DNA from: an uncultured Gammaproteobacteria bacterium
GTDB lineage: Bacteria > Patescibacteriota > Patescibacteriia > Patescibacteriales > UBA12465
Direction: 5' to 3'
NCBI GenBank assembly: GCA_964408775.1
Contig: CAYPAP010000001.1
Span: 21,404-85,403, forward strand
DNA length: 64,000 nt
The notes beneath the pieces are model-generated. The model saw nothing but the letters and a program-made list of their open reading frames with translations, was not told the origin of the DNA and searched no databases. Every line of letters begins with the position of its first letter. The stretch's first letter is position 1. This document shows, one piece after another, positions 1 to 64,000 of the stretch. Position numbers and translations under genes: made by a program.

Positions 1-87
1 TTAATTTCAATTATAGAACTTTCCCAAAAAACTTGAGAGTTTCTAAAAAATCTATTAAATATTTATTTTGAAAAATACTTGTTTATT

Positions 88-441
88 TTAATCCATTTTT
101 ATCTCTAAGTCAACCCCTGCAGGCAAACTTAGACTAGTAAGATCTTCGATGGTTTTAGCGGACGGTTCAAAAATATCAATTAGCCTCTTGTGAGTTCTAA
201 TCTCATATTGGTCTCGGGCATTTTTATGAACAAAAGTAGAACGGTTGACAGTATACTTCCTTTTTTCAATTGGAAGTGGAACTGGACCAGAAATCTGAGC
301 ATCATTTCTTTGAGCTGTTTCCATTATAGTCTTAGCGGCCTGATCAATAATCTTATGATCAAAAGACTTAATTTTAATTCTAATTTTACTCTTGAAATCT
401 CCGCTATCATTCTTAACGGATTTGTTTTTACTTTCAGCCAT
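88..441 (-). CDS. rpsJ: 30S ribosomal protein S10
   Basis: 117 aa; 'IRIKIKSFDHKIID...ISGPVPLP...RSTFVHKNARDQYEIRTHKRLIDI' is the S10 signature; lies distal in the str operon. Confidence 0.9.
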   Translation of the reverse strand: MAESKNKSVKNDSGDFKSKIRIKIKSFDHKIIDQAAKTIMETAQRNDAQISGPVPLPIEKRKYTVNRSTFVHKNARDQYEIRTHKRLIDIFEPSAKTIEDLTSLSLPAGVDLEIKMD

Positions 442-527
442 ACGTTAATTGATAAAATATCTCTTAATGAGAATTAATTTTTAAATAAACATTATAAGCT
501 CGCTAATTAATTAGCGAGCTTAAATAT

Positions 528-1757
<1,230 letters not shown>

Positions 1758-1864
1758 AAAGGCAACCAGCCGTTTAAATTAATTATAAATAAACTTATAA
1801 ACAACTAAAAATAGCTAAATCATTAACTATTTTTATTTTTTAATTAAACTCAATTAAAATAATC

Positions 1865-2158
1865 CTATTCTTCTGATTCCTGCTTAATCTGTGGCGGAAT
1901 TTGCCAATTATTGTTTCTAAAATTACGGTTAGAAGAATTATTTTGTTCATTGTTTTCCGTGCTTCCTATTTTATCAATTATTTTTTTTTCTGTCAAGGGC
2001 TGAACCTCTTCTTTTTTTAGGTCTTTTTCTATTAAATTCTCATACTGATCTAAGGTCATAACAACGAAGGAATTTTCGGGCTCGCTATTGTCAAAAACTA
2101 TAATTCGGTCGCCAGTTTTTTTGGATAAATTTATAACTTGTTTTAATTGCTTAGACAT
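1865..2158 (-). CDS. Small hypothetical protein, N-terminal half Phd/YefM antitoxin-like; inserted between tuf and fusA
   Basis: 97 aa; 'RIIVFDNSEPENSFVVMTLDQYENLIE' resembles the YefM core '[25 protein letters not shown]'; C-terminal N/Q-rich tail; no toxin partner ORF adjacent. Confidence 0.35.
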   Translation of the reverse strand: MSKQLKQVINLSKKTGDRIIVFDNSEPENSFVVMTLDQYENLIEKDLKKEEVQPLTEKKIIDKIGSTENNEQNNSSNRNFRNNNWQIPPQIKQESEE

Positions 2159-2228
2159 ATAAAAATAAGATTAAATTATAAATTAAAAAACGACTTTTGA
2201 TTATAGCATATTAATTTAAAAAGGCAAG

Positions 2229-3368
2229 CTAATGCACATCCAATACAAGATTTTGAAGCATCTCCTCTACAGATGGCTCAGAACCATCAACAATATAAAT
2301 ACGAGGGTCAAAAAATTGGAGTCTAGGAGTAGAAATAGTTGAATAATAATGATAAGTGCGATGTATTGTATAATTATTATCAGCTTTCCACTTAAAATCA
2401 TTAGCGGCAAAAACCTTATTACCATCAACATCATAAACACCAGAATCAACGCTCGCTACTGTGGCAGCAGTGTTATGAGGATGAGTATGGCCAACTATTA
2501 AGTACCATTTATCTTTATCAAAGTCGCTTATATTTCTATAAAAGAAATAGGGATTGGTATTTGAAGCGCCAGTAGTTAAAATAAAAACACCGGTATTAGT
2601 GCTACCCGAATAACCCCTTAAGCCAAGGTAGACTCTCCCGCTAGAATCAACCGATGTTTTTTTAAACCAAACAGAAAAACGATACATTTTTGTGCTATCA
2701 ATAGGCATGTCGGTATAAACGCTATTCCAGCCACCATCAGCGTTATTATCACCAACGGGGCGAGTTTCCCAAACAACACTTTCTTGACCAAAGGGGTTTG
2801 TTCCTAAAACCCTTTCATTTTCAGAGGTTAACCCATTTTGTGTAAAACTAAAAGAGCCTCCATATGTAGTTTTAGAAAGAGTCCCACTGCCGACTGCCCA
2901 ATTAGAGGAGTCAAATACAGGACTCGTAGGACTGCTGATGCCAGCGGGGGTAACCTTTTTTAAACCAGCTGTGTAATTTTCTACTTTTTCTGCAAGACAA
3001 AAATACATAAAATAACTATCCCCATCATCGGAGGAGGAATAGTTATAACTGCTATCCCCGCAAGTCATATCAGTATCATTAAGATTGCTTGGGACTTGCG
3101 ACATAAAAGTAACACCAGTAGAACTGCCTATTAGGGATTGGCCGGAGACTATAGAATCTGGGTAAGTGCCCTCTACCCTTTTATAATTCTCTAAAGCAAT
3201 CTGTATCTGATTAATATTATTTATTTTTTTAATTTCCCTTCCTTTTTGACGAGAATTGGATATAGATAAAAAAACCGTAGTTGCTATTAATGTTATTATA
3301 AAAATTACTCCTAAGAGTTCAATTAACGTAAAAGCCTTCCTTTGATAAAAAATCTTTTTAATACCCAT
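2229..3368 (-). CDS. Type IV pilin-like (prepilin-type N-terminal cleavage/methylation) protein with large C-terminal domain
   Basis: 379 aa; basic leader MGIKKIFYQRKA followed by FTLIELLGVIFIITLIA (class III signal, E at +5); ~300 aa beta-rich C-terminal domain of unknown function. Confidence 0.7.
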   Translation of the reverse strand: MGIKKIFYQRKAFTLIELLGVIFIITLIATTVFLSISNSRQKGREIKKINNINQIQIALENYKRVEGTYPDSIVSGQSLIGSSTGVTFMSQVPSNLNDTDMTCGDSSYNYSSSDDGDSYFMYFCLAEKVENYTAGLKKVTPAGISSPTSPVFDSSNWAVGSGTLSKTTYGGSFSFTQNGLTSENERVLGTNPFGQESVVWETRPVGDNNADGGWNSVYTDMPIDSTKMYRFSVWFKKTSVDSSGRVYLGLRGYSGSTNTGVFILTTGASNTNPYFFYRNISDFDKDKWYLIVGHTHPHNTAATVASVDSGVYDVDGNKVFAANDFKWKADNNYTIHRTYHYYSTISTPRLQFFDPRIYIVDGSEPSVEEMLQNLVLDVH

Positions 3369-3489
3369 ATTTTTACTTATAATAAAAATATAAAACTAAT
3401 AATATAATAACATATTAGCATAAAAAAATATTTTCAACAATAAAAATAAGGGGCAAGAATCCCCTTATTTTTCGTACTATATTTTAAAA

Positions 3490-5571
3490 TTATTTTTTTC
3501 CGCTTTTCTCCCTAATTTGCTCTAGTATATTCCTTGGTACTTCATTGTAATGAGAAAACTCCATCACATAATTAGCTCGGCCTTGGCTCATGGAACGAAG
3601 TGAAGTAGCATAACCAAACATCTCAGCCAGTGGAACCTTGGATAAAACAACCTTAGCATTACCCCTTTCAGTCATTTCTTCAATTTGACCTCTCTTAGCA
3701 TTTAAATCACCAATAATACTGCCCATATATTCCTCGGGAGTAGTAACCTCAACTTTCATAACTGGTTCTAACATAATAGGAGTTCCCTTCTGACAAGCTT
3801 CTTTAAAGGCAAAAATAGCCGCCATTTTAAAGGCAATTTCAGAAGAATCAACCTCATGGTAAGATCCGTCATACACAGTGGTTTTAACATCCACCATTGG
3901 ATAACCAGCCAAAATACCACTTTGCATTGCCTCTTTAACTCCCTTTTCTACGGCTGGAATATATTCACGAGGGATAGCACCACCTTTAACCTCATCAACA
4001 AATTCGTAACCCTTACCAGCTTCTTGTGGCTCAACTCGTAAATAACAGTGTCCATATTGACCACGACCACCGGACTGTTTGGCATATTTATGTTCAGCTT
4101 CTGATTTTTGTTTAATAGTTTCACGATAAGAAACCTGGGGATTCCCAACATTAGCATCAACGCTAAACTCTCTTCGCATTCTATCAACGATAATATCTAA
4201 ATGTAATTCCCCCATACCTGAAATTAAAACCTGCCCAGTCTCCTCGTCACTCTCTACTCTAAAAGTAGGATCTTCTTCAGCTAGACGACTCAAGGCAATG
4301 CCCATTTTTTCTTGGTCGGCCTTGGTCTTTGGCTCTACGGCAATTTTAATAACTGGCTCTGGAAAAATAATTGATTCTAATAGTATTGGCCTTTTTTCGT
4401 CACATAAAGTATTTCCAGTAGTAGTATCTTTTAGTCCGATAACGGCAGCAATATCCCCAGCTTTAATTTCTTTAATTTCTTCACGATGGTTAGCATGCAT
4501 ACGAACTAAACGCCCCACTCTTTCTTTATTTCCAGTAGAAGAGTTAATAATATAAGAACCGGAACTTAGAACTCCGCTATATACACGGACAAAACAAAGT
4601 TTACCAACAAATGGATCAGTAGCAATTTTAAAAGCTAGACCGGCGAATGGTTCTTTTTCATCAGCCTTAATAACTGTTTTTTTGATCTCATCTTTAATAT
4701 CACTTCCTTCAATTTCAGGAACATCTAAAGGAGACGGTAAATATTCGCAAACAGCATCTAAGGCTAATTGAACTCCAATATTTTGCAAAGCTGTTCCACA
4801 CATTACCGGATAAATTTCATTAGCGATAACCCCTTTTCTTAAGGCCTTCTTTAAATCTTCTAAAGAAAGTTCTTCTCCGCCTAAATATTTTTCAGTCAAA
4901 GCATCATCAAATTCGGCTACTTTTTCCACCAAGTCAGCATAATATTTATTTAATTTTTCCTCCATATCAGCTGGAACTGGGATCTCGCTTATTTGCTCAC
5001 CAAAGCTTCCTTCAAATTTATAAGCTTTTTTTGTTAAAATATCAATTACTCCTGAAAAATTATTTTCTGACCCGATTGGTAACTGATAAGCAAAGGCCTT
5101 AGAATTTAATCTTTTCTTGATAGACTCCAAGCTCATATAAAAGTCAGCGCCAGTTTTATCCATTTTATTAATAAAACAAATTCTAGGGACTCGATATTTA
5201 TCAGCTTGACGCCAAACAGTTTCGGATTGAGGCTCTACTCCTTGAGAAGCATCAAAAACAGCAATAGCACCATCTAGAACACGGAGTGATCTTTCCACCT
5301 CTACAGTAAAATCAACGTGACCAGGAGTATCAATAATATTGATTTTGTTTTCTTTCCAATAACAAGTGGTAGCAGCTGAGGTGATAGTAATACCACGCTC
5401 TTTTTCTTGTTCCATCCAGTCCATATCGGCGGCTCCATCATGAGTTTCTCCGATCTTATGCTTTTTACCGGTGTAAAACAAAACTCGCTCAGTAAAAGTT
5501 GTTTTACCAGCGTCAATGTGGGCCATGATTCCGATGTTACGGAATTTATCTAGAGTATAATCTTGTGACAT
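3490..5571 (-). CDS. fusA: Elongation factor G
   Basis: 693 aa; [17 protein letters not shown] and NKMD GTPase motifs; EF-G domain order. Confidence 0.97.
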
Positions 5572-5580
5572 AGTTGTTTA

Positions 5581-5620
5581 ATAGAATCTTTGGGATCTTT
5601 AGAATCTTTGAGATCTTTAG
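5581..5620. repeat. Four tandem ~10-bp direct repeats (RRATCTTTR) upstream of fusA
   Basis: agaatctttg ggatcttta gaatctttga gatctttag; each unit contains a GATC or AATC core; iteron-like. Confidence 0.6.
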
Positions 5621-5648
5621 GATATTTTAATTAATTTATTATTTTTAT

Positions 5649-5890
5649 TTCTAAAAGTTTAAATTTTGTATTCCTAAAAGTTGATATTTTGTGGAAATTT
5701 TTAGGAAAAGGCGAGAAATGAAGCGAGTCTAAAAATTTCCAACCTAATTCTTAAAAGTTTAAATTTTGAGCGAAGTTTTAGGAAAAAGTGAAAAACAATT
5801 TCTAATTAGAAAAATTTAAATTTTAGATGAAGCTTTAGGAAGGGGCGAGAAATGAAGCGAGTCGTATTTTAATACGGCGAGCAAATTTCG
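5649..5890. repeat. Degenerate tandem repeat array (~55-100 bp units) in the rpsG-fusA spacer
   Basis: 'ttctaaaagtttaaattttg' occurs 3 times and 'ttaggaa(a/g)ggcgagaaatgaagcgagtc' twice; GC-rich words in an AT-rich background; rpsG and fusA are normally adjacent. Confidence 0.7.
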
Positions 5891-5931
5891 ATGTCCCTGA
5901 CGACAAGCTTCGCTAAAATTTAGATTTTTCC

Positions 5932-6399
5932 CTACCGGGAGAAATGGGCAAAGGCCTTGTTAGACTCCGCCATTTTATGCACAGTCTCCCTCTTTCTAAC
6001 TGCCGCACCCTCACCATTGGAAGCATCTAAAATTTCAGCGGCTAACTTTTCGGCCATTGATTTTCCCTTTCTAGCCTTAGCTGCATCAATAATCCAATGA
6101 CAACCCAAGTAAAATCTTCTCTCTCCTCTAACTTGAAAAGGAACCTGATAGTTGGCTCCACCAACTCTCTTACCACGAACCTCTAATAAAGGCGAAACCT
6201 TTTTTAGGGCTTTATTAAAAATGTGACGAGGATCATGCTTGGTCTCTTGTCTAATAATATCAAAAGCATCATAAACAATAGATTGGGCAGTTGATCTCTT
6301 GCCGTGAACCATTATATAATTTATAAACTTAGCGATATTTTTATCACCATATTTTAAATCATTTTCTATATCTCTTTTTGGAGCTTGTTTACCTCTCAT
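5932..6399 (-). CDS. rpsG: 30S ribosomal protein S7
   Basis: 155 aa; S7 signature 'KRSTAQSIVYDAFD...VEVRGKRVGGANYQVP'. Confidence 0.93.
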   Translation of the reverse strand: MRGKQAPKRDIENDLKYGDKNIAKFINYIMVHGKRSTAQSIVYDAFDIIRQETKHDPRHIFNKALKKVSPLLEVRGKRVGGANYQVPFQVRGERRFYLGCHWIIDAAKARKGKSMAEKLAAEILDASNGEGAAVRKRETVHKMAESNKAFAHFSR

Positions 6400-6469
6400 A
6401 GTTTTTTCAAGTTACCAGCTATAGCAACTTATTATATTATTTATATTATTTGTACTGCAAATTTATTAA

Positions 6470-6889
6470 TTATTCCTTCGGTTTCTTCGCGCCATAACGA
6501 CTACGACTCTTACGACGCTTATCAACACCCTGGGCATCATAAACACCTCGAACAACCTTATATCTAACACCTGGTAAATCTTTAGTTTTTCCACCCTTAA
6601 GTAAAACAATAGAGTGTTCTTGTAAGTTATGCCCCATTCCTGGAATATAAGCAGTCACCTCCATGCCATTAGATAAACGAACACGAGCTATTTTACGCAA
6701 GGCTGAGTTTGGTTTTTTTGGAGTCATAGTGGTAACCTTAAGACAAACCCCCTGTTTAAAAGGAGCCCCTTTTTTGGTTACTTTTTTCTTACGATGCAAA
6801 GAATCTAAAGTAGTTCTAAGAGCTAAATTTTTCTTTCTCTTACTAGATGATTGACGTCCTTTTCTAACTAATTGATTGATAGTTGGCAT
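6470..6889 (-). CDS. rpsL: 30S ribosomal protein S12
   Basis: '[12 protein letters not shown]...' S12 N-terminus at the internal Met; the ORF-track call has a spurious 15-aa upstream extension. Confidence 0.93.
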
Positions 6890-7012
6890 AAATAAAAAAA
6901 TTAAATAAAAATTAAAATATAACAAAAACAACAAACCCTCCGTAAAAGGTTCTCATTTGTATATAAAATTTAACAAATTAATAAAAATAAGTCAATAACC
7001 AGAAATAAAAAA

Positions 7013-7459
7013 CTAAAATATAAAAAAAACTAAAAATAATACTAAACTAAAAAGCAACTCTTGCTTGGAATAATAAGGAATAAAACCCTTAATATTTAAC
7101 TTAGTTAAAGGATAAAAGGGCATGAAATCAGAATTATCCAGAGCGTCTAAAAGAAAATGGCCCAAATAAGCAATTGCAAAAATGATGGCAAAACGAGGAT
7201 CAAATAAATATAAAATTCCCGAGAAAAAAACTAAAGCAAAAATACCATGAAAATAACTTCGATTGCTATCCTTGTAGCTACGAGATCTTCTCCAATATTC
7301 TTTAATATTGAAAAGTCTTCTTTCTTTAATTGCTGGAAATAAATGATCGACATCAATAGCCAAAGATCCAATTAAGGCAGCAGAGTAATCCCCCGACAGC
7401 TTACCGATTATCAAACCCAAGGCCAAGTGAGTAGTAATGTACATATTCTTTAAAGCCAC
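7013..7459 (-). CDS. Membrane-bound metal-dependent hydrolase-like protein (YdjM/DUF457-like)
   Basis: 148 aa; multiple TM segments; His/Asp-rich motifs 'LAIDVDHLF' and 'GHFLLDALDN'. Confidence 0.35.
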   Translation of the reverse strand: MALKNMYITTHLALGLIIGKLSGDYSAALIGSLAIDVDHLFPAIKERRLFNIKEYWRRSRSYKDSNRSYFHGIFALVFFSGILYLFDPRFAIIFAIAYLGHFLLDALDNSDFMPFYPLTKLNIKGFIPYYSKQELLFSLVLFLVFFIF

Positions 7460-8145
7460 TAAATCCCCGTTAGAAAAGACAAGGAATAAAGTATAGGATA
7501 AAATATTAATCTAAAAAATCCAAACATTATCAAAAACAAAATAATAAACAAACCGTAGCGCTCAATAGATAAAACTTTGTATTTCAATCTACCGGGCAGA
7601 AAATTAACTAGTATCTTAGACCCATCTAAGGGAGGAATCGGAATTAAATTAAATATAGCTAATAATAAATTTAAAAAACAAAAAAGAATGGCCATTAAAA
7701 AAATGACATTAACAATATTGCCAGATATAGCTGAACCAATAAATGAGAAGTCGGCCCTAAAATAGGCGGTCAATATATTGGCCTTTAAGCTGGAAGCAAC
7801 TGGCAAAAATCGAGCTAGTAATCCAAAAAAAACAGCTAAAATAATATTAGATCCGGGTCCAGCAATCGCTACTTTTAAATCTCCATATTTTTTATCCCTA
7901 ATATTAAAGGGATTATAAGGCACCGGTTTAGCCCAGGCTAGTAAAAAACTTGATCCGGACAAAACAAAAAACAGGGGCAATAAAATAGACCCGAATAAAT
8001 CAATATGCGGAATGGGATTCAGTGTTAGGCGACCCAAATCTTTGGCCGTGCTATCTCCCAACCTATTAGCCATCCAAGCGTGCCCATATTCATGAACAAT
8101 TATGGAAAATATTAAAATGGCGATCGATAAAATTATTATTGACAT
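7459..8145 (-). CDS. Site-2 protease family (peptidase M50) zinc metalloprotease
   Basis: 228 aa; HEYGHAWMA (HExxH) in a TM helix plus 'NLIPIPPLDGSKIL' (LDG zinc-ligand motif); polytopic membrane protein. Confidence 0.75.
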   Translation of the reverse strand: MSIIILSIAILIFSIIVHEYGHAWMANRLGDSTAKDLGRLTLNPIPHIDLFGSILLPLFFVLSGSSFLLAWAKPVPYNPFNIRDKKYGDLKVAIAGPGSNIILAVFFGLLARFLPVASSLKANILTAYFRADFSFIGSAISGNIVNVIFLMAILFCFLNLLLAIFNLIPIPPLDGSKILVNFLPGRLKYKVLSIERYGLFIILFLIMFGFFRLIFYPILYSLSFLTGI

Positions 8146-8290
8146 AAGTAAAAATAAAAATTATCTTTAGTATAGCAAATTATTTTTTTATTGGCAAAAA
8201 TATTAAGTGAAAATACCAAGTATTGATTATTTTAAAAATTGTGCTACAATAAAACACATTAAGATAAAAATTAATTTTAAAAATAAAAAT

Positions 8291-8473
8291 ATGGGAAAAA
8301 GATGCGATGTTTGCAAACGAAGCTCAACTAAAGGGGTCAGCCGATCACACTCTAATATTAAAACTCTAAAAAGACAAGGTATAAATTTGCAAACCAAAAA
8401 CATCATGGGGATAAAAGCCAAGGTTTGCGTTAAATGCCTTAGAACCATGAAAAAGAACGAAGAGGAAAAATAA
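8291..8473 (+). CDS. rpmB: 50S ribosomal protein L28
   Basis: 'MGKRCDVCKRSSTKGVSRSHSNIKTLKRQGINLQ...KAKVCVKCLRTMKK' matches the L28 pattern; start at internal Met; only convincing plus-strand gene in the first 19 kb. Confidence 0.8.
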   Translation: MGKRCDVCKRSSTKGVSRSHSNIKTLKRQGINLQTKNIMGIKAKVCVKCLRTMKKNEEEK

Positions 8474-8520
8474 ATATTCAAAAAAAGAAAATAAATAAAA
8501 ACGAGATGAAAATCTTGTTT

Positions 8521-10008
8521 TTATTTTTTGTATTTTTTCATTAAATAAAATAAAATTAAATAATAAATAATAGATAAATAAATTGACCAATTATTAATAT
8601 TAACAAAAGCTCCTGGAATATTATTAACAGAGCCCCCAACAAATAGAATATATTTGATAATTAAATCGATTAATGAATAAAGCAATTGCCCTAAAAATGG
8701 AATAATAGAAGATAATAAAATCGCTACAATGGAAAGAGAAATAATAAATGGCAATAACCACACCACCAATAAATTACTAATGGGAGCAATTAGGGAAAAT
8801 TGTTTAAAGCTGGAAATTAAAATTGGCCCAGCAATTAATTGAACAGAAATTGTAATACTTAAAATATCGATGATAGCCTCGTTTATCCTTATTATTTTAA
8901 AAATTCTCAAACTTAAAAACTCTTTAACTACGGGGTGTATATAAATTATTCCTAAAACTGCCAAAAAAGATAATTGAAATCCCAAATCACCAAAAAGTAA
9001 TAAGGGATTTAAAAGTAATAAAAAAATTCCGGCAAAAAATAAAACATTAACCAGGTTTCCTGCCCTGCCCATATAAACAGCCAGAAATGATAGAAATCCC
9101 ATTAATGAGGCCCGCGAAGCTGAGGCTGGCGCTCCGATTAAGATTAAATAAAAGGCTAAAAATAAAATACTACCATAAAAAGATTGTCGGCGCGATAGAC
9201 CAGAAAATAATAAAAAGCTTAAAAACAAAGAGCTTAGCAAGCTAATATGCATGCCAGAAATAGCAATAATATGACTAAGTCCGGCCCGAGAAAATTTTTC
9301 TCGTAATTCTAGGGACAGAAAAGTTTTATCCCCCAGAAGCATCGCCCTTAAAATCGCCGAAGACTCTAGGCTTAAATAAAAATCAAATTGATTGGCTACT
9401 TTGGATTTTAAATTATTAATAGCAATGAAAAAATTTTTAGCAAAAAAAGATTTTTCTGGAATGCTTATTTTTTTAATATTGGGATAATAGGATACAGCTG
9501 TTATCCCATATCTCTTTAAATAAAGTCCATAATCGAAATCTTCAATAATTCCAGGTTTCTGCCACTTCCCCGAAACTTGCAAAAAATCTCCCAAATTATA
9601 TCGCGGATATGAAACAGAGCTAACTAAGACCCCCCCTTTTAATTTAAACTTGTTATCAAGCTCATCTAGTCCATAGATTATTTTTATTTTAATTCTTTGT
9701 CTTATGTCATTTGATTCCGGCTCAGAAATAATTTGCCCAACCAAGATTAATTCTTGGTTATTATAATTTTCAATTCTTCCTAAAGTGCTTTCAGGAAATA
9801 TTAATAGATAGCGCCAAATGGCTAAAAATAAAAAGAATAAAATTATTAAAAAAATTTTCTTGAATTTTAATAATAAAAGGAGAGATGAGAAAGTAAAAAT
9901 AAAAAATAAGAAAGCGGAAAAATTTCTTAGGAAATAAAAATAATGAGCCAAAAATAAACCGACCACAAAGGATGAGGCTGATATTAACCAAAAATGTTTT
10001 TTAAACAT
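8521..10008 (-). CDS. comEC: ComEC/Rec2-family DNA internalization channel (competence domain only)
   Basis: 495 aa polytopic membrane protein; 'LRAMLLGDKTFLSLELREKFSRAGLSHIIAISGMHISLL' matches the ComEC motif; no C-terminal metallo-beta-lactamase domain. Confidence 0.75.
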   Translation of the reverse strand: MFKKHFWLISASSFVVGLFLAHYFYFLRNFSAFLFFIFTFSSLLLLLKFKKIFLIILFFLFLAIWRYLLIFPESTLGRIENYNNQELILVGQIISEPESNDIRQRIKIKIIYGLDELDNKFKLKGGVLVSSVSYPRYNLGDFLQVSGKWQKPGIIEDFDYGLYLKRYGITAVSYYPNIKKISIPEKSFFAKNFFIAINNLKSKVANQFDFYLSLESSAILRAMLLGDKTFLSLELREKFSRAGLSHIIAISGMHISLLSSLFLSFLLFSGLSRRQSFYGSILFLAFYLILIGAPASASRASLMGFLSFLAVYMGRAGNLVNVLFFAGIFLLLLNPLLLFGDLGFQLSFLAVLGIIYIHPVVKEFLSLRIFKIIRINEAIIDILSITISVQLIAGPILISSFKQFSLIAPISNLLVVWLLPFIISLSIVAILLSSIIPFLGQLLYSLIDLIIKYILFVGGSVNNIPGAFVNINNWSIYLSIIYYLILFYLMKKYKK

Positions 10009-10115
10009 AAAATACCAATAAATTAATATTGGTATTTTATATAAAGCGTTTTAAAGATTGTTTAAATTTTTGATAAATTATAAATATATCAATCAGAGAG
10101 GTTTAAATTAAATAA

Positions 10116-11180
10116 TTAATTTTTAATACAGCGCACAGCATAACCGCTCGCACGAGCATTAGTTCCGGCATAAGCTTCAACACCGCCAAAGAAAAAAAGA
10201 CGCGCATAACCACTTTCTATATTACTGGACCAATAATAGCCATAAAGTCCAGCATTATAAAGAGATCCACCAAAGCCACGATTTCCATTTAAGGTTAATT
10301 TTAAAGACGAGGCAAAAGCTCCAGCTGAATCACTTGAACTCCAAGTTGCCATTTCGGCAGTCCACTCTGCTTCGGTTGGTATTCTAAAGCTGTCTGGACA
10401 GGGATTATTAATTCCATCCAATCCTTGCCATAAATTATTGTTAGAAGGGTTTCGCCAATCGTAAGGATCAGCTGCGGAAATAATAAAATTAGCGTGACCC
10501 GGGGTATCGGAGGTGGCCAATGTCGCTGTCGTGGCCGAGGTTCTGATTTGATGACCATCGTCTAATCTCCCCCACTGGAAAAGGTCGCCATAAGCGTTAG
10601 TGTCAGTAGATGAAATAGCTACCTGGGAAGCTCCAAGGTTGCGATCCAACCAGCATTCGCCAGTAACAGGGTTTAATGCCGTCCCATAAGTTACAGGAGA
10701 TCCGTTATATGTAAAACTCACATTATAACCACCACATTGAGGAGTGCTTATCCCGTTAGGGCTGGCTATTTTTAATCCAGCTGATAAATCAGAAATATTA
10801 CCTCCAACACAAAAACCTATAGTATAAGTTGAGCCATCAGCAGAGGTGTAAGTATAAGCATTATCGCTCTCTTCACAATCTCCGTCTGCTGGAGTAGGGG
10901 CTAAGGGAACTCTGGCCATATAGGTTGATCCTCCGGTAGCTATAGCTGTGTCTATTTCTCCAGTTAAAGGATATACTCCGGTGTCATTATAATATAGCTC
11001 TAGTGCTGTTTGCATCTGCCTGACATCAGCGATTCTTTTGGCGTCTCGAGCATTCTTCCTGGCATTTTGTAGGGACACTACGGCCAGAGTTGATAAAATA
11101 CCTATTATGGCTATCACTACTAACAGTTCAATTAGAGTAAAAGCCGGCTTGGTGGATTTATTATTCTTTATTTTAAACAT
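10116..11180 (-). CDS. Type IV pilin-like N-terminus fused to a Fibrobacter-succinogenes-major-paralogous-like C-terminal domain
   Basis: 354 aa; leader MFKIKNNKSTKPA + FTLIELLVVIAIIGILSTLAV; C-terminus 'FQWGRLDDGH...YGYYWSSN...SGYAVRCIKN' resembles the TIGR02145 Fib_succ_major ending '...GFSVRCVKD'. Confidence 0.6.
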   Translation of the reverse strand: MFKIKNNKSTKPAFTLIELLVVIAIIGILSTLAVVSLQNARKNARDAKRIADVRQMQTALELYYNDTGVYPLTGEIDTAIATGGSTYMARVPLAPTPADGDCEESDNAYTYTSADGSTYTIGFCVGGNISDLSAGLKIASPNGISTPQCGGYNVSFTYNGSPVTYGTALNPVTGECWLDRNLGASQVAISSTDTNAYGDLFQWGRLDDGHQIRTSATTATLATSDTPGHANFIISAADPYDWRNPSNNNLWQGLDGINNPCPDSFRIPTEAEWTAEMATWSSSDSAGAFASSLKLTLNGNRGFGGSLYNAGLYGYYWSSNIESGYARLFFFGGVEAYAGTNARASGYAVRCIKN

Positions 11181-11285
11181 ATTTTTTATTTTATTTATAT
11201 TTTTTAGAATGTTTAGGAGGTTTGAGAGAATTAGGATAATTTTTTTTCTCTGCCAGCGTTTAAAAATTTCAGAATAGATGAGAGC

Positions 11286-11450
11286 GTAAAAACCGTGTAA
11301 AATTTTATTGTTTGAGCGAAGCCGCGTGAGCGCGAAGCGCTTTTACGTGGCGAGCGAGTTTAAAATTTTACTAGGTTTTATAGCGAGCATCCTGAAATTT
11401 TTATCTGCTGGCGATTTTTGCGCCACTTTTTCTAAAAAAGTGGCATTGAA
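11286..11450. other. GC-rich structured intergenic island (prfB 3' region / pilin-gene 5' region)
   Basis: Local GC far above background; inverted repeats gtaaaatttta/taaaattttac, agcgc-gaa-gcgct, tggcg-atttttg-cgcca and gccacttttt/aaaaagtggc; candidate terminator or ncRNA. Confidence 0.4.
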
Positions 11451-11501
11451 TTAATACTTCCATTATAGCAAAAAAAAATAAATTAACAATAACAAAGAAA
11501 A

Positions 11502-12608
11502 TTATTTATTTTTATTTTTTAGAACAAAACTCAAATACGCTTCAATAAATTCATCCAAGTATCCATCCATCACCTCATCTATTTTATTAGTCGAAAAATT
11601 GGTTCGATGATCCTTGACCATTTGATAGGGCTGAAAAACATAGGAGCGAATTTGTTTTCCCCAAGTTCCCTGTCCAGCATCGCCTTTTATTTTCTTGATA
11701 TTACTATCTATTTCCTCCTGTTGATTTTGGTATAATTTGGCTCGTAATATATCCATCGCCTTATCCTTATTTTGATGTTGCGATCTCTCGCTCTGACAAG
11801 CAACAGAAATTCCCGTAGGAACATGGACAATTCTAACGGCCGAATCCGTGGTATTTACACCTTGCCCACCGGGACCTGAAGATTTATAAGTATCAATTTT
11901 TAATTCGTTATCATTAATTTCTATTAAATTTTCATCTTTTATCTCGGGAATAACCTCCACTCCAGCAAAAGAGGTGTGGCGCATTGACTCAGCATCAAAG
12001 GGAGATATTCGCACCAAACGATGCACTCCATTTTCACTTTTTAAATAACCATAAGCATAGAGACCACTAATTTTTAAAACTGAGCTTTTTATACCAGCTT
12101 CATTCGCCGTACTTCTGTCTAATATTTCCACTTTAAAATTTTTCTTTTCAGCAAAACGCAGATACATTCGCTCCAATATTTCCGCCCAATCACAAGCATC
12201 TACTCCACCACTACCAGCATGAATTGATAAAATGGCCCCACTATCATCGTCCTTGCCAGAAAACATTAATAAAAATTCCAAATCTTTAAATTTGACCTCT
12301 AACTCTTCTAATTTATTAGAAACATCGCTATAAACAGAGTCATCATTATACTGTCCAGCTAAAGCCGCTAACTCTTCGGCAGATCTAACCTCGTCTTCGA
12401 TCTCCTCAAAACGACTTATTTCTGATTTTAAATTCTCTGCTTTCTGACTTATTTTTACAGCCCCCTCTCGATCATCCCAAAAATTATTTTGAGAAATCAA
12501 AAAATTTAACTCATTCCACTGGGCTTTTTTCTTTTCAATATTCAGGGTTTCTTTAACTTTAATAATATCCTCCCTTAAATCATTCAATTTTTTTACTAAA
12601 TTATCCAT
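11502..12608 (-). CDS. prfB: Peptide chain release factor 2
   Basis: 368 aa; GGQ motif (SGPGGQGVNTTDSAVRIVHVPTGI) and SPF tripeptide (RISPFDA) identify RF2; single intact ORF, no +1 frameshift site needed. Confidence 0.9.
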   Translation of the reverse strand: MDNLVKKLNDLREDIIKVKETLNIEKKKAQWNELNFLISQNNFWDDREGAVKISQKAENLKSEISRFEEIEDEVRSAEELAALAGQYNDDSVYSDVSNKLEELEVKFKDLEFLLMFSGKDDDSGAILSIHAGSGGVDACDWAEILERMYLRFAEKKNFKVEILDRSTANEAGIKSSVLKISGLYAYGYLKSENGVHRLVRISPFDAESMRHTSFAGVEVIPEIKDENLIEINDNELKIDTYKSSGPGGQGVNTTDSAVRIVHVPTGISVACQSERSQHQNKDKAMDILRAKLYQNQQEEIDSNIKKIKGDAGQGTWGKQIRSYVFQPYQMVKDHRTNFSTNKIDEVMDGYLDEFIEAYLSFVLKNKNK

Positions 12609-13848
12609 TTAAACTTTTTTTTAATTTTTCCACTAACTTGTCTAATCCTATCCCCCTAGAGGCCTTCACTAAAACAACGTCTCTTTCTGATATTTTTTCA
12701 TTTACTAGGTCAAAAACACCTTCGATATTATCAAAACTAAAAACATTCTTCTCAGAAAGCCCAGTATCAATAGCTCCCCTGGCTGTTTCCAGGCTCTCTT
12801 CTCCTATGGTTATTAGAATATCAACACCGGCCTCTCTTGCTCTCTCTCCGACCAAGTAATGCCCCTCCTTAGAATAATCCCCCAGCTCTAACATGTCACC
12901 AAGTACAAAAATCTTTTTAGCAAAATTATTTTTCATCTCCTTCATTGTTTTCAAGGCACTAAAAGCTGACTCAGGTGAAGCATTATAAGCATCATTAATA
13001 ATTACACTATTTTTTATACCTGACAAAACCTCCATTCTCCCTGGGACAGGTGGAATCTCTTTAAGATGATTAGACACTTCTAATAAATTTAAATTAAAAT
13101 ATGAAGATATCGCTAGAGAAACTAAAACCGAATAAACCATGTGATAACTAACAACCACCGGTAAAAAAACAGGGACGACAGAGCCTTGATAAAAAAGCTT
13201 GAAACTAATACCAAAGGTGTCTCTTGAGGATAAATTGTCCGGCAAGGACAAGGAAATATCCTTAGCCCAAAAATCAGCCCCCTCCTCCAGACCATAAGTA
13301 AGACATTTACTTTTTATCTCTTTAGGTAATTCTTTTAAATATTTATTATCAAAATTTAATATTGCTAAACCATCTTTTTTTAAATTTTTAACTAACTTGG
13401 ATTTTTCATTTTTAATTTTTTCTAGAGTTCCAAAATATTCCAAATGGGAGTGAGAAATATTCGTCAAAATTCCAATATTAGGCTTAACAATGGATAATAA
13501 ATAGTCCATATCACCCTCTCTATCAATCCCCATCTCTAAAATTAAAATTTCAGGATAATTTTTATCTTTAAGTAATAATAATTTTTTAGCTCTCCAAAAA
13601 ACCTTTATCCATCCCCAGGGATTCTTCCCGGGAGATTCTACACCAATAATTGAAAGTGGAAGACCGAACTCGTTATTATAATTTTTCATACTAGATCTAA
13701 CTCTAAAATTGTTAGACAAAACAAAATTAAGCACCTCCTTGGTGCTGGTTTTACCCACACTACCCGTTATGCCAATAACCTGAGGTTGATACTTCTTTAT
13801 AATTAACCTAGAAAACAAGGCTAATATTTTCATTATAATTTTTTTCAT
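12601..13848 (-). CDS. murF: UDP-N-acetylmuramoyl-tripeptide--D-alanyl-D-alanine ligase
   Basis: 415 aa; Mur ligase P-loop 'IGITGSVGKTSTKE'; position after ftsI in the dcw cluster. Confidence 0.75.
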   Translation of the reverse strand: MKKIIMKILALFSRLIIKKYQPQVIGITGSVGKTSTKEVLNFVLSNNFRVRSSMKNYNNEFGLPLSIIGVESPGKNPWGWIKVFWRAKKLLLLKDKNYPEILILEMGIDREGDMDYLLSIVKPNIGILTNISHSHLEYFGTLEKIKNEKSKLVKNLKKDGLAILNFDNKYLKELPKEIKSKCLTYGLEEGADFWAKDISLSLPDNLSSRDTFGISFKLFYQGSVVPVFLPVVVSYHMVYSVLVSLAISSYFNLNLLEVSNHLKEIPPVPGRMEVLSGIKNSVIINDAYNASPESAFSALKTMKEMKNNFAKKIFVLGDMLELGDYSKEGHYLVGERAREAGVDILITIGEESLETARGAIDTGLSEKNVFSFDNIEGVFDLVNEKISERDVVLVKASRGIGLDKLVEKLKKSLNG

Positions 13849-13880
13849 ATTTATTATCTAATATTATATATTACTCAATA

Positions 13881-15974
13881 TTATCTAGTTTTTGGAATCT
13901 GATAATATTTTAACAGAAAATCGGTAATTTCACCAAATACTGAAACAACCGTTCCCTCGGCAAAAACTGAAGTATTAGGATTATCAAATTTAACCAATAA
14001 AACAAATTCGGGGTCTTCAATGGGGCCGTAACCCAGAAAATTATGGACGTATTGACCGCTTAAATAGCCTCCCCGGGGTGAAGGAATCTGAGCTGTTCCA
14101 GTTTTTCCCCCAATATAATAACCTTCAATTTGGGATCTCTTAGCGTGACCATTTTCTACCACGTTAACCAGCATAGCAGAAACGGTCTCGGCTGTTTCCT
14201 CTGAAATAACGCGACGAACAATCTGTGGCTCAGTCTTTTTGATAACATTACCTTGATCGTCTGTTATCTCATCTACTATATAGGGCTTCATCAAAACACC
14301 CTTATTAGCAATAGCCGAATAGGCCGAAATCATCTGTAATGGAGTAACGGCTATCCCCTGCCCAAAAGAAGCCGTAGTAAAGTCAATATCCTTAACATTA
14401 TTAACTAGTAAGTTTTTAATATTGCCCGAAACTTCTCCGCTCAACTCAATTCCAGTTCTATCATTAAAACCAAACTTTTTTAAATAATCAGAAAACATCT
14501 GAGGTCCAACCTGATTGGCCGCAAAAATAGCTCCTGTATTTAAAGAATTTTCTAAAACATAATTCATATCCACCAAACCATGACCGCCCTTAGTGCTAAA
14601 ATCAGAATTACTAATTGGCTTTGGCCAACCCTTAATATTAATTTGTCCATAATCAGTATATAGAGTTTTAGGGGTTATTTTACCCTGATCAATAGCAATA
14701 GCCATGGTTATAGTTTTAAAAACCGACCCAGGCTCATATTGATGTGAAATAGCAGTATTATCAAATAAACTTGACTCTTCAACTTCCTGATAATTATTAG
14801 GATCGAATCCAGGCCACAAACACATTGCAACTATCTGACCATTTTTAGGATTCATTACTATAATACTACCACTGCTAAATTGATGTTTCTTTTGAGCCTC
14901 TTCTAACTTCTGGCAAACACTAGTCTGAACTCCGTAATCAATGGTCAAGACTAAATTGTTACCATTAACCGGAGCCTGATACTCTCTTTTATCAATAATT
15001 ATCTTTTCGCCTCGATAACTACCCTTATCACCTAATAAAAAACCATCTTGACCCTGTAAGTAACTATTGAAGTATCCCTCCAATCCATAGTTTCCGACAT
15101 TTTCCATATTAGAAAAACCTAAAACATTGGACAGCATAGTTTTTTCTGGATAATAGCGAAAAACCTCCCACTCAAGATGAAAACCTCTAATTTCCAAGCT
15201 AATATCGCGACCATCTGGTAAAAAAATATGTCCCTTTTTCACACTCAAATCCGCGGGTGATTCTATGGAAAATTTATCTTTTAAGACTGAAAAGTAAAAT
15301 TTAATCAAATCTTCTCGCTCCACTTTTCTTTTCAGTAAACGTGAATATTTTTCCTTAACATTAACTCTATTAAAATAATCACTAATAATAATTTGCTTTC
15401 TCTCATTTATTTCTAACTCCCTTTTAACAGTTCGAAATTCCAGCCACTCTTCATTTCTCTTTAGCACATCATGTCGAACGGCCACCTCTTGCTTTTTTAG
15501 GGCCCTCTCTTCCTCCGACAAAGAAAGACTGTCGACATATTTTAATTCATCCTCTAATTCTTTTTTATCTTGTTCTTCTAAAATTTTATCCACCTCCCGC
15601 TCAACCTCGTCTTTATGAAAAACAATATAGACATGCTCTAAAATATCTAAAATCTCCTCTTCATATAAAGCTCTAGGATTTATATACATAGCAGCATATT
15701 CTTTATTAACAGCCAATGGATGAAGACTGGAATCATTTTGTTTTAAATAAATTTCTCCTCTTCGTGCTAATAATTCACTATAAATATTGTGTTGCTGCTC
15801 CGCCCTAGCTACATATTTTTCACCATTGATAATTTGAATAGAATAAAGTTTGTAGATTAAGGAGGCGAAAATTAAAAAAATAATCGCTAATAAATAATTG
15901 AGGCGATTATTATTGAAACCCTTTTTATTAATATTTCTAGCCCTATCCTTTCTTTTCGAAAAATCGGAGGTCAT
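13881..15974 (-). CDS. ftsI: Penicillin-binding protein 2/FtsI-type transpeptidase
   Basis: 697 aa; N-terminal TM anchor; SVFK (SxxK) active-site motif; unusual ~150-aa charged coiled-coil insertion in the N-terminal module. Confidence 0.85.
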   Translation of the reverse strand: MTSDFSKRKDRARNINKKGFNNNRLNYLLAIIFLIFASLIYKLYSIQIINGEKYVARAEQQHNIYSELLARRGEIYLKQNDSSLHPLAVNKEYAAMYINPRALYEEEILDILEHVYIVFHKDEVEREVDKILEEQDKKELEDELKYVDSLSLSEEERALKKQEVAVRHDVLKRNEEWLEFRTVKRELEINERKQIIISDYFNRVNVKEKYSRLLKRKVEREDLIKFYFSVLKDKFSIESPADLSVKKGHIFLPDGRDISLEIRGFHLEWEVFRYYPEKTMLSNVLGFSNMENVGNYGLEGYFNSYLQGQDGFLLGDKGSYRGEKIIIDKREYQAPVNGNNLVLTIDYGVQTSVCQKLEEAQKKHQFSSGSIIVMNPKNGQIVAMCLWPGFDPNNYQEVEESSLFDNTAISHQYEPGSVFKTITMAIAIDQGKITPKTLYTDYGQINIKGWPKPISNSDFSTKGGHGLVDMNYVLENSLNTGAIFAANQVGPQMFSDYLKKFGFNDRTGIELSGEVSGNIKNLLVNNVKDIDFTTASFGQGIAVTPLQMISAYSAIANKGVLMKPYIVDEITDDQGNVIKKTEPQIVRRVISEETAETVSAMLVNVVENGHAKRSQIEGYYIGGKTGTAQIPSPRGGYLSGQYVHNFLGYGPIEDPEFVLLVKFDNPNTSVFAEGTVVSVFGEITDFLLKYYQIPKTR

Positions 15975-15997
15975 CTTTAATAAATTTAATTCTAATT

Positions 15998-16303
15998 TTA
16001 TTTTTTAGCCAAAGAATCGTCACCTGCACTGATATAATCAATTTCAGAAACCTTAACCATACTCAAATCCTTGAGACGAGAACTAACATTCTCATAGGAT
16101 TCTAAGGAATTCTTTTTCAACTCCATATCACGCCTTTCTTCATTTAATAGGTTTAGCCTAGCCTTTGATTGCTCTAATTCTAAATTCTTTATCATCACAT
16201 CGTCCATACTCTTTAGAAAGAAAAATCCACCGACCAAAAGAAGCAGAACTAAACACAGATTAAAGGCTCCAAACAAACTATTTTTTCTTTTTCCTGTTTT
16301 CAT
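15998..16303 (-). CDS. ftsL: Cell division protein FtsL-like (single TM + coiled coil)
   Basis: 101 aa; N-terminal TM then leucine-zipper-like coiled coil; lies between rsmH and ftsI. Confidence 0.55.
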   Translation of the reverse strand: MKTGKRKNSLFGAFNLCLVLLLLVGGFFFLKSMDDVMIKNLELEQSKARLNLLNEERRDMELKKNSLESYENVSSRLKDLSMVKVSEIDYISAGDDSLAKK

Positions 16304-16351
16304 ATTTTTATTGAATTAACTTAATTATTTCAATAATCAAGTTAACTTTAT

Positions 16352-17245
16352 TTATAATTTTTCAATAGCTCTTAATTTGGCGCTACGTGAGCGAGGGTTG
16401 CTGCTTAATTCTTCATTTCCAGGAGTTAAAGGTTTGTTGGTTAATATTTTTAAAATTGGTTTTTCTTGTCTCGCTAGATCTTTAAAAAAATTTTTTACGA
16501 TCCTATCTTCTAGGCTATGAAAGGACACTACTACTAAGCGACCACCTTTTTTTAATAATTTGATACTAGCTGGGAGAAATTTTTCTAAACTTTCTAACTC
16601 TTTGTTAGTCTCCATTCTCAGGGCCTGGAAAGTTTTGGTGGCTGGATGTATTTTTCTGGGCCAAAATTTTCTAGGGATAGAGGCTTTTACAATCTCAACT
16701 AAGTCTTGAGTGGTTTTTATTTTATTCTTTCTGCGATGAAGAACAATATTATGAGCGATTCTCCTGGCCCAAGGCTCTTGACCGTACTCTTTTATAACTC
16801 TTTCTAAATCTTTTATATTATAATTACTAACAATAAATCTAGTGTCTGTTAAAATTTGGGGGCCGAACGACATATCCAAGTCGCTATCGTTTAAAAATGA
16901 GAACCCCCTGCTATCATCATCCAATTGAGCTGAGGATAGGCCCAGGTCAACCACAATTCCATCAAATTTCATCCCCTTTTTATTTTTAAGAACAATTTCC
17001 TCTAGATTAGAAAAATTATCATTAACAACAATTACATTTTTATATTCATTTTTTAAAAAATTATCTACAGCTAGGGGGTCTAGATCTATGGAAATTAGAG
17101 TACCCTTGTCCCCTATCTTTTCGGAGATTATCTTTGAATAACCTCCTCCACCCAAAGTTCCGTCAATATAATTGCCTGAGGCCTTAATGTCCAAAAAGTC
17201 GAGCGCTTCTTTGAGCATAACTGGGATGTGAGAATAATTACTCAT
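16352..17245 (-). CDS. rsmH: 16S rRNA (cytosine1402-N4)-methyltransferase
   Basis: 'HIPVMLKEALDFL' N-terminus and SAM-methyltransferase motifs; start trimmed to the internal Met to remove overlap with mraZ. Confidence 0.85.
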   Translation of the reverse strand: MSNYSHIPVMLKEALDFLDIKASGNYIDGTLGGGGYSKIISEKIGDKGTLISIDLDPLAVDNFLKNEYKNVIVVNDNFSNLEEIVLKNKKGMKFDGIVVDLGLSSAQLDDDSRGFSFLNDSDLDMSFGPQILTDTRFIVSNYNIKDLERVIKEYGQEPWARRIAHNIVLHRRKNKIKTTQDLVEIVKASIPRKFWPRKIHPATKTFQALRMETNKELESLEKFLPASIKLLKKGGRLVVVSFHSLEDRIVKNFFKDLARQEKPILKILTNKPLTPGNEELSSNPRSRSAKLRAIEKL

Positions 17246-17255
17246 ATATCCCAAA

Positions 17256-17687
17256 TTAAATTCCCAACTCTCCCAACTCCTCGGCAATGGCATTACTATT
17301 TTTTTCTGATTCCTTCTTATAATCGCTCCATCTATCTTTATCCCAAATTTCTAAATGATTGTACAAACCAGCAACAATTACGCTTTTTTTTAAATTAGAA
17401 AAATCACGCAAGTATTCTGGTAGAGTCACTCTTCCCTGACTATCAAATTCTAACTCCATAGCTCCAGCTAACAAGTGACGAGCAAAAGCCCTGGCCTTAG
17501 CCTGGCTAATAGGAAGAGTCGCTAATTTCTGAGCAATCTTCTCCCATTGATCTTTTGTGTATAAAAATAAACAATTATCCAAACCCTTAGTAACGACCCC
17601 GCCTTTCTTTAGCAAAGCCCTAAACTTAGCCGGAATAGCCAATCTACCCTTTTCATCTAAGTTGTGATTGTATTCTCCGATAAACAT
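17256..17687 (-). CDS. mraZ: Transcriptional regulator MraZ
   Basis: 143 aa; duplicated 'DEKGRLAIPAKFR / DSQGRVTLPEYLR' MraZ motifs. Confidence 0.9.
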   Translation of the reverse strand: MFIGEYNHNLDEKGRLAIPAKFRALLKKGGVVTKGLDNCLFLYTKDQWEKIAQKLATLPISQAKARAFARHLLAGAMELEFDSQGRVTLPEYLRDFSNLKKSVIVAGLYNHLEIWDKDRWSDYKKESEKNSNAIAEELGELGI

Positions 17688-17842
17688 AAAGGTTAAAATA
17701 ATTGTTTATTTTTTATATTTTGTATATTTTGCTAGGGTTTCAATTTTTCCTTTTTAATATCTAAATGGAATTCCCCACTATTCCCCCTACAACTATAATT
17801 ATACACCACTTTTCCCCCTGGGTCAACACTAAGTTATAACAA

Positions 17843-17868
17843 AAAAGCCTAGCAAAAATAGGCTTTAG
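17843..17868. terminator. Hairpin (aagccta-gcaaaaa-taggctt) between sodA and mraZ
   Basis: 7-bp stem, 7-nt loop, flanked by A/T runs. Confidence 0.4.
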
Positions 17869-17885
17869 AGCAATTATAAATAAAA

Positions 17886-17919
17886 ACAGGCTAACTTATT
17901 CACAGTTAGCCTGTTTTTC
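17886..17919. terminator. Bidirectional intrinsic terminator downstream of sodA
   Basis: acaggctaac-ttattcaca-gttagcctgt (10-bp perfect stem) flanked by AAAAA upstream and TTTTT downstream. Confidence 0.7.
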
Positions 17920-17978
17920 ACAAAAAACTATCTAAATCTTATCAACAAATTATAAACAGTTAATCCCCAGTTAAGGAT

Positions 17979-18581
17979 TTAGACGCTAAAAGCGTTTTTA
18001 AAATTAACCTCCATAAAATCCCAATCTAATAATTCATTTATAACAACATCCAAATACTCGGCCCTTCTATTTCTATAGTCTACATAATAAGCGTGCTCCC
18101 AAACATCTATTGTTAAGAGGGGTGTTTGCCCCTGATTTAGGGGATTGATCGCGTTAGAGGTTGAAACTATTTTCATATCCTGATTATCTAAGACGACCCA
18201 AGCCCAGCCACTGCCAAATTGAGACAGGGCAACCTTTTTTAATTCTTCCTTGAACTCAAGCAAGGAAGAAAAATGCTCTTCTATTTTTCCTAATAAAAAT
18301 TTAGAGGGCTCTTTTCTTTTTGGACTTAAACTCTGCCAATAAAAATCATGATTAAAAACTTGAGCGGCATTATTATAAACAACTTTTAAGTTTTCCTGAT
18401 TAAAAGATTTTTTTATTATTTCTATCAGGCTTTTATCTTCTAAATCAGTTCCGGAAATTAATTTTAATAGATTATCGAAATAAGATCGATGATGCTTGCC
18501 ATGATGCAGATCAAAGGTCTCATTAGAGATTCTATTAGAGAAATTAGATGGGCTATAAGGTAGTTCAAAAAGATTTAGCAT
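17979..18581 (-). CDS. sodA: Fe/Mn superoxide dismutase
   Basis: 200 aa; 'DVWEHAYYVDYRNRRAEYL' C-terminal metal-binding signature. Confidence 0.9.
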   Translation of the reverse strand: MLNLFELPYSPSNFSNRISNETFDLHHGKHHRSYFDNLLKLISGTDLEDKSLIEIIKKSFNQENLKVVYNNAAQVFNHDFYWQSLSPKRKEPSKFLLGKIEEHFSSLLEFKEELKKVALSQFGSGWAWVVLDNQDMKIVSTSNAINPLNQGQTPLLTIDVWEHAYYVDYRNRRAEYLDVVINELLDWDFMEVNFKNAFSV

Positions 18582-18616
18582 ACTTTTAAAAATTAATTAT
18601 TATCTATTTTTATAAA

Positions 18617-19540
18617 TTATTTATATCTTATATAATTGTCCTCCGATAAAACATCTAGCTCAGGAATAATCTCTACTCGACTGACTGAGCTGATAGAGTT
18701 AACCCAAGAGATATTAATAGCTCTCTCCTCCATTGACATTAATTCATAAACCATATATTTATTCACGCCAATAATACTATTTTGATTAAATAACACTATA
18801 GACAATGGTACTTCCCAATAATTATAGGGGCTATTGTTTTTAATCTTAAAGCTTAGACTGTTACTATTACCGGGCTCAACCTGAGAGCCACTAATAGACT
18901 CAAATTTTTCATCTAAAATGTAAAAATTAGATCTATCTTTATAATAATTTTCCCAAGCTCCATAGCGCTTAACATCTACTCTTTGCCAATTAATATTTTT
19001 AATTACAAATTTTAAATTACTAATACGACCGCTAAAATCAACTGCTAAGTTTATTAGATATTTTTCCTCTTCGGGTAAAATTGTGGACCTACCGCAAGAA
19101 ACTTCAACATCCTCACTAAGAAAGCAATAGTTAACAAAAGAGATAAAATTATCGTTGGGATTTTTTATCCTATTAACAAAATCGTACTTACCATTATGAA
19201 GAAAACTCTGTGGAGAACCAACGCTCAGTGACTCGGCTGAACGAGTGGCACCAAAATTGACCGTGATAGTTGAAAGCTCTCTTAATATTCTTAACTCTTC
19301 TGGTCTGTTTTTTATATAAGAATAAAGATTTAAAAAAACCCTAGAATACAAAAAGATGGATAGTAAAATAAGGGCTAAAATTAAGATTATAACAAAAGAC
19401 CTTCGATTTCTTATAAACCATAAACCAAAGTTTAGGCGGCGCAAAGACTCCCCCTTATCACTATTATATTTACTAAGATCTATTTCTTTTTCCGTGTCAC
19501 CACGAAAGTCTTTTTCTAAATTATTTTTTTCATTGTCCAT
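18617..19540 (-). CDS. Hypothetical membrane-anchored extracytoplasmic protein
   Basis: 307 aa; charged N-terminus, one TM (FVIILILALILLSIFLY), large C-terminal domain with no recognisable motifs. Confidence 0.5.
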   Translation of the reverse strand: MDNEKNNLEKDFRGDTEKEIDLSKYNSDKGESLRRLNFGLWFIRNRRSFVIILILALILLSIFLYSRVFLNLYSYIKNRPEELRILRELSTITVNFGATRSAESLSVGSPQSFLHNGKYDFVNRIKNPNDNFISFVNYCFLSEDVEVSCGRSTILPEEEKYLINLAVDFSGRISNLKFVIKNINWQRVDVKRYGAWENYYKDRSNFYILDEKFESISGSQVEPGNSNSLSFKIKNNSPYNYWEVPLSIVLFNQNSIIGVNKYMVYELMSMEERAINISWVNSISSVSRVEIIPELDVLSEDNYIRYK

Positions 19541-19611
19541 ATTCTTGAAAAATGTTATAATTTAATCATGCTAATATTATAACATAATTTTATAATTTTA
19601 AAAACAATTAT

Positions 19612-20457
19612 ATGAAAACCAACGTCCCCCTTAATGTCCCTAAAAAAATAAGGAAAGTTTATGAAAAAAACTTTCGACATGCAACAATGAACACTGGCAA
19701 ACTATTTTTATTTGCTGGCGATCAAAAAATTGAACACCTAAACGAAGACTTTTCTGATAAATTTAAAAACTCTGATCCCGAACATCTATTTAAAATTGCC
19801 TCGCAGGCCAAGGTTGGGGTTTTTGCTGCCCATCTAGGATTAATATCTCGTTATGGTGAAAAATATAAAAAAATCCCCTATTTGATAAAATTAAACGGAA
19901 AAAGTAATTTAGTAAAAACACAAGACCCCTTAAGTCTTTCTTTATGGTCAATCGATGATGTAATCAATTTTAAAAAACAAAGTAACTTAAATATTCTAGG
20001 TGTTGGCTATACTTTATATCTGGGAAGTGAATACGAAAATGAAATGATGGTAGAGGCAGCCAAAATCATAAACCAAGCTCACGAAAATGGGCTACTGGCT
20101 GTTTTATGGATATACCCCAGAGGAAAAAATATTAAAAATGAAAAATCTCTAGACTTGCTAGCTGGTGCGGCTGGGGTAGGCTTATGCTTGGGTGCTGATT
20201 TTATTAAACTTAACTATCCCCTGGGAGAAAGTGAAAAAGAAGCCAAAAAATTCAATAAAGTTATAATAGCTGGAGGAAATACTGGCATAATATGCTCTGG
20301 CGGATCAAAAATCAGCGAAACCAAATTGCTCAAAACTATCAAAAATCAAATAAAAATTTCAGGGGCTCGAGGATGTGCTCTTGGACGAAACATTCATCAA
20401 AACGATTTAAAAACAGCGGTTTCCCTGGCTAATAAAATCAGCAAATTAATGAAATAA
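19612..20457 (+). CDS. Class I fructose-bisphosphate aldolase, archaeal/DhnA type (DeoC/LacD-like TIM barrel)
   Basis: 281 aa; 'GADFIKLNYP' Schiff-base lysine motif as in DhnA/FbaB; size fits the archaeal-type class I FBA. Confidence 0.55.
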   Translation: MKTNVPLNVPKKIRKVYEKNFRHATMNTGKLFLFAGDQKIEHLNEDFSDKFKNSDPEHLFKIASQAKVGVFAAHLGLISRYGEKYKKIPYLIKLNGKSNLVKTQDPLSLSLWSIDDVINFKKQSNLNILGVGYTLYLGSEYENEMMVEAAKIINQAHENGLLAVLWIYPRGKNIKNEKSLDLLAGAAGVGLCLGADFIKLNYPLGESEKEAKKFNKVIIAGGNTGIICSGGSKISETKLLKTIKNQIKISGARGCALGRNIHQNDLKTAVSLANKISKLMK

Positions 20458-20520
20458 AAAAACATAGTCAGGTAAAATTTTCCTAGTCTTAACCAATAAA
20501 TATAATATTCCCTAGCTAAT

Positions 20521-20550
20521 AAAAAAGTAGATCTAAAAATCTACTTTTTT
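20521..20550. terminator. Bidirectional terminator between convergent aldolase and thrS
   Basis: aaaaaa-AAGTAGAT-ctaaaa-ATCTACTT-tttttt; 8-bp stem with A and T runs on both sides. Confidence 0.7.
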
Positions 20551-20575
20551 GTATACATAAAATTTAAAATACTAA

Positions 20576-22330
20576 TTACAAAGATTTACTGGAAACCTCA
20601 TTCAACAATGACTTAAAAAATTTATCTTTTTTAATTTCTTCTATTTTTTGTTCGCCTCTCTTTCTAACAGCCAAAACTTTGCCCTTAGACTCTTTATCTC
20701 CAACAACGATGATATAAGGTGATTTTTCGGCCACTGCTTTTCTAATTTTATTAGCCACTGTCTCATTGTCAATATCTAATTCTGGGCGTAGATCTAAATC
20801 TAAAAATTCTTGTTTTAATTTTTGACAATATTCAATATGCTTTTCACCGACGGAAATAATTTTTACTTGGACTGGAGATAACCACAACGGGAAGGCCCCG
20901 CCATAGTGCTCAATAATAAGAGCTAAGAAGCGCTCATAAGAACCAAGAATCGCACGGTGTATCATTACTGGATTTTTTTCGCTACCATCTTTGTCGGTAT
21001 AAACCAAGTTAAACCTCTTAGGGGTGGCAAAGTCAAGTTGCACGGTTGGGATTTGAATTTCTTTACCTAGGGAGTCACGGAACATAAAGTCTAGCTTAGG
21101 ACCATACAAGGCAGCCTCTCCCTCTATCCTCTTGGCATCAAGACCCATCTCATTAGAGACATCTTCTAATATAGACTCACAAACATCCCAGTCCTTTGGA
21201 TCACCAATATATTTTTCCGGATTATCATAGTCTCTAACAGACAAAGACACCCAATGTTTACCCCAAAGACCAAGAGCACTATAAAAATCCTTGATAATAT
21301 TAACTAGGCTTTTAATTTCATCTTTTGTTTGCTCAAGACTACAAAAAGTATGCCCATCTTCGACAGTAATAGCATAAACCCTGGACAAACCCCCGACCTC
21401 CCCACTCTTTTCAGCTCGATACTGTTTCTCGGACTCCATATATTTAATTGGTAAATCACGATAAGACCGAGCCTTGGAGGAATAAATCTGAGTTTGGTGA
21501 GGACATTGAACCGGCTTAATGACAAAATCATGCCCCTTGTCAGAGGAAACATGAAAAAGCTCTTCACTAAATTTTTTAGCATGACCAGACACTTCATAGA
21601 GAGAAATTTTTGCCAAATGAGGAGTCATAACCTTTTCAAAACCATAACGACGACAAACTTTCTCTATATGATTTCTCAGAGCATCAATAATTATCATCCC
21701 CTTGGGAGTAAATAAAGGAAGTCCTGGTCCAACTAAATCAGAAAAACAAAACAAATCCAATTCTTTTCCTAGCTTGCGATGATCTCTCTTCTTAGCTTCT
21801 TCCACTTTTTCTAAGTAATCTTTTAGTTCTTCCGCACTATCAAAGGATAATCCGTAAATACGAGTTAACATTTTGTTTTTTTCATCTCCTCGCCAATAAG
21901 CACCAGCCACCTTATCCAATTTAAAAGAACCGACTTTAATTTTTCCGCTGGACTCCAAGTGAGGTCCTCGACAAAGATCGGAAAACTCACCCAGCTCATA
22001 AAAACTAACCTGAGACTCACCTTCTTTTTTTAAATCTTCCAGTATTTCTAATTTATAAACATCATTAATATCTCGAGCTTCTTTAATGGCCTCGTCAATA
22101 TTTTTTTCTGATTTATTAAACTTCAAATTTTGCTTAATAATATGTTTCATTTTTTTCTCAATTTCAACCAGGTCAGTATCACTAATTTTCTTATCACCGA
22201 AATCAATATCATAATAAAAGCCATTATCAACATCAGGGCCAATAGCGAATTTTACCTCCGGATAAGTTCGAAGCACTGCCAAAGCCAAAACATGAGCCAG
22301 GGAGTGTCGCATTATTTCTAAATTTTCCAT
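20576..22330 (-). CDS. thrS: Threonyl-tRNA synthetase (lacks N-terminal TGS domain)
   Basis: 584 aa; starts at the 'MRHSLAHVLALAV' editing-domain motif; class II catalytic core and C-terminal anticodon-binding domain. Confidence 0.9.
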   Translation of the reverse strand: MENLEIMRHSLAHVLALAVLRTYPEVKFAIGPDVDNGFYYDIDFGDKKISDTDLVEIEKKMKHIIKQNLKFNKSEKNIDEAIKEARDINDVYKLEILEDLKKEGESQVSFYELGEFSDLCRGPHLESSGKIKVGSFKLDKVAGAYWRGDEKNKMLTRIYGLSFDSAEELKDYLEKVEEAKKRDHRKLGKELDLFCFSDLVGPGLPLFTPKGMIIIDALRNHIEKVCRRYGFEKVMTPHLAKISLYEVSGHAKKFSEELFHVSSDKGHDFVIKPVQCPHQTQIYSSKARSYRDLPIKYMESEKQYRAEKSGEVGGLSRVYAITVEDGHTFCSLEQTKDEIKSLVNIIKDFYSALGLWGKHWVSLSVRDYDNPEKYIGDPKDWDVCESILEDVSNEMGLDAKRIEGEAALYGPKLDFMFRDSLGKEIQIPTVQLDFATPKRFNLVYTDKDGSEKNPVMIHRAILGSYERFLALIIEHYGGAFPLWLSPVQVKIISVGEKHIEYCQKLKQEFLDLDLRPELDIDNETVANKIRKAVAEKSPYIIVVGDKESKGKVLAVRKRGEQKIEEIKKDKFFKSLLNEVSSKSL

Positions 22331-22343
22331 ATTTTCGTTTTAT

Positions 22344-23354
22344 TTAAAAATTTAAATTTTGTCGGTTAGCCTTTAAGTCTAAGATGGTCTTCTTTAGACC
22401 GTTTTCCAACGTAACAACCGGCATCCAACCCAATTCATTTCTAATTTTATAAGTATCAGGGATGTTTAATTGAGTCATAAAAACCTTACTATCATCAAAA
22501 ACTATCTTTGATTTAGAGTCTGTCAACTTAATAACCTTTTGTGCTACATCATATAATTTAACGTCTTCTTCGGACCCGACATTAAAGGGCCCCTTTACAT
22601 CAGAGGAGATCACTTTAATAGCAGCGTCGATAATATCATCAACATAACATAGAGAAGATGAGAACTCTTTATCACCATAGATAATAAGGTCATCACCATT
22701 TAAAGCATCACTAATAAAATCTGACAACATTTGCTCATCGCCCAATGTCATTCTAGGGCCATAAACTCGAAACGTCCTAATAATTTTGGCATCTAAATTA
22801 AATATCTGATTGTAAGTATTAATAAAAACCTCAGCAAAACGTTTACCCTCATCATAGCAGGATCTTTCACTGGAAATATCAATTTGGCCCAAATTGTCCT
22901 CACGAACTTTAATAATCTTGTCAGAAGTGGGTCTAGCACCATAAACAACCGAAGAAGAAAAGTGTAATAATTTAGAGCTATATTTTAAGGTAATATCTAA
23001 AACATTTTTTACAACATAAGAATTAGCTAGAAGAATACTCTCCCTATTTTTCAAAAAATTTTTAGATGACATTGGACAAGCTAAATTATAAACCTCCTGA
23101 ATTCCTTGAAAAGGAATTTTAAACTTGTCCAACTCGTCTAATGACTCTAAATCAAGCGGTTGACTCATATCATGATTTATTAAAACAAAATTAGGGTCAG
23201 ACAATAAATGATCGATGTTTTTAGGAGTGCTACTAGAAAAATTATCAACACAAATAACTTTACTTTCTTTTATAAGCTCATCGCATAGATTAGAGCCAAT
23301 AAACCCAGCCCCTCCAATAACTAAAATGTTTTTTTTATCAAAAATTACAGACAT
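22344..23354 (-). CDS. NAD-dependent epimerase/dehydratase, UDP-glucuronate decarboxylase (UXS)-like
   Basis: 336 aa; GGAGFIGS Rossmann motif; catalytic 'YDEGKR' (YxxxK) typical of UXS/ArnA-type decarboxylases. Confidence 0.6.
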   Translation of the reverse strand: MSVIFDKKNILVIGGAGFIGSNLCDELIKESKVICVDNFSSSTPKNIDHLLSDPNFVLINHDMSQPLDLESLDELDKFKIPFQGIQEVYNLACPMSSKNFLKNRESILLANSYVVKNVLDITLKYSSKLLHFSSSVVYGARPTSDKIIKVREDNLGQIDISSERSCYDEGKRFAEVFINTYNQIFNLDAKIIRTFRVYGPRMTLGDEQMLSDFISDALNGDDLIIYGDKEFSSSLCYVDDIIDAAIKVISSDVKGPFNVGSEEDVKLYDVAQKVIKLTDSKSKIVFDDSKVFMTQLNIPDTYKIRNELGWMPVVTLENGLKKTILDLKANRQNLNF

Positions 23355-23380
23355 ATTATTAACAAGATCTTTAAGATGTT

Positions 23381-23527
23381 TACCCGCTCGGATAGCTTCG
23401 CTATCGAACGGGTCCGCTCAATTGCTCGAAGAGCAATCTGAGCGGAGGATCTTTACCCGCTCGGATAGCTTCGCTATCGAACGGGTCCGCTCAATTGCTC
23501 GAAGAGCAATCTGAGCGGAGGATCTTT
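23381..23527 (+). repeat. Two perfect tandem copies of a 73-bp GC-rich element with two predicted hairpins (candidate structured RNA)
   Basis: Unit 'tacccgctcggatagcttcgctatcgaacgggtccgctcaattgctcgaagagcaatctgagcggaggatctt' repeated head-to-tail with period 73; hairpin 1 acccg..(gatagc-ttc-gctatc)..cgggt; hairpin 2 ccgctcaattgc-tcgaaga-gcaatctgagcgg; flanked both sides by gatcttta. Confidence 0.85.
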
Positions 23528-23548
23528 AGGATATTATTAATTAATTAA
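23521..23548. promoter_or_regulatory. Conserved 'gatctttaggatatt(t/a)ttaattaat' motif, second copy of the motif upstream of fusA (5611-5640)
   Basis: 24 of 25 nt identical between 5613-5637 and 23521-23546; both lie 5' of minus-strand genes (fusA, UXS-like). Confidence 0.5.
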
Positions 23549-23625
23549 ATTATTATTTCTAGCTATATAATAGCATAAAAGGGTGGTTTTTCCAAAATAC
23601 TCACTTAAAATATACCTGAGCTGGA

Positions 23626-25689
23626 TTAATTTCCTATTTCAACAAATTCTACTACTACTCCCCCTTTGTATTCATCTTCTAGCCCATAAAATGAAGCCAT
23701 CAATTCGCCCTTACTATTGAAAGCTCTAACATGGGGGGTCCCCCCTGGTCCAGCACCAGCTATTATTTCATCTAATCCGTCCTTGTCTAAGTCACCCAAA
23801 GCCAAATTAACCCCTCCTTTAAATTTTTCTGCATAGGCTAAGAAGCTTTTAATTTTTTCACCGGAATTATTAAAAACCACAATTTCTGGTTTACGACCTG
23901 GTCCTGGAGAAATAACTATATCAGTTTTTCCTCTGCTATCCTTACCATAGACATTCCCCAGTCGAATTCTAGCTCCACCGAAAAAATCTTCTTCATAAGC
24001 AAAAAAATGACTTGTGAGCTTCCCTTGACCATTAAAAATTTTAACATGAGATCCCCCTTTAGAAAATGGGACCACCGCAATTTCGCTTTTTCCATCTCCA
24101 TCAATATCACCCACTGAAATACTAACTCCTCCGGTAAAATTTTCGTTATAAGCAAAAAATTGACCTTTTAATTTTCCTTGTTGATCAAAAATTCTAATAT
24201 GTGGTCCTCCTCCTGGTCCCGCAGCGGTAACAATCTCGTTTTTACCATCACCATCAACATCTCCCACTGCTACATTAACCCCGCCCCTAAATTTGGGATC
24301 ATAGGCGAAAAATTGTCCCTTAATATTACCAGAATTATCAAAAATTCTAACATGTGGACCACCTCCTAATCCCGCCCCGGTTATTATTTCTGAGGTGCCA
24401 TCTTTATCCAGGTCTGCTACAACCATATTTATGCTACCATTAAACTTTGGATCATAAGCAAAAAAACGACTTTCCTCTTCACCCTTACTGCTAGTGACTC
24501 TGACTGAGTTAAACATCTCCAACTCGTCTTTAAAATCTATAATATCAACCTGAGGAAAAAGCAAGAATCGCCCGGTAAGATTTTCCCATTTTTCCAAAGC
24601 CCAATTAACAGAGCTGGCTAAATTAACCCTTCCACTGCCAAGCTCATTAAGGTTTTCTGGATTTAAGGAATTAATATCATCTGAACTCCTAATTAATATA
24701 TCCAAAACCTGCTTATTGCTTAATTTCGGATTAGCCTCTTTAATAAGAGCCAATGATCCGCTAACAACTGCTGCGGACATGGAGGTACCAGACCAATAAC
24801 CATTGTAATAACTATTTTTTTTATCTTCGGTATCATAAAAAGATGACGAAAAAAAACTTATTCCTGGAGCGGAAATATCTACACAGTTTTTACCATAGGA
24901 AGAAAAAAACGCCTTCTGATCTAAAGTATCAGTTGCTCCAACAGAAATAATAATATTATTGTTATTAGATCCACCGAAACAAGCTGGATAAAGAGGTTCT
25001 TGATCTAAGTCAGAATTATTATTACCAGCAGCTGCAACAACAAGAATACCAGCTCGATAAGCCCTTTCAACAGCCTCTTCAAACCCCTGATTATATCCTA
25101 GCCCCGAAAAACTAAGGTTGATTATATCAGCTCCATTGTTAATAGCATAATCTATAGCCCTGACCACATCATTAATTTTGCCCTCACCACCTTCGTCTAG
25201 AGCTTTAAGCGGCATTATCTTCACATTAGAGGCAATACCACTTATTCCTATAGAATTATTAGTCTTGGCCCCAATAATTCCAGCTATCATAGTCCCGTGG
25301 TTCAAACCATCGTCGCTCCCTCCAAGGTCAAGTCTAGGGCGAGGATCTGGAACATTGTTAACAAAATCCCACCCATTTACATCGTCGATAAATCCGTTGC
25401 CATCATCGTCTTTGCCATTTTCAAAAATCTCAAATTTATTGCGCCAAATATTATCTCTTAAATCGGGATGGTCAATATAAATTCCAGAATCAATCACAGC
25501 CACAATAACATTTTTACCAATAAAATTTTTATTCCATATAGAGCTAAATCCAATACGGCTTAAATACCACTGATTATTAAAATAAGGATCGTTCGGTAAT
25601 TGCCCAAAATAAGCCCGAGAAGGAGGGATTAAAAAAGCAAAACTCACCAATAAAAAAAATGCTAAAATTATAATTACTCTTATTTTCAT
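23626..25689 (-). CDS. Secreted subtilisin-like serine protease (S8) with C-terminal FG-GAP/beta-propeller repeats
   Basis: Start set at 'MKIRVIIILAFFLLVSFAFL' signal peptide (the ORF-track N-extension overlaps rplY); catalytic triad context VAVIDSGI (Asp), HGTMIAG (His), GTSMSAAVVSG (Ser); five repeats of 'FFAYDPKF.GG...GD.DGDG..EI.TGAGPGGGPHVRIF'. Confidence 0.85.
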   Translation of the reverse strand: MKIRVIIILAFFLLVSFAFLIPPSRAYFGQLPNDPYFNNQWYLSRIGFSSIWNKNFIGKNVIVAVIDSGIYIDHPDLRDNIWRNKFEIFENGKDDDGNGFIDDVNGWDFVNNVPDPRPRLDLGGSDDGLNHGTMIAGIIGAKTNNSIGISGIASNVKIMPLKALDEGGEGKINDVVRAIDYAINNGADIINLSFSGLGYNQGFEEAVERAYRAGILVVAAAGNNNSDLDQEPLYPACFGGSNNNNIIISVGATDTLDQKAFFSSYGKNCVDISAPGISFFSSSFYDTEDKKNSYYNGYWSGTSMSAAVVSGSLALIKEANPKLSNKQVLDILIRSSDDINSLNPENLNELGSGRVNLASSVNWALEKWENLTGRFLLFPQVDIIDFKDELEMFNSVRVTSSKGEEESRFFAYDPKFNGSINMVVADLDKDGTSEIITGAGLGGGPHVRIFDNSGNIKGQFFAYDPKFRGGVNVAVGDVDGDGKNEIVTAAGPGGGPHIRIFDQQGKLKGQFFAYNENFTGGVSISVGDIDGDGKSEIAVVPFSKGGSHVKIFNGQGKLTSHFFAYEEDFFGGARIRLGNVYGKDSRGKTDIVISPGPGRKPEIVVFNNSGEKIKSFLAYAEKFKGGVNLALGDLDKDGLDEIIAGAGPGGTPHVRAFNSKGELMASFYGLEDEYKGGVVVEFVEIGN

Positions 25690-25735
25690 ATTAGTAAATT
25701 TTAGCATATTTTTTAGAAAAACAAAAATTGTAAAA

Positions 25736-26389
25736 CTAGCTTTTATTCTCTCCTGTTTTGTCACTTTTTGATTTGTCATCCTTGGCTTCGCTAGCTTCGT
25801 CACCGCTAGTTGCCTCTGGAACATCGGTTTTAGGAAGCTCTTCTTTTTCTTTTTTAGGCTCAACCACAGAAACAACAGCATCATCCGGATTATTTAAAAC
25901 TTTTAGATCGCTACTAACTTTAATATCTTTCACTAAAATAATATCACCGAAGGAAAGAAGAGATGAAATGTCCACATCAATATGGTCTACCAAGTCTTTT
26001 GGCAAGCACTCAACCTCTATAGAATCAATATTTTTCATTAATAAAGCACCTAGCTCCTTCACTGCCCGAGATTCGCCAACAAAGCTTAGTGGAATTTCAG
26101 CGGTTACCTTTTTACTCATATCAACCTGGTAAAAATCAACATGACTAAAAAAATCTTTGATCGGGTCTCTCTGAAAATCCTTAATTAGAACTGGAATCTT
26201 GCCAGATCCATCAATCTCTAATTCTATTAAATTAGATTCACCAGCCTCATCATAAACCTTGGTAAAATCATTGGTTTTAATCTTTATTAAAACATTTTCC
26301 GACCCTGGACCATAGATTATTCCAGGAAAAAAATCTTTGTTTAATTTTTCTTTTTTACTTCTAATTTCAGCTTTTAACTTAATGTTCAT
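25736..26389 (-). CDS. rplY: 50S ribosomal protein L25 / general stress protein Ctc
   Basis: 217 aa; L25 N-domain plus Ctc-type C-domain, ending in an acidic/Lys-rich low-complexity tail. Confidence 0.75.
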   Translation of the reverse strand: MNIKLKAEIRSKKEKLNKDFFPGIIYGPGSENVLIKIKTNDFTKVYDEAGESNLIELEIDGSGKIPVLIKDFQRDPIKDFFSHVDFYQVDMSKKVTAEIPLSFVGESRAVKELGALLMKNIDSIEVECLPKDLVDHIDVDISSLLSFGDIILVKDIKVSSDLKVLNNPDDAVVSVVEPKKEKEELPKTDVPEATSGDEASEAKDDKSKSDKTGENKS

Positions 26390-26434
26390 AATTTTAAAAT
26401 TAACTTAATAATATTTATAAAAATAATTAATAAA

Positions 26435-27535
26435 TTAGCTTTTTGCTTTAATTATAATATTTTGGATAATTCCTATTAGAATAAAATTAGCAATGGTAGC
26501 ACTACCGCCATAACTAATAAAGGGCAAGGATATGCCCATAACCGGAACCAGTCCGATGTTCATACCAATATTAATAAACATTTCAATAAAAATCAAGACC
26601 ACAGCTCCTAATATCACAAAAACAGCGAAATCATTGTTTATTTTACGACTAACAACTAGTAAGCGCCAAAAGAGAACAAAAAACAAAAATAGAACCAAGG
26701 TCGCCCCCAAAAAACCTAATTCCTCGGCAATAACTGAAAAAATAAAGTCGTTTTGCGCCTCAGGTAAGAATTTTAATTGTGACTGTGAGCCAAATCCGAC
26801 TCCACGCCCTGTTAGTCCGCCCGAACCAACGGCAATCAAAGCCTGAGAAACATTATAGCCCTCGCTCAAGGAACTGGCCCCAGGATTTAATAAGGTTAGT
26901 ATTCTCCCCTTCTGGTATTCCTTAAAATAAAAATTCCAGAGAAAAAAGGATATTAAAATAAATGGGATTATTATCATTAAAAGATATTTCTTTTTAAAAC
27001 CGTTTAAAATCAAGAAGCAGAACCACAAACCCATTATTATTACCACTGGACCAAAATCGGGTTGAAGTATTATTAAAAAAACAAAAACAGCTATACCCAA
27101 TAAAGATAGGAGCAATGATTTTAATGGCCTCATCTTAAAAGCCGTATTAGAAAAAAATTTGGCTAAAAATATTATTGCTATAACCTTAACAAACTCTACT
27201 GGCTGAAGACTAAAACCGAAAATCTCGAACCAACCGGTTGTGCCACGGACTGTTTTACCAAATATTAAAACTAATATTAAAATAAAAACACCAAACCCGT
27301 AAATGTAATTGCTAAAACTTCTAATAAAACTAAAATCCACAAAAGAAAAAACAAAAAGAGCTATTATTCCCAAAATTATAGCGATTGTTTGTTTTTCTAG
27401 GTTTAATAAGCTTAAATTTTCTTGCCCTAGGGCAATACTATAGATTTCAATTAATCCAAAAAGTGATAATAACAATACTACTGAAAAAATAATCCAATCA
27501 AAACTTAAAAAATGATGTTTTAATCTGTTCAACAT
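26435..27535 (-). CDS. ftsW: SEDS-family peptidoglycan polymerase (FtsW/RodA)
   Basis: 366 aa; ~10 TM segments; conserved 'LPEAQNDFIFSVIAEELGFLGA' SEDS motif. Confidence 0.85.
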   Translation of the reverse strand: MLNRLKHHFLSFDWIIFSVVLLLSLFGLIEIYSIALGQENLSLLNLEKQTIAIILGIIALFVFSFVDFSFIRSFSNYIYGFGVFILILVLIFGKTVRGTTGWFEIFGFSLQPVEFVKVIAIIFLAKFFSNTAFKMRPLKSLLLSLLGIAVFVFLIILQPDFGPVVIIMGLWFCFLILNGFKKKYLLMIIIPFILISFFLWNFYFKEYQKGRILTLLNPGASSLSEGYNVSQALIAVGSGGLTGRGVGFGSQSQLKFLPEAQNDFIFSVIAEELGFLGATLVLFLFFVLFWRLLVVSRKINNDFAVFVILGAVVLIFIEMFINIGMNIGLVPVMGISLPFISYGGSATIANFILIGIIQNIIIKAKS

Positions 27536-27550
27536 TTTTATCTAATAAAT

Positions 27551-28312
27551 TTAATGAATATGTAAAAGCAAATTTGTTGCCACCATCACCCCAAGACCAA
27601 GAAATATTCCTAGTAATTGCTTGAGGCTCTTGCTAATTTTAATTTCCTTTTTAAGCTCGGGAATCAAATCAGATGAAGCAATATAAATAAAGCCACCAGC
27701 AGTTATAGGGATAATGAATTCTATAAAGCCATCTAAATAAGTGCCCAATAGAATAACAATAAGGGCGCCCAAAATGGAGAAAGAAGCCGAAATAAAATTA
27801 TAAAAAAGGGCTTTTTTAACGGAATAACCAGCATGAATTAATACTCCAAAATCCCCTATTTCTTGAGGGACCTCGTGACTAATAACAGCAACGGTTGTTA
27901 AGACCCCTAAGCGAACATCCACTAAAAAAGCACCGGCGATTATCATACCATCTATTAAATTATGCAGACCGTCGCCTATTAAATTCATGGGACCAACCGG
28001 ATGAGGATGATCGTCGCAGGTTGGCTCATGGCAATGGCGCCAATGAATTATTTTTTCTAATATAAAAAATAAAATAATTCCCCCTAAAATTCCAAACCAC
28101 ACAGTGCTATCATGATGGTCAGACATTTCCACTGCTTCAGGAATAAGATGCAAAAAAGCACTCCCTAATAATGCCCCGGCTGACAAGCTGACTAAAAACA
28201 TTATTATTTTCTTAAGTCTTTTGATTGAAAAACTTAAAAAGAAAATCCCGATCAAGGAAACTAACGAGGTTATAACTGAAGCCCCTAAAATATAAAGATA
28301 AATCTGATTCAT
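27551..28312 (-). CDS. zupT: ZIP-family divalent metal transporter (ZupT-like)
   Basis: 253 aa; 'HEVPQEIGDFGVL' ZIP signature; His-rich loop HWRHCHEPTCDDHPHP. Confidence 0.8.
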   Translation of the reverse strand: MNQIYLYILGASVITSLVSLIGIFFLSFSIKRLKKIIMFLVSLSAGALLGSAFLHLIPEAVEMSDHHDSTVWFGILGGIILFFILEKIIHWRHCHEPTCDDHPHPVGPMNLIGDGLHNLIDGMIIAGAFLVDVRLGVLTTVAVISHEVPQEIGDFGVLIHAGYSVKKALFYNFISASFSILGALIVILLGTYLDGFIEFIIPITAGGFIYIASSDLIPELKKEIKISKSLKQLLGIFLGLGVMVATNLLLHIH

Positions 28313-28321
28313 ATTATTTTT

Positions 28322-28768
28322 TTATTTTTTAACCTTAGGGTTGATATCTTTTTTAGTCTTAGATTTTTTGGCCTTGGTTTTAGCAAATATTTCTGGATGA
28401 TTTTTATTATAAGAAGAGATAACCTCCCGTAATCCTTCCACCGCTAAAACCGAGCAATGAACTTTTTGTTGAGGCAAACCGTCTAACTTTCTAACAATTT
28501 CATTCCAATCAAACTTTTGAGCTTCCTCGAGGGACATTCCCTTGACCATCTCTGTCATAACAGAGGCAGTAGCAATATTAGAGGCGCAACCAAAGGAAAG
28601 GAATTTAATATCCTTAATTTTTCCGTCTTTAACCTTAATAGAGAAAGATAATTGATCCCCACAAACCATATTACCAACCTCAGCTGTAGCATCAGGATTC
28701 TTTATTTCCCCAATGTTTTTAGGGTGAAGAAAGTGCTTCATGGTCTTTTTACTATAATTTAATGCCAT
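28322..28768 (-). CDS. iscU: Fe-S cluster assembly scaffold IscU/NifU N-terminal-like
   Basis: 148 aa; conserved Cys residues in 'GNMVCGDQLSF...SFGCASNIATAS...HCSVLAVEGL'; Lys-rich C-terminal tail. Confidence 0.8.
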   Translation of the reverse strand: MALNYSKKTMKHFLHPKNIGEIKNPDATAEVGNMVCGDQLSFSIKVKDGKIKDIKFLSFGCASNIATASVMTEMVKGMSLEEAQKFDWNEIVRKLDGLPQQKVHCSVLAVEGLREVISSYNKNHPEIFAKTKAKKSKTKKDINPKVKK

Positions 28769-28855
28769 ATATTTAGAGCTAAATTAATTAATAAAAACAT
28801 AATTAATTAGCTAATTAATTTTAATGGTTATATTATACCTTCTTTTATGAAAAAA

Positions 28856-28887
28856 ATAAACCCTAGGAATCCAGGGGTTTATTTTTT
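28856..28887. terminator. Hairpin followed by T-run, downstream of the large acidic protein gene
   Basis: ataaaccct-aggaatcc-aggggtttat then tttttt; preceded by aaaaaa. Confidence 0.55.
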
Positions 28888-28979
28888 AAGATAATAACTC
28901 AAGTATCAAGTAGTAATAATTTAAGAAACTAAAACAATATTAATTTAAAAAGAGAAAATTATATTTAAGAAATTCGCGT

Positions 28980-31076
28980 CTAACCCTCTAATTCTTCAGC
29001 CCTCTTTTGAATCAAGATTCTTAAATCATCTTTTCCGTTATTGTTTTTAATTATTTCCATTAATTCCTGTGCTGCTATTTTTGCCCAAACGACTTTTTTC
29101 TCATCGTGTCTATAATCTAGAGTTGTCTCCGGGTTGAAATTACTGACGCCGGCATCTCTTCGAACAGATCTGTCGTATTTTTGCCACATATAAAGCAACT
29201 CTCTAGCCATCTCTGTTTTTAGTTCTTCCTCAGTATTATACCTCTCTCGATTATCATTAAAATAATTAATCAGATCTCTATAATCTAGACCATGCTCAAT
29301 AGATATTTCGTCATCAATAAATCTACTAAGCTCTTCACTTATAAAGTGTTGCTTAATTTTCTCCTGATCCCTATACTCAACACTCTTATCGGCTTCCTTG
29401 TATAAATCATAATAATTAAATTCCCCTTCAGCAACGTCTTCTCTATTTAAATCTTTATCACTAAATATTTGTCGATGCCCAATATTTTGCTCATCCTCGT
29501 CTCCATCATCGTCGCCTCCCTCATTATCTTCATCATCATTTTCTTCTCCACCTTCATCTTCCTCTTCCCTTCTTCTCCACCATACAAAATTTGATGGTCT
29601 TTTTAATAATAAAAGAAGTAATAATAAAGGCAAAGGAAGAACTACTTGGGTTTTTTTACCTCCCTCAACTTCAATTTCAATATTTACTCCTCTCTTCGAT
29701 CCAACAATTTTATCCAGGGAATCTTTAACTGAAGATTCTAAATTATATTCACCAGAATTATATGCTGCAATTAAAGAAATGATCTTTTCCTCGTCGGAAC
29801 CACCACCAATTTCCAGACTATCAGCCAATTCTAACAACTCCTTCCATTCAGTATCAGAAAATTGAACTTCTTCGTAATTAATACTTTCTATAATTGAGGT
29901 GTCAATATTTCCCTCTTCCAATATTTCTCTTATTATATCCTCGGCCAATTCTCCTCTTTCTTTAGCTAGGCTAACATTTTCTTCCTCTACATTACCTGGC
30001 TTTACTGATTCAGGGTCATTTTTGCGTCCCTCTGGAGAGGAAAATCCCGTTATTTTGATTGCTTTCACTTCATTTTTGGAAAAAACATCTTTAAGCAAGT
30101 TATCTTTTTCTCCTCTAGTAGCCTCATAAACAGACTTTTTTTCACCAATTCTGACCAATTTATTAGCAAAAGCTGTTCTAATCTGATCCTTAAAATACTC
30201 CTCCATTTTGTCTTTGTCAGTTTCATTTGTTAGCTCTGATCCCTCAAATTTAGGAGCATAAGTATAGGGGACATTGATACTCTCACTTCCCTTTATTTCT
30301 CTATTAACCCCCAACTCTAAAGAGACAGGAGAAATTATCCCTCCCCAATTAAAAACAGTATCACTTTCTGAATTAACTTTATTAAAACGATGGTTTATAT
30401 CGAAAGAATAGGTTCTCTCTCCATATTCTGAGCTTGACTCCCTATCAATACCTCTAGTGTCCTCTAATTTATTTTTATCTTTTTCTAGATTAACATCAGA
30501 ACCCTCGTTACTAGTTAAAGAAGATGGTAATGATGTAAACATTAGAGCCAAAGCATAATATTTTATTGGCTTAATAGCAACAGAAAATTTATTTTTAAAA
30601 GATTCGTATTTTTCGTCAAAAAACTTTTTGAACGTAGAGGATTCATACTTATCAACCTCCTCTAAGACATTTTCTTCATTTAATGCAAAATTATCACTTT
30701 CAACTAGCTCTTTTTTAGATTCTTCACCATACTTATGAAAAATGGCTATTTTGCGACGTAACATTTCTATGTTCCTTAAGTGCATCTCCATAGTTTCCTG
30801 GTCAATATCTTCGCCCTTAGCAGACTCTTCTTTTAGAAAATTATACTCCTCTTCCAAATCTTTTTTGTGTAATTCAATCAAGTGCCCTGAAGGGTCTTTT
30901 TTGAATTCTTCATAATTATAGAAACTCTTTGTTCCTTCTTTCTCAGCTCCTCTTTGGGATTTAAGAAAATTTTCTCTCTTTAATAACTCAGAATCATACT
31001 TGTCTTTTTCGGTATCACTCTGTTTTTCTGGCTCTTTTTTTGAGCCTGGTTTAATAATTTTTTCAAAAAAATTCAT
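28980..31076 (-). CDS. Large hypothetical charged/acidic membrane protein
   Basis: 698 aa; Glu/Lys-rich coiled-coil-like N-terminal two-thirds; poly-Leu TM (VVLPLPLLLLLLLLKRP); D/E-rich block (EEEDEGGEENDDEDNEGGDDDGDEDE); possible OmpA-like segment 'ITGFSSPEGRKND'. Confidence 0.5.
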   Translation of the reverse strand: MNFFEKIIKPGSKKEPEKQSDTEKDKYDSELLKRENFLKSQRGAEKEGTKSFYNYEEFKKDPSGHLIELHKKDLEEEYNFLKEESAKGEDIDQETMEMHLRNIEMLRRKIAIFHKYGEESKKELVESDNFALNEENVLEEVDKYESSTFKKFFDEKYESFKNKFSVAIKPIKYYALALMFTSLPSSLTSNEGSDVNLEKDKNKLEDTRGIDRESSSEYGERTYSFDINHRFNKVNSESDTVFNWGGIISPVSLELGVNREIKGSESINVPYTYAPKFEGSELTNETDKDKMEEYFKDQIRTAFANKLVRIGEKKSVYEATRGEKDNLLKDVFSKNEVKAIKITGFSSPEGRKNDPESVKPGNVEEENVSLAKERGELAEDIIREILEEGNIDTSIIESINYEEVQFSDTEWKELLELADSLEIGGGSDEEKIISLIAAYNSGEYNLESSVKDSLDKIVGSKRGVNIEIEVEGGKKTQVVLPLPLLLLLLLLKRPSNFVWWRRREEEDEGGEENDDEDNEGGDDDGDEDEQNIGHRQIFSDKDLNREDVAEGEFNYYDLYKEADKSVEYRDQEKIKQHFISEELSRFIDDEISIEHGLDYRDLINYFNDNRERYNTEEELKTEMARELLYMWQKYDRSVRRDAGVSNFNPETTLDYRHDEKKVVWAKIAAQELMEIIKNNNGKDDLRILIQKRAEELEG

Positions 31077-31283
31077 ATTTTTTTGTTTTAATATTAAAAA
31101 ACTAAAATAATATTAATTAGATTACTTAGTTTATATAAAAATACTAACATAAAAATAATTTTTTGTAAAGTAAAAGTCACCTTACTCACATTTCGGACAA
31201 AAAATGTTCTCTAAAATAGAAAAGGGTGGTAAAATTTAGTGCAACATCCCAAAGAAAAACTTCAGAGTTAATTTAGAATGGGC

Positions 31284-31802
31284 TTACTCTAATTTTATAT
31301 CAAAAACATCTAGCAATCCAATTACTTCTGGAATTGAAAACTTCGTTTTTTTAAGAATATTTTGATTTGGATCTATACTATAATTTCTGGAACTTTTGAA
31401 AGATGCAAAACTCAAATTTGAATTTTGAAAACGGCTACTCTTCAAATCGGAATTTTCAAAATTTGCTCTTGTTAAATTAGTTTCTATAAAATCACATTCA
31501 AATATTTGGCAACTTTTAAAAATAGTATTTTTCAAGTCCAAATCAAAAAATACAGACATGGAAATAAAACAACTTTCAAAAGCAAAACTAATAATTAATT
31601 TATTACATTGAGAAAAATTTAACCCCATGATTTTACAACTTTTGAAAATAGTATCTTGAATTCGAGTGTTTTCTAAGTTTACATTAGATAAATTACAATT
31701 TTCAAAAACACAATTGGTAAAACCTGAATCCTTAAAAGACTTATCTGTAAAATTTACATTCTTAAAAGTTCTCGATTCAAATTCATTATTCTGATATTCC
31801 AT
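31284..31802 (-). CDS. Pentapeptide-repeat protein
   Basis: 172 aa; consecutive A(D/N)LxF-type pentapeptide repeats (NVNFTDKSFKDSGFTNCVFENCNLSNVNLENT...). Confidence 0.8.
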   Translation of the reverse strand: MEYQNNEFESRTFKNVNFTDKSFKDSGFTNCVFENCNLSNVNLENTRIQDTIFKSCKIMGLNFSQCNKLIISFAFESCFISMSVFFDLDLKNTIFKSCQIFECDFIETNLTRANFENSDLKSSRFQNSNLSFASFKSSRNYSIDPNQNILKKTKFSIPEVIGLLDVFDIKLE

Positions 31803-31859
31803 AAAAAATAGATATTTTTAATTCTTTATAATTTTTATCCACCTTAAATTAATCAATCA

Positions 31860-31990
31860 TAACATCGGAATTTAACGAAGTCATCGAGGGCGATTTGGGA
31901 AAAATGCGAGCTGAGCATTTTTTCGTTACCCCGAGCCGATAGGCGGAGCTCAGCGTGGTCGAGGTGAAGCCGAAGAAGTCGACAAGTGGC
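31860..31990. other. GC-rich structured intergenic island
   Basis: Inverted repeat gctgagc...gctcagc, repeated word cgaagtcatcg(a/g), gtcgacaag; shares TGACAAG/CGAAG words with other islands. Confidence 0.4.
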
Positions 31991-31993
31991 AAT

Positions 31994-32146
31994 TACTTTT
32001 GCATGAACTTATAGATTCCGTACAACACTAGCGCAGCAATAGAGACTATAACCGAAGTCATCGGATTCCACATCGCAGAAAATAATACTATTAAAGCAGC
32101 TATTATTGCAAAGCCCCCTTCTTTTTTTGAGTCTAGTTTTTTCATG
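31994..32146 (-). CDS. Small hydrophobic peptide (50 aa), possible membrane micro-protein
   Basis: MKKLDSKKEGGFAIIAALIVLFSAMWNPMTSVIVSIAALVLYGIYKFMQK; below the ORF-track size cut-off; start codon overlaps the recombinase ORF start on the opposite strand. Confidence 0.3.
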
Positions 32147-32176
32147 GTGATTTACATTAAATTAATAAAGAAAAAT

Positions 32177-32970
32177 ATGCAAACTCAATTAAATCTCTTA
32201 AAAAGAGAGTTAAAAATAAGGAATTATAGCCCCAAAACTATTGCGTCCTATCTTTATGGGTTAAAAGAATATCTAACATTTAAAAAAGAAAAATTAGGTA
32301 CTTTCGATGAAAATATTATTAAAAATTTTCTTTTAAGTTCTAAAAGCAAAATATCTCCACAAAGTCAAAACATATATCTCGGAGCTATTAAGTTTTATTA
32401 CTATAATATTATTAAAATTAACAAAAAAATAGAAATAAAATCAGTTAAAAAAATCAAAAAACTTCCCGTGGTTCTCTCGCGCCAAGAAATAGAAAAAATA
32501 TTAAATTCAATTTCTAATAAAAAACATAAATTATTAATAGCAGTCTCTTATGGAGCGGGGTTGAGAGTAAGCGAAATTATTTCTCTAAAAGTTAAAGATG
32601 TTGATTTAGAAGAACTAACAATACATATCAAAAACGCCAAAGGAAGAAAAGATCGAATTAGCATATTACCAGAAAAAATAGTAAAAGACCTGAGAGAAAT
32701 AATTGAATCTAAAAATTTAAATAACTATATTTTTGGGAGCAACAGAGGCGGAAAATTGAATTCTAGAACTGCTCAAAAAGTTTTTGAAAAGGCCTTGAAA
32801 AAGACGCCACCTTCCACAGCTTGCGTCATAGCTTCGCTACTCACCTATTAGAAAACGGGGTTGATGTTCGCTATGTTCAGGAATTATTAGGTCATCAAAA
32901 CATTAGAACAACTCAAATCTATGTCCAGGTTACTAATCCTAAATTAAAAAATATAAAAAGTCCCTTATGA
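32177..32970 (+). pseudogene. XerC/XerD-like tyrosine recombinase disrupted by a 1-nt frameshift in an A-run (~32797-32803)
   Basis: N-terminal SAM-like domain (MQTQLNLLKRELKIRNYSPKTIASYLYGL...); the annotated frame ends '...[17 protein letters not shown]', while the +1 frame continues '[40 protein letters not shown]' (catalytic HxxR...Y region) to TGA at 32968-32970. Confidence 0.75.
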
Positions 32971-32973
32971 CAA

Positions 32974-34125
32974 TCATCTTATCGGGCTAAACTTCCTCAA
33001 CCTCTCCACCGTCTTAGCTAATTTAGCTACAACATAATCAACCTCTTTCTTGTTATTGTATCTCCCCCAAGAAAACCTAACATTACTATTCATATATTTT
33101 TTATCAATTCCCATAGCAGTGATTACCGAAGAAACCTTAAGATTCTGAGCTGAACAAGCCGAACCAGTAGAAACATAAATTCCAGAAACAGATAAGTCAA
33201 TCAAAATCGCCTCCCCTTCTATACCCTCGAACATAATATTCAAATTATTTGGCACTCTATTTTTTAAATCACCATTAAGCCGAATATTTTTTATTTTTTT
33301 AGCTACTTCCTTCCAAAAATAATCACGTAATTCTTTTACTTTTTTTAAATATTCGCTTCTTTCAGCGTAAGCCAACTTCAAAGCCTCGGTCATACCAACA
33401 ATTCCAGCCATATTATAGGTTCCGGCCCTTAGCCCATTCTCCTGCCCCCCACCAACAATTATTGGCCTTATTTTCACATCTTTGTTCACATAAGCCAAAC
33501 CAACCCCCTGAGGTCCATAAAATTTATGAGCCGACAAAGATAAAAAATCAACTCCCCATTTTTTAATATTAATTTTTAAATATGGCACGGCCTGGACAGC
33601 ATCGGTGTGAAAATACACCCCCTTAGACCGAGCAATTTTTCCAATCTCCTCCATCGGTTGAATACTGCCGACTTCATTATTGACCGCCATAACTGAAATT
33701 AAAACTGTATCTGGTTTTATCTTTTTCTTCAGCTCCTCTAAAAGAACTACTCCGTTTTTATCTACTGGAATATAATCAAATCTAAAACCTTCATCCAATA
33801 ACTCTCTAGCTGAAGCCAAAACACAGGGGTGCTCAATAGCGGAAATTAAAAAATGTTTACCCTTATCAGAATTAGCGCGCATTACTCCTTTAATAATCAG
33901 GTTATTAGCCTCAGTGGCAGTGGAGGTAAAAATAATATTATCAGCTTGACCATGCAAAATTTTAGCAATATCTTTTTTACATTGATTAATTTTAATATCA
34001 TTTTCCTGACCCATAAAATGAATGGAGGAGGCATTGCCATATTTAGTATCAAAATATGGCATCATTTTTTTTAATACCCTTTTGTCAATCTTGGTAGTGG
34101 CGGCGTTATCTAAATATATTTGCAT
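32974..34125 (-). CDS. iscS: Cysteine desulfurase (IscS/NifS)
   Basis: 383 aa; 'MQIYLDNAATTK' start and PLP lysine motif 'SLSAHKFYGPQG'. Confidence 0.9.
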   Translation of the reverse strand: MQIYLDNAATTKIDKRVLKKMMPYFDTKYGNASSIHFMGQENDIKINQCKKDIAKILHGQADNIIFTSTATEANNLIIKGVMRANSDKGKHFLISAIEHPCVLASARELLDEGFRFDYIPVDKNGVVLLEELKKKIKPDTVLISVMAVNNEVGSIQPMEEIGKIARSKGVYFHTDAVQAVPYLKINIKKWGVDFLSLSAHKFYGPQGVGLAYVNKDVKIRPIIVGGGQENGLRAGTYNMAGIVGMTEALKLAYAERSEYLKKVKELRDYFWKEVAKKIKNIRLNGDLKNRVPNNLNIMFEGIEGEAILIDLSVSGIYVSTGSACSAQNLKVSSVITAMGIDKKYMNSNVRFSWGRYNNKKEVDYVVAKLAKTVERLRKFSPIR

Positions 34126-34128
34126 AAA

Positions 34129-34860
34129 TTATTTTAAATTAACTTTTTTAATTACTACTGGAGTTTCTGGTCTGTCTAGCGACCCAGGCATGATAGTTTT
34201 AACCTCCGATATTTTCTCAATTACATCCATTCCTTCAACAACCTTACCAAAAACTGGATGTTTACTAGCTAAAGGAGCCTTATCGAAGTCTAAAAAGGTA
34301 TTATCAGCAACGTTAATAAAAAACTGTGATCCACCAGAATTAGGTCCGGAATTAGCCATGGAAATTGTACCAATAACATTACTTAATTCTGGATCAGCTA
34401 CATGCTCGTCAGAAATAGCATAACCGGGGCCACCTGTTCCCCATAAACCTTGTTGACTATCATCTTTGGTCAAAGGATCACCACCTTGAATCATAAAGTC
34501 TTTAATAACACGATGAAATTTGATTCCATCAAAATAACCATCTTCAGCTAAAGTTAAAAAATTGGCTACAGTAATCGGCATTTTGTCATTGAAAAATTCA
34601 ATAGTGAAATTTCCTAAACTAGTTTCAAACTCAGCTTGAGAATATTTTTCTAAAATTTCTTTATTCATATTATTATTTAAATTATTATCAACTTCAACCA
34701 GATTTTCATCGGCGGAAGAATTATTAGTTAAATTATTATTAATATTATTTTGCCCGCCCAAGTCTTCGGAATAATCAAAAGTCATTCTTTTAGAAGAGCA
34801 AGCTGAAAAAACTAAAGTTAAGGACAAAATTAGAAATGAAAATATTATTTTTTTGTTCAT
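34129..34860 (-). CDS. Cyclophilin-type peptidyl-prolyl cis-trans isomerase, lipoprotein
   Basis: 243 aa; lipobox LTLVFSAC; 'FHRVIKDFMIQGGDP' cyclophilin signature. Confidence 0.85.
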   Translation of the reverse strand: MNKKIIFSFLILSLTLVFSACSSKRMTFDYSEDLGGQNNINNNLTNNSSADENLVEVDNNLNNNMNKEILEKYSQAEFETSLGNFTIEFFNDKMPITVANFLTLAEDGYFDGIKFHRVIKDFMIQGGDPLTKDDSQQGLWGTGGPGYAISDEHVADPELSNVIGTISMANSGPNSGGSQFFINVADNTFLDFDKAPLASKHPVFGKVVEGMDVIEKISEVKTIMPGSLDRPETPVVIKKVNLK

Positions 34861-34883
34861 ATTTTTATTAATTATTAATTATT

Positions 34884-35159
34884 TTACTCCTTAATATGAA
34901 TAAATATTCTACTATAAGTATCTGCCTTGTCATGATCCGTATGATAAATATCACATTTTTTGCCATCAAGCACAACATCGACCAATATCGGCTCTCTATA
35001 GCCCGATTCGGAATGAGGCGGTTTCTTCTCTACTATAACATCATTAAAGAATCTTAATTCTTTAAAAACACCAGCCTTCTTAATTTCTTCTTCCCAAAAA
35101 TGAGTTCCTTTCCAAACTCTTTCATTATCATTATTTATTTCAAACTTATTGTTTTCCAT
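34884..35159 (-). CDS. Hypothetical small protein
   Basis: 91 aa; no recognisable motif; tightly packed between ppiase and cca. Confidence 0.4.
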   Translation of the reverse strand: MENNKFEINNDNERVWKGTHFWEEEIKKAGVFKELRFFNDVIVEKKPPHSESGYREPILVDVVLDGKKCDIYHTDHDKADTYSRIFIHIKE

Positions 35160-35196
35160 ATTTTTTAATTAATTACGAATTAATAAGCGAATAACC

Positions 35197-35216
35197 CTGG
35201 ATTCCAGCCTTCGCTG
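35197..35216. other. Perfect 8-bp hairpin (attccagc-cttc-gctggaat) just 3' of cca
   Basis: Perfect inverted repeat seen directly in sequence; no adjacent T-run; followed by 'gaatgacaag', a word shared with the 39.9-kb repeat copy. Confidence 0.5.
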
Positions 35217-35233
35217 GAATGACAAGACAGACG

Positions 35234-36739
35234 TTATACTTTAAATTTTTTCTTAATATCCTTATCCTCCTCTTCCCTTTTTTCCTCAATAACCTCCTTA
35301 GCCTGAGCTCGCAATTCTTCTAGATTCAGTTTATCTAATTCCTTGGCTCTTTTCAAGAGAATTTTTTTATCATTTAATTCTGGGTTTTCCAAAACCTCAG
35401 CCAATAACACATCCAAGATAGCTCCCATTTTTGGCCCAGCCTCCATTTTTAACTCTGAAATTAGGACGTCACCATTAACTTCTAGCATTTTCACAGAAAC
35501 CGGATCATTTTGCACCTTTTCCATCATATACTGTAAGTGACGAAGCTTATATGGCATAGCCTTGGGTGTACCCGAGCCTAAACGATCTGCCACACGCAAA
35601 TGAATTAAATCTTGCAAATTATCTCGACCAGTTTTAGCAATCAATCGTCGAACTGAAGCTGCAGTTACCTCACCAACATTATAATAAAACATATGGTTTC
35701 TAACCAAATTAGTCACCATATCAATATCGGAATTAGAAAATTTTAAACGAGTCATAATTTTCCGTGTCATCCTAGCTCCAATGTATTCATGATTATAAAA
35801 AGTTCTTTGACCTTCAATAATTTTCATAGACTGAGGCTTACCCACGTCATGCAAAAGTGAAGCTAGTCTAACTTGCCACTTAGGACTAGGACAATTTTTC
35901 AGAGATAAAAAATTATGTTTCAAAACCGTGTAAACATGATGATGATTTTGCTCCATATCAGCTCCCACTAATAACTCTGGTAATATATATTGTAATAATT
36001 TAGTTTTCTGTAAATAAAGAAAACCTTTATAAGCTGGCTCGCCTGAATTAGTGCTACTGCCGGCTTGCAGAATCTTAATCAACTCATCCTTGATTCTCTC
36101 TTTGGCAATAAATTTTAAACTTCCGGCCATTTTTAAAATAGCCCTTTCCGTCTTTGGCTCTAACTCAAAATTAAGCTGAGCTGAAAAACGAACAGCTCGC
36201 ATCATGCGCAAAGCATCTTCCTTAAATCTATCAACTGGCTCACCTACGGCTCTGATTATTTTAAGATTAATATCTTTTAATCCCCCAAAAATATCAACCA
36301 AATAAAAACTTTTATCACCAATCTTAACCTCTAGGGATTTGTATTTGTCACTTTTTTTACTATCAGCCGGGCGCAGCGCCATGGCATTAATAGTAAAATC
36401 TCTTCTCATTAAATCTTTCTCTAAATCCTTCTCAAAAATAACACTATCTGGTCGACGATGATCACGATAAGTGCTTTCGCTGCGATAAGTTGTAATTTCT
36501 AAAACTGTTAGCACCTTCCCCTGCCTATCTTTAATAGCTAATATGACTGTGCCAAAATCATTTTCGTATTTAGCCTCGGGGAAAACCCGCAAAATCTCTT
36601 CTGGCAAGGCATCAGTAGTTATATCAAAATCAACTGGGATTTTTCCCATTAATAAATCACGTACGCTTCCGCCTACTAAATAAGCCTCAAATCCGGCTTT
36701 TTCTAAATCTTTAATTGTCTTTAAAGCAAATTCCAACAT
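35234..36739 (-). CDS. cca: CCA-adding tRNA nucleotidyltransferase with HD domain
   Basis: 501 aa; 'LVGGSVRDLLMGKIPVDFDITTDA' polymerase-beta head motif plus HD motif (LHDVGK). Confidence 0.85.
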   Translation of the reverse strand: MLEFALKTIKDLEKAGFEAYLVGGSVRDLLMGKIPVDFDITTDALPEEILRVFPEAKYENDFGTVILAIKDRQGKVLTVLEITTYRSESTYRDHRRPDSVIFEKDLEKDLMRRDFTINAMALRPADSKKSDKYKSLEVKIGDKSFYLVDIFGGLKDINLKIIRAVGEPVDRFKEDALRMMRAVRFSAQLNFELEPKTERAILKMAGSLKFIAKERIKDELIKILQAGSSTNSGEPAYKGFLYLQKTKLLQYILPELLVGADMEQNHHHVYTVLKHNFLSLKNCPSPKWQVRLASLLHDVGKPQSMKIIEGQRTFYNHEYIGARMTRKIMTRLKFSNSDIDMVTNLVRNHMFYYNVGEVTAASVRRLIAKTGRDNLQDLIHLRVADRLGSGTPKAMPYKLRHLQYMMEKVQNDPVSVKMLEVNGDVLISELKMEAGPKMGAILDVLLAEVLENPELNDKKILLKRAKELDKLNLEELRAQAKEVIEEKREEEDKDIKKKFKV

Positions 36740-36805
36740 ATTGACTTTTGTATAAAAATATGATATAATATAGCTGTTTATAACTAAAGAATAAAATTTT
36801 TGAAT

Positions 36806-36836
36806 AAAGAAGCTCTGAGGGCTTCTTTATTTTTTG
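36806..36836. terminator. Hairpin aaagaagc-tctgagg-gcttcttt followed by attttttg
   Basis: 8-bp perfect stem; T-run on the plus side, weaker on the minus side. Confidence 0.5.
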
Positions 36837-36858
36837 TCTAAAATTTTTATACAAAAAA

Positions 36859-37131
36859 TTATTTATCCTCAAACAAACAACTCTTAATCTCCAACCCCTC
36901 TATCTGCCCTAGTCCCAACATAAAAGAATCAATTTTCTCTTTATCAGCTTTAAGAACTAAAACTATTAAACCTGGGCAATTTTCGGTACAATTCTTAGAA
37001 ACATTAACCCCTAAACGAGACATAATTAAGTGTCCATTTTTAGTTAAAAAATCGTTTAACTGACTAGAAACCCTTTGCCTATTAGTTGTTAAAATTGAGA
37101 TACTGGCTAAATGTTCCATATTTTTGATCAA
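36859..37131 (-). CDS. Small hypothetical protein immediately 3' of hydA; possible NikR-C/ACT-like hydrogenase-system regulator
   Basis: 90 aa; alternating hydrophobic pattern suggests an ACT/NikR-C-like fold; the family assignment (iron-only hydrogenase system regulator) is inference from size and context only. Confidence 0.3.
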   Translation of the reverse strand: MIKNMEHLASISILTTNRQRVSSQLNDFLTKNGHLIMSRLGVNVSKNCTENCPGLIVLVLKADKEKIDSFMLGLGQIEGLEIKSCLFEDK

Positions 37132-37149
37132 ATTAATTTTAAATTATAA

Positions 37150-38883
37150 TTAAACTAAGTTAATTTTGTCTTTTTTCTTTTTGCTATATTTGGTATGAAG
37201 AACTCTATGATCCTGACTATTATTTTTTAACCATTTAACCACTTCTACGGCCCCCTTATTATCATGGGCTGTTCTTATTTTAATCTTTTTATCCCCTTGA
37301 TACAACCCGGCCGTTCTTTTTGATACAATTTCCATAGAACTAGGTATGGGTTGACCACCGCCACCAATACAACCACCTGGGCAAGCCATCACTTCAATAT
37401 AATCATATTTAGACAAATTGTCCAGCACTCCCTTAATATTACCTATACCATTAACTACTGCTACATTTAATTTTTTACCGGATAAATCAATTTTAGCCTC
37501 TTTTACACCCTCTAAGCCACGCACCTCTTTAAATTCTAGTCTAGAACGACATATTTTAGCTTTTTTAGGGTCACAGATAACATGATGCGCCGTCCTAAGA
37601 GCTGACTCCATAACACCGCCACTAGCCCCATAAATAATTCCGGCCCCACTGCCGTCATTTATTAAATCATTAGATTTTTCTGGTCTTAATTTCTTAAAGT
37701 CAATATTGTTCTTCTTTATCATAAAAGCTAACTCTCTGACCGTTAAAACCTTATCCACCGGTTTTAACTTACCAATTTTAAGCTCAGGCCGAGAAATTTC
37801 AAACTTCTTAGCCGTGCAAGGCATAATAGAAACAATAACAATATCCTCGGGTTTAATTTTTTTCTTTTTAGCCCAGTAGGTTTTAATAATTCCACCTAGA
37901 TGAATTTGCGGCGAACGAGAGCTTGTGAGATGCGGAATTAAATCAGGCCTATAAAACTCTAAGTATTTAACCCAAGCTGGACAACAAGAAGTCATTAAAG
38001 GTAACCCAGCCTTTTTATCATTCAATCTTTCTAATAATTCCTCGGCCTCAACTAAAGTAGTTACATCGGCGCCAAAAACCACATCCATAACCTGGTCAAA
38101 TCCTAATTTCTTTAAGGCTGCTACCATTTTTCCACTATTATTTTGCCCGTAAGGCAGGCCGAACTCCTCTCCAATAGAAACCCTGGTTGAAGGAGCAATC
38201 ATGGCTATTAAAGTTTTCTTACCTTTTTTAGCTAAAATGTCTTCCACTTCCCCCCAATTATATTGCTCCTGAGCTGAGGCCACTGGACAATGGAGAGCAC
38301 ATTGCCCACAATAAATACAATCGATATTGGGGTCTTGAGTAGGCACTATTTCCTGCGCAGCTCCCTTCCCTTTTATTTCTAAGTAATTTATTTTTTGAAT
38401 ATCAGAGCAAGCATCCACACAATTACGACAATCTATACACTGAGACCCATCAATTTCCACGGCATTAGCAAATTTATATGTTTTACGTTTTACTTTTCTG
38501 TCTTGAAAATTAGTAACTTTCAAATCATACTTTTTTGCTAGGTTTAATAAATCACAATTATATTTTAAAGTGCAACCAAAACATTTCTCAGTATGTTCGG
38601 CAAAAATTAATTTCAAATTAGTGTTACGAGCTTTTTTAACTTTAGGCGAATTTGTAAATATTTCTATTCCATTCTCGGCTAAAACTGAACAAGAGGTCAT
38701 TAATTTATCACAATCCTTCACCTCAACCACACAAACACGACAATTAGCCTTAATTTTTAGGTCTGGGTGATAACATAAAGAAGGAATAAATATTTTATTA
38801 TTCCGAGCTATTTCCAAGATAGTCTGACCTAAATAGCCCTGACATTTTTTACCATCTATTTTTATTTCTATTTTTTTTGGCAT
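37150..38883 (-). CDS. hydA: [FeFe]-hydrogenase catalytic subunit HydA (M3, CpI-like)
   Basis: 577 aa; N-terminal 2Fe-2S ferredoxin-like domain; 4Fe-4S motifs CIDCRNCVDAC and CIYCGQCALHCP; H-cluster motifs L1 'TSCCPAWV', L2 'MPCTAKKFE', L3 'ACPGGCIGGGGQP'. Confidence 0.9.
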   Translation of the reverse strand: MPKKIEIKIDGKKCQGYLGQTILEIARNNKIFIPSLCYHPDLKIKANCRVCVVEVKDCDKLMTSCSVLAENGIEIFTNSPKVKKARNTNLKLIFAEHTEKCFGCTLKYNCDLLNLAKKYDLKVTNFQDRKVKRKTYKFANAVEIDGSQCIDCRNCVDACSDIQKINYLEIKGKGAAQEIVPTQDPNIDCIYCGQCALHCPVASAQEQYNWGEVEDILAKKGKKTLIAMIAPSTRVSIGEEFGLPYGQNNSGKMVAALKKLGFDQVMDVVFGADVTTLVEAEELLERLNDKKAGLPLMTSCCPAWVKYLEFYRPDLIPHLTSSRSPQIHLGGIIKTYWAKKKKIKPEDIVIVSIMPCTAKKFEISRPELKIGKLKPVDKVLTVRELAFMIKKNNIDFKKLRPEKSNDLINDGSGAGIIYGASGGVMESALRTAHHVICDPKKAKICRSRLEFKEVRGLEGVKEAKIDLSGKKLNVAVVNGIGNIKGVLDNLSKYDYIEVMACPGGCIGGGGQPIPSSMEIVSKRTAGLYQGDKKIKIRTAHDNKGAVEVVKWLKNNSQDHRVLHTKYSKKKKDKINLV

Positions 38884-39884
38884 AAATTTGGATAAACATT
38901 TTTAAAATAACTTAAAATAGCGATAGGAGCACAGGCCCCCAAGGCGCAAAAAGAAGATGTTTCTAAATTTTTACATAAATCAACAAAATCACTAACATCT
39001 TTTAAATATGAACGTTTATTTTTAAATAACTCTAATAAACGATAAGTGCCCTCGCGGCAAGGAGTGCATTGACCGCAAGAATTATCGGCGAAAAAACTCA
39101 ACCAATAATTAACCAGCTTTTCAGGTCGATGATTAGAAAGTTTATAAATAGTGATAGACCCGGCACCGGGAACTTTTCTTCTTAATTGTTTCTGATTAAA
39201 TACTTCCCCGCTAGCATCTCCGCCCACTTGAACAAAAAAATCGTATTTAGGATAGTTTTTAGTTTTGATTAAAACATCTTTAATACTTAAATCATCTGGC
39301 AAACTATAAACACCCTTGTTTTTATTTTCTATATTAATAGAATAAAATCTCTCACCAGAAAATTTATTTATACTAACTAAATAAACGTCATATAAGGTCT
39401 CAATATTATTAATCAAAGTCGGTTGGCCAAAAAGTCCCTTTTCGGTTGGAAATGGGGGGCGTAATCGAGGTTCGGCTCTCCCGCCTTCAATGATATTTAA
39501 AATAGTACTTTCCTCCCCACCAATATATCCAGCCCCTTTTGGTTTTTTGATTATTTCAAATTTCCCCTTTAAACCAGCCTTATTAAATTCTTTTATTATC
39601 TTGTTCTTATAAATATCATAATATTTACCATTGAGATAAAAATAAATTTTGGTAGCCTTAATGGTGTCGGAGGCGATCTTAACACCAATAGAAAATTCTT
39701 TTAATAAATTTTTAATAATATAACCATCCTTATAAATACCAGGTTCTCCCTCGGCTCCATTTATTATTAAATATTTAGTTTTGCTTTTAGCCTTGGCTAC
39801 GGATTGCCACTTAATATGAGTTGGGAAACCAGCCCCACCTCGGCCAAGCAAACAAGCTTTTTCTATTTTTTTTATTATCGACAT
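38868..39884 (-). CDS. NuoF-like (51-kDa/HydB-type) NAD(P)H-binding flavoprotein, minimal form
   Basis: 338 aa; 'GRGGAGFPTHIKW' FMN/NADH motif very near the N-terminus; C-terminal 4Fe-4S motif 'SCGQCTPCREG'; overlaps the hydA start by 16 nt (operonic). Confidence 0.75.
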   Translation of the reverse strand: MSIIKKIEKACLLGRGGAGFPTHIKWQSVAKAKSKTKYLIINGAEGEPGIYKDGYIIKNLLKEFSIGVKIASDTIKATKIYFYLNGKYYDIYKNKIIKEFNKAGLKGKFEIIKKPKGAGYIGGEESTILNIIEGGRAEPRLRPPFPTEKGLFGQPTLINNIETLYDVYLVSINKFSGERFYSINIENKNKGVYSLPDDLSIKDVLIKTKNYPKYDFFVQVGGDASGEVFNQKQLRRKVPGAGSITIYKLSNHRPEKLVNYWLSFFADNSCGQCTPCREGTYRLLELFKNKRSYLKDVSDFVDLCKNLETSSFCALGACAPIAILSYFKNVYPNLCQKK

Positions 39885-39915
39885 ACTTTATGATTAATTT
39901 TTATATCATTTCCTT

Positions 39916-39988
39916 GTCATCCTCCGCTCAGATTATTCTTCGAGTAATTGAGCAAACCCACTCGATAGCAAGGCTATCCGAATGGGTA
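39916..39988 (-). repeat. Third, diverged (~84% identical) inverted copy of the 73-bp element, ~30 nt upstream of the NuoF-like start
   Basis: Minus-strand sequence 'tacccattcggatagccttgctatcgagtgggtttgctcaattactcgaagaataatctgagcggagg' aligns to the 23381 unit; both predicted stems kept via compensatory changes (G-C to A-U twice) and C-G to U-G wobbles. Confidence 0.8.
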
Positions 39989-40213
39989 AATTTATTAATT
40001 ATCCTAATTCTCCTAAATATCCCCCTTCCTGCCTTTGTGCTTATCCTTGCGACTATACTTCTTCTTATTCTTATGAGCCCCACCTTTAAGGCAAAAGGCT
40101 CCGGAGCCAGTTTCTAAATCAGCCTCTCGCCCTCCTTTTTTTAGGCCTTTTAATAAAACCCTTTTCTTATCTTCGTCTGATAAGTTAAAAGATAAATTTT
40201 CCTTCATAATAAG

Positions 40214-41224
40214 TTAGAATAAATATTTAATTAAATCAGCCAAGCGGTAAGAATAGCCCCATTCATTATCATACCAGGCGACAACTTTGACTAAATCGCC
40301 ATCCATTACCCTAGTTAGTGACAAATCAACTATAGCACTATGATCATTACCAATAATATCGGAAGAAACCAAGGGCTCGGAAGATGCTTCTATTATATTT
40401 TGATATTTTTTGTTTTTAGAAACTCTGATAAAATTATTATTTATTTCCTCAACTGTAGTTTTCTTTTTTAGTAAAAAAACAACATCACACATTGATCCGA
40501 CCACTACCGGCACTCTAACAGCCAACCCATCGAAAGACCCCTTTAGGGATGGAATTATTTTATTAATAGCGATAGCTGCTCCGGTCGTTGTTGGTACTAT
40601 ATTTATAGCTGCCGAACGAGCTCGACGCAAATCTTTATGGGGACCATCTACTAAATTCTGGTCAGCAGTATAAGCATGAATAGTCGTCATTAAAGCTTTT
40701 TTAATACCAAATTTTTGCCTAATAATATCGGTTACTGGGGCTAAACAATTAGTAGTACAAGAAGCGCAAGATAAAATTTGATCTTTCTTGCTAATTTTAT
40801 TTTCATTTACTCCTAAAACTATTGTTTTAACTCCTCCCTCACCCTTAGCCGGGGCGGAAAGAATAACCTTTTTGGCGCCAGCCTTAACATGCAACATTAG
40901 CCCCTCTTTATTAGTAAAGCGACCTGTGCACTCTAGAACTACATCGACTTTCATCTTTGCCCAAGGCAATAGGCTCGGATCTTTTTCTGATAAAACTGGA
41001 ATCTTCTTACCATTAACAATAATGTTTTTTTCATCATGAGAAACTTTCTTGCCATAAACTCCATAAGCTGAATCATATTTAAGCAGGTGGGACAGAGTTT
41101 TGGTATCAGTCAAATCATTAATAGCCACAATATTATAATGTGGATATTTTTCTGAAATAATTTTAAAAACAGCTCGGCCAATACGGCCAAAACCATTAAT
41201 AGCGACATTCAATTTTTTAGGCAT
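40214..41224 (-). CDS. gap: Glyceraldehyde-3-phosphate dehydrogenase
   Basis: 336 aa; 'INGFGRIGR' NAD motif and 'SCASCTTNCLAP' active-site Cys motif. Confidence 0.95.
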   Translation of the reverse strand: MPKKLNVAINGFGRIGRAVFKIISEKYPHYNIVAINDLTDTKTLSHLLKYDSAYGVYGKKVSHDEKNIIVNGKKIPVLSEKDPSLLPWAKMKVDVVLECTGRFTNKEGLMLHVKAGAKKVILSAPAKGEGGVKTIVLGVNENKISKKDQILSCASCTTNCLAPVTDIIRQKFGIKKALMTTIHAYTADQNLVDGPHKDLRRARSAAINIVPTTTGAAIAINKIIPSLKGSFDGLAVRVPVVVGSMCDVVFLLKKKTTVEEINNNFIRVSKNKKYQNIIEASSEPLVSSDIIGNDHSAIVDLSLTRVMDGDLVKVVAWYDNEWGYSYRLADLIKYLF

Positions 41225-41285
41225 ACTTTTTAAATTTAAGTTTATAAATACAAGAAGATTATAACATATTTTTTAAAAATAAAAA

Positions 41286-41305
41286 AACGCTCTAGGCGTT
41301 CTTTT
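41286..41305. terminator. Short GC hairpin (aacgc-tctag-gcgtt) flanked by A7 and a T-run, 3' of ricT
   Basis: Read as RNA on the minus strand, the hairpin is followed by UUUUUUU. Confidence 0.5.
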
Positions 41306-41330
41306 ATTTATCTGAAAAGTTAAACTTGAA

Positions 41331-42146
41331 TTATTTCTTATGACGATTTAAATCTACCTCAACCACCACTCCTCTATCATCGTTTTTATCTCCCTTGAAA
41401 TAAACATCAACTGACTGTTTTAGGACGTGATGACCGACCACTTCTCCTCTGCGACCATCAACATTTACTTTAGTTCCAATAGGCGGAAGTTTTTTTGATA
41501 ATTCTAAATAACCTTCATACTCATAATTTAGGCAGCACATTAACTTACCACAAATCCCTGAGACCCTATCACTGCCACGATGAACAACCTGCTGGGTCTC
41601 AGCCATCTCTGAAGTAATGGAAGAAAATTCCCTAATATTGCCCTTGCAACACAAACCTCTGCCACAATGACCAAAATCACCGCAAAAACGGGCCTCATCA
41701 CGACTACCAATCTGGGTTAGGCGGATAATCCCCTTAAAATGGCTCGACAAATCTTTAACTAAATCTCTAAAATCAACTCTGCCCTCAGAAAAAAAAGCAA
41801 AATTTATTCTATTCTTATCTAAGGAAAAACGGACATCAATTAATTTCATCGGTAAATCATACTTCTCTATTATTTGGCTACAATAATCTAGAGCTGTTTT
41901 CCTCTCCTCCTCACTTACCACTCTACTTAAGTCATCTTCACTGGCCAAGCGCAAAACTGGTTTAATACTATTCCTATCCTCCTCATCTTTAATCTCGGAG
42001 ATATCTTTAAATCCAAAAACAGTACCAATTTCTTGACCAAACTCAGTCTCGACTATAACCATATCGTCAATCTTTAGGTCTAAGTCATTAACACTAAAAT
42101 TATATTTTTTATCCCAAGAGACAAATTGTATTTGTGCTATTTTCAT
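41331..42146 (-). CDS. ricT: RicT/YaaT (PSP1 C-terminal domain) protein
   Basis: 271 aa; 'VDFRDLVKDLSSHFKGIIRLTQIGSRDEARFCGDFGHCGRGLCC' and 'SGICGKLMCCLNYE' match the Bacillus YaaT Cys-cluster motifs. Confidence 0.75.
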   Translation of the reverse strand: MKIAQIQFVSWDKKYNFSVNDLDLKIDDMVIVETEFGQEIGTVFGFKDISEIKDEEDRNSIKPVLRLASEDDLSRVVSEEERKTALDYCSQIIEKYDLPMKLIDVRFSLDKNRINFAFFSEGRVDFRDLVKDLSSHFKGIIRLTQIGSRDEARFCGDFGHCGRGLCCKGNIREFSSITSEMAETQQVVHRGSDRVSGICGKLMCCLNYEYEGYLELSKKLPPIGTKVNVDGRRGEVVGHHVLKQSVDVYFKGDKNDDRGVVVEVDLNRHKK

Positions 42147-42165
42147 TATTTAATATATCAATTTA

Positions 42166-42960
42166 TTACAAAGAGTACCTAATAAATTTCAGGATATTAA
42201 CCTCACCTAAAATATCTTTAACTGATTTTTTATCGTCCTTTATATACTCTTGATCTAATAAACAAACCTCTGAATAATATTTCTTAATTTTACCCTGCAT
42301 AATATTATCGATCATGTTTTCTGGCTTTCCCTCTTTTAATAATTGTTCTTTATAAATATCCTTTTCTTTTTCTAGTTCTTCACTGGGAACTTCAGAGCTG
42401 TCTAAATATCTGGGATTAGCAGCAGCAATATGCATAGCAATGTCTCCAGCTAATTCCTCTTTATTAGCTTGATCTAAAGCTACTAGAACACCAATTTTCC
42501 CGCCTAAATGAGAGTAAGCCTCGACTGTTTGCCCGGATACAAAAGCTGTTCTTCCTAGGGCTAATTTTTCCCCAATAACACCGCTAAGGTTGCTTATTTG
42601 GTCTTCAACCGTAGAGCCATCTAAATCCATCTTTAATAATTCCTCGCTACTAGCAGGCTTATTATTTTTTACAACCTCTAGAATATTTTGGGCTAATTCT
42701 TGAAATTTTTCGTTTCTGGCGACAAAATCTGTTTCTGAATTAAGTTCTACGACATAACCCTCACTTTTATCATCATTAACTCCGACAATAATAATTCCCT
42801 CGCTAGCATCTCGCTCACTTCTTTTAGCGGCCTTGGCTATTCCCTTTCTACGCAAAATCTCTACTGCCTTTTCTAAATCTCCACCAGCCTCATCCAGGGC
42901 CTTTTTACAATCAACCATCCCGGCACCAGTTCTATCTCTTAACTCTTTTATATTTTCCAT
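42166..42960 (-). CDS. tsf: Elongation factor Ts
   Basis: 264 aa; 'LRDRTGAGMVDCKKAL' UBA-like N-terminus. Confidence 0.9.
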   Translation of the reverse strand: MENIKELRDRTGAGMVDCKKALDEAGGDLEKAVEILRRKGIAKAAKRSERDASEGIIIVGVNDDKSEGYVVELNSETDFVARNEKFQELAQNILEVVKNNKPASSEELLKMDLDGSTVEDQISNLSGVIGEKLALGRTAFVSGQTVEAYSHLGGKIGVLVALDQANKEELAGDIAMHIAAANPRYLDSSEVPSEELEKEKDIYKEQLLKEGKPENMIDNIMQGKIKKYYSEVCLLDQEYIKDDKKSVKDILGEVNILKFIRYSL

Positions 42961-42986
42961 ATTTTTAAAATTAATTATAAATAAAA

Positions 42987-43679
42987 TTAACTCAACTTAA
43001 CGCTTTTAGCATCATTTAAATTTTCCTTAATACAGTTTAAAATTAAATCAACTGTTTTAGTAGCGTCATCATTACCAGGGATTGGATAGTCTACTAAACT
43101 AGGATCAACATTAGTATCACACATAGCAACAATTGGGATTTTTTTACTTCTGGCTTCTGTCAGAGCTGTTTTTTCTTCTTTAATATCCCAAATAAAAATA
43201 GCATCTGGTAACTTAGTCAAGCCCACTAAACCGCCCACTCTTTCCTCTAGGCGCTTAATATCTCTATCAAAATCTAATTTTTCTTTTTTGGTATACTTAT
43301 TTAATTTACCACTTTCCCTATCATTTAATAAATCTTGGTATTTTTTAATAGATTTTTTAATAACAGAAAAATTAGTTAAAAGCCCTCCTAACCACTTACC
43401 AACAATATAGGGAGATTTTACTTCCTCTGCCATTTTTTTCATAGAACCCTTCACCTGTTTTTTAGTCCCAACAAAAAGAATAACCTTGTCTTCTTTTTTT
43501 AACTTAACCATAAAATCTAAAGCCTCCCGAAGTTTTTCTTGGGATTTCTCTAGATCAACAATGTAAACACCATTTTTTTTAGTGAAAATAAATGGTTCCA
43601 TTTTGGGATGCCAACGGTTTGTCCTATGACCGAAATGCATACCCGCTTTCATCATTTCTTCTAACTTAGGAATTTTCAT
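42987..43679 (-). CDS. rpsB: 30S ribosomal protein S2
   Basis: 230 aa; 'LEEMMKAGMHFGHRTNRWHPKM' S2 N-terminal signature. Confidence 0.93.
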   Translation of the reverse strand: MKIPKLEEMMKAGMHFGHRTNRWHPKMEPFIFTKKNGVYIVDLEKSQEKLREALDFMVKLKKEDKVILFVGTKKQVKGSMKKMAEEVKSPYIVGKWLGGLLTNFSVIKKSIKKYQDLLNDRESGKLNKYTKKEKLDFDRDIKRLEERVGGLVGLTKLPDAIFIWDIKEEKTALTEARSKKIPIVAMCDTNVDPSLVDYPIPGNDDATKTVDLILNCIKENLNDAKSVKLS

Positions 43680-43696
43680 ATTTTTTTCTTTTATCC

Positions 43697-43710
43697 CGCC
43701 TATATAGGCG
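43697..43710. promoter_or_regulatory. Perfect 14-bp palindrome cgcctatataggcg in the rpsB 5' leader
   Basis: Seen directly; sits ~18 nt upstream of the rpsB ATG. A position consistent with an S2 autoregulatory leader is inference. Confidence 0.4.
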
Positions 43711-43860
43711 AGCTGCTGCCCACAAAATTTATATGTTTAATATAAACAAGAAATTGGAATGAGCATGTTTTTTAAAATTAATAAAAAGCTCAAATATTTA
43801 TACTATTTAAGCTTACTATATAATATACACTTTTCATTAAAAAGTCAATCCCCAAAAAGC

Positions 43861-45711
43861 CTAATTTTGGTAGAAATCTTTAACCATTTTATTAAATAAA
43901 CTAATGTCATTATTATAAGACTCGGCCTTCAACTGATAATTATTTAGAACATTATTATAGTTAGACACCTTGGTATTATACTCATTAACAGAAATATTAT
44001 AATTACTAGTATCTCCGGTGGCCTGATATTCATCTATTTTTACAAGTAAAGCATCTAATTCTGCCCTGAGAACGCTTAATTGCGCGACTATAGAATCTAA
44101 TTCTAATTTTTTATTTTTAATAGAGGCGTTCATATCCGATATAGCACTGACTTGGCTGGTAATACTACTCATGCCCGTAAAAAGCCTTCCCACTGTTTTA
44201 TTATAAATTTCAACTACACCCAAGCTACTTCCACTAAATATTTCTGACCAATTAACATCTCCTACCCTGGCCTGCCCCGAAGATAAGCCTGTTGGGAAAA
44301 CACCTACTGGAAAATAATTTGTTGTTTCTATAAAACAAAATCCCGAATTATAGGAAGACTGACCCGAACAGGCTACGGCTACAGCTGAGTGATTGTCATT
44401 GGGATAGTCAAAAATAGTAGCCCCGTAACCCAAGCCATTTAACAACGAATGAGCCAAGAAAGCCTTATCCGAACAAACCCCCGAATTTTTATATAAAGTT
44501 TCATAAGGAAAGTTTTGTGGGCTAGCGCTAGTCTTAGTATTATCATAGGGAATAAATTGAACTAACGCCATCGCAAATTCCACTAATTCATTATCATTAA
44601 ATCCCTCACTAGCCGCTATTTTTTTTAAACCGGCCACCAGATTATCGATAGAGTCATCTCCGTTTTTTAAAGTTAAAAATATTTCATAATAACTCTCCCG
44701 AGGATTAGAAGGAGGATTGGAAGAAGAATACTGCAAGGATTTATTGGATTTTTTATAGCTATTATACAAATCGTCTCTAAAAATCTGATCTAAATAATAA
44801 TCTTTATTTTTATATCTAAAATTGAACCTAACTGTTTTCTGACCCGGCTCAATAGAAGGGGCCTCTCCATTATTAATAACCAAGGCTTGCAAGCTTATTT
44901 GCCCTAAATTAGTATTAGATATTCCCAAGCCTAAATTACGCATGATATTAAAAGCATCAGCTGGTCGACCCAAATAATAAAGGCGATTATTTTCGGGATT
45001 AACATAGTAAGCCTGACCCTTGTCCTCAACCTGAAGTAAAATTCTTCCGGACAAATTAGCCCGAGCCCCATTTTTAATAAAATTATTTACGTCACTATTT
45101 GATACACCTAAACCAAAATGACGCATAATATTAAAAGCGTCATTTGGTCGACCTAAATAATAACCCTTCAAATCTAACGGGTTAACATAATAAGCCTCGC
45201 CATTTTTTTCTACCTGTAATATTATTTTTCCTGACAACCGATTAGCCAAAGCAGATGTTTCGGCTCTGGACACAAAGGGAATAAAAAACAAAGAAAGCAG
45301 AAACAGGGTCAATAATATTTTATTCTTAAAAATCTTCATTTTTTTTATTTTAATATCAGGGTCCCTATCATATTTGGGAATAACTATATTAAAATTATTA
45401 ATTCTCTTAATATTTTCTTTATCGGAAACAAAAGTCTCCACGGGGATGCCCAGGGCATAGGCCAAGGCATTGGCAGTTAGAACCCCGATACGTAAAGAAG
45501 TAAAGCTACTTCCTCGATTCTCAACTTTTATTTTTTTGATAAGCTTTAATTCTATTTTAGCGCCAAGCATCATTTTTTCAATAGCCGGCAAAAGCTTTTC
45601 AGCCTGAGAACGATGGGCTTTGATTTTTTTCTTTTTTATAATAACTCCCCTTCTCTCTAGAGATAATTCTATTATTTCATTGTCAGAAGTGTTTATATTT
45701 AAAGTTAACAT
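43861..45711 (-). CDS. Fusion ORF: TsaB/YeaZ N-terminal-like domain (~120 aa) in frame with a secreted repeat + transglutaminase-like cysteine-protease-like protein (alternative start at 45339)
   Basis: N-terminus 'MLTLNINTSDNEIIELSLE...AEKLLPAIEKMM...SFTSLRIGVLTANALAYALGIPVE' resembles the TsaB N-domain; internal 'MKIFKNKILLTLFLLSLFFIPFVSRA|E' is a clean signal peptide; two ~55-aa repeats (LSGKIILQVE.NGEAYYVNP...YYLGRP.DAFNIMR..GLG.SN); Cys/His motif 'GVCSDKAFLAHSLLNGLGYGATIF...HSAVAV'; C-terminal coiled coil. Confidence 0.55.
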   Translation of the reverse strand: MLTLNINTSDNEIIELSLERRGVIIKKKKIKAHRSQAEKLLPAIEKMMLGAKIELKLIKKIKVENRGSSFTSLRIGVLTANALAYALGIPVETFVSDKENIKRINNFNIVIPKYDRDPDIKIKKMKIFKNKILLTLFLLSLFFIPFVSRAETSALANRLSGKIILQVEKNGEAYYVNPLDLKGYYLGRPNDAFNIMRHFGLGVSNSDVNNFIKNGARANLSGRILLQVEDKGQAYYVNPENNRLYYLGRPADAFNIMRNLGLGISNTNLGQISLQALVINNGEAPSIEPGQKTVRFNFRYKNKDYYLDQIFRDDLYNSYKKSNKSLQYSSSNPPSNPRESYYEIFLTLKNGDDSIDNLVAGLKKIAASEGFNDNELVEFAMALVQFIPYDNTKTSASPQNFPYETLYKNSGVCSDKAFLAHSLLNGLGYGATIFDYPNDNHSAVAVACSGQSSYNSGFCFIETTNYFPVGVFPTGLSSGQARVGDVNWSEIFSGSSLGVVEIYNKTVGRLFTGMSSITSQVSAISDMNASIKNKKLELDSIVAQLSVLRAELDALLVKIDEYQATGDTSNYNISVNEYNTKVSNYNNVLNNYQLKAESYNNDISLFNKMVKDFYQN

Positions 45712-45826
45712 AAATCATTTATAAAATTTACTATAAGTAAATTATAGCATATTTTTTTATTTTCAAGAAGAAAGGAGAGATAATATTTGATATATCAAAC
45801 AAAAATAGATCTAATTTTATTACCAC

Positions 45827-46771
45827 TTAAGCCGATAATAAAAATACCTTTATATCCTCGTAAGACTTAGACTTCATAACCTTATCTCTTAAATTAGAAG
45901 CTCCTGGAAAATCTTTCAAGTACCAAGCTAAGTGTCCCTTAAATTCATTAAAACTAATATCACCCCTATTTTTATTTATTAATTCCAAATGTCTTAAGGC
46001 GATTTCAATTATTAATATCTTTTTATTATCTCCATCAATATCCTGAAAGTCTTTAGAAAAAACCCAGGGACGGCCAAGAGCTCCCCGACCGAAGGCAACA
46101 CCGTCTACTCCCGTTTTTTTAAAAACATCGTAGGCCTCGGATAAATCATTTATCCCTCCATTGGCTAAAATTACTCCTGAAAAATAATTGCGACTTTCTT
46201 TTATTAAATCTAAATCAATCGGACCAGAAAAAAGTTGCTTTAAGCTACGTCCGTGTATCATCAAAGCTGAAACAGGTAAATCAGAAATATTTTTTAAAAA
46301 ATCCAATAAGCCCACTGAGAAAGCCTCGGTGCGAACCTTTATAGATAAAGGAATTTTTGTGTTTTCTAAAACAGCTTCTATTATTTCTCGTGATAATTTT
46401 AAGTCCCCCATTAATTTAGACCCCGCTCCTTGTTTTAAAACTTTTTTAACTGGACAGCCAAAATTTATATCAATACCGTCAGGTTTAATGTTTTTTTCCA
46501 AAAATTTTACAGCCTCAATAAAGTGGTTTTTGTTTGATCCAAAAATTTGTACAACATAGGGTTTTTCTTTTTTATCAAATTTTAGCATCTCCAGGGTCTT
46601 CTTAGGTTTATACTTTAGGGCTGAAACAGAGGCCATTTCGCTATAAACAACATCAGCCCCAAACTCCTTACAAATAAAGCGAAAAGCCGAATCTGTAAAT
46701 CCGGCCAGTGGAGCTAGAGCCAAAATGGGCTCGTCTTTTTTATCTTTTTTTAATTTATGCCAAAAATTCAT
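45827..46771 (-). CDS. dus: tRNA-dihydrouridine synthase
   Basis: 314 aa; 'LAPLAGFTDSAFRFICKEFGADVVYSEM' Dus N-terminal motif; FMN TIM barrel. Confidence 0.85.
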   Translation of the reverse strand: MNFWHKLKKDKKDEPILALAPLAGFTDSAFRFICKEFGADVVYSEMASVSALKYKPKKTLEMLKFDKKEKPYVVQIFGSNKNHFIEAVKFLEKNIKPDGIDINFGCPVKKVLKQGAGSKLMGDLKLSREIIEAVLENTKIPLSIKVRTEAFSVGLLDFLKNISDLPVSALMIHGRSLKQLFSGPIDLDLIKESRNYFSGVILANGGINDLSEAYDVFKKTGVDGVAFGRGALGRPWVFSKDFQDIDGDNKKILIIEIALRHLELINKNRGDISFNEFKGHLAWYLKDFPGASNLRDKVMKSKSYEDIKVFLLSA

Positions 46772-46785
46772 TTTTAAAAATTACA

Positions 46786-48228
46786 TTACTTTTTAGTTAA
46801 CTCTGTTTTATTTCCTGCTAAATCTTGAACCTCATAACCCATTCCCTCTAGTTTTAACCTAAGCTCATCTGATTTAGCAAAATCTTTATTCTTCCGAGCA
46901 ATAATTCTCTCGTTTAAAATTTTCTTAACATCCTCCGGCAAATTCTCCTCTATATTTCTGGAAGCATCTTTTTCTTCGTCGCCCTCTAATACCTTTCCCA
47001 AATTTAAACCCCAAATCAAATCAAAATCTAAAATAGTAGCCAATTTATCCTCATTTGACAATTCTGATTTTAAAATATCAGAAATTAAAGACAAACTTCT
47101 AGAGGCATTAAAATCATCCAATAAATAATCTAAAAACTTATTCTTAAATTCTTCATTAACAACACCTATATTATTACCTAATTTTTCAACTTTAGATAAA
47201 AGATTAGTTAGTCCTTTTTGTGAGGCTTTTAAGGCTTCAAAGGTAAAGTTTTGTTTAGATCGATAATGAGCCTGCAAGAAAAAATACCTCAATGCTAAAG
47301 CCGAAAAACCTTTAGAGATGATATCTGACAGACTAAAGCTATTGCCCTCTGATTTAGCCATTTTACCATCATTCAACAGTAAGTGCTCATTATGGAGCCA
47401 ATAATTAGCTAGCCTATCTCCAGTAGCAGCCTCGCTCTGAGCTATTTCATTGCTATGGTGGACACTGACATGCTCAATACCTCCCATATGAATATCAATA
47501 GTGTCTCCTAAAAATTGCCTTATCATTGCTGAGCATTCTAGATGCCAACCGGGAAAACCTCGGCCACCCTCTACTAAAGAGGAGTTAAAAGGCGATTCCC
47601 ATGTTTGCAGGGCATTCTTGTGCTTCCCTGCTTTAAAGAACCATAAAGCAAAATCATAATGATTTTTTTTATTAATATCACTAACATCTCCCTGCCCAGC
47701 GCCACTAATATTTTTTTCTAATTTACGCCCCGATAATTTACTGTAATCCTTAAACTTGTCCACCTCAAAGTAGATCGCTAAGTCCGTTGCATAAGCGTAT
47801 CCCTTGGCAATTAATAACTGAATAATCTCTATCATTTCATTAATACTTTCCGTAGCCCTTGGTTTAAACTTTGGTTCTAATATATTAAGTTTATTAACAT
47901 CCTCTTCGTAAATTTTTATAAACTTACTAGCAACCTCATCGGGACTTAGCTTTTCTTGACGAGCGGTCTTTTCTATTTTATCCTCGCCCTCATCCTCATC
48001 CGAAACCAAATGACCAACATCAGTATAATTCCTAACCATGGAAACATTGTAATTCAAGTATTTAAAGGTCCTATGAATAATATCGGCGCAATAAGATCCT
48101 CGCAAATTGCCAATATGCTGGGTCCAATAAACTGTCGGACCACAATAATAAAAAGAAACCTCGCCTGGCTGGAGGGGCTCAAACTCTTCTTTTTTCCTAC
48201 TTAAAGTGTTATATAAATAAACCTTCAT
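46786..48228 (-). CDS. cysS: Cysteinyl-tRNA synthetase
   Basis: 480 aa; HIGN (HIGH-class) and 'KMAKSEGN' (KMSKS) motifs; zinc-binding Cys residues. Confidence 0.92.
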   Translation of the reverse strand: MKVYLYNTLSRKKEEFEPLQPGEVSFYYCGPTVYWTQHIGNLRGSYCADIIHRTFKYLNYNVSMVRNYTDVGHLVSDEDEGEDKIEKTARQEKLSPDEVASKFIKIYEEDVNKLNILEPKFKPRATESINEMIEIIQLLIAKGYAYATDLAIYFEVDKFKDYSKLSGRKLEKNISGAGQGDVSDINKKNHYDFALWFFKAGKHKNALQTWESPFNSSLVEGGRGFPGWHLECSAMIRQFLGDTIDIHMGGIEHVSVHHSNEIAQSEAATGDRLANYWLHNEHLLLNDGKMAKSEGNSFSLSDIISKGFSALALRYFFLQAHYRSKQNFTFEALKASQKGLTNLLSKVEKLGNNIGVVNEEFKNKFLDYLLDDFNASRSLSLISDILKSELSNEDKLATILDFDLIWGLNLGKVLEGDEEKDASRNIEENLPEDVKKILNERIIARKNKDFAKSDELRLKLEGMGYEVQDLAGNKTELTKK

Positions 48229-48243
48229 AAAATTAGATTAAAT

Positions 48244-49356
48244 TTAATCTTTTCTTAATTTTTCCATTAGTTTGGCATAAAATTCCAAATTATTCAAGCT
48301 GGCCATTTTTTGCCCTAAGGACTCGTTAACTTTAAACAAATGATGCAAATAAGACATGGAATTTTCCTGCAATATTTTCAGTTCTGAGTCTTTATTAATT
48401 TTTTTAAAATTACTAATATTAGATGAATTTTTAATATTAATTTCATTATAGAAATTAATCGATTTTATATCCTTATTTTTGAATTGATAGAGTTTCCCAT
48501 GACGCCCCTCTCTAGTCGGGATAACACAATCAAACATATTCCACCCCATTTTACGGCAACGATAAATATCGGCTGGACTACCAATTCCTAAGGCAAATTT
48601 AATTTTATCGTCGGGAATAATTTTGGCAGTATACTCTAAAATATCAAATAAAAAATTGCCGTTTTCATCTACCGGCCGAGCTCCAAAACCATATCCAGCA
48701 AAGGGAATCTTTTCTTTTAAAAAAACACTATTAGATACATCCAATAATCCGTCTAAACATCTTTTTCTTAGTTCACGACTATTACCTCCTTGAATTACTG
48801 CAATTAATTTAGGGATTTTTTCACCTTTTAGTTTTCTTTTTTTTATTTGCCTAATATATTCTTGGTGGCAACGGCGAGCCCAAGAAATAGTTCGGTCAAC
48901 TGCTAAGGAAATTTTTTTATCAGAAAAATTATAGGGAGGGCAATCGTCTAAACAAACCATAAAATCAGTTCCTAAATCAAACTGAATTTGGATTGATTTT
49001 TCAGGACTTATTTCATGAGTAGACCCATCTATAGGAGACTTAAAAACAGCTCCCTCTTCATTAATTTTTCCCATTTTGGGATTTTGATGAATAAGGGAAA
49101 AAATCTGGAAACCACCACTATCGGATAATAATGGCCCAGACCAATTCATAAAATTATGAATTCCACCAGATTTTTTTATAACTTTAACACCGGGCTGAAG
49201 GTACAAGTGAAAAGTATTAACTACCAAGGCTGATATTCCTGACATTAACAACTCCTTGTTCTCACACATTTTTATAAAACCACGAGTAGCATCGGGCATA
49301 AAAATTGGTAGATTCAATGATCCGTGATGTGTTTTTATTTTATTATTTTTAACCAT
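48244..49356 (-). CDS. tgt: Queuine tRNA-ribosyltransferase
   Basis: 370 aa; 'LLSDSGGFQIFSL' catalytic-Asp motif; C-terminal zinc-site region followed by an extra ~60-aa tail. Confidence 0.85.
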   Translation of the reverse strand: MVKNNKIKTHHGSLNLPIFMPDATRGFIKMCENKELLMSGISALVVNTFHLYLQPGVKVIKKSGGIHNFMNWSGPLLSDSGGFQIFSLIHQNPKMGKINEEGAVFKSPIDGSTHEISPEKSIQIQFDLGTDFMVCLDDCPPYNFSDKKISLAVDRTISWARRCHQEYIRQIKKRKLKGEKIPKLIAVIQGGNSRELRKRCLDGLLDVSNSVFLKEKIPFAGYGFGARPVDENGNFLFDILEYTAKIIPDDKIKFALGIGSPADIYRCRKMGWNMFDCVIPTREGRHGKLYQFKNKDIKSINFYNEINIKNSSNISNFKKINKDSELKILQENSMSYLHHLFKVNESLGQKMASLNNLEFYAKLMEKLRKD

Positions 49357-49364
49357 ACAAAAAT

Positions 49365-51347
49365 TTATTGCACCCGACCATCATTACTAAATGAAGCGAT
49401 GATATCATCTTCCAATTTACTAGTCTTAACATCGGTTTGTTTATTAATAATTCCCTCTGTTTCAACATCAAACGCTGTAAGATTTGAACCTGATGATAAA
49501 ATTATTATTTTATTATACTCACTTTCGGTAGGAATTATGCCTATATCAAATTCGGCTTTAATTTCATAAATTCCTACTGGCCAACGATTTATAGTCCAGA
49601 CAACATTGTTATTTTCTATATCAAAACTCAGATTTCCAGCATTAACATTAAAATTATTTTCCCAAACAACATACTTTGGCAAAGGAATCTCAATCTTAAC
49701 ATCCCTAAGTTCATGCAAACTATTTTTTATAGTCCAATAATATCTAAATGTAGTTTTTTCACCCACAACCGGAGGAAGCGGGCCAGAACCAACAGGAATA
49801 TTGTCCTCATCAAAATAGAGGACCTTTTCTTCTAAAGAAAGATTGCTGTTTAATTTATTAATAATAATATTGCTGCGATTATCTGTTAAACGTCCGCTGT
49901 CATCGACAAAATCATCTATATTACCAACACTAAATTGAGCATAACTCTTTACTTCTAACTTCTGACCAACTTCGAATCTTTTGAAATCAGCCACTTTGAT
50001 TGAAAAGCTGATTTCACCCCCCTGCCCTGGCTCTAATTCTTTTAATTCTGGCACCTCACGAAAAGTCCAATTAATAGTTTTTCGACTAACATCTCCTTTT
50101 CTTGGGTCATCTAAGCTGGTCCAATCCAAGAAATCACTTTCTAATACTGCCATAATAACCAAATCCTTCATATCCTTATCACCCTTATTGGAATAACTAA
50201 TAACATACTCTAATTCCTGACCAAAATTAACAGGAAAATCGCTAGAGTTATCATTAACAGAAATATTCAAATGCAAATCACTCTTTATAGACTCTAGAAA
50301 TAATTTCCTATCTAAAAAAACAAAATCCTTTTTATTTTCATCGACATATTTCATTCCCCAGGAGATAAACTCTTCCCCTGCTTTTTTAGAGTTAGCCTTA
50401 TACTTAAACTCTAAAGAAGTGCTAACACCGTTTAACGGTCTAACTTTAAAATTATTATTATCAATTTTTTCGATTTCAAAACTATCATTAGATTTTTCCA
50501 AATCAATACTCTCGATAGAAATATTATCTAAATCATTAAAACTAATAATAAACTCATTAATATTGACAATATTAAAATTATTTATATTTATTTTTAAAGG
50601 ATATTCCTCTCCTACCAAGACAGTATAAAAATAATCCTCAGAAATAGAAAAAGGTAATGAACTAACTGCAATTGAATTAAAATTTTCCTTACTAAAACTA
50701 GAAGATAGGCCGCTAATTTCATAGCCGGTCTTAACTGATAATAAATTATTTAACCCTTCTTGATTGATAATAATCCCCCTTATCTTTATTTTTCCACCGA
50801 CCTTAGAACCTAGAGTTTCTATATTCCAGAGATGATCATCACTAAAAGATTCAATGGAATAAATCTCTGATAAAATAAAGTTCTCGGGATAAGTAACATC
50901 CAAGACAACGTTATTTAAAGTGTAATTACTATTATTTTTATAATCAATTTCATAAAAAAACTCCTCTCCCAGGACAACGCGCTCCGGAGCAGTAATATTA
51001 ATCTCTAAAACCGAAGAAAAATCCTTAGAGCTTCTCATATAATTCAAACCCCAATAAATAAGGCCAGCTAAAATAGCTAGGAATAAAAAGGCATAAAAAA
51101 TAGAGAACCAAAAACTTCTTTTCTTTTTAATTTTAATGGTTTTGAAATCAGGCATATCACCATCATCACTGTAAATATCCATCAAATTATCATTGACCTC
51201 ATCCTTAGAAAGCCTATTTTTCCCAGATGGAGTAAGTTGCTCGTCAGGATTATTTTTTTCATCAACAACAACGCTTGGGTCTGGTGAACTCTCCTCTATT
51301 TTATGCTTTCTGAAAACTAGTTTACTAGATCTCTTTTTGATTTTCAT
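49365..51347 (-). CDS. Hypothetical large membrane-anchored extracytoplasmic protein
   Basis: 660 aa; ~85-aa charged cytoplasmic N-terminus, single TM (FWFSIFYAFLFLAILAGLIYW), ~550-aa beta-rich ectodomain. Confidence 0.5.
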   Translation of the reverse strand: MKIKKRSSKLVFRKHKIEESSPDPSVVVDEKNNPDEQLTPSGKNRLSKDEVNDNLMDIYSDDGDMPDFKTIKIKKKRSFWFSIFYAFLFLAILAGLIYWGLNYMRSSKDFSSVLEINITAPERVVLGEEFFYEIDYKNNSNYTLNNVVLDVTYPENFILSEIYSIESFSDDHLWNIETLGSKVGGKIKIRGIIINQEGLNNLLSVKTGYEISGLSSSFSKENFNSIAVSSLPFSISEDYFYTVLVGEEYPLKININNFNIVNINEFIISFNDLDNISIESIDLEKSNDSFEIEKIDNNNFKVRPLNGVSTSLEFKYKANSKKAGEEFISWGMKYVDENKKDFVFLDRKLFLESIKSDLHLNISVNDNSSDFPVNFGQELEYVISYSNKGDKDMKDLVIMAVLESDFLDWTSLDDPRKGDVSRKTINWTFREVPELKELEPGQGGEISFSIKVADFKRFEVGQKLEVKSYAQFSVGNIDDFVDDSGRLTDNRSNIIINKLNSNLSLEEKVLYFDEDNIPVGSGPLPPVVGEKTTFRYYWTIKNSLHELRDVKIEIPLPKYVVWENNFNVNAGNLSFDIENNNVVWTINRWPVGIYEIKAEFDIGIIPTESEYNKIIILSSGSNLTAFDVETEGIINKQTDVKTSKLEDDIIASFSNDGRVQ

Positions 51348-51417
51348 ATTCTTTAATTAAACAATTTAAATTAAAATTAGGAAAAATAATATAAATTGAT
51401 CTTATTAATTATTTTAA

Positions 51418-54066
51418 TTATTTTAACATAATAACAAAATATCTATCCTTGTCCAAAATATTATTCAACTCTATCTGCCTCAAATTACCACTAATGTTAT
51501 CGGGATAAGTCCAAGCTGGATCCAGATTTAAGTCAGAGGAAAATGATACATCCAGAGAGGAGTCTCTAGATCCTGGTTGCTTCTGCCATAAAAGAGAATA
51601 ATTTTGACTAGGATCTTTAGGAAAAATTTTATTCAAAATACTATAATCATCCTCCAATAATAAAGAGTGAAAATTATAGGGTAACTTGTAAATAATTTCG
51701 ATAACAGCATCGTCTCCTGGGTCAGTAATATTCCAATTAGCAAAAACTGTTTTGCCATTCTCTTGGTAAATTTTGGTTCCGCTTAAAGGGTCGATCTCAG
51801 CGCGATACTCTGTTTTCTCTAAAGTGCTATTTTTTTCGGTTTCCACATCCAAGGTTTTAAAATATTTATCCTCCAAAGAAGAGAAGCCTTTGGCACTTAC
51901 TAAAGAGCTACCCAGTGGAACATAGGTTCTTAGCCAGTTAACATTTCTAGCTCCTGAGAACAAGTCTCCCCTAACCCCCTGATGGCTTCTTTGAATAGTT
52001 AATTTATTTAAAATATTACCAGCCTCATCAATTTCAACCTCTAGACTAAAATTATTTTTAATAAAATAATCTGTTTTTCCACCAGCCACACTAGAGTTTA
52101 CAACCAATAGATAATCTAAGGGTGAGTCCTTAACTCGACCAGCCCAAGATCTCTTTTCAATCTCTGCCTGCATTTTATCATTAACAAAATAAAGTAAAAT
52201 ATTCTTATTACTCAAATTTTCCTCCATTACCTTCAAACTCCCAATTAATAAATTCTGACTAAAATTACCAGAAAATTTTTCTAAAATCTCGGCAATTAAA
52301 TCGCCAATTATTTGTTTAGGTTCATTTCTTAAAAACAATTCTTCCTGCTCACCCTCTTCAGTCTCTTCAATCTCTTTAATATTTTCAGTCTCCCCCAACT
52401 CATCCTCTTTGACTTCAGTAGTAGTTGATTGCGAAGTCGTGGAAACTCTTTCTAAAATATCTGTTTTTAAATTTTTATCCTGATAAACCTCTGGCTGACC
52501 AATAACCTCAACTATTTCCTGAATAATTTCCCAGAAATTTTCCGAATCAACTACCACTCCATATTTTTCGTTTAAATCAACCGGGCCAATAATTTTTAGC
52601 ACATCGGCTAAAACATCTGGGGTCAGACTTATAACTCCATCAACGCTAGGACCTCCGCTTCTCTCATAAAACCACATTAAATTCTGTGCTGACATTTTCC
52701 AATCGGGCCACCAATTAGCATCCCAAAAATACCAAATTGGTTTAACCAGGTGAAGTGGCTTAGGAGATTCTACTAAAACCCTCATACCGCCTTCAGTATC
52801 ATAAGATCCTCCTGGAGGAACCTCAATATTTTTTATTTTACCCCTCTTTAAATCAACTAAAGCATAGCTACCAATAAATCCTCCAGTAGCTCTAATTTCA
52901 GCATTATTCTGAAAAACAACTAAATATCTCTTATCGCTATCAATAGCTAAAAAATCTTTTAGTCCTGGTAGCATCTTTCTAAAATCAGACAAGTTTTTCT
53001 CTAAAACCGCAGAGGCCTCTTTTATGGAAGTAAACTGATCCAAGTACTCAACTGGTATAGATTTGTCCCTAATTTTATTTAAATATTTATTAACATTTTT
53101 AAAGTCATCTTCAACTTTCTCAAAATAATATTCAAAGTCAGAAAACTTACCAGAAACATCGGTTTCTCCCTCAGAAAAAGCCAGGATGAGACTATTCATA
53201 GCCAGGGAGAAATTATCTCCAGCCGATGACAAATGTATACCAATTTGAGCTATTTTTTTAGACTCTGATGCCAACCTCACTTTTTCGTCTCCAGAAAAAG
53301 ATGCTAGAGCGACCATAAATTCATCCATCTTTTTTAACTCCTGATCTAATAATAAAAAATTTTCTCCGGCCTGAAAAAAACTTCTCTGAGCCAAACCTAA
53401 GTCTAGCTGAGAAATTTTATCTGACGCGACCATAAAATCATTTAACGCCGAAGATGATAAGCCCCATAAACTATTTTGAAATTTTTCCTCCACAACAAGC
53501 TGGTAATAACTAAAAATCTTAAAAGGCACAACTAATAAAAAAAGTATTAATACAAAGAGCCATAAAGGTCTTTTTTTCTTGGTTATAATAGCCTTGCTTC
53601 GAACCTTCATGGAAATACGATTTTTTCTAAAACCTCCCTTTACTCCGGCATCGCCGCTCCCTCTTCCTTTTAAGAAAAAAATGTTTTTTTCTAAGAAATA
53701 CTGAATATCTAATAACCAGTCAACAAAAAACCAAACAAAATTTATAAGAAATTTAAAAATTAAAAAAAACAAAGAAAAAATAGATGTTTTTTTAATATTT
53801 TTAAATAGCCTTCCCTTATTACTATCTATTTCTTTTTCAAAAAACAAGTATTTTTTAATATTGCTTTTGAAATTCTTAGGGCTGGAAGGGCTTTTAACTG
53901 CCCTTTTAAGATTGAAGGATGGGATTTTATTTTTTTTAGATAATTTTTTAGGAGTGTGACGATAAGCACTAGTTTCAGGAGTATTGTCATCCGGTCTCAA
54001 ATCCAAAACAAAGCCCGAAGTCTCCAGCTCAGATGATATTTTTATTTTATGCTTTTTTGTTTTCAT
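51418..54066 (-). CDS. Large membrane protein, possibly DUF4012-family (envelope-associated)
   Basis: 882 aa; two TM segments near the N-terminus; 'RYLVVFQNNAEIRATGGFIGSYALVDL' resembles the DUF4012 core motif as recalled; adjacent glycosyltransferases. Confidence 0.35.
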   Translation of the reverse strand: MKTKKHKIKISSELETSGFVLDLRPDDNTPETSAYRHTPKKLSKKNKIPSFNLKRAVKSPSSPKNFKSNIKKYLFFEKEIDSNKGRLFKNIKKTSIFSLFFLIFKFLINFVWFFVDWLLDIQYFLEKNIFFLKGRGSGDAGVKGGFRKNRISMKVRSKAIITKKKRPLWLFVLILFLLVVPFKIFSYYQLVVEEKFQNSLWGLSSSALNDFMVASDKISQLDLGLAQRSFFQAGENFLLLDQELKKMDEFMVALASFSGDEKVRLASESKKIAQIGIHLSSAGDNFSLAMNSLILAFSEGETDVSGKFSDFEYYFEKVEDDFKNVNKYLNKIRDKSIPVEYLDQFTSIKEASAVLEKNLSDFRKMLPGLKDFLAIDSDKRYLVVFQNNAEIRATGGFIGSYALVDLKRGKIKNIEVPPGGSYDTEGGMRVLVESPKPLHLVKPIWYFWDANWWPDWKMSAQNLMWFYERSGGPSVDGVISLTPDVLADVLKIIGPVDLNEKYGVVVDSENFWEIIQEIVEVIGQPEVYQDKNLKTDILERVSTTSQSTTTEVKEDELGETENIKEIEETEEGEQEELFLRNEPKQIIGDLIAEILEKFSGNFSQNLLIGSLKVMEENLSNKNILLYFVNDKMQAEIEKRSWAGRVKDSPLDYLLVVNSSVAGGKTDYFIKNNFSLEVEIDEAGNILNKLTIQRSHQGVRGDLFSGARNVNWLRTYVPLGSSLVSAKGFSSLEDKYFKTLDVETEKNSTLEKTEYRAEIDPLSGTKIYQENGKTVFANWNITDPGDDAVIEIIYKLPYNFHSLLLEDDYSILNKIFPKDPSQNYSLLWQKQPGSRDSSLDVSFSSDLNLDPAWTYPDNISGNLRQIELNNILDKDRYFVIMLK

Positions 54067-54071
54067 TAAAA

Positions 54072-55235
54072 TTAACTTAAATAAATTTTATGAGTTGCAA
54101 AAGCACATTCCCACCAATTATACTTTTTTTGCTGATCATGGCCAAGAGATATTAACTTTTCCCTTAAGCTTGTATCGGAAAATATTTTTTCAATTTTATT
54201 CAAAAAGTCTTCCTTATCCCTTGGGTTAAAATAAATAGCAGCCTCTCCCAAAATTTCAGGCATACTACCGGCATTAGAACTTAAAACTGGGCAACCTTTA
54301 GCCATGGCTTCAAGCGGTGGCAATCCAAATCCTTCATATAAGGAAGGAAAAACATAAACCAGAGCTTTTTTATAAAAAATTTCCAGCTTATTATCTGGTA
54401 CATAGCCAGCAAAAATAACTGGGTTTTCTGGAAAATCAGCAAAAACACTATCAGACAGATCCTTTAGCTCTTGGTAGAAATAATCTTCCCTCCCAACTAA
54501 AACCAGTTTTAATTTATTATTTCTTTTATGCAAATCTAAAAAACTAGTAATTAAAAAATCTAAGTTTTTATGAGGATAGGCATTACCGACATATAGAACA
54601 AAGGGATCCCTAATCTCATAATCCCGCAAAACATTGGAACTATTTAATTTAGCAACAAACAAAGAGTCCTGCCCTTTCGACAAATTAGAGACACCCTCAT
54701 ACACAACGGAAATTTTGTTTGAATCAATTTTAAACTGTTCAATTATGTCATTTTTAGTAAACTCTGAAACTGCTATAATATCCTTACTTTTCTTTAAAGC
54801 GTTTTTAATCACCAATCGATATCCCCAGTTTTTAATCCTGTAAATAATGGGATGGAGAGTTGTAGCTCTAATAGTCTTAAATTTAGTTAGAATTAGATCG
54901 TGGATAGTAACAACAAATTTAGTTGGGACAAAAAAAGGAACATTAAAATGAGGAAAATGTATTAAATCTAGTTTCTGACGCCAAATAAAATAAGGCATCA
55001 AAAATTGCTCCTTTAAGGTATACCACCGAACTTCAGCTAAAACCTTTTTAACATTTTTATAATCATCAATTATCAGCTCATCGAAATTCTCCTTTCGCAA
55101 AAAAATGACATACTCATTAAAATCATCTAGTCTTAAAATATTATCAACGATCTCCTGAGTATACCGGCCCAGCCCTTTCCCGATAGGACCATAAAAACGA
55201 GCATCTATGCCTATTCTTTTTTTGTTATTTTTCAT
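54072..55235 (-). CDS. Glycosyltransferase family 4 (GT-B, group 1)
   Basis: '[30 protein letters not shown]' (E-x7-E GT4 motif); start trimmed to '[17 protein letters not shown]' to remove overlap with the upstream ORF. Confidence 0.8.
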
Positions 55236-56664
55236 TATTTTTTTCAACTTCAACATCTTCGCTATTATTATTATCTTTCCCTTTCTTATTTTTAGTGATG
55301 AGATCTTCTTTAAATAAATCATCCTCTAAAGAATCTGAGTCGCTAACATCATCCTCAAAGGCCAAATTGACCGGTGGTTTATATTTTTTAGCCGGGGTCT
55401 TTTGGACCAAGGGGGCATTAGATACTGATTCCACTGGAAAATGCCATAATGTCGCCAATTCTTCGATATTTAACAAAAAGGCAGTTCGACCAGCCCAATC
55501 GTTTCTGTCTATATAATTATTCATAATATTATTTTTTCTAGCTATCAATCTTGGCCCTTTATTAAAATAAGAAACCTTAGTTGCGGTTAGCTTTAAGTCT
55601 GGCTTAAGTCCATTTAAATCTAGAGCGGAAAACTGTTTAATGTAGCCAATAAATCCGTTAACCACTTTAGCCTTATTCATAACCTCTTTTTTGGATAAAT
55701 AAACCACTCTGACCTTGCATAAAAATGCTAATTTTGCAGACTTATTCTCAATGGCCTCTATTTTCTTTTTTTGCTTAGGGGTAAGTTCCATCATGGATAA
55801 CTTTTTAAAATCATCTTTTTCCTTATCACTATCAATATCGCCCCAAATAGAATAAACCATCTCGCTCAGCTCTCCCATAATATTAATAAAGCCATCTATC
55901 ACTTTGTTTAAAAAGGTTGTCTCTGGTTTTTTACCTAAAATCTTATCAATTTCGCCTTTGCCATCGTCAACCCAATCAAAGCCAGTAGGAATAACTATAA
56001 TCTGATATAATAAATTCTCACCCTGACGCAAACTACTGCACAACTCCATTAACTCAGCCATGGGATCCCTAAAAGTAAACTCCTCGTCCCCTAAACGGTG
56101 CTCAAACTCCTGATAAGTTTTTATAGGATACATATAATGAGCAGAGGGAATGAATTCTGCGCCCCAAACATCATAATCATCGTCAGGGAATTTTCTAGGA
56201 AAGCCATCGCAATAATCATCAACTTCCACAATTTCAGCCTCAGGATATTGAGAATAAACTGCTGACTCGACCAAGCTCCTAAACTTTTCTGGAGTTCTAA
56301 TTAAAAATTGTGTATAACCATCCAGACTAACTATTTCAAAACTAAAAGATAGTTGATACTCGCCTAGAAACCATTTTTCAAAAAAATTCTGAGTAGAATG
56401 AGCTCCACCAAAATAAGTAAATAGATTCTCCACTGCCTGAGGTGATTGCATATTTCCTCGAGGAATGTCAATGGCCAGTAAAATAAATTTTATATCCTTC
56501 CCCCACTTCCTCTTTACACTTTTGAGCCATAAAATACTAGCAGCCCATAAAAACATAATACCAAAAATAATCCAACCGAAATAGGCCATAAAACGCCAAA
56601 GCATTACATCTGGAGGCAGAGCAAAAAAAGCTTGAATAGGGGCAAAATCAACTACTATTTCCAT
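55225..56664 (-). CDS. Hypothetical membrane protein (2 N-terminal TM + soluble domain, acidic tail)
   Basis: 479 aa; no recognisable catalytic motif; sits in the envelope gene cluster. Confidence 0.45.
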   Translation of the reverse strand: MEIVVDFAPIQAFFALPPDVMLWRFMAYFGWIIFGIMFLWAASILWLKSVKRKWGKDIKFILLAIDIPRGNMQSPQAVENLFTYFGGAHSTQNFFEKWFLGEYQLSFSFEIVSLDGYTQFLIRTPEKFRSLVESAVYSQYPEAEIVEVDDYCDGFPRKFPDDDYDVWGAEFIPSAHYMYPIKTYQEFEHRLGDEEFTFRDPMAELMELCSSLRQGENLLYQIIVIPTGFDWVDDGKGEIDKILGKKPETTFLNKVIDGFINIMGELSEMVYSIWGDIDSDKEKDDFKKLSMMELTPKQKKKIEAIENKSAKLAFLCKVRVVYLSKKEVMNKAKVVNGFIGYIKQFSALDLNGLKPDLKLTATKVSYFNKGPRLIARKNNIMNNYIDRNDWAGRTAFLLNIEELATLWHFPVESVSNAPLVQKTPAKKYKPPVNLAFEDDVSDSDSLEDDLFKEDLITKNKKGKDNNNSEDVEVEKNNEK

Positions 56665-56736
56665 AAAAAATAAATAATTATTAGCTTTCTACATTTTAGC
56701 ATATTTATTTTAAAAAACCAATAAGCAACAAAAAAA

Positions 56737-56764
56737 CAAAGACCATTCTGATAGTCTTTGTTTT
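56737..56764. terminator. Intrinsic terminator 3' of the sigma-region-4 gene
   Basis: aaaaaaa-CAAAGAC-cattctgata-GTCTTTG-tttt. Confidence 0.65.
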
Positions 56765-56786
56765 GTAAAATAATATTGTTTATTTT

Positions 56787-57818
56787 TTAACTAGCCATGC
56801 TCCAATCTTTTAAACCATAAACACCTCTGTCGGTCAACACATATCTATCATCTAAAATTAGCTCATTATGGACCGAGCCACTACTGACTTTCTTCTTGTC
56901 AAAACCAACTTCATTTATTTTGGTGGTTATATCAGTAAAATGAAGTGGTTTTTTTTCATTTTTTAAAACCAGAAATATCTTGTCGGCTATTCTTTTAGGC
57001 TTAATTTCAGACCAATCATCGTGCCCCCAAAATCCAAACTTATTAGGATTAACATCCTTAACTGCTTGCATAAAAGAATAGAATGGCTTATTTTTATTAA
57101 TTATATCGGCCCATTCTGGAAAAACATCATCTTTGAATATCGCTTTTAAATCTAGGTCACTTTTATCCTTAACAATCTTATCGCTATGCAAAGAAAATGA
57201 TTTTAAATTTTTCAAGACATTAACCAACTCTTCAAACTCTAAAACCTTTTTAGCTCCGTCTAGCTTGCTCTTAAGCTCATCAACAATATTATCAAAATAA
57301 TCAACTGTTTGATTTTTTAACTTGAAAAAGGGCGAAAATTTATTAGATTTATTAACTTTTTGGATATGATCATCTAATAACTCTGATAAAAGAAATTCTA
57401 AATAATTTTTATAAGACTCTCTGTCCAAAGAACCTCCATCTTGCTCGATCTTAACGGTCATAACTGTCAAGATGTCTAACATAAAATTCTTTTCCATGAT
57501 TCCACCATGCTCGTCCAACAGCTTACTAACAACCTCGCGAACTGATTCTAGACGTTTATCCAGGTCGTTAATGCTTTTAATTTTCTTTAAACTGGCTCTT
57601 TCAATTTGGCGAACCCTTTCTCTGGTTAGATTATAAGTTCGGCCAATTTCTTCTAAGGTTTGATAATTATCTCTTCCTAATGCAAAACGACGAGATATAA
57701 CATCCCTCTCACGATCTTGTAATTCATCTAAGATGCTATTTACAATATCAACAGCATTTAGTCTGATTAACTCCGCTTCTTTTTTCTCCTTTAACAAGGT
57801 TTTTAGTAAATTTTCCAT
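56787..57818 (-). CDS. Sigma-70 region-4 (HTH) domain protein with unknown C-terminal domain
   Basis: 343 aa; N-terminal 'DRERDVISRRFALGRDNYQTLEEIGRTYNLTRERVRQIERASLKKI' is a canonical sigma-70 region 4.2 HTH; no regions 2 or 3; ~250-aa C-terminal domain of unknown function. Confidence 0.6.
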   Translation of the reverse strand: MENLLKTLLKEKKEAELIRLNAVDIVNSILDELQDRERDVISRRFALGRDNYQTLEEIGRTYNLTRERVRQIERASLKKIKSINDLDKRLESVREVVSKLLDEHGGIMEKNFMLDILTVMTVKIEQDGGSLDRESYKNYLEFLLSELLDDHIQKVNKSNKFSPFFKLKNQTVDYFDNIVDELKSKLDGAKKVLEFEELVNVLKNLKSFSLHSDKIVKDKSDLDLKAIFKDDVFPEWADIINKNKPFYSFMQAVKDVNPNKFGFWGHDDWSEIKPKRIADKIFLVLKNEKKPLHFTDITTKINEVGFDKKKVSSGSVHNELILDDRYVLTDRGVYGLKDWSMAS

Positions 57819-57870
57819 ATATAAAAATTAAATATAACTACCTATATTAAAACATAAATTAAATAATAAG

Positions 57871-58923
57871 TCAAGACCTACTCATAAAACCCTCTATTCT
57901 AGCTGCCCCAGTCATATTATCCTTTAAATACAGGGATTTTCTTTCTATATTGGGTCTCAATAGCCTAAATTTTATTAACTGTTTATTTTGGAAAAAATAA
58001 CCATAAACAATAAGCGAAAAATACCTAACCCTTGTAAAAAATTTAACTTTACAAGAAAAGGGCAAATCTTCTATTTTATAAAATACTATCAATTGGTTTA
58101 AAAACGACCTACTTCGGCCCAGGTCAAGACTGGGCTTGAGTAAAATAGCTTTAATTTTGCCACCCAGAGAAGATAAGGTTCTGTGATGATACATTTTTAT
58201 TTCTGGAACGAATAATATTTTCATCTCAGCCAACTGCAAGCGATAAGAAAGCTCTACATCCTCTTTATACATAAACATTAATTCATCGAAGAATTCTAAA
58301 TAGCCATCCTCTCTCCCATAGGCTACTCGAGAAATTTTTTTCAGATCTAGAGCTGCTCCAGCTCCAGTAAATCCAAAAACCTTTTCCTCTTTAAAAATAT
58401 TTTCATTAAAAACTTTACCCTGGCCTCTATCAAAAAAATAATGACCCTTAGTTAACCCCAGGCCACAGCTATCGATAATATTTGTTTTTTTATTATCTTC
58501 AAAATCCCAATAAAAAATTAAAGGAGATAAAACAGCAACATCGGGATATTCTTTAAACTTAGAAATAAATCTTTCAAGAAAAAATTCATCTAATAAGACA
58601 TCTGGATTTATCATAATAATTTTATCAAATCCATTTTCCAAAGAATAGTTAAACATTATATTATAAGACTTAGCGAAACCCAGATTCCCCTGCCCTGACC
58701 ATATTTTATTTTCTATATTATTTTTATCAAAAAAATCTAATAATATTTTTTTATTATCAACAAAGGGTTCATCGCTATTATCAAAAGAAAAAACTGAAAA
58801 ATTTACTTCATCGCCAAAATTAGATTTGGCAACCTCAATGGCCCGATTCAAGCTCGGCAAAAAATAAGGCAAATATTGTAGAGAGGCCTGATTATAGGTA
58901 ATGAAGGCTACAGCTATTTTCAT
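57871..58923 (-). CDS. Glycosyltransferase family 2
   Basis: 350 aa; 'IAVAFITYNQ' start and DxD-containing GT-A fold region (MINPDVLLDE). Confidence 0.7.
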   Translation of the reverse strand: MKIAVAFITYNQASLQYLPYFLPSLNRAIEVAKSNFGDEVNFSVFSFDNSDEPFVDNKKILLDFFDKNNIENKIWSGQGNLGFAKSYNIMFNYSLENGFDKIIMINPDVLLDEFFLERFISKFKEYPDVAVLSPLIFYWDFEDNKKTNIIDSCGLGLTKGHYFFDRGQGKVFNENIFKEEKVFGFTGAGAALDLKKISRVAYGREDGYLEFFDELMFMYKEDVELSYRLQLAEMKILFVPEIKMYHHRTLSSLGGKIKAILLKPSLDLGRSRSFLNQLIVFYKIEDLPFSCKVKFFTRVRYFSLIVYGYFFQNKQLIKFRLLRPNIERKSLYLKDNMTGAARIEGFMSRS

Positions 58924-58948
58924 TTTTTTATAATTAGCACATAAACAA

Positions 58949-58973
58949 TAAAGCGCCGTAGCGCTTTATTTTT
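58949..58973. terminator. Hairpin taaagcgc-cgta-gcgcttta + T-run, 3' of rpsI
   Basis: 8-bp stem, tetraloop, flanked by A/T runs. Confidence 0.55.
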
Positions 58974-58986
58974 GTGTATATGAGTA

Positions 58987-59520
58987 TTAACGTTTTGACC
59001 ATTGTGGCGCCTTGCGAGCTTTTTTGAGACCAGGTTTTTTTCTCTCTTTTTTTCTGGGGTCTCTAGTAACATAGCCACTAGTTTTTAAAATTGACTTTAA
59101 TTCTGGATCTATCTTAATAAGAGCCCGAGCGATACCATGCCTAACAGCGTCTAATTGTCCTAAAATACCGCCACCCTTAACAATAACAGAAATATCGAAG
59201 TCTTTGATTTTAGAAACAGCTTTTAAGGGTTGCAGGGCAATATTAATATTATCTTCTTTTTTAAAATACTCTAATCCCTTTAAATCATTAACAACTAAAT
59301 CACCAGATCCCTTCTCATACAATCTAACCTGAGCCACAGAAGTTTTTCTCCTTCCAATAGCCTGAATGTATTTACCAGAAAACATTTTCTTGGTAGAATC
59401 CTTAGCTGTAGTCTCTTTCTTTTCAACCACCTTCTTAACCTCTTTTTTTTCAGCAGTCTTAGAATCTTTAGTAGTTTTAGTAGATTTTTTAGTTTCGCTC
59501 ATTTTATTTAATTTAATCAA
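58987..59520 (-). CDS. rpsI: 30S ribosomal protein S9 with ~45-aa Lys/Glu/Thr-rich N-terminal extension
   Basis: S9 core 'YIQAIGRRKTSVAQVRL...GGGILGQLDAVRHGIARALI...PGLKKARKAPQWSKR'; alternative start at 'MFSGKY' (59385) possible. Confidence 0.85.
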   Translation of the reverse strand: MIKLNKMSETKKSTKTTKDSKTAEKKEVKKVVEKKETTAKDSTKKMFSGKYIQAIGRRKTSVAQVRLYEKGSGDLVVNDLKGLEYFKKEDNINIALQPLKAVSKIKDFDISVIVKGGGILGQLDAVRHGIARALIKIDPELKSILKTSGYVTRDPRKKERKKPGLKKARKAPQWSKR

Positions 59521-59547
59521 ATAATTAATAAATAAATTATTTAATTA

Positions 59548-59904
59548 TTATCTAATAATTAATCTTTTTAAAATATCTTTTCTTAATCTGGTAGGAGGCA
59601 ACATCTCTCTAACAGCTCTCTTTAAAACATCTCCCGGATCCTTGGCAAAAACGTCTTTCATCTTTTTTTCCTTTAGACCACCTTGGTAACCAGAATAGCT
59701 ATAATATTTTTTTTGATCTATTTTTTTACCAGTAAATTTAACTTTATTAATATTAATAACCTCGACAATATCACCTAAATCTAAGTGGGGCTGAAATTCG
59801 GGTTTATTTTTACCACGTAAAATAGTGGCAACCTGAGTTGCTAAACGTCCAATTGTTTGTCCCTCAGCATCAATTTTATGTAGTTTTCTTTCAATATTTT
59901 TCAT
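59548..59904 (-). CDS. rplM: 50S ribosomal protein L13
   Basis: 118 aa; 'TIGRLATQVATILRGKNKPEFQPHLDLGDIVEVIN' matches the L13 pattern. Confidence 0.85.
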   Translation of the reverse strand: MKNIERKLHKIDAEGQTIGRLATQVATILRGKNKPEFQPHLDLGDIVEVININKVKFTGKKIDQKKYYSYSGYQGGLKEKKMKDVFAKDPGDVLKRAVREMLPPTRLRKDILKRLIIR

Positions 59905-59929
59905 ATTTATATTCTTTATTATTAAAAAA

Positions 59930-60280
59930 TTAAACTAATTCAATCTGGACCATTTTAGCTCCGTCTCCCTGCCTAGGGCCAATCTTAATAATACGACAAT
60001 AGCCACCCGGTCTCTCTTTATATCTATCACCTAGAACCTCCATTGCTTTTTTTATAGCTTGGGGTTGCAATAAAACCTTTAACAAATTTCTCCTAGAAGC
60101 TAAATCCCCTTTTTTAGCGGTTGTAATAATTTTTTCTAACATCGGTTTAACCGCCTTAGCCTTAGCTTCAGAAGTTTTTACTTTTTCGTAAATAATAATA
60201 CTAGAGGCTAGATTTCTCAACATTAACTCCCTAGCTTCCTTGGTTCGATCTAAAGTTTTTACCTTATTCTTATGTCTCAT
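59930..60280 (-). CDS. rplQ: 50S ribosomal protein L17
   Basis: 116 aa; 'MRHKNKVKTLDRTKEARELMLRNL' L17 N-terminus; lies downstream of rpoA as in the alpha operon. Confidence 0.85.
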   Translation of the reverse strand: MRHKNKVKTLDRTKEARELMLRNLASSIIIYEKVKTSEAKAKAVKPMLEKIITTAKKGDLASRRNLLKVLLQPQAIKKAMEVLGDRYKERPGGYCRIIKIGPRQGDGAKMVQIELV

Positions 60281-60298
60281 AATATTAATTAAATTAAA

Positions 60299-61111
60299 TT
60301 ATTCTTTATCTTTCTTAGCTTTTGATTTAGAGCTGCTTTTCTTGGGCTTTTCTTCCTTCACTTCTTCTACTTCCTCTACTATCACCTCTTCTGATTCATC
60401 TGAAGTGCTAGAGGATTCAGTGATACCAATTAAGGAATTAAATTGCTCAATAAGAATTTTAACTGAACTCTCGAAAGCTTCTTTAACTGAAATTGAGCCA
60501 TCGGTTTTAATATCTAAAATCAATTTATCCCAATTAGTCATTTTACCAACACGAACATTTTCAACTTTATAACTAACTCCAACTACTGGAGAAAAAATAG
60601 AATCAATATCAATATAATCAACCTCTTTAATTTCTTTTTTATTCTTTTCGGCTAAAACATAGCCCCGGCCATTAGTTACATAAATTTCCATAGCTAAGTT
60701 ACCAGTAGAGTCTGTTATAGTTGCTAAAACCAGGTCCTCATTAATTATCTGAACCTGACTATTCTTTTTAATATCTTTGGCAGTAACCTGCTTCTTACCT
60801 TGGGTATTTAATTCTAACTTAATAATATCATCGCTATCATTTAATATTTTTAAGCGAAGTTGTTTTAAGTTCAAAATAATATCGACCACATCTTCTTTAA
60901 TCCCGGTTAAGGCCATAAACTCATGTTTAGCCCCCTTAATCTTCGCCCCAATTACAGCTGATCCTGATAAAGATGAAAGCAAAACTCGACGCAAAGAATT
61001 ACCAATAGTATTCCCGTACCCTGGAAACAAAGGCTCAATAATAACTAATTCCTCATTAGCGCTTCCATTGTTTTTAAATTCAATTTTTTTAGGTAAGGCA
61101 ATTTTTTCCAT
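60299..61111 (-). CDS. rpoA: DNA-directed RNA polymerase alpha subunit, NTD only (no canonical alpha-CTD)
   Basis: 270 aa; 'GYGNTIGNSLRRVLLSSLSGSAV' alpha-NTD dimerisation motif; C-terminal 40 aa are an S/E/K low-complexity tail where the alpha-CTD would be. Confidence 0.85.
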   Translation of the reverse strand: MEKIALPKKIEFKNNGSANEELVIIEPLFPGYGNTIGNSLRRVLLSSLSGSAVIGAKIKGAKHEFMALTGIKEDVVDIILNLKQLRLKILNDSDDIIKLELNTQGKKQVTAKDIKKNSQVQIINEDLVLATITDSTGNLAMEIYVTNGRGYVLAEKNKKEIKEVDYIDIDSIFSPVVGVSYKVENVRVGKMTNWDKLILDIKTDGSISVKEAFESSVKILIEQFNSLIGITESSSTSDESEEVIVEEVEEVKEEKPKKSSSKSKAKKDKE

Positions 61112-61156
61112 ATTTTTTTTATTAATATTTAAATATTCTTTAAAAAATATTTAACT

Positions 61157-61792
61157 TTATTTAGAGTAAAACTCAATAATCATATGAGTTTTTATATTTA
61201 ATGGCAAATCTTGGGCTCGAGGTTCATGCAAAACCTTAACTGACAAATCTTTAACATCCAATGCTAACCAACTTTTTTGATCGGCCGCTAAACTTTTTAG
61301 TTTTTCTGGAAGGTCTCTAAAATGTTTATCATTTTTAGAGGTCTTTTTAACTCTAATAACCTGGCCTATTTTTACTTGATAAGAAGGGATATTAACTTTT
61401 CTGTCATTAACCATAAAATGTCCGTGATTCACTAATTGTCTGGCCTGGGATCGAGAAGAGGCTAGTCCAGAACGATAAATAACATTGTCCAAGCGCATTT
61501 CAAGATATCTAAGAAAATTTGAACCAACATCACCACCCTTTTTCTGAACCTTAGCAAAAGATATTCTAAATTGACTTTCATTTAAACCATAAGACTTACG
61601 AGCTTTTTGTTTTTCGTTTAGTTGTAAGCCGTAATCGCTTAATCTTTTTTTACCTTTAGGGCCATGAGGACCTGGAGCATAATTTCTTTTAACCATGGCG
61701 CACTTAGCAGAAAAACACCTCTCTCCTTTAAGAAAAAGCTTTTCTCCGATTCGACGACATTGCTTGCATTTTGCATCTAAATTTTTTCCCAT
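61157..61792 (-). CDS. rpsD: 30S ribosomal protein S4
   Basis: 211 aa; S4 N-terminal zinc-ribbon-like 'CKQCRRIGEKLFLKGERCFSAKC' and S4 RNA-binding domain. Confidence 0.9.
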   Translation of the reverse strand: MGKNLDAKCKQCRRIGEKLFLKGERCFSAKCAMVKRNYAPGPHGPKGKKRLSDYGLQLNEKQKARKSYGLNESQFRISFAKVQKKGGDVGSNFLRYLEMRLDNVIYRSGLASSRSQARQLVNHGHFMVNDRKVNIPSYQVKIGQVIRVKKTSKNDKHFRDLPEKLKSLAADQKSWLALDVKDLSVKVLHEPRAQDLPLNIKTHMIIEFYSK

Positions 61793-61816
61793 ATTTATAA
61801 TTATTAATAGATTATA

Positions 61817-62452
61817 TTAAACTCGACGTGGTTTTTTAGGTCGACATCCATTATGAGGAACGGCAGTGATATCTTTAATGCTAACAATTTCTAAACCATT
61901 GGCATTTAAAGCTCTAACAGCAGCTTCTCTACCAGTTCCAACTCCAGCCACATAAACCTTAACCTCTTCTAGGCCATATTCTTCCCTGGCCTTTAATGCC
62001 GCAATTTTAACTATAATCTGAGCAGCATAAGGTGTGGCCTTTTTAGCCCCCTTAAAACCGGCTACTCCCGCACTAGCCCAAGAAATAACATTACCACTTT
62101 TATCAGTTAAGGAAACTATAGTGTTGTTATAAGTAGCATTGATATAAACATGTCCTGATTTAACCTTAACGATATCCTTTTTCTTTCTTTTTTTGATTAA
62201 CTTCTTTTTGCTTCGAGCTTGTTTATTTTTCTCTAATTTTTGTTTTATTTCCTCCGGTAAATCCTCAACTTCATTTTTGTTTTCACTCTTTACTTCATCA
62301 TCAGAAAATAAATCATCGTCGACTGAATCAAAATCACCGACTGTAATATTTTCTTCTGCTTTTTTTCCTTCAGACTTTTTTTCGCTGGAAACTTCTTTTT
62401 CTACCTTTTCCGGCAAATCCTTATTGTCTTGATCTTTTTTTTCTTCACTCAT
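61817..62452 (-). CDS. rpsK: 30S ribosomal protein S11 with ~85-aa acidic N-terminal extension
   Basis: S11 core '[30 protein letters not shown]...'; no in-frame ATG between the first Met and the core. Confidence 0.85.
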
Positions 62453-62482
62453 ATTTATAAAATATTATATATTAATTTTAAA

Positions 62483-62878
62483 TTAAGTCTTTTGACTACC
62501 AGCCTTGTTTTTTCCTGATCCTAAGGTTGTTCTTCTGTTTCCACGAACAGTTCGACTATTAGTTTTAGTTCTTTGACCGTGAACTGGTAATTTCTTGGTG
62601 TGGCAAGTCCCTTTGCGAGAACCAACTTCTTTTAAGCGCTTAATATTACTAGCGACTTCGCGACGCAAATCACCTTCGGTAATATACTTTTTCTCTATTA
62701 TATCACGCAAAGTATTGATTTCTGATTCTTTTAAGTCCTTGACTCTAGTGTTTGGGTCTATTTTAGCACTAATTAAAATATCTTTAGAAAATTTTGGGCC
62801 GACTCCATAAACATAAGTCAGGGCGATCACAACTCTTTTGTCGGTAGGAATATTTATTCCAGCTATTCTTACTATCAT
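62483..62878 (-). CDS. rpsM: 30S ribosomal protein S13
   Basis: 131 aa; 'MIVRIAGINIPTDKRVVIALTYVYGVG' S13 N-terminus. Confidence 0.9.
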   Translation of the reverse strand: MIVRIAGINIPTDKRVVIALTYVYGVGPKFSKDILISAKIDPNTRVKDLKESEINTLRDIIEKKYITEGDLRREVASNIKRLKEVGSRKGTCHTKKLPVHGQRTKTNSRTVRGNRRTTLGSGKNKAGSQKT

Positions 62879-62913
62879 AATTTTTATTCTTAATAAGTTT
62901 AATAATAAATCAA

Positions 62914-63027
62914 TTAACCCTGACGTTGCTTGTGTTTCGGGGTTTTGCAGATAACATAAACTCGTCCCTTGCGACGAACTATTTTACAATCTTTACAAAT
63001 TTTCTTGGCGCTAGCTCTAACCTTCAT
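62914..63027 (-). CDS. rpmJ: 50S ribosomal protein L36
   Basis: Minus strand translated by hand: [37 protein letters not shown] (37 aa; zinc-ribbon CxxC...C...H); absent from the ORF track, below its size cut-off. Confidence 0.85.
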
Positions 63028-63090
63028 AAGCAATATATACAAAACAGTAAAAAATCAGATTTCAACTGCTTTTTAAATTAATAAAAAATT

Positions 63091-63336
63091 CTACAAGCGG
63101 AAAGTCACTCTTCCCTTGCTTAGGTCATAAGGACTCATTTGAACCTTAACCTTATCTCCGGGAAGAAGTCTAATTTTATTCATCCGCATTTTACCAGACA
63201 AATGACCTAAAATTTCATGACCATTTTCTAATTTGATCTTGAAACTAGCCGCTGGCATCAACTCCAAAACTTCACCTCTTAATTCGATAAAGTCTTTAGA
63301 ATCCATTGTTGGGTTGTCATTATTATTCATTAACAC
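63091..63336 (-). CDS. infA: Translation initiation factor IF-1
   Basis: '[61 protein letters not shown]' S1-like OB fold; true start may be the internal Met at 63306. Confidence 0.9.
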
Positions 63337-63424
63337 AAAAAACTTTGATAAAGAAAATCTTTATCAAAATTCTAAAAAATACAAAAATAAATATTTACGC
63401 AATATTTATAGAGTAATTATATAT

Positions 63425-64000
63425 TTATTTACTAATATTGTCAAGAGAGCTTAAAATAGCCTTAATTCGCCTAACTCCAGCACTAGAACTTTCCTCTTTT
63501 TGTATCTTAAAATCGCCCAAATCAGCCAAATTATCAACATGAGGACCACCGCAAATTTCTCTAGAAAAAATATCTCGACTTAAAGATGAAAAATCACCAA
63601 TAATATAAACTTTAACTTTTTCACCGTAACGAGCTTCAAAAACTCCGGTGGCTCCAATCTTTTTAGCCTCCTCTACGGTCATTTCCTCATATTTAACTTG
63701 ATATTTTTTAGAAATAGCTGAGTTAACAATATCTTCAACTTCTTTTTTTTGTTCATCAGTCATTTTCTCGCCATGAGAAAAATCAAATCTTAAGCGCTCG
63801 GCTGTGATGTTGCTCCCCCTCTGCTCAACATGAGGCCCTAAAACTTTTCTTAGAGCTTCTAATAATAAATGAGAGGCGGTGTGTAATTTGGTTGTAGCCT
63901 CACTTTGATCGGCTAATCCACCTTTAAATTTTCCGGCGCTGGCAGTTTTTGATAATTCTTGGTGCTTTGTCATCGCTAATTGATATTCACTTAGAAAATC
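63425..64000 (-). CDS. Alanyl-tRNA synthetase editing (second additional) domain protein; 5' end runs off the window (AlaRS C-terminal part or AlaX-like)
   Basis: HxxxH motif 'TASHLLLEALRKVLGPHVEQRG' and CxxxH motif 'CGGPHV'; the reading frame stays open upstream of the Met at 63973 to the window edge; no C-Ala domain. Confidence 0.6.
   Translation of the reverse strand, partial: DFLSEYQLAMTKHQELSKTASAGKFKGGLADQSEATTKLHTASHLLLEALRKVLGPHVEQRGSNITAERLRFDFSHGEKMTDEQKKEVEDIVNSAISKKYQVKYEEMTVEEAKKIGATGVFEARYGEKVKVYIIGDFSSLSRDIFSREICGGPHVDNLADLGDFKIQKEESSSAGVRRIKAILSSLDNISK

Follow-up and report, generated by a model that had tools for sequence, protein, structure and literature searches.

A reading frame of 616 codons, which begins with ATG and is uninterrupted, lies at 43861..45711 on the minus strand of the window (the whole stretch of 64,000 nucleotides that was analysed). 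It can be read directly from the DNA and is present as a sequence-only reading of this stretch had described it, open from end to end with no stop. The order of the parts in the 616-residue product is TsaB N-lobe, signal peptide, two repeats, Cys/His/Glu transglutaminase-like core and coiled coil (Table 1). In the merged frame MKIFKNKILLTLFLLSLFFIPFVSRA begins with the Met at residue 125, whose codon starts at 45339. A cluster look-up with the fused protein returned a cluster with a single member.

Table 1. Features of the merged reading frame, of the two genes that it joins and of their junction
Feature	Coordinates	Strand	Basis or remark
mini-tsaB, one-lobe TsaB/YeaZ homologue	45340..45711	(-)	aa 1-124 of the fused frame; profile, AF2 and Foldseek
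Secreted transglutaminase-like protein, 492 aa	43861..45339	(-)	downstream gene
ATG start of the downstream gene	45337..45339	(-)	closest homologues begin at the same Met
Signal peptide	45262..45339	(-)	n-region with basic residues, hydrophobic core of 16 residues; predicted cleavage follows S-R-A
Repeat 1, aa 35-95 of the 492-aa protein	45055..45237	(-)	LSGxILLQVExxGEAYYVNP...YYLGRPxDAFxxMR..GLG
Repeat 2, aa 96-156 of the 492-aa protein	44872..45054	(-)	self-comparison, alignment, AF2
Transglutaminase-like (papain-type Cys/His) core	44200..44652	(-)	Cys289 = TGT 44473..44475; PF04473
C-terminal two-helix antiparallel coiled coil, aa 390-491	43864..44172	(-)	repeated Y-N motifs
A8 run	45339..45346	(-)	its final A also opens the downstream ATG; created by a 1-nt deletion
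Ancestral mini-tsaB stop, TAA	45326..45328	(-)	lies in the -1 frame relative to the fused ORF; the stop of the relatives is likewise at +11

The upstream gene product, referred to here as mini-TsaB, is the part whose first ~120 residues had been likened to TsaB, and the profile searches bear out that likeness. Residues 4-92 matched the TsaB/YeaZ model TIGR03725 (E 1.4e-14 with the 124 residues isolated, profile positions 2-89 of 212) as well as PF00814, the latter with a score that passes the gathering score (37.5 vs 24.8 bits). A profile search of the PDB matched mini-TsaB to the N-terminal residues of YeaZ/TsaB only, about 3-94. The AF2 model has a pLDDT of 90.4 and contains helices at residues 36-50 and 70-87, which are a1 and a2 of the N-lobe ASKHA fold that mini-TsaB shares with TsaB/YeaZ (strands 1-3, a1, strand 4, a2, strand 5). 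The top Foldseek matches of this model are all N-lobe chains of TsaB/YeaZ (E 5e-9 to 1e-6, TMq 0.69), on which it superposes with an rmsd of about 2 A over about 96 columns. The loop that precedes helix a2, RGSSFTSLRIGV in the window, corresponds to the conserved G-x-GSFTG-x-RIG, and its GSFTSLRIGV motif is the equivalent of the GPGSFTGxRIG motif of TsaB/YeaZ. Across 45 mini-TsaBs the loop residues S69, F70, T71, L73, R74 and G76 do not vary, and in 3r6m they are aligned with GPGSFTGVRIG. The four-helix interface seen in solved TsaBD complexes is built from the paired N-terminal helices of the two subunits (PMC6009658; PMC9654439), and mini-TsaB keeps both of the helices that make up the TsaD interface, highly conserved.

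The differences from TsaB/YeaZ lie beyond the N-lobe. Solved TsaBs have 200-251 residues, whereas the mini-TsaBs have no C-lobe and are much shorter; with the 128-residue protein of the closest relative as the query, stand-alone homologues were found in 529 clusters, and the best 120 of the 529 are 117-134 residues long. What follows strand 5 in mini-TsaB is no more than a short tail, in which the motif P-x-Y-D-R-(E/D)-P is conserved. The second (C-terminal) ASKHA lobe is absent, which amounts to about 90-100 missing residues, and the TIGR03725 score of the isolated 124 residues is below the NCBIfam equivalog cut-off (54.6 vs 69.3 bits). As judged from profiles and models, mini-TsaB appears to resemble the dimerisation half of TsaB, the partner of TsaD in t6A synthesis, with neither the C-lobe nor an equivalog-level score of a full TsaB. 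In T. maritima TsaE touches both lobes of TsaB (PMC6009658), therefore the docking of TsaE on a one-lobe mini-TsaB, if there is any, must differ. Several of the homologues bear the name TsaB in JGI or NCBI and, among the matches listed, the sources that carry an organism name are Patescibacteria or Falkowbacteria. The ancestral form of mini-TsaB, as seen in the relatives, has 127-128 residues and ends in ...KIK(K/R/T)NEYF followed by a stop. In this strain the last 4-5 residues have been replaced through read-through, which is a further difference from TsaB/YeaZ. Neither tsaD nor tsaE was found among ten size-matched ORFs of the window that were scanned. These ten were an epimerase, a sigma factor, a glycosyltransferase, a pilin-like protein, RsmH, S7, S12, YdjM, MraZ and the ORF at 18617..19540, which has no Pfam match.

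The downstream gene product has 492 residues when it is read from the ATG at 45339. A signal peptide had been proposed to start at this position, and MKIFKNKILLTLFLLSLFFIPFVSRA does begin there, shows the n/h/c layout and shares its first Met with the closest homologues. An N-terminal hydrophobic segment equivalent to it is found in 25 of 25 aligned homologues and is an N-terminal helix in the AF2 model, the pLDDT of which is 85.3 for the whole protein. The signal peptide is followed by two repeats that had also been seen in the sequence-only reading. Their presence is borne out by self-comparison (66% identity over 50 aa, E 1e-24), but each is about 61 residues long and not 55 as first given. 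The residues of the repeat motif are invariant across the 25 homologues and the fold in the AF2 model is beta-beta-beta-alpha-beta-alpha; no Pfam or NCBIfam model matches these 61-residue repeats. The model places a beta-hairpin between the repeats and the core. At the C-terminus the two helices of the coiled coil, 390-441 and 444-491, are modelled with a pLDDT above 90 and give coiled-coil-type matches only.

A Cys/His transglutaminase-like core had been claimed for this protein, and it was recovered by PF04473/DUF553 with a score above the gathering score (22.8 vs 20.5 bits). Among 25 members of the family PF04473 matches 24, and PF01841 matches 15, weakly. Cys289, His317 and Glu338 are invariant in all 25 and are placed by the AF2 model at helix 289-302, strand 317-324 and strand 334-337. 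Foldseek comparison of the whole 492-residue model with the PDB gave weak matches (E 0.04-0.2), which besides coiled coils were to proteins of the transglutaminase fold, namely PNGase, LapG, the pseudomurein endoisopeptidase PeiP, menin, Rad4 and BDI_1141. The family profile searched against PDB sequences returned coiled-coil noise and one marginal transglutaminase-like match, 3isr, with an E of 0.61. The invariant order Cys (GVCSDK), His (NHSAV) and acidic residue (IETT) of the family resembles that of the transglutaminase-like/papain-fold proteins (PF01841, PF04473; LapG, PNGase, Pei). The family differs from them in that the third catalytic position is apparently Glu, not Asp, and in its own layout of a signal peptide, two 61-residue repeats, a beta-hairpin, the core and a 100-residue coiled coil. 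The 492-residue protein is presumably an exported Cys-His hydrolase or a transglutaminase-like enzyme, and it may act on envelope peptides.

How are these two proteins encoded in other genomes? With the 616-residue protein as the query 1,589 relatives were found. The best 120 of them have 423-532 residues, and their alignments are confined to the C-terminal 68-82% of the query; within these 120 an N-terminal extension is seen only in an identical sequence (P0001). Since stand-alone relatives exist for each part, both halves belong to large families of separate proteins. The closest relatives of the 492-residue protein were found at three loci, L001 (82% identity) and L002 and L003 (71%). At each of them a separate gene encodes a 128-residue PF00814 protein, and its stop comes 11 nt after the downstream ATG, so that the two genes overlap by 14 nt in different frames. 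The gene order in the window is tgt-cysS-dus-[pair]-rpsB-tsf-PSP1-gap, and the same order is found in L001; the partner gene encodes 492-497 residues. L002 carries insertions on both sides of the pair: ahead of mini-tsaB an rve integrase with two small ORFs, and behind the gene for the 497-residue protein a pilin-like gene. A wider set of 80 loci from different species was gathered with a profile of the 492-residue family, and 14 of these have mini-tsaB directly upstream. Together with L001, L002 and L003 they make up 17 species that bear the pair. The frames of the two ORFs differ in all 17, and the upstream gene stops between -17 and +11 nt from the downstream ATG. A fused frame occurs in none of the 17, and no protein among the best 120 of the 1,589 relatives exceeds 532 residues. 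The pair is probably co-translated.

At the junction the window departs from its relatives. In the DNA alignment with L001 and L002 the relatives read AAAAA[G/C]AAATG and the window reads AAAAAAAATG, with exactly one base missing. Over a longer stretch the relatives have ...GATATTAAAATAAAAA[G/C]AAATGAAT ATT TTT A[G/A] and the window has ...GATATTAAAATAAAAA-AAATGAAGATTTTTAAG, which is one base lost plus one substitution. The spacer between AAAAT and ATG is 8 nt in six of the loci with the 14-nt overlap (L001, L002, L007, L011, L013, L016) and 7 nt in the window. The loss of a single nucleotide in the overlap moves the frame of mini-tsaB past its own stop and into the frame of its neighbour. The old end of the gene can still be seen in the -1 frame, where the window has N-E-D-F-stop and the relatives have N-E-Y-F-stop. 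The explanation that we favour, and consider probable, is that two ancestrally separate and tightly packed genes were merged by a recent and real deletion of one nucleotide, with the secreted protein still produced separately. The sequence-only reading had offered two genes as one of its two options. In that option both the start inside the ORF, at 45339, and the short TsaB stand, because every relative examined has two genes, the second of them beginning at this ATG, and a TsaB of 127-128 residues is normal for the clade; the missed stop codon does not stand, as the cause is a 1-nt deletion in the overlap and no stop codon was misread. The dN/dS of mini-tsaB is 0.10-0.13 in comparisons with the window and 0.09-0.14 among the relatives. 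Purifying selection is thus the same as in the relatives, which argues against a long decay; the change, if real, is recent or tolerated. The converse event, in which the relatives carry an insertion in place of a deletion in the window, was set aside as unparsimonious because the frames are separate in 17 divergent species.

It could be that the base was lost from the consensus and not from the genome. The true spacer would then have 8 nt (A5-N-A3 or A9) and the genes would be separate, as the frames are in every relative. A single-base difference in an A-rich run is at a classic site of indel errors. The relatives have A5-G/C-A3 at this position, and this is no pure homopolymer, so a miscount of the As would not suffice and a base other than A must have been lost or replaced. 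The fused protein is on record from at least five contigs of differing sizes in four public archives (ENA, Logan, JGI and NCBI), and the recurrence of the allele across archives argues for a real mutation. The DNA of two contigs (L004-L006: ENA, MEGAHIT-style k141; Logan, SRR10872584) agrees with the window at every position (100% identity, up to 9.8 kb). The five contigs are mutually identical and may derive from one read set, in which case a systematic error at this one homopolymer could underlie all of the copies. The k141 contig looks like a short-read MEGAHIT assembly, in which a run of eight As is normally read accurately. A general homopolymer error would be expected to break other genes; there is no sign of this, as 26 of the 30 runs of A or T of eight or longer in the window are inside long ORFs (at least 450 nt) that show no frame breaks. 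An un-deleted allele of the same species was not found among the protein relatives searched. The junction, with or without the extra base, has no exact match in the metagenome and genome contig collections, which lack this species. On balance an artefact of sequencing or assembly is unlikely, and a strain-specific mutation is probably what is seen, with the weight clearly on its side.

If the deletion is real, what is made from the locus? A Shine-Dalgarno-like motif precedes just one of the window's 47 gene starts; the other 46 lie behind A/T-rich leaders. The internal ATG at 45339 has the same kind of A/T-rich leader without a Shine-Dalgarno motif as those 46. Initiation in this genome does without the motif on such leaders and the context at 45339 is intact, therefore independent initiation there should go on. 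It is most likely that the secreted protein is still produced on its own from this ATG, and initiation there would give its normal precursor. Ribosomes that start at mini-tsaB would miss the old stop and make a TsaB-signal peptide-transglutaminase-like polypeptide. Such a chain would present a cytoplasmic TsaB lobe, a basic stretch and a hydrophobic signal sequence in turn, an arrangement that would favour insertion with the N-terminus inside. A cut by signal peptidase after S-R-A would leave an intact TsaB N-lobe at the membrane. Alternatively, some ribosomes or transcripts would slip on the A8 run into the old frame and end at the old TAA. We infer these fates of the read-through product, be it membrane insertion, cleavage or slippage, from the order of the elements. 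It is quite unlikely that the deletion is real and fixed and that the cell copes with it by -1 slippage or stuttering to A9, or else lives with a membrane-anchored TsaB N-lobe.

A stricter form of the slippage idea is that the A8 run is a dedicated recoding site. A -1 ribosomal frameshift or transcriptional slippage would restore a mini-TsaB of 127 residues ending in ...KIKKNEDF, and re-initiation would follow at the overlapping ATG. Ribosomes and RNA polymerase are known to slip on A-runs of such length in AT-rich reduced genomes. In the fused frame A AAA AAA at 45346-45340 has the phase of a slippery heptamer (X XXY YYZ), and the -1 frame yields a near-ancestral tail together with the ancestral stop. 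Against this, no stimulatory RNA structure was found downstream of the run (folding z = -0.84), and the site is not conserved, the relatives having no requirement for a frameshift. The retention of the -1 stop is no evidence for recoding either, because the conserved codons that encode the signal peptide impose it. A recoding site is therefore very unlikely.

The second option of the sequence-only reading was a genuine fusion that tethers TsaB to a secreted protein, and a selected fusion would bring some benefit from a TsaB held at the membrane or joined to the transglutaminase-like protein. The ORF is uninterrupted and its TsaB part is under purifying selection. The pair is also conserved and tightly coupled in 17 species, so a functional link or co-expression is possible. 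A fused form, however, is seen only in the identical contigs, in none of the 17 pair-bearing species and nowhere else in the best 120 relatives, and the junction is only one base and one substitution away from that of the relatives. A cleavable signal peptide directly behind a cytoplasmic domain is not a designed linker, and a subunit for tRNA modification and an exported enzyme would sit on opposite sides of the membrane. These points make a selected fusion extremely improbable. The interpretation given in the sequence-only reading is thus partly supported, as its two-gene option is essentially right and its genuine fusion is not supported. An alternative genetic code was rejected, since TAA and TAG are the stops in question and every neighbouring gene reads normally under table 11.

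The "fusion" is a one-off pseudo-fusion that arose by frameshift where two genes overlap, and events of this kind are known. The host is one of the ultrasmall Patescibacteria, and each of the two genes is an ordinary member of a family found in hundreds of Patescibacteria genomes. As in other pseudo-fusions of overlapping and coupled genes, an indel of 1 nt in the overlap takes a stop out of frame. It differs from them in that the downstream partner starts with a signal peptide, so that the merged product would have an internal signal sequence. For annotation the ORF should be treated as a mini-tsaB that is frameshifted in its last codons and a gene for a secreted protein of 492 residues that starts at 45339, and the label of a novel TsaB-transglutaminase fusion should be avoided. 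In AT-rich Patescibacteria genomes that do without Shine-Dalgarno motifs, a single indel is enough to turn overlapping genes with A-rich spacers into a pseudo-fusion. Were either the recoding or the membrane-anchored reading true, the strain would be a natural experiment on how much TsaB is needed for t6A synthesis in a minimal cell, and where.

The one-lobe TsaB is more notable than the merger. No description of such a protein was found in the literature searched on TsaB in Patescibacteria/CPR or on TsaB truncation. If confirmed biochemically, it would define a minimal partner of TsaD. Hundreds of Patescibacteria encode a TsaB cut down to the N-lobe, and in this part of the group that seems to be the usual form.

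A TsaB consisting of the N-lobe alone appears to be the standard form of this protein across hundreds of Patescibacteria protein clusters. In the best 120 of 529 stand-alone homologue clusters (P0121-P0240) the one-lobe proteins are 117-134 aa long; they have a tail with a conserved PxYDR(E/D)P motif. Among the papers that could be searched, none linked TsaB to Patescibacteria or CPR, and none gave a description of a one-lobe TsaB. Such a protein would mark the minimal form of a TsaD partner; how TsaE docks on it, or whether it docks at all, then becomes a question.

The gene for the one-lobe protein, mini-tsaB, and the gene for the secreted transglutaminase-like protein form a pair conserved at near-zero spacing in 17 loci, with the mini-tsaB stop lying -17 to +11 from the downstream ATG (L001-L003, L007, L008, L011-L014, L016, L017, L020, L025, L030, L031, L038, L043, L072). 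The pairing holds to a protein identity of about 45%; none of the remaining 63 loci has mini-tsaB upstream of the secreted-protein homologue. The coupling brings together a subunit for tRNA modification and a predicted exported enzyme.

The secreted protein carries two 61-aa repeats (consensus LSGRILLQVExxGEAYYVNP...YYLGRPxDAFxxMRxxGLG) that are near-invariant throughout its family, have a modelled beta-beta-beta-alpha-beta-alpha fold and matched no family in Pfam or NCBIfam. The repeat is an undescribed, predicted extracellular module.

A cluster of tRNA-related genes, tgt - cysS - dus - mini-tsaB, is conserved in the window and in the relatives L001 and L002, and is followed directly by the secreted protein gene and the rpsB-tsf operon. 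L002 (71% identity) carries an insertion between dus and mini-tsaB, made up of an rve-family integrase gene and two small ORFs. Downstream of its transglutaminase-like gene lies a pilin-like gene (N_methyl/Fib_succ_major), and the window also has a similar one.

Coordinates of the features discussed (window positions unless a relative's locus is named)
Feature	Position	Strand
tRNA-related cluster and secreted protein gene	43861-49356	-
One-lobe TsaB, window copy	45340-45711	-
One-lobe TsaB in relative	L001:3628-4014	
Two 61-aa repeats	44872-45237	-
L002 insertion region	L002:1786-3360	
Pilin-like gene	10116-11180	
16-nt gene overlap	38868-38883	-
A8 run	38871-38878	
Overlapping ORF pair 1	23626..25884 with 25736..26389	-
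Overlapping ORF pair 2	54072..55322 with 55225..56664	-

Another gene overlap, of 16 nt, joins genes 38868..39884 and 37150..38883; it contains an A8 run and is an indel-prone junction of the type that gave rise to the fusion of mini-tsaB with its downstream neighbour. Two same-strand pairs of long ORFs (within 23626-26389 and 54072-56664) each overlap by about 100-150 nt, probably through over-extended starts.

Across the window, a Shine-Dalgarno-like motif precedes only 1 of 47 start codons and the leaders hold 13-20 A/T per 20 bases; therefore, translation in this organism evidently initiates without Shine-Dalgarno pairing.
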